Assembly (NCBI RefSeq): GCF_000315625.1
Contig: NW_005434655.1
Location: 314,093-378,092, forward strand
From: Guillardia theta CCMP2712
Lineage: Eukaryota; Protista; Cryptophyta
Length of the DNA: 64,000 nt
Direction: 5' to 3'
Shown: piece by piece, positions 1-64,000 of the stretch
Position numbering within the stretch: the first letter of the stretch is position 1
Layout: the number at the start of each line of letters is the position of its first letter
Notes under the pieces: model-generated
What the model was told of the DNA's origin: nothing
The model's input: only the letters and a program-made list of their open reading frames with translations
Databases searched by the model: none
Made by a program: the position numbers and the translations under genes

Positions 1-2004
1 GCCAGAGCACATGCCATGGAAGATGGAGAATGGGGTTGGCTGGAATGACTTGCGAGAAGAGGTAAGGAAGTAGCTCGCGATGCCTGTGGTGGTCTGATAC
101 AAGTGAACGAGTGGCTGCTGATGAATGTGTTGGATGTGTTGCAAGCATCAAGTGTCCTCAGATCATTCCATGTGTGTCGTTTGGCTATGAGCTTGTCCTC
201 AACGATCATGTCAGGAGGCCGAGAGCATCTCCAGCGGAGCTGGGAGGAGTGAGGAGCGGAACGGGCAGAGCGTGAGTATCTGATAAGAAGAGAGCTCTTA
301 GTAGCGATCCTCCTGAAGCTGGTTGGACCGTCAGATCGCGGACTTCAGCTCGGAGGGCAGCGCGAAAGAGAATGTCGAGTTTTCCCACCGCAACGACGAT
401 CTCAACAAGGATATCGGCAGCGGTATTATCCACAAGGATACAGTCGAGGGCAGCCTTGATCAGTACGTGTGATTCAGCTTGTTATCTTACAAGCTTACTT
501 CTCTTCCGCCTCCTCCCTTCCTCGTTCTTCACTCCCTTCTCCTGGTCCTCCCTTTTCTACTCCTCAACCTCCCCCTCAACCTCCTCCTCAACCTCCTCCT
601 GCTTCTGCTCCATTTTCGTCTCGCTCCTCTTTGAATCCCTCTCTTCCCTTCTGTTGGTATCAGCAGATTACTAGCGAGACATACGAACATGGACTCAGGT
701 TCCCTTTCACCATCCCCCTCTTCTTCTGATTTGTTTCGATCGCCCCACAGGATCCAGCGTGTGGAAGGTGACGGAGTGGAAGGTGAGTAGCCGAGGAAGG
801 GTGTGGTTGAGGATGACCATCGGGGCAGGAGGAGAAGAAGGACAAAGAAACGAGAAACAAGACTGAGGAGGAGAAGGAGGGCGATGAGAAGCTCAACAAT
901 GCCAAGCGATCGTTGGAGTTTGACTCTATAGAGTAAGTCAGCAGCTCCTGACCATTCTCCTCCTTATCCTCCCCTGTCTTCGTCTCTCTCGCTCCATGAA
1001 ATTCAGCCCTTCTCCCTCCCTCCCTCCCTCCCTCCCTCCACACACACACACACACACACACACACAACCAGCTCCCTCACGCTGGATCTCAGGGGCATCT
1101 TCAGCTTGCAGCGCAAACATTCCATCGGGCCCGAGGCACAAACTTGTCGCAAACTCGCGGGCACTGACGGGCAGGCAGGTCGTCGAGGAGCGCCTGCAGC
1201 TCGAACTTACCCCCTCCAATCCTGAGAGCAAGGATTCCTCGCAGGAAGGAACAAAAAGCCCTCCTGCCCAGCAGCAGCCCCAGCCGCAGTCCCAATCCCA
1301 GTCTCCTCCCATTCAGTACCTGGCGTTCGATGCCTTGAGGGATGATGGAGCAGGCGGCAGGAAACCTTCGATCGTCCTGATCAGCGAGACGGTTCTCTGC
1401 TGCTGCTCCACGCCTTCGTCCTCTCCTCACTTGCCACTTTCACGTACCCTCTGCGCTCCTCTTCCTTCCTCCCGCGCATTTCTCCTCCATTCTTTCCTCT
1501 TCCTACTTCACTCCCGGTCCTCCTCATTCTTCTCACTCTCCTCATCCTTCAGGCTCCGAGGCGACTGTCTGCCATCAAGGCAGACCTGCAGTCTCGTGCT
1601 GGTGTGCCCAGCCCCCGCAACGTCCCCAGCGTCAGATCGAGCTGGGGGAGTTCAACTCCGCGGGGTTCAGCCAGCTTTCGCCCCCTTCCCGAGCTGCCCT
1701 CCAGCTCGGAACCCTTGACGCCCAGGTAAGGGAGGATCGTCAGAGGTCAGCTGGACTTGAGCTCGGAGCCAGGGGGCTGTACTCGCAGGGAGGAACACAC
1801 GTGGAGCACCCGATGAAGCGCGAAGAAGACGGAGGACGATCGTACCAGCTGCCGTCCTCTAATGTCGTGCTGCAGGTGCGATGCTGAGGAGGGAGGGAGG
1901 GAGAGGGAAGCGATTGAGGAGTTGGATGGAGGTCCATGGAAAAGGGAGGAAGGGAAGGGGCACGACAAGGGGATGTCCGAGAAAAAGATGACAGGGAGAG
2001 CAGG

Positions 2005-2084
<80 letters not shown>

Positions 2085-2203
2085 CAGCAAGAGCAGCAGC
2101 AAGGGGGTCGGGGTGTTGACATCGTTCCCAGGCGCTGTTTGAAAAGAAGGCTCAAGCTGCTGGAACCGTGAGATACGACCCTGACACGATGGAGCCGATC
2201 TGA
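1..2203 (+). CDS. 3' part of a multi-exon hypothetical protein (5' end lies outside the window)
   Basis: GT..AG-bounded coding-like blocks (e.g. ...KLVANSRALTGRQVVEERLQLELTPS..., last exon ALFEKKAQAAGTVRYDPDTMEPI*) separated by microsatellite-filled introns. No recognisable domain. Confidence 0.45.
2009..2084. repeat. (GCAGGA)n intronic microsatellite; related tracts at ~2455-2520, 3580-3682 and 4585-4735
   Basis: Direct reading of the sequence. Confidence 0.95.
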
Positions 2204-2314
2204 CGAGCTGAGATGTGACGGTGTCAAACGATTCACAATACATTCACAAGGGTCTAGTGTACAGGAGGGGGTGGGGGATCACTGCTAAGGTCCTGCTGGA
2301 GCCCAGCTGGGCTG

Positions 2315-3576
2315 TCACAGGAAGAAGTCCTGTCTCAGCTTGTTCTTGCTGTCGCTGCGCCTGGTGGGGGCAGAGCTGAAGACGTTGAAGTGAAAGTCAA
2401 GCGCCTCGTCGACCTCGAGGATCGACGCCAAGTTGCCGCACCTGCCACAAGATGAGGAGCAGGAGCAGGAGCAGGAGAAGGAGCAGGGGCAGGGGCAGGG
2501 GCAGGGGCAGGGGCAGGGAGGAAGGAGAGTGACTATAAGAGAACGGAGGTAGATGAAGAGGTTTGCGAGGAGGTGGCAGCAAGGCAGAAGACCTGTAGCA
2601 GTAGTTGGGCGCTGACCAAACGGTTGACAGCAAGTTGTCAAACATGACCTGCAAGAAGAGAAGAGTCAGCTCGGTTGCGAAAGAGAAGCGCAGGAGTAAC
2701 TGATGTTGGTTGAGACGGAAGAACGTCAGAGCAGAAGCATGGATAAAGAGAGGAGGAGGAGGAGGAGGAGGAGGAGGAGGGCGAGGTGGTGGAGCAGCAC
2801 CAGCAGCAGCGGAGGGGAGGAAGAGGGGGGGAGGTTACGGGTCGTCGTTGTCACCTGGTAGCCTTCCATGCAGAGTTGGTGAGCTCGGAGAACGTGAATG
2901 AGGCCGTTCTCCTGCAGGAATTGCTGCACGACATCGGCGCCGAAGGTGTAGCCTGCTCCTCTTGTGGACTAGTAGAGGGAGTCAGGAGAGGGGAGAGGAT
3001 AGCGGGAGGGATGGAGAAGAAGAGGATCAGGGAAGAAGAAGGGAGGAGAGAAGGACGGCAGGAACGGAAAAGGGAGGAAGGAAAAAGGAGGGAAAGAAAG
3101 GAATAGGGATGGAAGACACGGAAGGAAAAGGACGAACGGAAAGGAGGGGAGGCAACCGGGTTGAAGCCTTCACGATTCGGGTCTGGGTCTGAAATTTTCC
3201 CATTAACGTTCGTCAAGCAAGCGTTGGGCATCCTCGTCACCTGACCAGAGCAGATCTGCCGCTGCGCCGTCACTGGGGATCTGAGGGCAAGGAGTAGCTT
3301 CAGTCGGCGAGCAGGCGCCGAGTGAGGGGGATGACGGGCAAGCAGAGGGATCGAAGAGCGGAAGATGTAAGAACAAGAGAAAAGGAAGGGAGGGGAAGAG
3401 GAGAGGAGGGAGGAGAGGAGAGGAGAGAGAGAGGGGAGTGGATATTCTAATTTCGACCTCCTGAAACCTGTCGATGAGTGATATTTGTTCGATCGTCCAC
3501 ACGGACGGGGAAAGGCCTGGTGTTAGTGAAAGGTCAAGAAAGTAGGAGAACGAGAAGTAGGATAAAAATTCGAGCG

Positions 3577-3632
<56 letters not shown>

Positions 3633-3639
3633 CAGCAGG

Positions 3640-3682
<43 letters not shown>

Positions 3683-4685
3683 AGAGGTACCTCCATGCAC
3701 ACAGAATATGGACTCGTCGATGACAGCAGCGAGGGGCAGAAAGTCGAAGAGGTCGGTGAAATGTTTCCTGCCCCGACGACCCATCAGACACCCCCACCTC
3801 AACCCCTCCTGATCTTCTTCTCACCAGACCGCCGCGTCCCCGTACTTCCTGACGCACTCCGAGTAGAACCCGTAGACCTGAACGACCGTCTCAGAAGCTC
3901 TGGGGCTCCAGAGCTCGAGTTGATCGCCCAGCAGCTCCCCTCCTCCCTCCCCACGTCACCTGGGTGATCTGCCGCGACTCGTGGTTGCCTCGAATGAGCT
4001 TGATCCTCCCTGCACGCCTCGTCACTCCCCGCACGTCGGACACCTTGACCTCACGAGGGTATCGCACAGAGAGGCATGCAAGCAGGGAGATCGTCTCCAC
4101 GCTGTGGCTGCGCTGCTGTCTCAGTCCCACACCAGCCCTCCCCCGCCCGACGTTCCTTCCTCTGTCCACAAAGTCTCCCAGGAACAAGTAGTTGGTGCTG
4201 GGACAGAATCCGCCGACTCGGAACAAGTCCAGGAGGTCCTGAGTCGCAGCCAGTGAGGGAGGAAAGAAGTCAGAGCAGCAGGACATGGAACTGTCCATGG
4301 ATGTCGCCGACAACTGTGACAGGCGCTCGTATGCTACACACTGCCAGCAACGAGTTTGAAAGGAGGGACCGCAAAAACGGCATGCGCACCGTTGGGCTCG
4401 TTCAAGAGGATTTCTTTCAACTGCAGGCAGACGTCCGCAACTTCTTCTTCCTTGAGCAGTTCAAGCCTGAAGTCACATAGTCATCGTCACCCTTCTATCC
4501 TCCTACTTCCACTAGACAACTGTTGTGGCTGACTCTGTAAACGACCGTGAAAGTCAGGAGTTCATGAACGCCTGCTTCTGCTTCTGCTCCTGCTCCTGCC
4601 CCTGCCCCTGCCCCTGCCCCTGCCCCTGCCCCTGCCCCTGCCCCTGCCCCTGCTCCTGCTCCTCGCTCCTCGCTCCTCGCTCCTC

Positions 4686-4737
<52 letters not shown>

Positions 4738-4777
4738 ACTTCACTTACCGCATGCATCGCTCGATGCGAGCATCCAT
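2315..4777 (-). CDS. PPG1: Ser/Thr protein phosphatase, PP2A family, PPG1-like (multi-exon)
   Basis: Spliced exons give [135 protein letters not shown] and LSTVWSAP match the PPG1 subtype. Confidence 0.92.
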
Positions 4778-4869
4778 AGCCTAGCCCCTCATCCCCCCCT
4801 CACTTTCATCCCCCTCATTTCCTGATGATACAGGGAGTCGTGGGAATGTAAATTCTGATCATCATTCAT

Positions 4870-6300
4870 CGCGAGAAACAACATCAGTTTCAAGATGAAA
4901 GCCTTGTGCTTTTTCGAAATTCTCTCAAAACCATTTCCTCAACCATGTCGGATGTTTCGAGTTCACTTTATTCAACAATGAATCTTCAAAGGATGCCATG
5001 GAAAAACGTTGAACTGCCAGTGAGCCGGGAAAATTGTCAATGATCACCGGGGTGACCGATAAAGAATAAAAGGACTTGCGTTTGTGAGGGACGAGCATCT
5101 TGCTCAAAAGAATGAATGGTCTGACTCTGATGACCGTATGTCTCAGTAAAGTAACTTCCATTCAGCGTACAGCTTCTGTTGCAGGTGGAACTGCACATTG
5201 AACGACAATGGTCAGGCCCTGAGGAAGAGTGCAACGCGTGACAAGTTCAGCCTTACCTTGGCTAGGAGCTTCTTTTCATCTTTGAGTATCTGTGCTGGCT
5301 GCTTGCCGTCCTCGATGTCCCTCCTGATCATTCTACGAACCTCAAGTTTCGAGGGCCTCTGAGGGGGGCCCTTCTCAGCCAACCTGCTGAAGCCCTTGGG
5401 GAACGGGTGCAGCCTGATCTTTTGTTTGAGCACGTTCCGTTTCATCTGCAGCATCTGCGTGTCGTCGTAGCTGTGAGATAGCAGAGCAACCTGTCCAGGT
5501 TTCCATGAGCCCAAGCAAAAGGTGACACAAGAAGGAACCTTGGCCTTCAGATCCAGCCTTGCTCTCATCTTACCCTCTTCGGCTCGCCTCTGCATTTCCT
5601 GTACGTAAGGGCGAGTGAGGATAAGAAATGGAGAGCGAGAAATCTAGCGTTTTCACCGGTAAATTCCTTCTTCCTGTCTGTGTGATATCCTCTACGGAAG
5701 GAGAGTCCGGGTCATCCGAGGGGTTGTAAAGTTTCCCCAGCGGAATCTTCAGTTGTGATGAGGATTTCTCTTCTTGCTCTCCAACCTTTCAGAACAAAGA
5801 ATCACAGCGAACCAGACTGTGCCTCGTGGAGCATACCTTGGGCATTTTCTGCAGAACTCTCTCCATATTTTGTTCCAGTGTCGCGTGTTTATGATCAAAG
5901 CCATCAAGTTGGTAATGATTGTCATACGCATTCCCGCTCCTTCCTAGCAGTGCATTCGAGTATGCCACAGTATTGTTGCGATGATGGGAAAAGACGACGA
6001 CTGCTATACATGCGGCTATCGTACATATGAGAGAAATTGCATGTCTGTTGGGAGGCAGGGAAGCATTCTCAGAACATTAGACATCACACAAAGACCACAG
6101 ACCTGCGGCAGAATTGGACTTCTTCCTGTGCTTTGCTGTCTCGCAAGATGATCCTGAAACGAGTGAACTGATCTCCTGTACACTCATGTATGCAATCTGG
6201 CATCTGCACAGAAGGATGGTTAGTTGCAGGTTGGCTGGACGTCTCTCTCCCTTCCATCAACTGTGTTGCTCTTCCCTCGTCTCCTCTTCTCCCTCCGCCT
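4870..6300 (-). CDS. Multi-exon hypothetical protein
   Basis: Short GT-AG introns join exons such as SGNAYDNHYQLDGFDHKHATLEQNMERVLQKMPK, VGEQEEKSSSQLKIPLGKLY and VALLSHSYDDTQMLQMKRNVLKQKIRLHPFPK. Ends uncertain. Confidence 0.4.
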
Positions 6301-6429
6301 CCTCTTTTTACCTCCTTCCAGCGCGCCCGCGTCATTTTCCGTACTGCATAGAGGGAGGAGGTCAATCTGACAACTACCCCACCCTCCACTGAATTTTCAC
6401 CAGAATCATAATCACCCCGTGTCAAAATG

Positions 6430-7450
6430 AGGTACCCCCTTTTATTACCTAATAATATCCCCTATCTTTAGCAACCCAAGACCACCCTATTCTCACATTA
6501 CCCCACCTGGATCACCCCACCCTTGTAGTTCCCACTCTCTATTCTTGGCTGACAACTCTAGTCATATCAATCTTTGTTGAGCTTTTCATTTATAAATTTA
6601 TAGAGAGTACCCTACCCCTCATTTGGTCCATCGCAAAAGTGTACCTCCACCCTTCCTTACAGTACCCCCACCCTGATAAAAACACTCAAATGGAGGGGAG
6701 TCTTCTGCTTCTCCACCCACCCCAGGAGGACAAGTGGTGTCACCCACTAGAAGTGAGATCCCCTACCCCTCCCAACAACAGTCTTAACCACCCCTCCCTA
6801 CAACTTTTTCGCCGCCTCAGAAGGAACCCCATTGAATGTTACAGGACTCAGCGGCTCAACCCTACCCCACCCCCTCTCAAGTACCCTCACTGTAGCATTT
6901 CACTAGCACCCCACCCCCTTAAAACACCCACCCTAGGAATTGTTGGGGGTATCACAACCCCCAAGGGAGAGGATCACCCCCCTTCTCCCAGGCCCAACAC
7001 TGGTACATTCATGGTATCCCTATTTCACTCTGACTCTAACATATAAAACCGTGTACCTTTAGATAATGACACAAAGTACTAGCATCTTTCACCCGACCCT
7101 TTTCATCCTACCCCCTCGAATAAGGTTGAGTCATCTACCTCTCGCATCCCTTGGGTTCATTAGGAGGTAACCCAGCCCTCCACCCCTTGATGATATGAGA
7201 AAAGCAGGGGTAGTCATCCTCTCAACTGGACCCTCTACCCTAGCCGTTGGGAGCCGCCGGGCTCCGGGTCCCATCCAAGTTGTACCGGCATTTTTAAAAT
7301 GGAAATATGAGATGTCACTAAACCAGGGTGGATACCCCATGACACCGCAGCCCATTATTTTGCTCTAAAAAGTAGGGGTACTGAGACCACCCCACCCACA
7401 AATGATTTGATTTGAAAAGTTGGCGATTGAACACCCCAGCGGGCGGTTCC
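6430..7450. promoter_or_regulatory. ~1 kb TACCCC/CACCCC-rich intergenic island between divergent genes
   Basis: More than 10 TACCC(C)/GGGGTA motifs with strong C bias on the + strand. No coherent ORF. Confidence 0.4.
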
Positions 7451-7749
7451 CCGTTTCAGAATTGGTTCCGAAAAAGTGTTACAATTTGAAATGTTTCATA
7501 TTCTTAAATACTTTTTTCAGGTGATTTTTGGACCTGCTTTTTTAAATTTGCTTGACGTGTTGAAGGATGCAAGCCACCATCGACAGGAACGATTTCAAAG
7601 ACATCGCGGCAATGGCCTACTTTGCTGATAGCAGGACGAACGGAAGAGGGAGAGGAGGGGGAGGAGGAGCGAGTGACAGAGGGATCAGAGGATAAAGGGC
7701 AAAGAGATGATGGGGAAGCTCGCTGGTCAGTCTGATAGCGAGAAGAACT

Positions 7750-9104
7750 CCTCGCTCGAGCTATTTTTTGATATGAAACCTCATAGTGCGAATCGATGGC
7801 CCTGACAAGGGACAAATGTCCCTGACCAGCAGTTTCCGTGATGTGACCGAGTGAGCATGAAGCGCTGATGTGCAGTGTCTCTCGAGTGCTAATTGACGCA
7901 GGGATGAGAAGATGTCAATGTTCTCGTTTTCAAACGTTGCACCTGAAATTTAGATTTCGAAGCAAATGATATCACAGGTCATAGCTGGTTGAATGGAATT
8001 AGGAAAGAACGAAATCGGAGAGGCTGTGGAAAAGCAGAGGCTTGTAGAAAGATGGTCATAAAGGATGACATAATTAGCAACTACACTCACTCGAGAACTC
8101 GAAACTCTTACAAAAGGAATTACCCGTGATCTGCAAACTTCGACAGTGAGATTGTTCTGGCAGATTAGCAATGGGCAACGAACAGAGTGTGGTTCCAGGG
8201 ATTGATATGTGCTGTGCCAAGCGATCATCAGCCAAACAAAGTGTAAGCTAGCATGCCTTGACGACTGCTGGATTCGTGATCGTTGTACTGGGCAGGACCG
8301 AAGAGAGCAGGTGGATGAAGGGGACTTGCTAGTTAGAAGTAAACCCGAGAAGCGTATCCTCTCCAGGTGAAGAACAACTCTTCTCTCGTCAGTATCTCAC
8401 AAGTTGTATGGCCAGCTGGGAATCCGGAAACGCGAATGGCGATGGTATGTACATACTCAAACTTGATTAGTTTATAGATTTGCCTTGTTTTTGACGTGGA
8501 GATGCATTTGCACCCGATGGCTGATACGTTTTTGCTTTTTGTAGGTTCGAAAGCTACCAGTAGCGACAATGTACTGATATACTGATCATGTTTCCGTGTA
8601 AATTGCCTTCACGTTCAGATAACTCCCGAGAAAGTTGGGATCGGAGCGTACTTCCAGAAATCTCCGGATGAACCAGGGTGTTTGGCTGTGAAGGTAGTCT
8701 TCCTTTTCTCTATATTACTCCTCATGACATTATGTTCTTGTAGTCGCTTGTCGATGGACCAGCCAAGAAGTGTGGAAAGATCAAGACCGGAGATATTATT
8801 GTCGCTGTCGACGGATACAACGTTTACGGGAAGAAATTGGCGGAGGTGATTCTATTTGAGAGGGAGTTATGGCAAGGCTAATCACTTCTCGTCAGCTGGC
8901 AGAGCATCTGCTTGGTCCTAAGGGAACCGAAGTCTCTCTTGTGAGCAAACAATTTCTCGCAGCGGCATGCTGACGATGCGCAGACTTTCAAGAGCAAGAG
9001 TCAGTCTACACTCGACCAAGAATACACCGTGAAGCTCGTACGGGGGTAAGACACAGGGAGGAAGTTTGCCAGGGGAACTAAAGTTTAGGATGATCAGGCT
9101 CTGA
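7750..9104 (+). CDS. PDZ-domain protein (multi-exon; start uncertain)
   Basis: Exons at 8620-9045 give KVGIGAYFQKS..CLAVK/SLVDGPAKKCGKIKTGDIIVAVDG.NV/LAEHLLGPKGTEVSL/TFK..YTVKLVRG, a PDZ fold of the C-terminal-peptidase type. Confidence 0.7.
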
Positions 9105-9379
9105 TAAGTCTTCCTGGAGCTTGTTGAAACATTAACATCCTTCACTCACTGCGCTGTCAACTCGAATCGCGGGTTTGAACTCGATGCTACCATGCTGGTG
9201 ACATGGCGCTTCTATGTATCACTACAATGCTAAGGGCTTGTTGTTCCGTGCGATCTTTCCGCTTCTTCTCGTTCTCTTTGACTCTCTTGGTACTAAAAGG
9301 ATTTTCAAATTTCCTCTCAGCCCGTTACCCCCCTTGTTGATTCCGTCGACGCACTTGGCCGGTTCTGGAACAGCAGGAC

Positions 9380-10972
9380 TCATGAACGACTCGGCTCCTT
9401 CCCCCGGCCTCGCTCTCCCTGGAATGACAGCAGCAGCTCCGCCTTCCTCGTCCTGTGCGCCAGGCCCTTGAGCTCGTTGTCGGAGAACATGTGCTTGTGG
9501 ATCCTGGCGGCGCATGCAGGCAGGCGGGACCCGAAGCCCCACGACTTGCTGCGAGGAAGACAAGGAGGTCGCGGAGGGTTGGGAGGATTCTCCCCTGAGC
9601 TCTCGTCCACGTTGGTGGGGAGGAGGGAGAAGTGGTCTGGTTGAGCATGAGCTGGAGAGGCGACCGAAGTTGACATGACGCTGAGCGAGTGGAGGTTTCT
9701 GGAGCAAGCGCAGGGTCATTCGAAGTGAGAGGAAGGCGAGGGAGCGAGAAGAAGAAGGAGAGGGAAGTTGGAGGAAGAGAAGGAAGGGGCACACAGCGCC
9801 GGCTAGGAAAGTCGAGGGAGAGGGAGGAGCAACTTTCTCACCCGGCGGAGTTGTTGCGGATGGAGGAGGTGCCGAAGAGTTGGTTGAGATCCAGGTGGGT
9901 GTGCCGCTGCCTCGTCGTCTGCAATGGAGTCAGTGGAGCAAGGGAGTCAAGCAAAACTCCTACGATCGACAAACTCGCACGCCTGCCAGCACAGTCAGAG
10001 GAGGAACGAGAGATCGTGGGCGATAGAGAGGACTTGAAGGAGAGGAAGGAAGGAGGGCAGGAGAGGGACAGGGAGGTCACGTGGAGTGGACTAGGGAAGG
10101 AATAGCTTGTCATCGGCCTCACCTTCCCTGGTTGGTCGCATCCGCCAGCCCTCGAGGGATCGTTTGCTGGCTCCGCTCATGCGCCCTGAGTGCAAGGAGG
10201 CGGACGCACTGATCCAGGACGATCTCTAGCTGACTCTGAAGTCTGATCCTCTCGATGTTGGGCCAAGTCCTCCTCTCCGCCACAAGCATGAACCTGCTGC
10301 TCCCTCAGCGAAAATCCGTCTCCGCCTCCTCCTCCTCCCTCAGCCCATATGTCACCATCCTCCCTCCCTCTCCCTCTCTCCCTCCTCCTCCTTCCCCTTG
10401 ACTGTGCTCCTCCTTTTCCTCTCCTCCAGATCTTCTCACTTCTCCAGTGCCTCGGGCGTCGGGTTGGAAATCATCGTCGCATATCCCTGTCGCCCTATGA
10501 GCAACTGCAAGGGTGCAGGAAAGGAGAAGAAGGAGGAGGAGGAGGAAACAAAGAAGTAGAGGAAGAGGAGGAGGGAGGGAGGGAGATGGAGAACCTGTAG
10601 GGTGATTGGCGCGACGATGGTGACGTCACCGACGTACGTCTGGTTGAGGAGCGAGGAGAGGAAGCTCGGTGCTAGCCCAACATCGACCACCTGAGGACTG
10701 AGAATGAGGGTTGAACGAGGAGGAGGAGGAGGAGGAGGAGGAGGAGAACGCACGAAAGTAACGGGACGAGAAGAGGAGGAGAAGGGAAGCGAGGTAAACG
10801 TGTCTCTCCTGTTGGCAGCGATGGATAACTTCCGACTTGACGAAGTAGCCTGCAGCTGAACACATCCGACCTTGAAGGAGGAGACGGTCAGAAAAAGTGG
10901 GCACGGGGAGGGAGGAGAGGGGAATTTCCCTTCGGATTCAGGAAAAATCGCCCATCCTCCCTCTCTCAAAGA

Positions 10973-11005
<33 letters not shown>

Positions 11006-12751
11006 AGGAAGAAGAGGAGAAGGAATGAAGCTACTGCTCTAACTCGCTCTTTCTCTTGACGAGGCTGCTGGCTCACCAAGGATTCCTGGCTTGCTGGCGC
11101 AGTACCCGACCCTTGAAGGATTTCTCTGAAGATGCTGGACGAATGGAATCGCGTGCGGATTCGTCTGATAAAATCGGATAAGGACGAGGAGAGCATGGAA
11201 AGAGGAAGGAGGAAGAGGGAGGGGGGAAGAGGAAGGGAGGAGGAAGAAGGTGGAAAGGCAGGGAGAGCGAGGAAGACGGACGGAGGAAAAGGGGGGAAAG
11301 GAGGATGAGGGAGGGAGGGAGGGAGGGAAGGGGCGAGAGGAACCTGGGACACGATGACGTAGTTAACATTGAAGAGTTCTTTGAGGCGATTGATCGGCAG
11401 GTCTGACTGCAGGCTGCCGTCTGTCCATCGCACGCTCGAGATGTGATACGAGACTTGCTCCCCCTTGGCGTTCTTCGCTACCAGCTCGACCGACTCAAAG
11501 AGTCCTGGCAGTGCACAGGAAGCAGAGGCCGCGCTCCAGACCTGCGGCAAGGTGAGCAGAGCAGAGCAGAGCAGAGCAGAGCAGAGCAGAGCAGAGCAGA
11601 GCAGAGCAGTGCAGTGCAGTGCAGTGCAGTGCAGTGCGGTGAAGAGCAGAGCAGAGCAGAGCAGAGCCAAGGGAGTGAGGGAGTTTGAGAAGGGGGTAGA
11701 GGAGAAGAGAGGAAGATAGCGGGATTCTGCAAGAACAAGGAGAGGGCAACGGGGAGGGCAAAGGCGACGAGAGGAGGAAAAATGCAGGGAGAAGGAGGGG
11801 GAGGCGAGCGAGGGAACAACAAGAAGGGGAAGGTACCAGCACGTGAGGAGCGGTGAGGTAGTTGAGCAGGCGAGGATGCTCGAAGTTGTTCCCCGGGGAC
11901 ACCGAGATGTTGATGATCCTCCCGGTCCTCTCGAACGCCTCGGCGAACGTCAAGTCCCCGATGTCGTGTCGCAGCACCTCCTGCAGGTTCTCGACGTCCA
12001 TCAGCACCCCCTTGCTCAGTATCTTCCGCAGCCTCTCGCTCATGTTGCCCCTCCCAGCGAAGAAGTCCAGCCTTATCTCCCTCCTGATCAGCTCCATCCC
12101 CTCCCCAAACAGCTCCGCCAGCTCCTCCGACGTCCTGACCCCGATAATCGCGAGCACGATGGCTCCTGCCGAGCTTCCGGACATGACGCGAGGAAGGAGG
12201 CCCTGCATGAACAGCGCTCTCACTACCCCGAAGTGGTACATGCCCAGGCTCGCTCCCCCTGACAGCAGCAGCGCTGTCTTGCCGAGGGCATGGCGCGACT
12301 CCGTGAAGAAGTCGAGCTTCTCCTGCAGCGACAGCTCCTCTTCCTTGCACTCACAGATCCCCAGCATCATCCTCACCAGCTCCTCGTTGTGTCTCTCTAT
12401 CAGCCTCTTCGTCCCCACGTACGTCTGGTTGTAGAGTCCCTCGTTCCCCGTCCCGCCCAAGTTCCTCGTCAGCCCCGACCGCAGCCAGAACACGATACTC
12501 GAGTAGTCTGCCTTGGCCTCCAGCCTCAGCATCTCCGACAGCCGCTCCTGGATCAGCCGCGAGTCGTAGAGGGAGGAGGAGGGGTCTCGCTTCCAGGCCT
12601 CTGCCCCTTGCAGCTCATCCAGCTTCGTGGCTGCCGCCAGCCATTCCTCGTACGACTTGGCCTCCTCCAGCCTCTTGGTCCAACTGCCTATCGCGCTCTT
12701 CCGCTCCTGCTGCTCGCTTCTTCCCCTGCTCCATCTCACAAAGCTTCCCAT
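9380..12751 (-). CDS. SDP1: Patatin-like triacylglycerol lipase (SDP1/TGL4 family)
   Basis: N-terminal lipase-associated domain followed by [17 protein letters not shown], nucleophile [33 protein letters not shown] and [11 protein letters not shown]. Confidence 0.93.
11556..11667. repeat. (CAGAG)n/(CAGTG)n compound microsatellite in a lipase intron
   Basis: Direct reading of the sequence. Confidence 0.95.
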
Positions 12752-14286
12752 GCTCAAGGGAGACGCGGGGGAGGTGACGAGATCAAGTCATGATGCAGAC
12801 AGGCGGAGGGAGGGGAGGAGGTTGATTCGAGGGCTGCACGCCAGCCCCGAGCTACCACGAGCGAAGTTGCAACTTGACTCAGACGTGTGATGGTTGACGA
12901 GAGAAGTCCGAGAGTAAGACTGGCATGAGGAAAGAGTGTGGAGTATCTGCAAAGAAACAACAAGTTCAGCACAACAGCATTGAACCCAATCAAGTTCTCC
13001 CGATACAGGACATCAACGATAGCGCATGAGGAGAAACAGGCGGAGGGGGAACAATGGCTTCAAGGGCAGGATGAGCCGTAAGGAATCATATTGATGCCGG
13101 CAGTCGCGACATCCAAATGGACAGAAGACGGTCGGCGGGGTAGGAAGTTGGGGGTAGGAACATCAGTCATCTAGGTAAGCAACGAGAGGAGGACTGGGAG
13201 GATGAGGACGTTGAGGTCAAGAAGAACGAGAACGAGAACGAGAACGAAGAACGAGGAGGTCGTAATACAGGAAGAGAATAAGGAGGAGGAGGAGAACAAG
13301 CACCAGAAGGAGGAGGAGGAGGAAGGGGGGGCAGAGGATCGATCTGGCGCCCTCCACGCCATCCTTTTATCCCGACGGAATGTAAAACAGTATTTTAAAG
13401 TTAAAATATTTACCACCTTTAGGTACATAAACGCTTCCTAAAACCCTTAAATATACGAGTTTTAAGTATGGTTTTTACCGAATCGATATGAAATAGAAAG
13501 TATTGATATTTATTACTATTATATATGCCGTTAGGATGGGGGCTGCTCCTGGTACTACCAAGGAATTTGGTACAAATGGTGTGTATATCCTTGTCATGAG
13601 ATAATATATAGATATAAAGTACCCCCACCCCCATTGAGATAACCTAACCCACAATCCTAACGAAATGTACCCACCGATGCTATAGATTATACCTGAAAGA
13701 GCTACCCCCCACCCTCTCTTCCCCCCCATGGGCATGAAATGCACAACCACGCACAGGTAGAGGGTGTAGTGGGGGGAGTTGGCGCAGAAGAAGAGCATGG
13801 AGCAAGAGGCTCAGGATAAGAAGCAGATCAGCACAGCAACATGAGCCGGAATGACAACGAGAGCAGTTGATGAGGCATTCGAACGATGCTCGGCAGACCA
13901 TATTCTTTTTCAAAGGGGGGGAGGGGGCGGAAGGGGAGGGGGGGATCCCTATGGCGGGGCGAATCAACGAGTGAGATCGAGGGATTCACAAGGCATGCCA
14001 GTCAAGAATGCTTGCTCAGGCAGATCAAATCAAAGACATGGTAATGATCAGATGACGGTAGACGATGCGTCGTAGGGACATCATCATGGCAATGTAATAC
14101 CTTACTATGACGATTTCGTAATAGAAGTGTGAGGAGGGAGCAGGTTTCATAACTAGGGGGGTCGACAGCCTTTTTATCCTCGACAAACATGGCATTGATC
14201 TGCATGACGCTCGCAGGCGTCTGGGTGTGATGAGCGACTTGATGTTGTGTTCACGTAGTAAGATAAGGTTTTATACATCCGATGTA

Positions 14287-16129
14287 TCAACACTTGGCTA
14301 GACTCATCTCCTCCAGCCTGAGTTCGAATTCTTGCAGAATTTCCTGAGTCCCAAGGGCTCAACACAGACAGGGGCAGGGAGGGCTTACCTCTGCCGCAAG
14401 TTCCCCACTTGTGATGTCATGGTCTACCAACTGTTTGAACTGCAGCGGGAGGAGAGGTCAGTAGGTACAGAGGGAGGGTAACAACAGGCAAACAGATTCA
14501 AGGCAGGACTTCCTCAGCTCGTTGCATCTTTGAGACAGCCCCTGGACAGTTTCTCTCATCAGCGTTGAGATACAGGATAGAGGAGGAAGAGGAGACAGCA
14601 GGTGGAGGTGGAGTAGACATAGGAAGGGAGGAGGCGAAGACAAAGGAGAGGAGGAGGAGGAGGAGGACCTTTGCCGTGTCTTTGGGGCAGGACTTTGCGG
14701 TTCGAGACATGAAGGATCCAACAGCCTGGACTTAGTTCAATTCAAACTCACAGAGCGGACGGAAGGCAGGCCGTCAAGATTGGGAACCTTTCTCAGCTCC
14801 AGATCAAGCCTGTGCGTTTGATTTTCTCTCGTCCTCTTCCTGTCCTAGGAGACACCCGTCTGTCAAGGGAGCACCCAAATTGCTTCCCTCACCTCCTCTG
14901 CCTGCAGCTCAGCGTCGGGATTCACTTCCTCCGCCGTGTGCGGGTGTTTGAAAGCTTCTATGATCAGATCCCACGGGATAGTGAAACTCGCGTCTGGGGG
15001 CAGTCAAGGGGGATGGGGCAGCTGCTGCTCTAGTCTCACCTGTACAAACTTTCGCCGCATGCTTCTCCCAGGAAGACTTGCTGCTCGGTGTGTATCCTGG
15101 CTCTTCGAACCTGCAGCGTCAGGTCAGCGCTATCGAGCCGTCATGACATCTCAGTGCGAACTTGTCGAACATCCTTTCGACGACAGCCGGAGGGACGCGA
15201 TCCTGAACTTCTCTGCATCGTCACGAGTCAGAGACGCAGCCTCCTTCACTGTCGCTGTAGGCACCTTGCCGCGTTACGTCGGAGCGCCAGGTCGACGTCG
15301 CAGGATACCCAGAGGGTGCAGGTGCTGGCATGATGCTTGCGGGCGATCTTGCAGAAGTAGTATCTGGTCCTCTCGCTCACCGACCTCGACACGTGAAGGA
15401 GCATTGCATGTTGTTTACCGCATGCTCCTCAGGTAGAGGTTGTCGTCCACGAGGATGAGAACCTCGGGGTTGTCGCGCAGCCTCTCCTCCACCCGCTGAA
15501 AAGCAAGGTGCTGTCGGTGCAGCTTCAATGATGGAGCAAGGGAGCAGGGAGCATACTCTAGCTGACTTCCAGGCCTCCCTCTCCTCCTCGTTCCACTCCG
15601 GCACGTCCTCCTGAGACTGCCCCCGCTGGTTTGCCGAGACTTGCCGATGCAGCTGGTCGAAGTTCACCACGAGAGTCTCCGGGAAGTACCCGAGCTGCAA
15701 GGCACGTTCACAACTCATCAAGTTCTGCATCGCCGCGTACATGCTCTACGAACTGCTCCTCCAAGCTGCATGCTGCAGATGAGATCATTTCAACACACAT
15801 CTTACATCATCACACGCAAGAGTTGACCCCCACATCCCTTCCTTCCCTACTGCCTCGTTTCATCCACTCACGGAATCCCCCCTCCCGTCCCTCTTCATGT
15901 CTTCCTCTCCCTTCCCAACTTTGCTCCCCTGTCCCCCCCCTCGTCGCTTTGCTCCTCTCTACCCACATATCCTATCTCATCTCCTCTCGCTCCCCTCTCC
16001 TCATCTCTCCCCCATGCTCTCCTCTCTCTCACCTCTCCTCTTCATCTCCTCCTCCATCGCCTTCACCATCGTCGTCTTCCCCGTCCCAGGAGCTCCGCAT
16101 ACCATCACGATGCATCCCCTAGATCCCAT
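14287..16129 (-). CDS. PSTK: O-phosphoseryl-tRNA(Sec) kinase (multi-exon)
   Basis: Walker A MVCGAPGTGKTT, then LVDDNLYLRSMRYYFCKIARK, CDVDLALRRNAAR, KFEEP..WEK and C-terminal DRKRTRENQTHRLDLELRK. These match PSTK rather than KTI12. Confidence 0.85.
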
Positions 16130-16506
16130 TACATTTCCCGCAGGTGCTGGTATCCCGTAACTAAATCAAGGTAGTGAATTATTCGAGTGAGCTACTAAGT
16201 AAAATGTGTCATCCTCATACCTTCCACATCCTTCACTTGTCGGGCAAGCCCCGATTAATCTATGCGAGGTATGACGCAGAACAGGAGGAGAGAGGATGGG
16301 GAAGGAGGAGGAGGAGGAGGAGGAGGAGGAGGAGGAGATATAAGGGGAGAGAGGGAGGGAGGGGATGGAACTGGAAGAGAGGGGAGGGCAGAACGGCTGG
16401 GAGGAGGGAGACAAGGGAGACAAGGAGGGATTGAACATTGCCCGCTATCGTCCGCTGATGACCTGCAGGGTCTTGCTGAGCTCCTGGAGCTGCTCGGAGA
16501 TGCTGA

Positions 16507-16887
16507 TGAGCGAGATGAGGCCTGGTTCGAGCATGCTCCTGCTCCTGCTCCTGCTTGTGTCCAGCTGCCATGGTCAACCGGGCGTGAAGCTCGCGTTCAC
16601 GAGCCCCCAGGATGGATCTAGGTGCTCGTAGGGGGGCGTGCTGGCAGGGCTGACGAGGAGGAGCAGGGTGTGGATCGATGAGGAGCACCCGCTCAAGATC
16701 TCCATCGACGTGTCAGGCGCTAAGTTCCCCCAAGGAAAGACCCTTGAGACGATCGCGACATCTGGAATGACTTGCTGAGCGCAGATGGCTCAATCGCACT
16801 CTTCGTGAACGGACATGTAGGAAGGGCTGGAGAGGATGATGATGGTGGTGGTGGTGGTGGTGGTGATGATGATGGTGATGATGATGG

Positions 16888-16918
<31 letters not shown>

Positions 16919-19900
16919 GGAGATGATGATGGTGATGATGATGATGATGGAGATGATGATGGAGATGATGCAGGATACCGGGCAACGGCTGTCGAAGCCT
17001 CCATTCGAGGTCGCCATGACGGAGCTGGACGACAGGAACTACCGGATCGACGCTAGGTTCTTCGACAAGTGACCAGGCCTTGTCCTCTATCTCCCCCGTT
17101 GTAATCGCAAGCGCAGGAAGGACAGGCCGACTGAGCACGTGGCAAGCGTGACCTTCATGGCTCGGTAGGCAGGGGAAGAGGAGGAGCGGAGAAGAGGAGC
17201 AGAGGAGGAGCAGAGGATGGGGGAGGAAGGAGGTGCAGGAGTGGAGGATGAAACAAGGTGCAGGAGGTACTTGGAGCTGATGGAGCACGAGGAGTATCAT
17301 GTGTCTGCCGAAGGCCCTCGGTCAGAGCAAGCTGTTGTGCAGCTAGGTGCTAAGCGACCTGGAGCAGTGGAGACGGGTTCGACGGGATGGCGGGGCTGGA
17401 ATCGTAAGGGAGCAAGGGCGACAGGATTCGATAGTGATGCGATGCTTGGGTTCAGATGGGAAATGGAGGCCTCCGGAACTCGATTCTCTTCGGTAGCATC
17501 GGACATGAAGGTGGGGAGATGTACGTGCAGTCAAGGGGGGGAGGAGGAGGAGGAGGAGACAGGAGGAGGAGGAGGAGGAGGAGGGGACGGTGTACGGTGG
17601 TATGGCAAGACAGCTGAAGAATGGCAGTCGAAACTTCCAGACTGATCGCAGTCTGTCGGTAGGAGCTGAAGTTCGACGTGCTCTGGAAGGAGGACAGCGA
17701 GGACCTGCGGTTGCTCAAGTCCAGGTGGCTCCAGCTGACTTGAGCCTGACATTGACATACCGCAAACTCGCAGGTGGGCGAGTCGACTCACTTACGAGGA
17801 GATGAAGAAGGAGAGTGGAAGGGGAGAAGCTTGCGGGGAGGCTGACAAGGCTGGGCAGGGCGACGAAGTACTCTCTGCATACTCCGACTTCCATGGCCAA
17901 GTGAGGAAGGGAGGGAAGGAGCGGTTGAAGAGGAATGAGGAGGGACCGGGGAGAAGGGAGAGGAGGAGAGGGGGAGAGGAGGAGAACTTTTGGTAGTGGG
18001 GGGGGTGCGATGGAAGGGGTTTAATTGACAACTTTAGGTCATGCGAGACAAGAGCCTCTGGAAAACAAACAATTTCTTGATCTATCGCACCATGGACAGG
18101 GGACTTGGCAATCAGGTATGAGAGCTGCCTTTCAACTTCCTTCGTCCTCCTCCGCCGCCTCCCTCCTCCCTCCTCCCTCCTCCCTCCTCCCTCCTCCCTC
18201 CTCCCTCCTCCCTCTTCCCTCCTTCTTCCTCTCGTCCCTCTTCTTCCCTTTCTCTCCCGTCGTCCTTCACCGTTGTCCTTTTGTTTGTCGATTTTCCTTC
18301 CTCCCCTTTCTACTTCAGCTCGTTATTGACATGTCGCTTCTTCCTTTAGCTTGAGTCGCTGGTTTCAGGTTTCTCTCCTTACCCTCTCCTCGCCTCTTCT
18401 CCTCAGAAATTCTTCAGCCTTCGCCATGGCGCTCCTGACCAATCGCGTCTTCCTCGTCGACTCGACAACCATCCACCACTTGTTCCGTCCTCCTCCAGTA
18501 TAACCTCCTCCCTCTCACCTCCTCTCTCTTACCTCCTCCCTCTTAACGCCTCCTTCCCTCCCTCAGCCCTCCTGCCTCCTGTCTCCTGCCTCCCTCCCTC
18601 CCTCCCTCCCTCCCTCCCTCCCTCCTTCTCCACAGCTTCTTCGTCCTCACCATCCTTCAGGGTCTGCTGTGGCATTACTCCATGGTAGCCGACCAGCTCT
18701 CGCATGACGTGACCCTCTCCTCGCGCCCTCCGCTCCATGATGCTCCTCCTCCAGTACATCTACGACAACTCGAAACTGCTCGACCTGAGATGGCAGAACC
18801 CTCTCGAGTTTCCAAACTTGCTGTGCAAGGTGCTGAGGATGCGGGGGATGCGAAAGAGCTCTGAAGGCCCTGCAGGACATCAGCGAGGTTTACAAGAAAA
18901 GATTCCTCTTCGTCTTCTCGGATCAGGTCCCTTGCTCCTGCTCGTCTCTGCCCTTTCCCTTTCCTCTCCTCTCCCCTCCTCCCAGCCTCTCTTCACCCCT
19001 CTCATCTTCACTTCTTCTCTTGAGCTCTCCTCTGTTTCCCTCCTTCTTTCCTCTTTCTCCCCCTCCTCAAACTCGACGTCTCCCTTCTGAATTACCTTCC
19101 AGTACTTCCTGCCAGCGATCTTGCACAACTCGCTCTACCGTTCAACCCTGCAGTCTTGGTTTGGGGAAGGTGAAGTCCAGCCATTGAGCTGGAAAATCTT
19201 TTCATGTGAGTTTTCGGACAGATCTTTTCGGAGTGCTGTTGCGACACCTGATGAGGCCCAAGGAAATCCTAGTCAACAAGGTTCCTCTCCCTCAGTCTTC
19301 GACGCGGAGGTTTGACGTGCTCTTGTACTCTCAGGCTGTTTCTTTTTACCGGCAGAACCTCGAGGTGAATCCTCAGATCCCTTGTTCCTCCTCCTCCTCC
19401 TCCTCCACCANNNNNNNNNNNNNNNNNNNNNNNNNNNNNNNNNNNNNNNNNNNNNNNNNNNNNNNNNNNNNNNNNNNNNNNNNNNNNNNNNNNNNNNNNN
19501 NNNNNNNNNNTTCTGGTCAAGAATACCTGCTGCGTTGGATCACCATCGAGATAGTCGATGGGGTTCGCGTCAGGAAAGATATCCTCGTGAATCTGGCGGT
19601 AGAAATCTCTAGTCCCGCTCCAGCGGACGCGTTCTTGAAGAAGGTGTCCTCGAACTCCTTGAATTGAGCGTTTCTCCCGAGATGGCTGGGGAAGTCAAAG
19701 ATCTTCGGTTCCTGCGGCTGCCCGCGGTTGAGCAGGAAATCACTGTCCTCAGCGTTTGAGGCCGTGCGCTCGTTTTTCGTTCCTACTTGACGGAAACTCC
19801 TCCTCCTCCTCCTCCTCCTCCTCCTCCTCCTCCCCCCTCCTCCTCGTCCCCCTCCTCCTCCCCCTCCTCCTCCTCCTACTTTCTTGCATTATCGTCGATT

Positions 19901-21288
19901 GCTGATGGACTTCGCTTCCTTCGCATCGTCAACTCATCAGGGTCATCCTAGCGTCGGCATTCAGGTGACTTTCCCATCCTCGTCCTCTCTCTCTCATCGC
20001 CTCTCCGGCAGTTGAGGACGGCGACCATGGAGGGGCATGATCTTACGGTAAGAGGTGCTAGTGGAGGGCAGGAGGACTGACGGGAGGTGAAAGGAACTTG
20101 TTCGGGGTATGGACGCGTTCGCCTGGAAGGACTGGATCAATTCGTACGCTCCTCTCCCTCCTCCTGCAGGTCCAGCTGACCTTGAGTAAGGTTCTGGAAA
20201 TGTGCCTTCCTGTCGAGCCCGAAACGAGCTGGGACAGCGTATTTCATCGCGTCAGGTGCTACAACAAGAAAATCATCGTCATCTTCATCACCACCACCAC
20301 CACCATCTCAATCATCATCATCACTACCACCACCACCATGTCAATCATCACCTCAAATCCTCATCAACATCAACATCAGCACCACCATCTCAATCCTCTC
20401 CTCAATCATCATCAACATCATCATCACCACCACCATCTCAATCATCACCTCAATCATCATCAACATCTGGATAACAAACTCCTTGCCCTCTCCTTTCTCA
20501 CTCTCATGAACCTCCAGATAGCGTGAAGGCCAAGAGCCTTGCAGACGCAACTCTTGGCAACGTGAGGATTTTCTTCTACCTCACCATAACATGTTGCTAA
20601 CCGACTCCTGTCTTGCTCCTGTTCAGCAATCTTTCTGGTACAAGCAGGTAAGCTGGAGCTCAATCGAAACTGTCAAGCTGAAGCTCACGACCCAAAGGTG
20701 ATCACTCGCTCAACCATCTCAGGACACGCTACGGCTCTCATCGACCTCCTCATCCTCAGGTTCTACCCTCTCCTCCCTCGCGTTTCCTCCCTCTCCCTCC
20801 CCTCCTCCCTCCCTCCCTTCCTCCCCTCCCACCTTCACATCCCTTCCTCTCACTCCTCCTCCTCTTCAAGTATCTCATCGCCTTGACTCCCTACAGCATG
20901 TGTGACGATCTCGTCACCACCACCATGTCAACCTTCGGCTACGTCCCTGCTGGACTCACCAACAAACGTCTTACCCCTCCTCCTCCTCCTCCTCCTCCTC
21001 ACATGCCTGCAGCTCCTCTCGTCGTCTCCTACCAGTCCACATGTCTCCGGGAGATCACCAGCCAACCGTGCTTCCACAAGTCTCTTCCTTCCAAGGTGCT
21101 TCATGGGCTGACAGCGCACGGCAGGTGGGGATACTTGATGGAGGCAGAATGCTATGATAAGACGGTGACAAGCTCGCTGAACCTGTGATTTGACCTGGTT
21201 GACCTGCTGATAGGAGATGATATCTCCGGAAGTGCGAGTTTGCGGGCTGTACTCACCTCCCAACATCCTTCCAGACGCCGTGATGTAA
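16507..21288 (+). CDS. GT37 (xyloglucan fucosyltransferase-like) glycosyltransferase with signal peptide and N-terminal beta-rich domain
   Basis: Signal peptide [14 protein letters not shown]. Spliced motifs: RGLGNQLESLVSAFAMALLTNRVFLVD, FSDQYFLP, SVGIQLR, ALIDLLILSMCDDLVTTTMSTFGYVPAGL, CLREITSQPCFH. One intron contains an N gap. Confidence 0.8.
16835..16970. repeat. Imperfect (GAT/GGT)n intronic microsatellite
   Basis: Direct reading of the sequence. Confidence 0.9.
19511..19797 (-). mobile_element. Coding-like insert inside an intronic (TCC)n tract; possible transposon fragment or misassembly
   Basis: Unique sequence flanked by (TCC)n on both sides, with an N gap on the left. The minus strand reads ...PKIFDFPSHLGRNAQFKEFEDTFFKNA and, after a frameshift, DFYRQIHEDIFPDANPIDYLDGDPTQQVFLT. 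Confidence 0.3.
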
Positions 21289-21379
21289 GGAGGACGTTCG
21301 ACAGTTAACATTGAAAGAGTTTAATGAACACTAGACCACAACCATCTCTACATCACAAGCTTGATATTCACATGTCTAC

Positions 21380-21940
21380 TTACAAGAAGAAACAAATAAA
21401 GGAAGAAAGGAGACTAGAAGAAGGAACATCTACATCCTTGTCAACGTCTCGTGACTCAGTGCGGTACACCATGGCAAGTAGACGGAGAAGGATCCCGTAC
21501 CTGGATGATACGGTCAACGACTGTTAGCAGATACTAGCTAGACATGCACGAGCAACACAAAAGACTTTATGGTTCCATATAAGGCGCCGGCAACCGCATC
21601 TCCGACCCCCTCTTGTCCGAATCCAACGTTTATGTATGCAACCCGGAAAGAGAGGAAAGCGACATAGATGAAGCTCCTCAGGCAAGAGATTGCAATATCA
21701 ATCCACAAACATCAGTGAAATCATCACAGCCACCACCATCAACATCGCCGTCACCATCATCGCCATGGATCATTTTGAGCAGCGAATAGGCAGCATGGTT
21801 ATCAAGAAACAAGCTGCAGGTGTGCCGCACAAGCTATCGCGAGCGATGTAACGACAACTTCATAGAGATCAGGTGCCGCTATTAGAGCTCGCTTTCATTG
21901 CACGCATAGACTCGCCTTACCTACAACCGTCGCTCATACC
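21380..21940 (-). CDS. Possible small multi-exon membrane protein
   Basis: Exon-like hydrophobic blocks FIYVAFLSFRVAYINVGFGQEGVGDAVAGALYGTIK and YGILLRLLAMVYR with plausible splice sites. Confidence 0.25.
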
Positions 21941-22940
21941 CGCACAGGAAGAGAGATAGAGGATGGGGCTGGTGAGAGAGCGAGGAGGGGAACAAGAGCA
22001 TGGCCTCCTCCTCCTCCTCCTCCTCCTCCTCCTCCTCCCTCATCTCCATCTTCTCCCTCTGCTCATGGCACGTGAATCCTCTAGACCGTTTTTCCCACCG
22101 TTACAATATATCTCATCAAAATTTAACGGAAATGTAACGCCTGGTGTACGGATCATGACCGAGCACTGCGCCAGCGTCTCTACACGTTCGCGGGGTCATG
22201 CGGGGATGTCCAGCTGGGGATGATGCTGGGGAGGAACGGGACAGACGGTCCCGTCTTGAACCTTGCGACGACACCAGCACTTCTTGCTCTGCTGATCAAT
22301 CTTCGTGCTCTTTGTGCTCTCCATGCTCTCACACTGCTCCTTCACGTTCACCATCACGACCCTCCGATTGCCATGGCGGCATCCTTGCACTCCTCGGATC
22401 GGAAGGTCCTTCCTCACAGACCCCTTAGTCCTCCTCCATGACTTGTGCTACTTTGAGCTCTTTCCCGTCTCTGCCTCTCTGTCAGACCTGGTGTCTACTG
22501 TAGCTGCCAGTGCTTCTCAAAGCACCTTCTTCCAAAAGAAGAGAAGTGAACGACGGGCTCGAAGTTCTCTCAACAGATCATGATACATGTTGCTACGAGA
22601 TACTTGCAGACACCGAGACTGTTCATCGCTCATTCCCCGCAGTGTGGACCATCTACTATTCATGCTCCCCTCGCCATCGCAGCGGATTCCTCGCTAGTTG
22701 TCAAGAGCCGCATGAGAGTTGTATGAGGGCGAGCGATAGACGTGTATGTAGATCTCGAGCTGTTATGGGACAGTGGGATTTGTCAACCATCAAGGGGAGA
22801 GGTTCAGCGAGAATAGATGATAAGTATACCCAATCTACGTTACGTTCAGCAGTCGGAATCCACTGCCAGAGTTCGAAGTGAGAGAATGATAATAGAGTGA
22901 TCTTGGCGTCATGCAATTTCGTGCGAGAACAACCTCTTGC

Positions 22941-23012
22941 CTTTCTCCATTCTCCTCTTCTTGTCTTTCTCCATTCTCCTCTTCTTGTCTTTCTCCATTC
23001 TCCATTCTCCTC
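22941..23012. repeat. 24-bp tandem repeat (ctttctccattctcctcttcttgt), about 2.5-3 copies
   Basis: Direct reading of the sequence. Confidence 0.8.
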
Positions 23013-23817
23013 TTCGTCGTCGCCCATCTTCAGATGATGTGAGTTCTTGAAAATCTTCTTTCCACAATCTCTGCTCTTCTTCATCAACAGCATCGTCACC
23101 CTGTCTCTCTTCTATCTCCTCCATGTCCTCCACCTCTCCGCATGGCTCTCCTCCTCTCCCTCCCCCTCGCTCCCTCATGACCGGCCAACCGGCGGGTTAT
23201 CCTATGACCTACCCCACCCGATGTATTTTCGTAATTTTGTATTGAACCCGTGGTTCGAAGTACATAAATTACGGTGTATCACCCCTTTTCTTGTACCCCT
23301 ACCCCCTTTCGAAATTTTACTTGCAAGTCATTCAGCCCGATAGTAGAGAACCAGTCGTGGCATGGCGGGGTAGGATGGAGGAGATGGAGGAAGGGAGGAA
23401 AGCAGAGCACAGCAGAGCACAGCAGAGAGAGGAGAGGAGAGGACTAGAGTCTATGGAGAGATGGAGAAGATCGCAAGAGGAGGGGTAGAGGACAGCAGGA
23501 ATTGTGGGCAAGAGATGAGCGTTCAGGTAGAGTCGAGGTTCGACCATGGGAGCTCGCTCTGGTAAGGTGGGTGGGATAGGCTGCCTGGCGACCTGTATGG
23601 AAAGAACGCGAGGATAAGAGCATGTAGCCCAAGAGCGTGAGAAACTTGAACGCATGACGTTGCTCATAGTTGAAGAGAAGTGGAAATCATTCACAAGATG
23701 GTGAATTGATCTTGATCGCTTGCGCTGAATGGTCTTGACAGATGACAATCATCTGATACGCGCGGGTGATAATCTTGTGCACTGTTGTCCGATAAGAGGA
23801 GGAGAAGTGCGGTGCAT

Positions 23818-24588
23818 CATGAGGGCTTTTGCGTTCCTTCACTTTACATGCCTGCTTTTGCTGGTCATGAAGTGCCCCTCGACAACGAAGGCGAGACCTC
23901 TGCTGTCCACGTCGATGCGACTGACTCGCCGCATGTGAAAGGGACAAGAGAGGAATGATCCTGACAAGATGACCGTCAAGGAGCTGAAGAAAGAGCTGAG
24001 CGAACTCGGGGTCGCATGCAAGGCTTGCTCTGAGAAATCAGATTTCATCGAGAAGTGAGAAGGGCATGTCATCGCAGGGACATGTGCTGATGTGCTTCGA
24101 CATGACAGATTGAAAGAGGCTCGAAAGAGCGCGAACAACAAGTTTCCCTTCTGTGCCCCGAAGAAATCATGCAGGTTCCGTAGCTATGCTCCTAGAGCGA
24201 GGAGGCGATTCTGACGAGAGCAAAAGGGAAGGATGTGAAATCTGCTCGTTACCCTCCTCTCAGTCGGAATCCATTTGCATAGCGATCAGGTGAGGGGCTA
24301 GTGGATGAGAGAGAGGAGGATTGACGGGAGCGTCTCAGCTTTTGCGAGTGGAACCGACCGACGACTCCGAGGCTCGAGGGATCACACAAGGACAGGCAGA
24401 GGGTGAGGGGAGACCGTAGCAAAGATAGGACGACGCAAGAAAAGTACAAAAAGAAGACTGAGACACGTAATCATGTCTTTGTTGCTGTCATCGAAACAGT
24501 ATCAGCCTACAGCATGTCGCTGACGGACTCGTTAAAGGACCTCCGCAACCTTCTAGATCGAAACCTCCGAGGGATGCCGGTAAAGTAA
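23818..24588 (+). CDS. Secreted/ER protein with ARMET(MANF)-type SAP-like domain
   Basis: Signal-like MRAFAFLHFTCLLLLVMK, then DPDKMTVKELKKELSELGVACKACSEKSDFIEKL, similar to the MANF C-terminal KLRVKELKK..CKGCAEKSD motif. C-terminal exons uncertain. Confidence 0.6.
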
Positions 24589-24618
24589 AACGCGAAAGGG
24601 AGGAGCCAACAAGGCGGA

Positions 24619-26147
24619 ATGGGTATGGAGATGAAAGGCCACCTCCAAGCAGGGCAAACAGCGATAGGATTCAGAACGACTTCAGCACGGGAAGCTCTCT
24701 GTCGCTGTTCCAAGTCGCTTCCAGCGGTGATATTTACAATTGCACTTCTGGTGATTTCACAAAGTATTCAGGAGACGCTGTTGCCGTTCGATCAGCTATC
24801 GAGAGAGGACTTTCAGTCAGGTGGTGGACCATATGTGTGTCGGGAACTTGTCTGCCTGCTCCTTTCCTGTTTCTTCCTCGTTTTGCTCTCTTTGACTTGG
24901 GCTGCAGCGTTACCGATGCGAGAGGTGCCACACCTCTTCATTACGCTTCATGGTGCGATGACTTGCCATGGGTCGTGGAATCTGAATTCTCACCCAGGTA
25001 TGGACATGTGTCAACGGTGGAAGTACTCCTGTCGGCGAACGCTCCTATCAACGCGGGTTGTTGCCCCCTGTTGGCGATGGGAGGGTAGAGGCTGAGAAGT
25101 TTTCAGTTTCGGGCGATGGTTTCACTCCACTCCATCTCGCCGCAGCCTTTGGACATGCCTCCGGTGAGATCATGGAGCTTGTTGCTTCGCCCTCGTCACC
25201 CTCAGCCAAGTTGTCCGCGTCCTCCTCAACGCTGGCGCCGATAGAAATCGGTTGGATCGAGATGGAAACTCAGCGTACGAGCTTGCTCGACGTGGTTCAC
25301 ACAGGTTGACGAGATAGATTTGCTGAGAGATGATGATGATGACCACGACGAGGATGATGGAGATGAAGTTGATGATGGCGGTGTGAGATGGAGATGGAGA
25401 TGACGAATCTCACAGCGGCGTCATGCAACTTCTCTCCGGTTCTAATTTGATGAACAACAACGACCGAGGCAATAACGAGCGCCAGGTTTCAAACTTCATC
25501 GCGGCACTGACTGAACTCAGTGTGTGTCAGGTCTGTACAGTAGCGTATGCGAAGCTAGGCTTGTGCGCGCCTGACGAGCAGACCAAGTCACTCGTGAGAA
25601 ACACCTTTGATGATGTTCACGAGCTGAGATGGAGTGGAGGTGGAGGCAGAGGAGCGAGAGACGGCTGCAAGAGAGGAGATGCTCAGGATGGAGGAGGACA
25701 GGAGGAGAGCGTAAGCGAGCATGAGCGACTTCTGCCATCCTTGTGAGAGCAGCTGCAGATATACAGGGGATGACGGCTCCTACCGGCAAAGGGCAGGACA
25801 TGAAAGGGGAGAGGTCAGCGGGTATCCTTGCTTTTGCTGTCGTGACGTGGAAACAGGACAAGAGGCATCGAGGTCCCATCCTCGTCAACAGGGACATGCA
25901 AGCTGAAGTTGGAATGAGAGTCCGCAAGTCGAAGGTCAGGCGCTCGACAGCCTGGAGAGACTCATGTAACGACCTGCTGCAGGAACGACTGGAGTTTGTT
26001 CAGCAGAACGGCTGGGAGGACCTCAGCGAAGGTCGAGCGGGGAGCATCGTCTCGTTGCTGGTGAGCAACCGAACACGAGATCGTGTCTCCTCAGTGTCTT
26101 CAAAGCTCACACGTGGTATCAGGGAGATGGGCGGCAGTGCCTGGTGA
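24619..26147 (+). CDS. Ankyrin-repeat protein (multi-exon; 3' end uncertain)
   Basis: DARGATPLHYASWYGHVSTVEVLLSANAPINA, GDGFTPLHLAAAFGHASVVRVLLNAGADRN and DRDGNSAYELA. Confidence 0.75.
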
Positions 26148-26451
26148 GATGGGACAACGGCAACGAAAACGAGTATGCCATCGGCTACGGGGACTTGTAC
26201 GATCTCATCCTTGACAGCGAGAAGTGATTGGAGCTATGAATTATTCAAACCACGATAGAAAGATTGTACCCCCTTGACCATGGTCATGACTTTCATCCCT
26301 CCTGTAATGCATGTGCTGTCTTGCAACCCTTGGCCGCAGAACCATTCCAACGGCCCCGTCTTGTATCCTATCTATATAAACCCAAGAAACCTCGCACCTA
26401 GAAACTTCTTCTCATCGTCGTCGTCTTTCTTTCTTGTTGTCGCTCCTGCTC

Positions 26452-26694
26452 TTATCCGTTGAGATAGCTGTTGAGGTTGTACCCCGTCTTCCCTCCTGGC
26501 CAGCAGATTCCATTTCCCTTGGCCGTGCGGATGCAGGCAGTCTGCACGCCGCCAGCGGAGGGAGAGGCCTTGTTGAGGGTGACCCAGCCAGCGCTCTTGC
26601 GGGAGCATGAGTGCGTGAAGGCTGGATCGAGGCAGGCGAGCGATGGGGAAGGAGGAGTGAAGGGCATGCCCGCAGTATGGTATACCAGCTGCAT
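26452..26694 (-). CDS. Small intronless Cys/Gly-rich protein (~70-80 aa)
   Basis: Strong C-ending codon bias, 4 Cys, ends ...GYNLNSYLNG*. A GGGGTA island lies directly upstream. Confidence 0.45.
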   Translation of the reverse strand: MQLVYHTAGMPFTPPSPSLACLDPAFTHSCSRKSAGWVTLNKASPSAGGVQTACIRTAKGNGICWPGGKTGYNLNSYLNG

Positions 26695-27001
26695 GGCGCC
26701 TGAAGGGTAGTCCTGCTGGGGGGTGGGGGGTGTAATAAGGTTGGGTAGAATGGAACGGGTCAAGAATCGAACAGTCAATTGAGGGGTATTATACTATAAG
26801 AAAGAGGGGTACTCCTACTTCAATTGAGATGGAAGTGGGGGTGAGTTACGAAAAGAATAGGGTAGGGGTAGGTATGCCTCTTCAGAGATTACCCGCCTCC
26901 CCACTTCAACTGATCGTTATGAACGGTTACAAAACTCAGAGTAGGTTGCTTTTACTGTCAATACATGAGAAGAAGAAAACTCAGAAGAAACTTGTCGGGC
27001 T

Positions 27002-30029
<3,028 letters not shown>

Positions 30030-30823
30030 GTCCAACTCCTTGACGATCAGCTCCTGCCATACGGAATCACTCACAACACATCAAGAGGGCCCCCCTTCTC
30101 TTTGCAGATACATCCCTCCTCGCTCCCAGCTCTATCTGTCGTTCCTTCGTCCCCCGCCCCTCTCCCTCTTCACCATAACATGCCAGATGATCTGAGTAGA
30201 GGGAAAGATGCTTCTACACATGTCGCTATAGCTTTTTCTGTGAATCTCTCTCATGTCTCTCTTGCTGCGCTGAAGATCCCCTCTCCTGACTCCCTGCGAC
30301 CTCGATCTCATGCCGTTGGCACGCTTGTTTCATTCGCGTCTTGTATCCTGACATCATCAGCCTACCACATCCTCTTCGAAACGTAAGTTCCTTCCTCTCC
30401 TTCCATCTCTCTCCTCTCCTCTCCTCCTCCTCCCTCCTCTCCTCTACCACCCTCCCCTCTCCCTCCCGCATTGTCTAATAGGAGGCCGCGCCCTTAAGCC
30501 TAGAGCGCCCCTCGTCCCCTCTCATAAAACCCCTGGGTCCCCCTCATCACGGGGGAGGAACTCCAAATAAAAGGGTCTAGTACCGGTATTTTTGTATGAT
30601 ATTTTGGGGGTACCTTTTCAGGAGGGGTGGGTGAGTTTGCAGGAAATCGCAATGGCAGCAAGGCGGCGACCAGGTTTAAGGATGATTAATTCAGCCTGTG
30701 CAATGATGACAATCGTGAAACCACCATAGCCTATCAGGAAATTGTAAAATCTATATCATGGTATCAATCATTTGAATTGCATCGTAGCAGTGTTTAATAT
30801 TTTCCACAATACGTACTTTTTTT

Positions 30824-32053
30824 CTACTTGCAGCCAGCAATGCTACGCAATCCCCGGAAACGTTGCATATTACCTGTTAATCCTTCATCCCATTGCCCTG
30901 ATTTAGCATATACTCGCTTTCGATTGTTCTTCTGCGTACTATTGTGTGGCTCCACATCATTATCAGATCCATCCCGTGCATTGAAAGCTTCACGGTCGTG
31001 CGGTTTGCTCAGGACAATTCGCTTCTTCGAATGCTCGTATACAAAAGGCAGGTTTGGATCCACCTTTTTAGATAATTCTATGCATGCCTGATTGAATTTT
31101 CTCAGAAAATCCTTCTTGTTCAGATGGCCGATCAACGACCACAGATTCTCTACACTATCCGTGCAGAGAGTTCGTGAATTGAAGTCATAGTCTCTATCAC
31201 CCAGCGCATGATTCTTATCCCTCACATACTGTTGTACTTGCAGATGAGTATCAATTGCAACTATGAAGCCTTCAAATGTTACAGATGATAGTCCCTTGAC
31301 ATGTTTTTGGCTGACACTGGTCCAGTCGATGCCTTCCAATAGCCATCTTCGACCCTCTTGAACGAGACGTATCCTCTCTGAAACTTTCAGCCCTCTTTCA
31401 TCGAATGCTTTGTGCAGGCCAGACATAGCCTCTGCCATTCTTGCTGTCGCTTCATGTCCTTCTGCCTTTAGTAGACTGATGGCCTTGTCACTGAACATCT
31501 TCAGCATGATATCCACCGATTGTGGATCGGCGGTCCCGTCGACTTCCATCTGAGTCATCCAAGCAGGATTCTTCTTGGCGATATCACTGTAAGCTTTATG
31601 CCATATCTGGGCTTCCGTAGAAGACGATTGAGACTTCCCTGATCCAATGGAATGCCTGACATTCTTCAACAAGTGATTGATGCACGGCGAGAAAAACAAC
31701 AACTTGTTCGTAATTGGAGAGAGGACGGGATTGGATAACCATTCGTCGAATTTAAAGCGGATCTTGTGTTCATCAAAGTCATTTAGTCCATCAGCTATTC
31801 TTCGCTCCATCTCCCAAGGAGTGAATGTTTCCCCCCCCTCTTCATTGTGCTTGGCCAATGAAAGAACTTCTTCATATCCGTACCGTCTGCAAAATATTTG
31901 AAACCTGCAAAACATCTCTTTCAGGGTCGCTCTGGGCCTCTTCCTCGTGTGGCATCGTAGCGTCTTCTCCTTCTGAACTTGCCATATGGCCTGGTTCTGT
32001 CGTAACTGCAAAACAAACTGTTTAATTTCTCTCATCTCAGCAACACACACCAT
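30824..32053 (-). mobile_element. P-element/THAP9-superfamily-like transposase ORF (N-terminally incomplete; no TIRs found)
   Basis: AT-richer long ORF with motifs in P-transposase order: IADG, NP..SP.TNKLLFFSPCINHLLKNVRH (DxxHLxKxxRN equivalent), DPQSV..M..FS, and NSRTLCTDSVENLWS (QDxLENxFS equivalent). Confidence 0.6.
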
Positions 32054-32430
32054 GCCACTTTCGAATGCTGGTCATTTCTCGTCGTCTGTGGCATGATGAG
32101 CATATTTTCTTCGCTGGAGGCCTCGGCCTGCCCATGGTGTGGGACAACATAGCTTTGCCCGCCAAAAATTTGATTTGAATTTTCTCGTGACACCCTGCCA
32201 TGGCATGCAGCACCCCCTAAATCCCCCGCCATAGTGCCCCGAACGCTCTGCATGGAGGCGCGATGAGGAAAGGAGGGGGGGTATTTAACTAAATATTTGT
32301 ACCAGTTAATTCCCACACTAGGGGTTGGCCCGTCTGTCAGATCGAATATAGCAGTTCCACCCACCCCCTCATCTCCTCCAATTTTTTCAGCGGATTTTCA
32401 GCCTGGTCGCTGTACGAAGTAGAGAAGGCG

Positions 32431-35155
32431 ATGGCGGGGGCGATGGCGGGGGCGATGGCGGGGGCGATAGAGAGAGTATTCCTAGTCGCCATGATCTCCC
32501 CTCTCATGCTCTCCTCCTCGCCCTCCGCTATCTCTCTGGCAGGACCTCTGGCTCCTCGTATGCCATCGCCTCTTCATCATCTCAGATCGGAGAGGATGTG
32601 CCTGCGAGGAGGGAGCGACAGGCAAGCGGAGACAGCCTCCCTGAACGCGACAGAGGTAGCGAGGCAGAGAGAACTGCGAAAGAAGGCGAAGCAGGAGGAG
32701 AAGGCTCAGAAGAAGCTCATGAAGCAGATGGACAAGAACGAGTCCGAGGCCCATCGATTTCCCACAGACATCCCAATGTTCTGCGACAATCAACCTTGTC
32801 CGGAGCTCTTCGGAGAGATGGAGATGGTGAAGTCACAGAGCGCATGTACAAGGAGGTATCTCTCTTCTTCCGAGCTCGACGGGCTGCCGGAAGGGGAGAG
32901 CTTCTGGATCAGAGCGAGAGTCCAACAATCGCGAGTGAAGGGAAACACAGTCTTCCTGGTGCTGCGGCTGCAGGGCGTCACGGTGCAAGCGGCTCTGTTC
33001 AAGAGCGACAGCGTGACCAAGGACATGATCCGCTTCTGTGGCTCCATCCCTCGAGAGTCGGTCGTAGACGTCCAGGGAGGGAAAGTGGCGGCGACTGTCA
33101 CTTCGTGCAAGGTCACCACGTACGAGGTTCACGTTCAACGGATCTACTGCGTGAGTCGAGCGGCTCCTGCTCTTCCTCTCCTCCTCGAGGATGCTGCACG
33201 ACCGTCAGAGGCGAGGGACAACGTGAGCGTCGAGCAGCGGGCAGACGCTGACTCAGAGCAGCGGGAGGTGGTTGTGAACCTGGAGACTCGGCTGAACGAG
33301 CGGGTGCTGGACTTGAGAAGCCCTTCACACAACAGTATCATGAGGATTCAGTCGCACGTGGGTCAGGCCTTCAGGAACTTCTTGGCCGCAAGAGGCTTCG
33401 TCGAGATCCACACGCCGAAGCTGCAAGGAGGAAGCAGCTGCGAGGGAGGGGCCGCAGTGTTCCCGCTGGACTACTTTGGCAGGTGAACTCTGTCTCTCCT
33501 CCTCATCCCGCCACGTCGACTGAGCGCGAGTGAGCAGCAAGGCCTGGCTCGCGCAGTCGCCGCAGCTCCACAAGCAGATGGCTGTCATGAGCGGCTTCGA
33601 GAGGGTGATGGAGGTTGGGCCCGTCTTCCGCGCCGAGTCCTCGCACACCTCAAGGTAACGACTGTCCCTCCTCCCTGCCCTTCTGACGACCTCAGGCACC
33701 TGTGCGAGTTTGTCGGCCTTGACTTTGAGATGGAAATCTCCGAGAGCTATGCTGAGGTGGGAGCTCGCGGACACGTCCAGCAGAGCTGATGGTGCTTGAC
33801 AGGCGATGGACATCGTTGAAGGTTTTGTGGTGACATTGCTGGAGGAGCTCTACCATTCGCAGGTCGGTGACATACCTTCTCATGCTCCCCTCCTGCACAA
33901 ACTGGATCTCAATTCCTCCTCCTTCCTTCCCTGCTTCACCCTCCCCCAGCCACTTCCCTTGCTATCAACCTGCCTTGTTGTCGCCAGTCGTCCTCCCTCC
34001 CGTTGAGCAAGCTGAGATCCTTCCTGTAGCCTCTCAGCTCCCACGTCGATGAGGTCGCGAAGCAGTATCCCTGCAAGAGGCTTCGCTGCAGGCACGTGAA
34101 CTTCTCCTCCTCCTCCCCTCTCGCTCATCCTGCGCCAGGCGAGCGGGAGACAACCTGAGGCTCTCCTACAAGGAGGCCGTGGACTTGCTCAACGATCGAG
34201 GGTGCACTAACGAGGATGGATCCAAGGTGAGACTTGTCGGGAGCCTGCAGCAGGCAGAACCTGTCCTCTGCTGTGACTCGGTCGGAGACTCTTGTGACCT
34301 CCGGGGTCAACAGATCCGGCACGATCAGGACCTGAGCACTCAGCTGGAGCGCCTGCTGGGGGAGATCGTCGCGGAGAAGCATGAGACGGACTTCTTCTTC
34401 ATCACTGACTTCCCTTCCGGTCCTCCCCCGCGGCTCTCCTCCTGCTCCTGCTCTTGCTGCTAGTCCTTCTCCTCTCCTCCTCCCTTCTCTTCCTCCTCCT
34501 TCCCTGCTCCCTAAATTGCTGCCCTTTGTTCTCACTTTTCCTCCATCACTGTCCTGCATTTGAGACTTGAGACGGCAGGCGTAAGGCCCTTCTACTCGAT
34601 GCCCTCCTCCTCCGACCCCTCCTCCTCCAACTCCTTCGACGCTTATCTCCGAGGACAAGTCAGCGCACTGCAGGCTCTTCCCTCTCCTCACGCTCCTCCA
34701 GGAAATCTGCAGCGGAGCGCAAAGAATCCATGACAGCTCCCTCCTTGTCGAGTCGCTCAAATCCCGGGGGATCGACCCATCGAGCATGCAGGTCAAAGGA
34801 GAGAGGGAGGAAGAGAGAGGGGGGTGGGGTATCACAGGAGAGGGAAATTAGGAGGAAACTAGGGAGGGGGGGTGGGGGGTACAGTGAACCTCCCCTGCCC
34901 TGCCCTGCCCTTGGGCTCTTCCCTCTTTGTCGCTCTTCTCTCCTCGTTGACGCTACCTCACGCAGCCCTACATCAATTCCTTCAAGTACGGCGGCTCCCC
35001 GCATGCTGGCGCCGGGCTCGGGTTGGAGCGACTGACCATGACGATCCTGGGGCTCGACAACATCCGACTTGCGTCCATGTGAGGATGAGCTGATGTCGGC
35101 GTTTGTGACGAGCTGCCGCAGGTTTCCCCGCGACCCCAAGCGACTTTCTCCCTGA
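32431..35155 (+). CDS. DARS: Aspartyl-tRNA synthetase, eukaryotic cytosolic type, with N-terminal targeting leader
   Basis: OB fold ([19 protein letters not shown]), [74 protein letters not shown] and [10 protein letters not shown]. Confidence 0.96.
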
Positions 35156-35379
35156 GCTTCTCCTCCTATCGTCTCATCTTCCTTAGTACGCTGACTGCAC
35201 CATGTTCCTCCTCCTCCTCCTACCCTCTCTTTCCCCCTCGCTATCAGCCCATGGCCTCGTCTTGAGTCATCAGTCCGGCTGATCTCACTAGAATCTCGGT
35301 GCTTTAATGATACAAACGAACACATCAGAAGGACAGTAGCTAAGCGGCTTGCTTGCGCGTTAACTTGACGATGCCGCCA

Positions 35380-37205
35380 TCACCGTGAGGAGACGGGGAG
35401 GAAGTCGCCATGGTTGCTGAGGAGGAAGAGGAGCGAGCCGATCTGAGCTCCAGCTCCTGCCTTGAGCATGGAGACCACGAGCGGCGTCCTGAGCTCTGAG
35501 TAAGGATTCGCCTCCTCTGAGCTGTAGAGGAACGCGGCGCAGAAGAGGAGGAACGTGCAGCACTTGATCGCCTCCACCCTGACGCCTTTCATCCCCTCGG
35601 CATCCAGCAGCAGCCCCTGGCAGTAGAGCGAGGACAGCACGCAACCCCCGAGGAGGAGCCTGACGGGGTAGGGAGTGGAGGAGAAGAGCAGGACCACAAA
35701 GCCTGCTAGCACTGCGATGAGGAAGTGAACCAAGACGTAGGCCTTGCCGGCTGCCGGCAAGTCCGACCGCTTCCTGATCCTCTGAGCGCTGGAGGAGGGA
35801 GGCAGGAGCGCGCGAGTTGCGGTCACTGTGCTGAAGCCTGGGCCCACCAGTGCCGCGCGAAAGACGCCAGTGAAGCCTCGGAAGTGACGGATGGAGTCGA
35901 AGATGGGCTGCCAGAACTGGAGCTGCAGCACCACGTCCGTCCACGACCTGACCTTGGCGGCTGTACCGAAGAGCATGACCTCCTCCTGGGGGAGGCGCTC
36001 TGAGGAAGGAGAAGCGTCGAGATGCTTGAGCCCTTCGGTCTCGTCCAGGAAGGTGCCGAACAAGCGATCCCACACGATGAGGAAGCCGCCGAAGTTCTTG
36101 TGGACCCTCCGATCATGATGCACGCGGTGATGCGAAGGCGTCATGAAGAACCACTCCAACACCCCCAGCCTCCTGATCAGGCACGTGTGCACCCAGAACT
36201 GATAGGCCACGTTGGCCTGATCCAGCCCCGAGTAGAGGGCGGGATGGAGGAACAAGGCCATGGGGAAGTAGAAGACGCTGCCTATGAGGGTGGCCCACCA
36301 AGACTGCCGGAGGGCCGTGGACAGGTTGTAGTACTCCGAGGAATGATGGACCGAGTGGCCGGCCCAGATGATCTGGACCTGATGCGCCAGTCGATGAAAC
36401 CAGTAGTAGCAGAAGTCAGTGAAGACAAACCCAAACACCCAGACCCAAGGCTGTTCCACTGGGAACTGCAATGCACGTCACTCCTGCCAGGCCTCGAGCA
36501 AGAACTCACCATCCGAGCGAGGCCTGAAGGAAGACCGTAGTTGTAGTAAATGTAAGAGTAGGGCACAAGGCTCAACTTCAGCGGCGCCTTGATCTGAGAC
36601 GAAACAAGTTAACATGTGCACGAGCCTGTCAGACTCTATCGCATCGCACCAAGGCTACAGACATCTGTTGGGTGGTCCCTGCCGTCAATGACGACCAGGT
36701 GTCGGACATGTCGTATCGTCCTCCAACGCATTGCAAACCAGCAGCTACGGAGATCACCATCTCGGCGAGAATCATCGCAAGGAAGAGCCTTGAAATACAG
36801 AGGTGACAAACATGTTGCCGGAAGCAATGGAGTACGTGCTTACGGAATGCATGCTAGAATGTAGTCGGGCGATCCCGATGCCTTCACCACCTCGATGGCT
36901 CCTTCGAGCCCGCCATAAGCTGAAGCTACCGACTCGCTGGTACAAACTGGGCTGCCTTTTCCGTTTCCGCAAATTCTGCTGGTGAAGTACATCGGAGTGA
37001 TGTAGAACGCAAGGCTGAAAGATGTAACGACGATCGCGATGATCGACACGGAAGCCCATGGCGGCGGATCTACCTGCAGCAGAATGAGCATGCAACATCA
37101 TCCGGTCAAACAAGAGTTTACAGCTCGGAATTCCGCGCCTTTGCTAGAGCCCTTCTTCTCTGGTGCTCTCTGAGTGATGGTAACAGACCCGACGGTGCTT
37201 GACAT
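35380..37205 (-). CDS. AGMO: Alkylglycerol monooxygenase-like (fatty acid hydroxylase superfamily)
   Basis: His boxes DFCYYWFHRLAH, WAGHSVHHSSEYYNLSTALRQS, YQFWVHT and TPSHHRVHH, plus KNFGG.LIVWDRLFGTF. Upstream transmembrane exons. Confidence 0.85.
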
Positions 37206-37803
37206 CCTGTTCAGATCATCATCAGCTCTCCATGTAGTTCCCCTCAATCTCATCTCGTTTGCTCTTCGTGTGCTTGCAGCTGCATCAAGCAGCCCGCCTG
37301 GCTCGCCTTGCGTTCCCTCGCCTGATGCATCTACTTGTTCTATTTCGACTTCTTCCCCTCTCCTTCTCCTCTCCCTTCCCCTATACTCTCCTCCCCTCCC
37401 TCCATTCCCCTCCCCGTCATGTTTGTTGCATTTATCCATTTTTGCCTTCAAAATTCTTTTAAAAGGGGGTAGTCCTCACCCCTATATCTCCCACTTTACT
37501 AGACTAGATAGGGTAGGGTAGTGTATATCGGAATTGGGGGCCAAGCGCATGGAGGGGTCCTTTTGATTCAAGGACTGTCACAGCCAGTCATAAGAGGGGT
37601 ACTTTCCAGTGGATCTCGGGGGTAGACATAAAACAGGCAAATGGGGTGGGGTAGTGAAGCTAAAAGGGCTTTTTAACTCTTGGCGGCAGAAGAGACACTC
37701 TCTTAGTTTTACTCAAAGTTAAGTTAAAAATCAGTACGAGGACAATAGTGGGGACATCAACACCGGCGGCGGCCTTACCGGGTCTTGTGCTGACTGTAAC
37801 GGG

Positions 37804-38622
37804 ATGGGTAACGGGATGATGGCGGAGGAGATGAGAAGCGGGAGTGGGAGAGGAGATGCGGTCATGATACGATACGATCATGGCATCGGCCGGCATATGC
37901 GGTCACAGGGAGTGAGGAAGAGAAATGAAACTCGGAGGCTGCCGTGGAGCATACATACATACATGAACGCATCACTTGTTGTCTGCTGCATGCTTCCTCC
38001 AACTTCGCCTCTTGCGCGTCACTCAGTCTGCTTGTAGGTTGGAGGAGAGATGTTCACCCCTCCCATCGGTAGCAGCAAACATGACGGCGATGACATAGCA
38101 CGCCTGCGCGACGAATTGATGACACGGTAGAGGACAATGCGTGAAGCATTTCTTGGAATATGATTCATGTGCAGCCGCAACATGCTAGAGCAACAGCAAA
38201 AGAAGGATACCAGAACGCCGCATCTTGGATTGCTGGCACAAGAAGAGATGTACGAGATTAGGTGTGAAGTGAGCTTTGAATAGCTATCAGACGTCTGACA
38301 CGTTGGAAGACAAACAGGCGGGGGCAAGCATGGTGAGTTGACATCTGTTCAGGAGCATGAATACACAAGGCTGCAGGTATTGAACCCGGATCTCAACAAA
38401 GGGATGGCTGACAACAGACAGGATGTCATGTCGAGGTTCAAAGTGATCTACAACGAAGAGAGCAGCCGGCTCAAGGACGCTCTGAGAAGGTTCTTGGAGA
38501 GCAACAGCACCCTGGAGAAGGTGGAGCAAGCCCGTCGCTCCTCCGTATCGCTCATGTTGTTGCAGGCCCTCAAGGAATGTGTGGAATGCGAAGAAGCCCT
38601 GCTGGCATCGGAGTCTTTGTGA
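37804..38622 (+). CDS. Hypothetical helical protein (multi-exon)
   Basis: Splice-bounded coding blocks, last exon HEYTRLQVLNP...EEALLASESL*. Confidence 0.4.
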
Positions 38623-38650
38623 ACGGAATAGCGAGAAGAGGGTGGTTTGT

Positions 38651-40587
38651 TTATTTCTGTAAATGATACACGCAATCATGTACTGCCTTGCTCCTGTAAT
38701 CCTCCCACATCATGTTCCGTCTGAGGTCTTCTCGAATGTCGTCGTCATCGAACAAGTATTCCATGTCGTCACATAGCTGGTCGCTCGATCAGGTTTTGCT
38801 CAGGTGTCTCAGTGATATACCTCTTTCAATCGCTCTGACAACCCTCCCTCCACAAGCTTGAGAAACGACGATCTTGAAAGCACCAGCAACTCGCTTTCAT
38901 ACTGCCACACGTGTAAATCGAACAAGAGGAGGATAAGAGGAGCAGATTTGATGGTATGTAGATCGAGTGTTACCGATGCGACGACAGTAGCTGACCTTCG
39001 CTTCTTGTGGATCATCGACCATTCCCCGAAGAAGTCTCCCTGGGGACGAGCTCAACAGAGAGAGGAGCGTGTGTCGGTACAGTACCCTCAGCAGCTGCCG
39101 AAGTTCGACATGCCTTGTCGCTCTCCTGTACTTCTATCCCAATTGTGAGCGACTGCATGCTGAGATGTCGACAACCTCAAGGGACGTCGGACTCGCAGGC
39201 ATCCTTAGCTCCGTCCTCGCCCCTCCTTCCCTCCTGCTCAAACCCGCGGGCGCTTGACTGCTGCTCCTGTCCGGTCTCTCCGTCACGTAAGGCAACCCTT
39301 TCCTTGCCCTCACCGCTTGATCCCCATAGACCCGTCGCTTCTCCTCGCGTGCTCGTTTTCCTCCATCCCCTTCGCTCTTGCCTGGAGGACACACCCTTGA
39401 TTGTCATGCACATGGACGCGGGTCTCACGTTGCTCGGGCTGGACATGCTGCTGCGCGGAGGATCCTCCTTGCTTATCCTCTTGATCACTCGGCACTGAGA
39501 GCAGCGACGTCATGTTGTCAGCACCCGCTGGAGGAGACTTACCATCCCTCGGAGGATGAGGAAGAACTCGGACGGAGAGTCTCCTTCTCTCACAACAACC
39601 TCACCAGCCTTGCAGTGTCGGACCTGCTAAGAAGTAAGGAGGAAGCAGAGGCAAGCAGCTGGTTCCTTGGTCGCATCGACAAGTCTCTGAAGCTGTTCCT
39701 CTTCGACCTTCTCAAACAACTTGGTGGATCTGAGGAAGGAGGAGTATTCCTTGACCTGCACGGGTGCAGTCAGAAGAAGCGGAAGCTTCCAAGAGCTTCA
39801 CACCAGGTCCGAGCAGCAGGAGCGATAGAGTTCCCTCGATATCCTTACCACCCCTGACCCACCAGCCTCAACGCGAGCACAAGGGAGGAGTCAAGGAACC
39901 GCTCTGATCGTGAAAGACTTGAACCTCTGAAGGTGATGCCTGACCATCGTCTGACTGCAGGCTCCCGTACGCGTCGCCCGGGAGGAGGAGATGTTGCTCG
40001 GCCTCTTGTTCGCCTCCTTTTCCTCTGCATTCCACTCGCACTGAGCCATAGACAATGATGTCGAGGAAATCACAAGCCTCGTCCTGCAGGTCTATCAAGA
40101 CATGTTTGATTCCTGTAGGACTTACCTTGTTAAGAAGAAATTCATCTTTCCTCAGGTTGTGATAGAATGTACATTTCTGCAACAGCTGAGAGCATGTCAC
40201 AATAAGCTTCAGATTGGCTTTTGCTCTACTTTGAACCAGAGAGCTTGGTTTTGATCTTTGTCTTGCAATGAAGAATAGAACTGAAAGCCTTCGACTTGCT
40301 GCACAAGTGCCTGCAGCTAAAACGACATTCAGAAGCAAGCAGCTCATGCTCACTAGCACTTTTCTCTTGTCTCGCAGATGCCATTCCGGCGTGAGCGATT
40401 GACAGAAGGCCTTGTTGATGTCGTCTGCTAGTGAATCCTGCTCGCGTTTTTCCAAGAGAGCGTCGATCTCATGGTAGAGGGAACGGATGGAGCAAGTGTC
40501 TTGACTCTCCTTGTCTTGCTCCTCATCTGCTGCATTGTGAACACACTCCCTTGAGCCCGAGCCCTCACTCTGTGATCTCCGTCGCAT
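38651..40587 (-). CDS. Cyclic nucleotide-binding domain protein (CNBD-like, multi-exon)
   Basis: LFEKVEEEQLQRLVDATK-VRHCKAGEVVVREGDSPSEFFLILRGMCRV and GDFFGEWSMIHKKRRSATVVA. A degenerate first domain has IIVYGSVRV...PGDAYG. Confidence 0.8.
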
Positions 40588-40884
40588 GCCACCGCGCGAG
40601 CTCACGGGGAGGAAGGGGATGAAGGGGAGGATGGGGAGGAAAGGGAGGAGAAGAAAGGGGAGGGGGGGGAGGGGAGGAAGGGAAGGGGAGGAAGGGGAGG
40701 GTGAGACGGGGAGGGCCAGTCGGGCAGTGCGAGCAGGGGGGTAAAAAGGGGAGGCGGGGGCGGCAGTTGGCAGTAAATTGAGGGACCGGAGCCTGGAGGG
40801 AGGGCATGGCGTTGCTACCGGCAGGAGGAGCGGGAGGGAGGGGAGGGGAGGAGCGAATGTGAGCCAAGGAGAGAGCTAGAGGTT

Positions 40885-43800
40885 ATGCCGGCCAATCCAC
40901 CCGACAAAGATGGAGGGAGGGAACGAGATTATCGTCTCAAAGCTGCGCTCCTCCGTCGAAACGCAGCAGCAGCGAAAGCCAAATACGGGGACAACATCCC
41001 AGTCGAGCATGAGGCGCCGCCTGAGGAGAAAAGGTTCTCAACCTTGGAGATCCTCTCTCGCAGGAAGTTCGTTGGGATTCCCATCCGAATGGTGCAGGCG
41101 CAGCTCGAGAAGAGGAGGAACGAGAGGCGAGCGGTGGAGGAGAAGGAGGCCAGGTAAGGCGAAGGAGGAGGAGCAAGCATGTGACGAGACGCTACCTCAG
41201 GCGGACATGGGAGCTGCTGGAGATGTTGGAACCTGGCGTCCGGGTCAAGCTCCGCAACGTCGCGCGGGTGGGGGGGAGGAACTACAACGGGCAGCTGGCG
41301 ACTGTGATCGCAGACTTTGGGGACATGTACAAGGTGAAGCTGGACAAGGTGGAACGAGATGGAGCGGTGAGGAAGGGGGAGGGAGCCGAGCTGAGAGTGG
41401 CAGTGAGCAACATGGAGATCTGGGACGAGGAGGTGGAGGAGGCGCTGGGGAAGGAGATGGACCAAGTTCGATCGCAGTACGCGGCTCAACGGAGAAGCAC
41501 AATGATGAGCATGCTGAGACTTGAGCCTCGGGTGATGGCGAGCGAGGAGGTTGCCGAGGAGCACGAGGAAGTGAAGGCAGAGACTGAGATCGCCTTCGAG
41601 GACCTCACGCACTCTAGCGATGAGAATGTCTTGCGAGACTTTCACCGGCAGAAGCAACTGAAAGTCAAGTTAGGGAAGTATGACAACCCGGAAGAAATGT
41701 TTGTCAAGATTCAGAGTGAATGGAAGGAGAGGGAGCTGGTGACAGCAAACTACAACAGATCCCTCAAAGACTGCGAAGCTGCCATCCGTATCACTTCATC
41801 TCAGCCTTCCCTTAAGCAGAAAGACGGCAAGTTCGGCCCAAACCCTGCCTTGCGGATAGCGCAGATTGCGCTGAAACAAGCGAGGACGCAAGTGAAGGAT
41901 TTGTTTTCACATCAGGTCCGTCACTTCAAGGTCAACAAGGTGGAGGGCACCATTGCCTTCCTCCAGCCCTCCGATCGACGGCAAGCGACCTCGAGCGACG
42001 TCTCGTATGTGAAGCAGACGCTGGTGGTGGAGGAAGGGGTCGGCAAGGGTCAGTTCGGAACCATCAGCGGTCACTGGGAGGAGGAGCACAAGGTAGAACT
42101 CTTCCGGTGGTACGCGGCGACATGCGACCAGACGTCCAGCTACCGGGTGCTCAACTCTCACTTCCTTCCCCTCCACATCCACGGGCGCGTGCAACGAGCC
42201 ACCAAGACCACAGTGATGCTGTCGGAGAACGCGGAGGAGGAGGACAACTGCTACCGGCACATGATCCTCCGCATCACCAAGGGCCCGGGGAAGTCGCAGC
42301 GAGCTAAGGTGCTGGAGTACAACGGGAAGACGCGGGTGGCGGTGATCGACGGGTGGGAGTGGGACAAGAGCTGGCTGGAGCAGGCGCTGGATCAGGACGA
42401 CAACGACCTTGAGACGAGTATCCCCACAGCAGAGAGCCTCTACAAGCTCCACTACTCCGACCGCGCCGGTAAGACCATCGAGCTCCCGCTCGAGGGCAGG
42501 TGCTCCAAGATTTCAGCTGAGGGAGAGCTGAGCCTCTCTGCGAGTGCTCCTGGTGAAGATTTCTTCTCCGGGAAGACGCTTGTGATCACGAATGGGATGG
42601 GAAAGGGACAGAGAGCGAAGATCGAGAGCTATGACGCTCTGCGCAAAAGTATGAAGATATCAGACTGGGTGCTGGCAGCCCCCGATCAAACTTCGAGATG
42701 TGCTGTGTACGAGTGCAAGCTCTTCGATGAGAAGCTGTACCAGCTGGAGAAGACGATTACCGAGAAAGAAGAGCAAGCAAAACAACGAGTAGAGCGAGAC
42801 GAGAGCGAGCGGCGGAAGCGAATCCGAGCTAAGATGTGGGCAGCAGTGAGAGTGTACAAGATGGCTGAGCAGCATGGGGAGAAGATCGGCAGGATGAGGA
42901 AACGCTCGAGCGTGTCGGCATGGAGCTACTACAGCGGGGAGAGCGCGTCGAACAAGGTCTACTCCCTCATGATCGGAGGTGAGAAGGTGCGCGTGAAGTG
43001 GAGCTTTCTCGTGCTCCAAGGTAAGCCGGTGGACCCGGCGATCCTGAAGACGATGGAAGTGAAGAGGAGCGTGAAGTTGGAGGAGGAGGAAGAGGAGAAG
43101 GAGGAGGACGGGGGAAAGTGTCTCATCATGTGGAAGGGAAGGATCCTTCAGATGCCGAGGTACTCAGCTGATACGATGACCCCCAACGGGAGCGTGAGGA
43201 CGCCGGTGAGGGTGGTGGACTACCTGTCGCAGCAGGTGGTCTACGAGGGAGCCTGCGACGGAGGCGATCTGTGGAAGTCGCTTAGCGAGGAGTCGCAAGA
43301 GATCGAGGGGGAGGAGGATGTGTTCGCGTGGAAGGGTCGGCGAGTGTTGCAGCCGCTCAAGACGGAGGATGAGCAGGGGAGGACAGTCTACACGATAGTG
43401 GACGATGATAACGGTCAGATCTTGTACAGCGGGATAGATGATGACTTGAGCAGCGAGGAAAGCGAGGAGGAGGAGGAGGAGGAAGTGGAGCAGGAGGAGG
43501 ATGGGGGAAAGAAGTTGTCACGCGATACCAAAGACTTCATGAAGAGGATCGCGGAGAGGGCAGGGCTAACTCAAGGCATCAGCATGGAGCGAGGGAAGAA
43601 GTTGGTGGGGCAGGTCGCCAGTGAGTCAGCAGAGCTGGAGGTGGAGCAGGGGGTGCAAGCAGGAGGGCCCGTGCACATGGTGGGAGGTCAAGTGTGGAAG
43701 GGAGTAGCGGACCCCGAGCTCTGGCAGTCGTTGGTAGAGGAAAGCAGACCATGCCCAGGAGACGCCAACAAGTTCCTGTGGCGGGGGATGGAGCTGATGC

Positions 43801-44491
43801 AGCCGCTGCGCGAAGGAGAAGCGCAGAAGGTCGTGAGCGACGAGGGTTTGCTCATCTTCCATGGAGAGAACCCCAACGAGGAGCTGGACTTCCCCTCGCG
43901 ACTGGAGGGGCAGAGAAGGAAGAAGAAGGAGGGAGGGGCGGAGGACGGGTCGTTGATCACTGACACGACAGACTTCGGAGTCTACGAGGGAGCAGCGGTG
44001 GCGGGGAGGTACAACGGGCAGGGCATGAGAACGGTGAGAGTATCCTGCTCATGTGACCTCTCTGACAGATGGAGCAGTGGAACAACGGGCAGGTCTACTC
44101 TGGTCAGTGGGTGGATCACCTGCGGGAGGGGAAGGGGACAGAGATCTTCCCCCCCTACGACAACAGGAGGAGGAGCGAGGAGGGGGAGCTGACTTTCCCG
44201 CACTACGAGGGTGACTTGCTCGACGGGCAGCGCCATGGCAAAGGCGTCTACGTGTTTGCCAACGGGGAGAGGTACCAGGGGGAGTTCCGTTACAACCTCT
44301 TCGACGGTAACGGCGTTTACTTCTGGACTGACGGCGAGTACCTCGACTGCCGATGGAAGAACGGATTTCCCATGGGCGACAACATTCGCAAGCGACGCAA
44401 GTTCTGGAGCATGAAGAAGAAGGACAAGAAGGAGGAGAAGAAGAAGGAGAAGGAGGAGGAGAAGTCGGCAGAGCAGGGCAAGACTACTTGA
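40885..44491 (+). CDS. Large repeat protein with KOW/SH3-like segment, two internal repeat families and C-terminal MORN repeats
   Basis: 1003-aa ORF plus short flanking exons. MORN motifs YEGAAVAGRYNGQG, YSGQWVDHLREGKG, YEGDLLDGQRHGKGVY.FANGERYQGEF and FDGNGVY.WTDG. Confidence 0.8.
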
Positions 44492-44499
44492 GTTCACCC

Positions 44500-47400
44500 T
44501 TATGAGCAGGAGGAGGAGGAGGAGGATCCCCAGTGAGCGCCCGAGCTCCGACGGCTCGATACCGAAACGAAACGTTGACATGAATTTCGAACGATCTCGC
44601 GCTCCTGCGGCTTCCAAACATAGCAGCTGCTTCCTCGTCCTCCTCGCCGTTGCTGAGCAGACGAACAACTCTGGAAGAGTCTGGTGAGAGGAGGCAGAAG
44701 AGGCAGAAGCATCAGGAAGGACCTGGAGGTCGATAGCCTTGCGGATCGAAGGATCGCCTTGACGTCGCCGTCCTTCCAGTAGACAGGACGATAATCCCTG
44801 CGAGTGCGGGAGAACAACTTGAGGAGCTGCGCTGATATACATGCAACCTTCACCTCCTCCATCGATGCCAGACGATGTTGTGGCATGGCGCGTAGAAACT
44901 TGCTCCGTGCGTCCACATCCTCACCGCCATGATCGTCTGGCAGCTCACACGTTCAGCTTCTCCTCTGCCTCGTGTCGCTCTCACTTCTTCGCCCCAGAAG
45001 AGACCTTCGAGCGTCGCATCATAGGTCACCTACTCAGAGTTCAGATCCTCCTCCCCCTTCCCCTCCCTCCCTTCCTCCTCTTCCTCTCATCACCAGACGA
45101 CGAAGTTGAGCTCGTGAGAAACTGAAGCCTGCCGCCTGAACGCGATCATCTTGTAGGAGAAGGACGAGAGCGACAAACCCAGAAAGAGGAGGGCGCGGAG
45201 AATCTCCCGGTGCTGCTCGTGGCGACAGGATGAGAGACGGAAAGAAAGCCTGGCAGGACTCACCATTCCTCAGTTGGAAGATCGACGGAAGAGATTCTCA
45301 GAATCTCGTCGCTCTTCAGCAGCAGTCACAAGGAGGAGAAGAAAGTCAGGGCAAGGGCAAAGAGAAAAGAGAAGCAAAGAGGAGGATAGAGCCAAGAGAA
45401 GAAGACAAGCCCTTCACCGGATCGAAGTGAGAGGCTCGCAGCTTCGATGGCCTGTTGCAACGCCTCACCTCAAGGTCAGACGGCATGTTTTCACTCACTG
45501 CTCATGTGCTTGAGATGGAGAGAGCGGATCGTAAGACGGGGGGTAGCAGGTGACAACACCGAGGGAGTCGTTGAGGGAGAGGAGGACGCTGATCAGCTTT
45601 TCATCCCACGCGCATGAGAACCTTGAGACTTGAGTCACACAAGGAGCTGCTCGCAAGAGAAGCAGACCTCATATGACTGTCGATCTGAAGCAAGTACGTC
45701 TCATCCCTCAGCCTGCTTTCCCAGCTCAACCCCAGCTGATGTCAACATGGTTCACATTGTCTGCGACAAGTTGCGAGCGACGACAGGCCCCTTGGAGGTC
45801 TTGGCTACAAGCGCAGAGCCTGAGAGAGGAGGACGAGCAATAAGCAGACTCACGATCTCTTGTGAGCATCCGCACGTTCTTGACCCATTGCGGGGCCTGA
45901 CAAAGAGGCGAGAAGTAAGAGGAGAGGGGAGGAGAGGAGGTCATGGGAGAGGAGACGAGAGGAGACGAGAGGAGACGAGAGAAGATAAGAGGAGGAGAGG
46001 AGGAGAGGAGGAGAGGAGGAGAAGATAAGAGGAGGAGAGGAGGAGAGGAGGGAAGCGAAAAGACCATGAGGGAGAGAAGCGAAAGGCAATGTCCATCGAT
46101 AGAAGAGTGATGCTGTAATATATTTTCAAGGCAGCAGTTCGCGTCTGCTCATGACCTGCATCACGATACCGACGAAGACTCGCGCAGGACTTCTGGCTGT
46201 CAGAAACAGGTCCAGCGTCGTGCGCGAACAATCCTGCATGGTCTTCACGAGGTAGATTCTGAAATCACATGCCACTGACCTCGTCACGGAAAGAAGCCAG
46301 AGAAACGAAAATGCTTGGTCTGGGCTGTGGACCTCTCCCCTCGTCTTATCCTCTCTCAGCTCGACTTGACAGGTTCATCACAACAAACCGTGAATTTGCT
46401 CCTCGTCGCCATCGCAGTTCTCCGTGCTGAATGAGTTCCCGTCCAACCGGAGGTTCCTGCTGTCCGAGAAACGTAGGTTTGACCCCGCATCATGCGCCAC
46501 GTTGTGCTCGAACTTGCACGATTCAACGAGAGAAGGAACGCTCGACGTCTCGTGCCTGTCGGAGTGTCTGAACATCATGGCACCCCCTTCATACCTCGCT
46601 TCGTTCCTCCAGAAGAGAGAGCGGGTCACGTGCGCAGCAGCATCTTTCACCCTTGTCATTTTGCGCCCATACCGAGGCCGCCAGTAGGTTCACCTTGGAT
46701 CGCCATGCCAGCTCCGTTGTCCGCCTGATTGCAGTGAAACGAAGACGAATGGACCACGAGGCGGTGAGGACGAGCTTGTTCCAAATATCCGTCATCCTCT
46801 GGTCGAGCATGACAACGTTCCTCTACGTTCACCGCCCCTCCACTATCCCTTGCCTACACAACTCAATCCTCGGCGCACCAAGAGCAGTGGCGATTGAGAT
46901 ACCTCGTTGCCATCGAAAGAGCAGTCTCGCAGCATCGCACGCTCACCCCCATCACAAGTCTTCAAGCAGATCGCTCCTCCGCGATGGGCTGCATTCATAT
47001 TGAACTTCGAACGTTCTACCGAGAGCTTTCAGAGCGAATCAGATAAAGAGAATCGGGCAGCAAGCAAGAGATACTTGTGCCGACACATTAGAGTCTAGAT
47101 GGATTGCTCCGCCGCAAGAATCCTATGTCGGCACACGAGTGAGAATCGATTCTATTAACGATCTTTGTACAACCTTGCCATGGTCAGAGTTGTTGTTGAA
47201 AACAGAGTCAGTGATGTTGGTCTTCGAAGACCCTGACAGGAAGATTGCTCCTCCTCCTGCATCAGCCGAGTTGTTGTAGAAGACCGACGATGCCACGTTC
47301 AAACTTCCGCTGAGAACTTTGATGGCACCGCCCGCGTCCTTTACATGGTTCCCAACGAACGAACAATTGAAGCAGTCCAACGTCCCCCAGATCAGGAGGA

Positions 47401-47716
47401 TGGGAGCATCGTTGCGGTATCCCTCGAGCATGCAGTCAAAAACTTCAAGATGCCCGCCATCGACATGTATCGGTCGCTCTCCTCGACCTCCTGCAAGCAG
47501 CACTCCTGACATCCGAACGATTCGCCCCTCGGGTATGACCACAGCCGCCATGCTCTCTCCGGAGGGGATCCTTCCGCCTGTCTCTGAGCTCATCGTCACG
47601 GTCTCCGACGGCTTCGTTTCCTGCAGCAGAGCTTCGAGCTCGTCTGTTCTCCTCCCCCGCCATGCTGCTGCTTCCCAGCAAACCCCCAGCAGCCCCACCA
47701 AGCTCATTAGCCGCAT
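44500..47716 (-). CDS. Secreted or membrane right-handed beta-helix (pectin-lyase-like, GGAI/FxxN repeat) protein; 3' end uncertain
   Basis: Signal peptide MRLMSLVGLLGVCWEAAA, then repeats FVGN..AGGAI, FYNNSA.AGGGAI, CGGAI, FNMNAAHRGGAI and FWRNEARYEGGAM. Confidence 0.65.
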
Positions 47717-48462
47717 TTCGTTCAGTGGCCCCTCATCCCCCAACTCACCGAGTCTTCGAGCACTCTGTCAGGCTGCGGCTCTGTCCATGGCATGCGAGCA
47801 CTGCTCCACAGATGGACTTCCACAAAACTTCGGACCCCAGAGCGGCAGGCAGTCGAGCCTGCCAGGGCTGGCAGTGCAGGGCTGGAACAGGGAGTGTTGC
47901 CTGTGCGACAGTGTCAGGGTCAAGCCTCCTCGACTCAGAGACGGTCAGCGGCCGCCGGCGAAGCCCTGTCACCCTGCCATCATCCGGATGACCGGCCGGG
48001 CCGCCGCAGGTCCGGGCCGGACGGACTGCCGAACGGTCGGAGCTGGTGGGTCGGAGCCTCAGTGGAGTCCGGCCGAGGTCCGGAGAGCCTGATGAGTGGG
48101 GATGAGGGGGTGAGAGGAGCGGCAGGTGGTCGTAGTATGAATATGAATCGACATGGATAGCAGAGGATGGAGAGGGAGGAGGAGGGGGAGCCATGAGAGG
48201 AAGAGGAGAGGAAGAGGAGATGATGGGCATGCAAACAGGGAGGAGGGAGAGATGGGCTATTCAATGAAGAGACGAGGAATCCGGGAAGTGAGGATACAAC
48301 GGGGAAAGGAATGTTTAGGCAGTGGATTAACTGAAAGAGTATATCTTCGCGCTCAAAATACGAGTGTGCGTTTCTTTCTGCTTGATCTGATCTGATTTGA
48401 TTTCGCTGAACTTGGATCCTATCCAGGGATTGAAGGGGGGGGATCTCTTCAATCATCAGAGG

Positions 48463-50314
48463 ATGGTTACTACCAAGTTTGCTCTGCTCTTGGCATTGCT
48501 TCTCGTCCTTATATGTTCCGCCGATGCGCAAGGCAGGAGGGTAAGTCGAGGCTACGGGTGTTCTTAAATGTGATCTAGAGTTGGCAGAAGAAGGCTGCGA
48601 CTGCCAAGGGCTCGTCATTCGAGGAAGCTCCGGCCTCGCGCTTGGAGGAATTCACGACCACCAAAAACGAAGCAGAGAAGCTGAAGGCCAAGTGGGCAGA
48701 GGAGAAGAAGCGAGATGTGAGAATGATGCTCCGACACGCACATGCTCATAGAATGCTAGGAAGAAGAAAACATCCGCAAGGCTGCAGAGCAGGAGGAGGC
48801 AAAGAGGGCCGAGGAAGAAGCGAAGGCACAGCAGGTGGGTCGAGCATGGTGGATGACTTGGAATTGATCGGATGCGGCAGGAGTACATGAAACAAGCTGA
48901 AGCAACGCGGGTGAACATGCCTCTCTTGTTCCTAGGACTTCCAGTGTTCGAGCCTGATGCTGCTGCTTCAGGAGGCGATTGCTCGACAGAAGGCAGAGGA
49001 AGCTGCTGCCCAGAAGGCTGCTGAACAAGAAAAAGTTCGTCAAGTAGCATGGACTTTCTGGATAGCGCACAGATTCTGATGTCCATGTAGGAAGAAGCAA
49101 AGAAGAAGGCTGAAGAGGAAGCACGCATGGCGGCCCAGGTGATGGGCTGCCTTGCTCCTGTGCCTCATGTACTGAATCGTTGACGAAGGCTCGATCGCAA
49201 GGATCTGGAGACGTTGAGACTGAAGACCAGGTGCGTGCACTCTCCTCTATGGTAAGATCCTTTATTGAACTTTCAACTAGCGGAATAGAAGGCTGGCTGC
49301 AGAACGCAGGAAAGCTGCGGAAGAGGAAGAGCGGCAGCGTCGGGAGAAGTTAGAGAGGTGGGTGTTGGCTTGTTGAAGGACCATCTCTGAATTGCTCCAG
49401 TCTGAAAGGCGACGGTCTCTACCTGCTCCACCATGTGTCTGCCCGCAAGGCTGTCTTGGAGGGGATGCACGCCCAAGAGTTCGGCGACCACAACACGTTC
49501 AAGGTCTACCACTACGGGGAGTTCATGGGAATCGCAACTGCTTCAACCATCTACAACGGTTCTCGAGCTCTTGGTGTTGTGCTCTGCTCCTCACCTGCTC
49601 CTACAGTGCCGCACCATCGCATCACGGAGCTCCACGGCGTGCATGTGCATGACGAGGATGGAATCTGCGGGGTCGACCCTCCTTGCCCTGGGCTGGAGTC
49701 AGCGACTCACGTCACCCCTTTCCCTGAGGGCGTTCACAAGGCCCCGCAGAAACGCATCGAGGTGAGCACAGCACTCCAGTCTCAGTTCCTCACCCTTCCT
49801 TCAGGAGGCCAGAGTCCAGATGCAGAAAAACGCACCTCCCCCTCCCCCTCCCCCTCCCCCTCCTCCTCCTCCTACCTCTCCCCCTCCCCCTCCCCCTCCC
49901 CCTCCCCCTCCCCCTGCTTCGCCTCCTCCCCCTCCTCCATCACGCGCATCTCCACCACCACCACCACCTCCTCCTCCTCCACCACCACCACCACCACCAT
50001 CTCCTCCTCCCAATCCTGCTGCAACACCACAGCAGGAGCCTTCTGAGCCCAGCTCTACCCAATCGTCGTCGCAAAAGTCATCCAAGGCAGATGAAGGTTC
50101 GAAAGTTTCTTCCAAGTCATCGAAATCCCAGACTTCGAGCGAAGTCCCAACCCAGGCGTCATCGACACCTGAAGTCAAACAAGACTCAAGCGGTGCGGCA
50201 GAGACTTCACAGATCCCATCTCCACAGGTGAGCGAGCGCTCAGTTAACCTCGCATTAAGTTTTGCTGACGAGAAGCAGGATGGTGCGACAGAGGAGCAAG
50301 AAATTCTCATGTAA
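48463..50314 (+). CDS. Secreted coiled-coil / polyproline protein (multi-exon)
   Basis: Signal peptide MVTTKFALLLALLLVLICSADA, then A/E/K coiled-coil exons spliced in frame to a His-rich segment, a long poly-Pro tract and a Ser-rich tail. Confidence 0.55.
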
Positions 50315-50650
50315 GAAGCCGCCGCGCGCCCGCCCGGCGCCGCTGTTTGCAAGTGAAAGTTGCGCGGCGGCTAGAGAGCACCTAGTTAACTTTAGTTACA
50401 AGAACCGTAACCTATATCGACCTCTATGGTTATCTGCTTTGAATCCAGATAGGGAAAGTTGATGTGACTGTTTGAGGTGAGTCCGGGACTCGGAGGCCCT
50501 CTCCGACCGTCGGACCGGGCCGGGCCCGGCGGGGTCCGCGGCGCCTGGTCCGATCCCAGGAACTCAATAATACCAGGCCCTGTGTCCGGCGAGCAAGGTC
50601 TCATAAAGGAGCAGGGAGCGAGTAGGATGAAGGAGCGAGAGGGAGCGAGA

Positions 50651-50719
50651 GATCGAGGAAGAGAAGGGTAAGGGAACGAGGGATCGAGGAAGAGAAGGGT
50701 AAGGGAACGAGGGATCGAG
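50651..50719. repeat. 31-bp direct tandem duplication upstream of the cyclophilin
   Basis: gatcgaggaagagaagggtaagggaacgagg occurs twice, followed by a partial third copy. Confidence 0.85.
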
Positions 50720-50802
50720 CACAGTCCAGAACTCCAAGTCCAGATGAAAGAGAGTTGGAATGGAGCATTGTTCTGATTCAAAACTGAAGTGAGAAGCAGA
50801 CC

Positions 50803-52594
50803 ATGAAGGGAGCAAACGCACGTCATGTCGTGCAAACTGTTGCTTGCTTCGTCTTCGTTCGCACCTGCTCGGCATTCTTGTTGCAACCAATCCGCTGTAA
50901 CTTACCTCGTGCATATGCGAGGAACTTTCAAACCTACAGCATGATCAACGAAGGATCTTCGTCAAGGTGAGATGGTGCCAGACTCTGAGTGAAACGTGAA
51001 AGTGAGGCAGGGAGGACTCGAGGAGAGATTTCCTTCTGCGTTCCCTAGCCTCGCTGTCCACCTTAGGTGTGTCGGACAGAGAGGAAGGAGCGAAGATCTG
51101 ATGCTATCTAGGTGTGGCGAGCAGAGAAGCGCAGGCAGGGGAGGGTATCAGCGTTGAGAGCAAGTTAGGGCTGGGGGGAAAGGTTGGAAAGTGACTGGAG
51201 GAAGGAAGCTGTGGATAATGTGTCGCAGACTTCGCAGATCAACGGGAAAGAAATCTCTCAAGTGTGTCGGGGCAGCAGAGGACAGAACTGTCAAGTTTGG
51301 GTGCCCCCGGAAATCGAATCTTCGCCAGTCCAAGGGGTGAGAAGCGAAGGCAGAGAGCCATGAAGCGAGCAGGCAGCAAGATGAATGAAGTATGGCATGC
51401 AGGGGGAGCGAGGAGAGATAACGAGCAAAGTGTACTTGGATGTAAGGATTATCCGAGACTACAGCAAAGAAGTTCTCGAGGACGGAGTGCTGAGGGGCAG
51501 GATCGTCTTCGGCTTGTGAGAGGGCGCGGGAGGTCCCGAAGGTCTGATGGTCGTGGAACAGGTACGGGAAGCAGTCGCCCATGACAGTCCAACACTTCTT
51601 GAAGTTCGTCACAGCCAGCTATGGTGAGGGCCCTGCCTACTCGTCGGGGATGTTTTACAGGTGGGAGAAGAAAGAGAGTTGGCGGTCAACTGAAGAGACT
51701 TGACAGACACGAGGCTGGGAGATGGATAGAAGGGGGAAGAATCAACGGACTTTCTACCACTCAGGTCATCCGTCCTGGTCCTGATCTCCGCTTCTTCACT
51801 TGCTCGTGCAGGTGGCAGGTCAGGAAACGTTCCAGTGGAATGGCCGAGTTGTGCCGCTAGTTCCGGTGAGCAGGAGGAGGAGGAGGAGGAGGAGGAACAC
51901 CTCACGCACTTATCCAGATCCTTGAAACGAACAGCTTGCGGCATGACCGCAAGCTTCTCTTGTCCCATCGGTAGCCCTTCCATGCTTGATCGTCAGACCC
52001 TCTGACCTCCCTCGCTCAGCAAGTTCAACCCTGGCCCTGAGTTTGACATCACCCTTTCTCCTACCCCCGAGCTGGACGCTTCCAACACGGTCAGCTGGGT
52101 ATGCAGCTCGGTGAGGGCTGGTCTGAGGGAGGCAGCAGGTGTTCGGAGAGGTCATAGCTGGGGAAGAGTACGTGCAGGAGATTGTCAAACTGCCGTTTGT
52201 CACTGGGTGAGAGGCGATAGCCCTCAGCTTTTGTTCAGCTTTCCTGCAGGAAATCTCTGGATCCTGAGGGGAGTCCAGCAGACTCCTGGTGGAAGGTGAT
52301 GCGATAGATGCTGGACCTTCAGCATTCGGGAGGGGAGATGCTGAACTGGTTGCGATAGGCGCAGCGAGAGTTCTTTAGGAATGTTGCGAAGGTGTCAGGA
52401 GACACAAGAGTCACCAATACGTACCATCCTCTCTGCTTCTCCCCCCCCCCCCCGCCAAACCCCCTCCCTCCCCCTGTCCCTCTCCCTGTCCCTGTCCCTG
52501 TCCCTCTCCTCTGGTCGATCGAGCTCATGTCTTGTGCAGATTTCCCGGCAAGCTTCTTCGTCGTGTCGAGATAACGAAGTGCGGTCTGGTGTGA
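50803..52594 (+). CDS. Plastid-targeted cyclophilin (CYP26-2/CYP28-like PPIase)
   Basis: Leader ...VRTCSA|FLLQ. Motifs RIVFGL-YGKQSPMTVQHF, LRHDR, PEFDITLSPTPELDASNT-VFGEVIAG, AKVSGDTR and RVEITKCG. Confidence 0.8.
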
Positions 52595-52602
52595 ACTCAC
52601 GC

Positions 52603-53347
52603 TCACCGCTCCTTCAAGGGTGCGCTTAAGACGAGGGCTGCAGACAGTCTGTTGTCACCTTGACGAGTGTCAGCGTATGACCAACAGCACCATGTCTTCA
52701 CCTTCAATGCTCAAAGTATTCACGTTGTTTCCCGCCTCCTCTCCAACAGAATGCTCTATGGCGGGTATGAAGCCATCAGTGAGCTTGTTCATCTCTTCTC
52801 CCGCAAATACTATCACTCTCGAGGAGTCTGTGTGCTTGTCCACATCAAACCATTCACCCTGCATTCCGTCCGATACTCGCCTCGCCCACAGCCTCTTAGA
52901 GCAGCGCTCTTCCGTCATGGTGAAGATCACTGTGACGAGACATCGGTCTCTGTGTGGTCCGAGAAATCCCCAGCGGTAGTTGAAGAGATTCATGAAGGAC
53001 GTGGTGAAGACGGACTGAGGAGACGTCAGGAGGGTGGAGGACTCCAAGTCAAAGTGCCTGCGAAGCTTTCCGAGGTCCACGGGATTCTTATCATCACTTG
53101 CATGCATGAGGTCGGTGCAGAGGCGATGGAAGCAGGGAGCGGCGATGCCAAGCAAAGAGTCGTAGCAGTCTCGATACTCCTTCCTCCACTCATTCAGTCC
53201 AGGTGGATGTTCGACAACAGGAGGGTAGCGGAACTTCTTCTCGAGGCTCCAGGTCGTCAGCCCCGTCTTCAACACCGTCTGAACTTCATGGCTGATGGGA
53301 ATGACGGCAAAACCCCTCGAGCGGATGGAAGACACGAGCTGATTCAT
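52603..53347 (-). CDS. 2-oxoglutarate/Fe(II)-dependent oxygenase
   Basis: LFNY...GPHRD..LVT (HxD), VFAGE, PAIEHSV (distal His). After one GT-AG intron, NRLSAAL (RxS). Confidence 0.8.
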
Positions 53348-53586
53348 CTAGCTGTAGGTATCACGCGTCTCCTCCCCCTTCACCTCCTCCTCCTCTCTCT
53401 CTCCTCCTCGCCCTCCCTCCTGCCCAGCCCTCTCGCCTTCTTCACTCCTCGCATGCTCCTGTTGTCGGCCCCATGTGGATAAGCGCGGGGATGCGGGTTT
53501 ATAAGGACAAGCGCGGGGATGCGGGTTAAACTAACGACAAAGCGTTGATCACACAGGAAAGGGAGGAGGGTCGAGGAAGAAGATAA

Positions 53587-53798
53587 AACGAGACGAGACG
53601 AGACGAGACGAGACAAGACAAGACAAGACAAGACAAGACATCACATCACATCACATCACATCACATCACATCACATCACATCACATCACATCACATCACA
53701 TCACATCACATCACATCACATCACATCACATCACATCACATCACATCACATCACATCACATCACATCACATCACATCACATCACATCACATCACATCA
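53587..53798. repeat. Compound pentanucleotide microsatellite (GAGAC)n(AAGAC)n(CATCA) of about 32 units
   Basis: Direct reading of the sequence. Confidence 0.95.
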
Positions 53799-53911
53799 AA
53801 CCATTATCAAATCTCGAATTGCAGTTAGTCCAGGCATCAGCAAGAACGAGAGAAGGAGGGAAGTGAAAGGAGGGATGAGCGCGTCTTAACCACCTCCACA
53901 TTTCACGAGAG

Positions 53912-55392
53912 ATGCCGGGGGGGAAGGGGAAGTCGACGAGCATGGAGATAGATCCGAAAGTCTGGCATGCCACAGACTTCAGGAGCGAGTACACGATGCG
54001 CATAGCAGATCAAGCGCCGAGGTTCTACTACAGGTGAGCGTGGGGGAGCTGGAGCTGCAGTCACCCCCCTTGCGCAGACGGTTCACTCCTCCGGACAAGA
54101 ACAAGTCTCACTCGCTCGTGGAAGGAGGGCCCTCTTTCCCTCCCTCCCAGCAGGTTGATGCCTGCCATGTGCATATCAAGAGATGACCTGCGACTGTCTC
54201 AGTTTCAGACGTCCTACTCGCAGTCGTGGAAGCCGGATGGAACAGCAGGTCAGCCGGGATTCTCGAGGAGAGAGATTTTTAAGGTGCTTGACCCAAACTC
54301 CAAACCCCCCCAACCCACCCCCCCAACCCCTATGCTCCACCACCACCACCACCACCACCACCTCCTCCTCCTCCTCCTCCTCCTCCTCCTCCTCCTCCTT
54401 TGTCTCCTCGTTTAGTATTTCTCCTCCTCCTCGTGCTCAATTACTAAATTTTACATTAACCTCCCGTGACATCTCTGACAGATCGGTGGCACACAAACTC
54501 AATTCGGTGACAACAACAGCCTGACTTTCAAGGAACCGTTCTCCCACACAGTCTTCACTGAGGTGAGGTCCTCCTCCTCCTTCTCCTCCTCCTCCTCCAT
54601 CCACCTCCTCCTCCTCCTCCTCCTCCTCCTCCTCTTGCACCTTCTCCTTCCCCATCTCCTGCGCATCCTTTGCCATCTCTCTCGTCCCCTCCTCTTCACG
54701 ATTCTTTATTCTCTCGTCCTCCTCGACTCACATCGTCTTCTCTCCAGTGCGACTTGCGATCTGTGAATGTGAGGAACCTGAGACGGGATGGGATCAAACC
54801 TGCAGGATTGAAATCCACCACGTCAGTCTTATCACCTCCCTTTGCGTTCTGTGCTGCTTACCTCCTCCTTCTCCTCCACTTCTCCCCTCCCGTTCTCTTC
54901 TCCGTCCATCTTCTCACTCAAATGTACAGGCTGCCATATTACAACATCATCCCTGGTGTTGGAAACGAGGACCCCAGCCGAGGACGATGCGTCTTCGATG
55001 CCTTCCAAGAGACGGTGAAACTTTGCGAGGAGGAGGAGAAAGAGTGATGATTGTGCAGAGCAACAAGTTTCGTGACACCAGGAGGTATTTCTGTCCTGCC
55101 CTCTCCTTCGCTCATCTTTGCTTTATGCTCATCTCGCCGTCCGCTCCTCTTGCCTCCTGCCCGACCTTCTTCCTCCTCATTCGCTTTCAGGTTTGCACAA
55201 CTCAACAACCCGAGGATCCCCCGCGGTCATCAGCTCAACCCGCTGACGGGAGAGGTTCCTCCCTCCCCCCTCCTCCTCCCTCTCCCTGACGACCCGCAGC
55301 TGCTCCCCACTCGCCGTCCCCCTCCTGTCGATCTCTTCCCGCAGAGCCGCAAGAAGCCTCCTTTGAGCAGCCTCGCTCAGGTCCTGCGGTAG
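53912..55392 (+). CDS. Hypothetical multi-exon protein
   Basis: Continuous spliced frame MPGGKGKSTSMEIDPKVWHATDFRSEY...YYNIIPG...HQLNPLTGE...AQVLR*. Confidence 0.55.
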
Positions 55393-55529
55393 CACCAGCG
55401 GGTCGCTTCTGATCCCCTCGCAGGTCAGGCCAGCAGATTGAGAATGAAGCACAAAGAGAGGAGAAGAGGAGGAAAAGGAGGGGATGTTGTTTGTGTGCAT
55501 TGGTTGCAAGATAAACTTGAGAATTCTTT

Positions 55530-57225
55530 TCATTCCTTCCTGTCTCTCTTCACTTCCCCCTCTGCTTCCGGTTTCTCTCTCCTCTTCGTCGGAAGTTTGT
55601 CCGCCTCCTCCGCCTCCTTTTGCTCGACCCTGCCATCGTGTCATCCGTGTCCATCGCCTCCTCCCAGCTCCCAGCTCACTTGCACGTGATCAGCTTCCAG
55701 GGGTCTGCGTCCTGCCGCCCCGCGAGGAAGGAGGAGGGCGCCTGAACCTGCTCTCTCCGTCAGCACGGGGCAAGGACAACGTCACCATCACCGTTACAGG
55801 AGGACGAGGTGGAGGAGGAGGCTCCCGCTCGAGGAGCTGCAGATCAGAGTAAGGAGGAAGGGGAGAAGGAGGAGGGATGAACTAACCTTGTTCCTTGAGA
55901 TCTCGTCGGAGGGGATCAAAGTCGGCATCTCGCTCTCCACCTCCTCGTCTTCGTCCTCCTCCTGCTGTCCTCTCAACTTGCCGCATCGTCTACACAAGAT
56001 CTCACCGATGCCGATGCCTCATCCTCCTCCTCCCCCGCTTTCTCCTGCCCTCCTGCCCCTCCTCGCACGTCCTCGTCGTCGTCGGAGATTGGCTCCGTCC
56101 CTGCAAAGGAGAAGATGAGGAGGGAGCGAGAAGAACTTCGCCTCTTACCATTGAGCAGAAGGTACTGCCGATCATCTTCGTCCTCTCCATTGAAGAATGA
56201 ATCATACTAAATAAAGCCCAACAATTAGCCTCCTCCTCCTTCTCCTCCTCCTTCTCCTCCTCCTTCTTCTCCTCCTCCTCCTGACCTGCCGAAACGGGTC
56301 TGTGGTGAACACGCTGCATTCCGAGTAAGTCTCTGACTTGACAAGAGCATGCCAACCCTGCCAGCAAACTTTTCATCTCCTCGTGTCTTGCTCTTCCTCT
56401 ACTCTCAACCCCCTCCTCCCTCTTCTCTTCTCACGCTCTCCACGTAGATTCTTCTCAGCTCCGCGTCTTTCAGAACCCGATAGGCCAGGCTGACAATCTT
56501 GAAATTCTTGGTCGCAGCTTTCTGCCGTTCCTGCTCGATTCACGTCAACTTGTTTGCTTGTCCTCCTCGTGCTCTCACCCTCTTCTCCATCTCTTCCCTG
56601 TACACACTTTCTTCTTCCCCCAAGTCTTCCAATGTCTGTGAGCGATCATCCCGCAGCCAACCACAGCAATGGCTCACCTTCACCAACTTGAACTTCCTCC
56701 TCCTCTCCTCTTCAACCTCCTCATAACAAGCATGGCAGACGTCGTAGGTGTCATTGCAAAGATGGTACCATCCTTCCTCCACACCTGCTCCCGCCCGTCA
56801 CTCCAACGACAGCACAATCTCTCGTCCTACCCAGCTCGTTTCCGCATTCATCGCAGACGACGGGCTGGCTTCGGAACTTTGACGGATGAAATTTGGTTGA
56901 CTGCAGGAGAGTAAGAGGTCTGACAGTTCAGTTTTGAGGGGAGCCTTCTTGTGGTAGGCGGCTCGTAGACGAGTCTCCAGGTCAGTCGAACAATCTCGGG
57001 GAACACCCAACGCATGAAAGAGATCTATTTCTTGTGCTGCCAATCCATTCCGAAGCGAAGAGAAGAGAAGAAACAATCAGAAAGGGAAAGATAATGGAGA
57101 TGTAACCCAAGTCAAGGTGGGACTGATAAGGGCAGAGTGTTGTATCACGATGACAAGAACACACCTTTCAGCATCTCCTCATCTTCGTCGACTTCTGAAA
57201 CCTCTTCTTCATCGACGGCAGACAT
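55530..57225 (-). CDS. J-domain-like protein (HPS instead of HPD) with inserted ZZ-like zinc finger
   Basis: DLFHALGVPRD..LRAAYHKK-STKFHPSK, then CDECG..WYHLC..YDVCHACY, then ATKNFKIVSLAYRVLKDAELRRIY and an acidic tail. Confidence 0.75.
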
Positions 57226-57238
57226 CTTCAGTAGCTGG

Positions 57239-58198
57239 ATGAGAACCAGTCAGCGTGTGCTCAGGCCTTGTCGAGGTGTCAATCTTCTACCCTGATCCGT
57301 CCGTTTCTGCTGTCTGACCTCCACCCTTCCCCTTCCCCTTCCCCTTCCCCTTCCCCTTCCCCTTCCCCTTCCCCTTCCTCCTCCTCCTCCTCCTCCTCCT
57401 TCCCCTTCCTCAGTTGAGTCGCATCCTGCAACTGCACGTGCATTTTCGGCGCTAAACTTCGCCTCAGAAGTATTTTTGAAAGACAGCAGAGAGGATCTTG
57501 TTTCCATTATTGAGCTCCAAGGGCAGCAGTTGAGCGACATGGTGGTGAAGATGGTTTTGTGGGACAACGATGGAGTGCTGATGGACACAGAGGGCTTGTT
57601 CATGCTGTCGAACAAGCAGGTTCTCTCTCAGCATGGTATCGAGCTCACCCAAGAAGAGTTCTGCGACGTCAACCTGACGCAAGGAAGAAGTGTCCTCGAG
57701 CTCATTAGCCGTGGGGATGAAGCAAAACTCGACGAGCTGCGAGCTCAGCGAGACGAGCTGTACAGCCAGCTGCTGTCGGGCAGCGACTGTCGCATTCCTG
57801 GCATGCTAGATGTTGTGAAGGCTGTGGGGAAGACATGCCGGATGGCCATTGTGACGTCGAGCAAACGAAATCATTTTGAGCTCATGCACAAGAGTTCGGG
57901 CATCGTCGAGCACATGGAGTTTTGCCTTGCGTCAGGGGACTACCCGAGGTCGAAGCCTCATCCTGATCCCTACCTCGAGGCCATGCGAAGAGCGGCCTGC
58001 TCTCCTGATGAATGTCTCGTGGTTGAAGACTCTCCCCGCGGCATGCAGGCTGCTGTGGCTGCAGGCATCCGATGTGTAGTCATCCCGAATCCTCTCGTCG
58101 CGGACAGAGCATGGGAGGAGGCAACTCGAGTAGTCCGTACGCCTCAGGAACTTCTTGCTAGCTTGCAAGAGATTATTCTTGCTGCTTCCAATTCCTGA
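57239..58198 (+). CDS. HAD-superfamily hydrolase (subfamily IA, beta-PGM/CbbY-like) with putative mitochondrial presequence
   Basis: VLWDNDGVLMDTE, IVTSS, KPHPDPY and VVEDSPRG. Exon 1 MRTSQRVLRPCR splices in frame to VESHPATARAFS. Confidence 0.9.
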
Positions 58199-58274
58199 CA
58201 AGAAGAGATTTTGTAAGAAACCATTTGGGCTGGCTATGAACACATGACTTATCATGACGACACTATCGCTTAAT

Positions 58275-61226
58275 TTATAAATCGTCTTCATCTTCGCTCG
58301 CATACTTTGCACGCACACGTTTCCTTTTTGGAGATGCTGGTCCTTCAAGGTCGTCGTCGCTCTCTATTGTTGTATTTCCCCCGGCCTGTAATCCCTCATC
58401 TTCTTCAGTTTCGCTTGTACTTGAACTCGCATCAGTCTCCTTAACAACTTTGGATTCGGCTTGAATGCTTTCTGCTGACGATGTCTCCTTGAAAAGAACA
58501 AAAGAAACGTTTCCATTGACAGAGTCTGTGGCTTCTTGGTAACAATGGTCCCTGTCAGAAGCATCGATCCAAGAACCACTAAGGCAGGCATATCCAGCAA
58601 TTTTGACTTGCCCACCACTTTCGTCGGGCTTCCCCAAGGTTGGTGCAAGTAAATCATAGGTATCGCAAGATGTGTTCTCTGAAAAAATAAAGATATCCTT
58701 CAGATCACCTTGGTCAAAATGACGATTTGCATCGCCAACATCGTCCATGATAAGAGATTCTAACTCTCCTTTTCGTATTTGTTTCTGGAAGATCCGCTCT
58801 TCAATAGTGCCTGTGGTTAGCAGTCTATACACAAAGACTGGTTTTGGTTGACCAAATCTCCATACCCGAGCCATCGCCTGCAAGTCATGCGCTGGATTCC
58901 AAGAAGGATCCAACAGAATAACTCTATTGCCTCCAATGAGATTCAAACCAACTCCTCCAGCCTTTGAGCTTAACAAGAAAACGAAAATTCCAGAGCTTGG
59001 GTTATTGAAAGAAGAAACAATGTCACTTCTTTTTGAGATCTCTGTACTTCCATCTAGACGAACAGTCTTGTACGATAGCTTTTTGCAGATAGTATCCACT
59101 AAGTCCAATGAAGTGGTGTAATTTGAAACAATTACAACTCGATCATTGGTTGAAGCTTTCACCTAACGACAAGTTAAATCACAGGGGCTAAGATTCAGAG
59201 GAGATGTAGAAACCTTTTCCAGAAGGCAAAATAGAAAATCTAGCTTGCCACTATGGCAGGGATCCAAAGGTTCGTAATCACAAGGAAAGAATTCGCGGGT
59301 GTTGATGTCAAATTTCAGCGAGATATTCGAGTTGTTGTTTTGCTCATCCTCGATTTGATTTGCTGTCACTAAATCTGGGTGATTTAAGGCCTTGGTCAAT
59401 TTGGAGATGATTGTAAAGACAACCTGCCCGCTATTACCTTCTATTGCCTGTAAAAAATATAAGAATTTTTGCGGCAAAGTACATTTTTATACTTTTTTCA
59501 GCTCAGAGCTACTCAGAAGAGATTTGTAAATTTTCTTTTGCAAAGGGCTCGGCCGGCAAAATATAACTTTTTCGTACTTTGGGGGCATCTGAGCTACAAT
59601 GTCTTTAGACGTTCGTCTCAAAACAATAGGAGAAGTTCGCTTAATGAGTTCCTTGAGCCTTTTCTTGCCAATCCTCTGCAAGTCCTTGGAACAACTTTTG
59701 TCTCGGCTTTTGATAATTGCATCTGCAAAAATCTTCCGAAACTGTTTTGGTGCACCTAAAGTACCAGGACAAACCCAGTTCACCATAGCATAGAACTCGT
59801 CAAGATCGTTTTGTACGGGAGTTCCAGAGAGAAGAATCCTCATTTTGCAAGGAAGTGCATTCAAGGAGTCAATTGTTTTGTTTCCATCAATATTCTTCAA
59901 TTTCTGACCTTCATCACACACGACAAGTTGAATGTTTTGATACCTTGAGAGCATTTGAATATGCCTCCTCAGCATATCGTAGCTAATGATGAGAACTCGT
60001 TTCACATTTCCCTTCACAAAATCATTTACATCGTTTGATGCGTTTGTTCCACCTTTGGTAATGGCTTGAGCACTTAAGCGTTGATCCCCCAACCATTTTT
60101 TAATTTCATTTGCCCAGTTGAAGACCAATGAAGAAGGGCAGACAATTATTGCTTTTCGAACTATTGGATCGGTAAGGGAAAATGGAGATTGCTTCATAAG
60201 GGTCCAAATAAGTGCAATACTCTGTAATGTTTTTCCGAGACCCATTTCATCGGCCAAAATACAGCCCGAAACTATTGAGTTTGGATGTTTTGTCATCAAA
60301 TTCTTGTACAAAAATTTGGTGCCTGCGATTTGATGAGGTTTCATGTGCATTCCTAGCACGGGATCCAAAACCACCAAGAAATCATCGTTCTGGTCATCGT
60401 TCAAGATGTGCGCATGCTGACGGGAAGGGTCAATAGAAAAGTTTTTGGTAGCCTTGCACATAGGTACGAATTCTGATGTAGTAGATTTTGAAGAAATATC
60501 GATTTCCATTACATCGCTCTCATTTGACAATGGAAGGGTAGGCTTGCCAAGAACTGAGCGGAAAGGTGCATTTTTGGCCCTTACGTTGCTTGTTTTTGTT
60601 GTAGTGGTGGCGATACTCGCTGCTCCAATTTGAATGTATTCGTCTTCCGTGATTTCTTTTACGATTTCACATTCATTGTTCCCGAAGAACGTGAAATTTC
60701 CTTCTTGTAAAGAGGTGCCCTGAACATTCTTTAAACCTTTCGAGATGGTGCTGCCATCCTGAGATTGCAATTCGTAGCTGCCATTCTTCACAATTAGGAC
60801 ACCATCATCCCATACCTTGTGCTTCTTCTTGCTCTGCTTTGTCCAAAAAACCTCAAAAAATCTTATTTCTGACTCTTCCTTGGAATTTGGCATCACGACT
60901 GCGGGGTAAGACAAAGGCTTCTTCAAACTAGAGGGCATTCTAAACGCCTGTTGCAGTGAAATCTGCTGACTATCAGCCGAGGAAGAATCATTTTTCTCTT
61001 GTCCCCCACTGTAACCTTCCAAAGAATTGACTGTATTGATGTTTGTTATTGAATTGTCAACTTTATCTGCTGTTGAAGTTCGGATGTTGCCTCCGATTGA
61101 ATCCATCCTACTGTCAGGTATCGATACCTGTGTATTGGAATCGCCATGCCTAGGAAACAACGGCTTGAATCCACAAGACAAACTTCCGACGCTAATTCGC
61201 TGAGAAGGAGCCTGCGAACGTCGCAT
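58275..61226 (-). CDS. RAD54B: DNA repair and recombination protein RAD54B (SNF2 family)
   Basis: MRRSQAPSQ N-terminus and RAD54B-type KKKHKVWDDGVL motif. Helicase motifs GCILADEMGLGKTLQ, CDEGQKLKN, LSGTPVQNDLDEF, LLSSKAGGVGLNLIG and WNPAHDLQAMARVWRFGQ. Two short introns. Confidence 0.93.
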
Positions 61227-61641
61227 CTTCGATGAGAGGATACCAACCTTTCTCTCGTTCTATTGAGTGCCAGCTATTGCGTCCTCTGCCTTTCTTTCAT
61301 GCATCTTGTACTTGCTCCTGTCTTCTCTTCAACATCACGTGTTCTCACTCATTTTTCCTGCCTCACCTTTCCTTCCTTGTTCCCCCCCCCTGACCATCTT
61401 CGCTCATCTCCTCGCTCCATCTCTTACCATTCTTCCACAACCACAAACTCTCTACTCTTCCCGCCAAAATCCTCGGAAGTAGGTTAACTAATAAAATAAG
61501 AGTGTTGACTACAGACGTGTTATCTCAACAAATATTGACTATAGATCCTCGTATGCGATTCAACGGTGAACCGTCTGATGTAGGGCCATGCAGGAGAAGC
61601 AACTGCGCGGCGACTGAGGAGAGGGGACGAGGGAGCGGAGC

Positions 61642-61703
61642 GGACAGGACAGGACAGGACAGGACAGGACAGGACAGGACAGGACAGGACAGGACAGGAC
61701 AGG
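61642..61703. repeat. (GGACA)n microsatellite
   Basis: Direct reading of the sequence. Confidence 0.95.
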
Positions 61704-61857
61704 AGAAAATGTTTCAGACAGGCAGGCAGGAGCACTTCAAACTGATAGAATGCATTGGAAAAGGCTCATTACGCTTTTAGGATTTACACTTGGAACCACC
61801 AAAGACGTCTGAGGGAGGACAAGAGAGCCAAACAAGGCTGGTCGTCCTCTTGAGAGA

Positions 61858-62324
61858 ATGGCAGGGCAGACGGTAAGCGATTCATGTATGATGGAATGAA
61901 GCCTCATGGCTTTCATCGACCAGGGAGAGGTCGACGAGACGATAAAGAAGTTGTCCTCCTATCCAGGATTCATCGGCTACTTGATCACAAATGCTGATGG
62001 CATCCCCATCAAACATTCGTGAGTTGTAAGCAACCAAGTCGTTGATTTTGACCGATTGCTCGTCTCCAGATTTGAAAATGATCGAGCAGAAGCGATTCAG
62101 TATGCGGGTTTGATCAGTTTGCTGGCGTCCAAGTCAAGAAGTGCAATCCGTGAACTAGATCCACAAAACGATGTCACTTTCCTTCGACTTCGATCGCTCA
62201 AGCATGAGATATTGATTGCGCCAGGTGTCATGTGACGGGTGATATCGCTATGCAGAATGACATCCTCGCAGATAAAGAATACACCTTGATGGTGATCCAA
62301 AAGCCTGTTGACAAATCGTCATAG
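61858..62324 (+). CDS. DYNLRB: Dynein light chain, roadblock/LC7 type (4 exons)
   Basis: [81 protein letters not shown]. Not present in the supplied ORF track. Confidence 0.93.
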
Positions 62325-62399
62325 CCATGCTAAAAAGCTTATGATGCCGCAAATGCGTAGAAAGTGTATTGAAACACCGCAACTCCTTAACATCGAACT

Positions 62400-64000
62400 C
62401 TAGTCTCTTCGCGTATGCAGACGTTTGTTTATCGCAATCTTGAGGTGCTGAAACGAGCTGGAAAGAGGTAGAGGAGGACGAGTAAGCTGAAACATGGCAG
62501 GAGCGAGGTTCACCTTGAAATCCGACCCTCTCCTAGCAGACATGCAACTCTCGCAACCTCGCGTTGAAAGGAGTCGTACACACTGACATCAAGGTCAAGA
62601 TTAGATCAGATCCGATGCTCACCCACGTGGGATGAGACAAGCCTATGCCGCTCCCCAGTCCGCGTGTTGACAGGTGGCAATCACACGGACGTGTGGCCTC
62701 TCGCACCAACCTGGAAGAATGCATGATTTCCTTCCTGAAAGCTTCAAAGACTCACTGGTTGAGCTGGTGGTCAAGAGATTCGATGAGGCGCATCAGAGAT
62801 GATAGGATCAGAGTAGCCATCACCTGATGCGCATCAACCTGGTAAGCACCACAACCAATCACGAGCTCGACTCACCTTGTCTCGAGTGCCAACAAATGAG
62901 TCCTCCGCTCCTCTCTCACATTCTCCATCTTCTCCCACCTTTCCTATACATCTCATGACAGTAATATAAATCAACCAGAAAGAACAAGAGCACGGATGTT
63001 CCGAGGAAAGAGATTGCTTGAGCGACATGAAGGACCCGAAAGTGATCAAGGCGGCAATTGTTCCAGAATGATGAATCGTAGACTTGTTCACTCTTTGAGC
63101 GAGGTCAAATATGCAAAATGATAAGGCTGTTGAATTCTTGTCGCTCACAAATTTCTTGTACATGTCGTTGAGACTGACTTGCAAACTTTTCTCTTCTCCC
63201 TGGATGGCTAAGTCGGTCGTATGGAGTTGAAATTCGAGGAGAGCGAGCAAGGAATATGACAGTGAGTTCAGCTCTTCGGAGCTTGCGATATCGTGCAAGG
63301 CATGAAAGGATGCACTTTCCTGGTAAAGACTGACAATGGCCGCGACGTCATCAAAGTCAGTCTGCGTTAGATTCTCGCATCGCTCAGGCTGCAACTTGCA
63401 AGCCAGACCTTGATGGAGCAGCATGATCAACAGACTCTCACACCTCGTCCTCTCCAACAACCGAAACAAGGCAAAGCGAGTCGCTACCCTCGACCTGAGC
63501 CAGAGAGACTCGCGCCCTCGCTTCACGACTTGTCGAATGCCATGCAGGTCTTGGATCCCCGAGGTTTCGCTTCTCCTGCAGACCGAGGGAGCCAAGCAAT
63601 CACAAGTCACGATCTTGTGAATGAGCGCATGCCGGTCAAACAGCTGATCGTCTAGCGTTCGTAACGCCGTCACCTCCTCGTCTGACGCTTCGAAAATATC
63701 GCTCGTGCTCTCCAGAAACTCGATGAGCTGCAGGAGGGGATGGTCGAACTCGCTGCTGGGTATCCGGCTTCTGACAGTCTGGAGGAGGCGAGACATGCTT
63801 CGAGTCAACCAGGGAAAGAGCTCAGATCTCTTCGGATGCACGTGAAGTTCAAAGAAGAAACTCCGCAGGGCAGCAGCAAATGGGTAGCAGCCTCCTCCCA
63901 GACTCCCGCTTGCCTGCGCCTCCTCTGATTGCGTGTTCCTTCTCGTCAGCACGAGAGCTTCAAAAAGGGGTTGCAAACGCTCGGGGAAAGAGCTTCGAAT
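62400..64000 (-). CDS. 3' part of a large Leu-rich helical hypothetical protein
   Basis: 380-aa open frame running to the window edge, plus short downstream exons. No recognised domain. Confidence 0.6.

Follow-up and report, generated by a model that had tools for sequence, protein, structure and literature searches.

RNA-supported GA-AG introns have been described in Oikopleura dioica and Eurytemora affinis, where the donors carry an upstream AG and a downstream A (Frey & Pucker 2020; PMC7072748); according to the same study, one copy of the E. affinis U1 snRNA has a changed 5' end. In the dinoflagellate Symbiodinium, GA and GC donors are used, and GA-AG introns are abundant, with up to 65 in one gene (PMC5100056, PMC5177918). 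As far as it is recounted in PMC7072748, the work of Brackenridge et al. (2003) on a GA-AG intron of human FGFR indicates that a GA 5' splice site can be used efficiently when the donor context is otherwise good. In the open literature searched, there was no description of GA-AG introns in cryptophytes, nor anything specific on GA-AG or non-canonical splice sites in Guillardia. A further point of comparison is provided by exitrons, that is, in-frame protein-coding introns located inside exons, which were reportedly described by Marquez and colleagues in 2015.

Here, an intron of the GA-AG type was analyzed in the nuclear genome of the cryptophyte alga Guillardia theta CCMP2712, within a 64,000-nt stretch of contig NW_005434655.1 (hereafter, the window; all positions are counted from its first letter). 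The intron is the fourth of 13 in a PPG1-type phosphatase gene that is present in a single copy in the assembly. With high confidence, it can be considered a constitutively spliced spliceosomal intron that would be removed by the major spliceosome with an ordinary U1 snRNA, and is probably one case of a general tolerance of GA donors. The relevant features, with a slash marking splice sites here and below, are:

2315..4777, minus strand: coding sequence of a PP2A-like, PPG1-type Ser/Thr phosphatase; 14 exons, 13 introns, 301 aa; the ATG is at 4777, and the stop codon ends at 2315.
4156..4238, minus strand: exon 4; 27 residues plus 2 nt of a Ser codon, including the metal/phosphate-binding GDxVDRG motif.
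4108..4155, minus strand: intron 4; GA-AG, 48 nt, with the donor aag/GAACGT at 4155 and the acceptor GCGCAG/cc at 4108.
4145..4150, minus strand: the canonical-looking donor GTCGGG, 5 nt inside intron 4, recognizable in the sequence and used by no RNA contig.
4055..4107, minus strand: exon 5; (S) plus 17 residues, delineated by RNA contigs and alignment.

To obtain RNA evidence, sequencing runs were searched with region 3700-4560. The search yielded 12 probable RNA runs that contain about one-third of the words, which equals the exonic share of the region, and four DNA runs with a word content of up to 100%. The RNA evidence consists of assembled Logan contigs covering this region, not raw reads, from runs X1, X2, and X8, which belong to three different studies. 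One contig from each of these runs matched the exons with 0 mismatches, and across the set, six segments were skipped. Five of the six are GT-AG introns of 45 to 82 nt, for one of which (4239-4284) only X2 and X8 provide a spanning contig; the remaining segment is 4108-4155. In contigs of all three runs, position 4107 is joined to 4156, with exactly 48 nt skipped, and the ends of the skipped segment, CT..TC on the plus strand, correspond to GA..AG on the coding strand. Because the neighboring GT-AG introns are removed as well, these contigs are of cDNA origin and do not reflect a deletion in a genomic variant. A JGI transcript contig (L122, a 1028-nt cDNA) is colinear with all 14 exons and, at the intron 4 junction, reads GACAGAGGAAG followed directly by CCACAGCGTG. 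Furthermore, the MMETSP open reading frame (ORF) P0122 (301 aa) and the JGI ORF P0123 both lack the 16 residues encoded by the intron and read DRG-SH-SVET in the alignment. Given that X8 (2014), P0122, and L122 may all trace to MMETSP data, these sources were counted as at least three studies rather than five. Mature transcripts lack segment 4108-4155, and joining its flanks brings back the conserved DRG-SH-SVET loop of the active site. A preliminary description of this DNA, made from the sequence alone, had placed a GA-AG intron at exactly these coordinates and had anticipated the restored motif; both claims are borne out by the RNA junction, L122, and P0122, and the motif also by the orthologues.

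The protein encoded by the spliced gene is an ordinary member of its family. P0122 matches PP2A-C from end to end (residues 2-301, E 5e-117) and Pfam Metallophos (PF00149, E 3.5e-43); all PPP motifs (GDxHG, GDxVDRG, GNHE, and HGG) are present in the alignment, and the C-terminal D-F-F-L tail resembles the DYFL of PP2A. The best full-length matches are 60 to 70% identical and are mostly named PPG1 by their sources, names from which the assignment to the PPG1 type is taken. The 13 residues of the spliced form that span the junction are identical to those of the orthologues P0012 and P0028, so that the agreement is far beyond chance. The 2-residue DRG-xx-S spacing, proposed in the preliminary description to be invariant, indeed is essentially so, being found in 112 of the 115 retrieved homologues with the motif and in 79 of 80 environmental loci. 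Of the 115, those that deviate are the G. theta mis-model itself, P0005, and P0018. The possibility that P0005 and P0018 contain true insertions was considered and rejected: both are read-throughs of unrecognized canonical GT-AG introns located elsewhere; relative to the G. theta position, the one in L010 lies 4 nt upstream, and the one in L011 lies 6 nt downstream. All 80 environmental loci are contiguous at the site of intron 4, and at identities of at most 67%, they include no close relative. Among the G. theta PPP paralogues found (PP4-like, two PP1-like, PP6-like, PP2A, and several more distant ones), no intron was detected at this site; a GT intron after GDYVD in the PP2A gene is the sole exception to contiguity in its vicinity.

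The scaffold L010 mentioned above is a eukaryotic ENA metagenome sequence of 2067 nt that carries a PPG1-type gene 60% identical to P0122, with two introns. The first, a GT-AG intron of 54 nt, interrupts the Gly codon of DRG, and the second, a GC-AG intron of 58 nt, is located at ITQ/VYGF, the position of G. theta intron 6. With prokaryote-style gene calling, this gene had been broken into two.

Intron 4 is in phase 2, inside the Ser codon that directly follows DRG. Its G+C content is 71%, and a branch-like CTGAG motif lies 17 nt from its 3' end, an arrangement shared with intron 6. The intron boundary is ambiguous by 2 nt. The alternative placements read GG..CA and AG..GC, so GA-AG is the only placement with a normal 3' AG. 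The donor, aag/GAACGT, shows the AG/GAA context of the described GA-AG classes, and no GT is present at positions -6 to -1 (AGGAAG). The preliminary description pointed to GTCGGG as the alternative donor. This site does exist 5 nt downstream of the GA donor, and comparison with the cDNA shows that none of the RNA contigs uses it.

The A at position +2 is supported by the assembly and by the DNA runs, which are probably the assembly's own source. This shared origin leaves some room for a technical explanation, under which the true genome would carry GT, owing to an assembly error or a strain difference, or the junction would result from template switching by reverse transcriptase. Non-canonical junctions are a classic product of both routes, and there is a microhomology (AG) at the junction. 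However, this microhomology is only 2 nt long, and the identical junction, as the sole form, occurs in libraries of at least three studies and exactly restores a conserved motif. As for the genome, every sampled word (100%) from the region around intron 4 is present in contigs of the DNA runs, the 100% exon match argues for the same strain, and a second candidate intron with an AAG/GAAC donor is found in the window (see below). An artifact of either kind is very unlikely.

The splice model of the entire gene was built by script from the seven RNA-supported introns and six more, for each of which the script gave just one solution compatible with P0122, in every case a GT-AG boundary. In the resulting model, the 14 exons are 29 to 127 nt long, and the introns comprise 12 GT-AG introns and 1 GA-AG intron. 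The translation of this model is identical to P0122, and the same model with the 48 nt kept reproduces the GenBank/UniRef protein. The public entries were traced through a word search in which the open frame spanning the site (189 residues) served as the query and was scored over DLLDLF to ITQ only; this search led to the UniRef entry P0001. The 90% cluster of P0001 has four members: P0001 itself, EKX49041.1 / XP_005836021.1 (P0121), P0122, and P0123. The 16 residues are kept only in P0001 and P0121, both derived from annotation. The public model XP_005836021.1, which is marked partial, and its UniRef copy read intron 4 as coding and also lack the first exon:

4749-4777, minus strand: exon 1; 10 residues, present in the MMETSP ORF and the RNA contigs, missing from the public model.

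As stated in the preliminary description, the unspliced frame runs from GDFVDRG through 16 extra residues into SHSVET, and the 48 nt, a multiple of three, contain no in-frame stop codon. Because the intron is in frame and stop-free, the public model missed it. One could still argue for the GenBank model, in which the 48 nt code for protein and the main product has a loop insertion of 16 residues specific to this lineage. The frame is open, and the residues are included in XP_005836021.1 and the UniRef entry; however, both entries are computed models, and every transcript-derived sequence lacks the 48 nt. The probability of this reading is next to nil. The preliminary description named an insertion shared by orthologues as grounds for refuting the intron; the 16 residues are of low complexity and are absent from all homologues, retrieved proteins and environmental loci alike. 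Intron 4 belongs to an already known rare intron class, and the gene model is an annotation error. The reference protein is corrected accordingly: in XP_005836021.1 and the UniRef entry, the catalytic loop contains 16 spurious residues, and the first exon is missing.

An internal control is available in the same gene, where the next intron has the properties of intron 4 combined with a canonical donor:

4010..4054, minus strand: adjacent GT-AG intron; 45 nt, in frame and stop-free, supported by RNA contigs and by a gap in the alignment with PDB sequences.

In the PDB alignment, the unspliced frame is interrupted twice, by a gap of 16 residues that corresponds to intron 4 and by one of 15 residues that corresponds to this 45-nt intron.

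The preliminary description further suggested that retention of intron 4 acts as an on/off switch, a suggestion that finds no support. Under this scenario, which resembles regulated retention of an exitron, inefficient or conditional splicing would toggle between the active enzyme and a full-length inactive form whose active-site loop is 16 residues longer. The length and the stop-free frame of the intron would allow this, the weak +2 position could make splicing condition dependent, intron retention is common in G. theta and favors short introns (PMC6142364), and another intron of the same gene is retained in one contig. The stop-free frame, however, is uninformative because it is expected by chance: 67% of shuffled intron 4 sequences are stop-free in frame, and among the six introns of the gene with a length divisible by three, four are stop-free. 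Moreover, intron 4 is retained neither in the contigs of the three RNA runs nor in the MMETSP ORF or the JGI transcript, and the peptide that retention would add is the low-complexity one found in no homologue. Contigs can hide rare isoforms, and low-level retention of intron 4 may occur; a regulatory switch is nevertheless unlikely.

The alternative splicing that was observed in this gene sits not at intron 4 but at the acceptor of intron 1 and in the retention of intron 3:

4467..4748, minus strand: intron 1; GT-AG, 282 nt, microsatellite rich, with a second acceptor at 4535.

The acceptor at 4467, used in X1, X8, and P0122, is productive. Conversely, the acceptor at 4535, used in the X2 contig and in L122, adds 69 nt with an in-frame TAG soon after the start codon; the resulting isoform is unproductive, yet abundant enough to be assembled. 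The 46-nt GT-AG intron 3 (4239-4284, minus strand) is retained in one X1 contig with a depth of 4, compared with 15 for the spliced contig, and its retention causes a frameshift and a stop.

The gene also contains hexamer microsatellites of the (GCAGGA)n, (GGGGCA)n, and (GAGGAGC)n type, at 3575-3690, 4570-4740, and 2450-2530. These fill introns 8, 1, and 13, respectively, and the short introns are free of them.

The splicing machinery of G. theta was searched for features that could account for the use of a GA donor. Three identical U1 snRNA genes (L001-L003) are arranged in tandem, ∼1.8 kb apart, at G000:C2:80288-84087, and the 5' end of all three is canonical, AUACUUACCUGG. The idea that a variant U1 could pair with the A at +2 was rejected, all three copies being canonical. 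The donor of intron 4, AAG/GAACGU, forms 6 of 9 Watson-Crick pairs with U1 (positions -3 to +6), with mismatches that include +2 and +4; the twelve GT donors of the gene form 4 to 7. The major (U2-type) spliceosome with its ordinary U1 would thus be expected to remove intron 4: the A at +2 would be tolerated because the rest of the donor keeps 6 of the 9 pairs, a number that equals or exceeds that of most GT donors of the gene. Similarity to the neighboring tiny introns is also seen in the branch-like CUGAG and in the CAG acceptor. It is extremely improbable that intron 4 is instead a U12-type (minor-spliceosome) intron or is otherwise specially processed. Minor-type introns have been reported in G. 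theta annotations (PMC11347168), but the donor GAACGTCG is unlike [AG]TATCCTT, and there is no TCCTTAAC-like branch site. The genome search gave no match for U12 or U6atac, with the best candidates scored without a positive control, and PMC11347168 is in line with their absence from G. theta. With the major spliceosome as the preferred agent, intron 4 is probably an instance of general tolerance to GA donors in this alga and not a gene-specific regulatory device.

A second candidate GA-AG intron lies in the same window, in a gene that encodes a cyclic-nucleotide-binding domain:

39624-39665, minus strand: candidate GA-AG intron; 42 nt, with the donor ccaag/GAACCA (ccaag/GAACCAGC) and the acceptor TTAGCAG/gtc, predicted from homology only.

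Removal of this segment joins ...LVDATK to VRHCKAGEVVVREGD. The downstream exon (39543-39623), which encodes VRHCKAGEVVVREGD, matches positions 2-27 of the cNMP-binding domain PF00027 (E 8e-5). The candidate intron contains an in-frame TAG, so its splicing would be obligatory. It has the AAG/GAAC donor in common with intron 4 of the phosphatase gene. In the search for a transcript of this intron, the only sequence match was L123, a metagenome contig whose sequence stops 8 nt short of the donor.

The genomic contig L123 (ENA ERZ930071, 1234 nt) shares 83% DNA identity with part of 39674-40940 and is colinear with it through an intron. This similarity suggests that a close relative of G. theta was present in the environmental sample.

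Whether GA-AG introns with AAG/GAA(C) donors form a recurrent class in the nuclear genome of G. theta, spliced by an unmodified U1, is evenly balanced on the present data. If they do, cryptophytes would be a further lineage with a relaxed +2 position, beside dinoflagellates, Oikopleura, and Eurytemora, and G. theta would offer a tractable spliceosome in which a canonical U1 accepts A at +2. In practical terms, the 2012 reference annotation would then be systematically wrong, with spurious insertions where such introns are in frame and broken models otherwise, and gene finders for G. theta and related algae would need GA donors enabled. By itself, intron 4 reveals no new regulatory mechanism; what it provides is an RNA-proven GA-AG intron in a cryptophyte.

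Compared with yeast Ppg1 and its relatives, the phosphatase shows nothing unusual once the intron is removed, given its 60 to 70% identity to PPG1-named proteins and its complete set of PPP motifs. With exitrons, intron 4 shares a multiple-of-three length, the lack of stop codons, a location inside conserved coding sequence, and annotation as coding. It differs from them in that no retained transcript was seen, the peptide is unconserved and of low complexity, and the exitron-like property is shared by chance with neighboring canonical introns. The human FGFR intron is similar in the use, apparently efficient in G. theta as well, of a GA site within a good donor context; what sets the G. theta intron apart is that positions -6 to -1 contain no GT, and the sole nearby GT, 5 nt downstream, is unused. 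As in Symbiodinium, nuclear protein-coding genes of an alga make use of GA donors, which standard gene finders miss, although, in contrast to the abundance of such donors in Symbiodinium, the other 12 introns of the G. theta gene are all GT-AG. The closest parallels are the introns of Oikopleura and Eurytemora, with which intron 4 shares an RNA-supported GA donor, an AG acceptor, the AG/GAA context (here, aag/GAA), and, presumably, removal by the major spliceosome. Unlike the E. affinis genome with its changed U1 copy, G. theta encodes three identical canonical copies, and the intron described here comes from a cryptophyte alga, is a tiny intron of 48 nt, and is 1 of the 13 introns of its gene.
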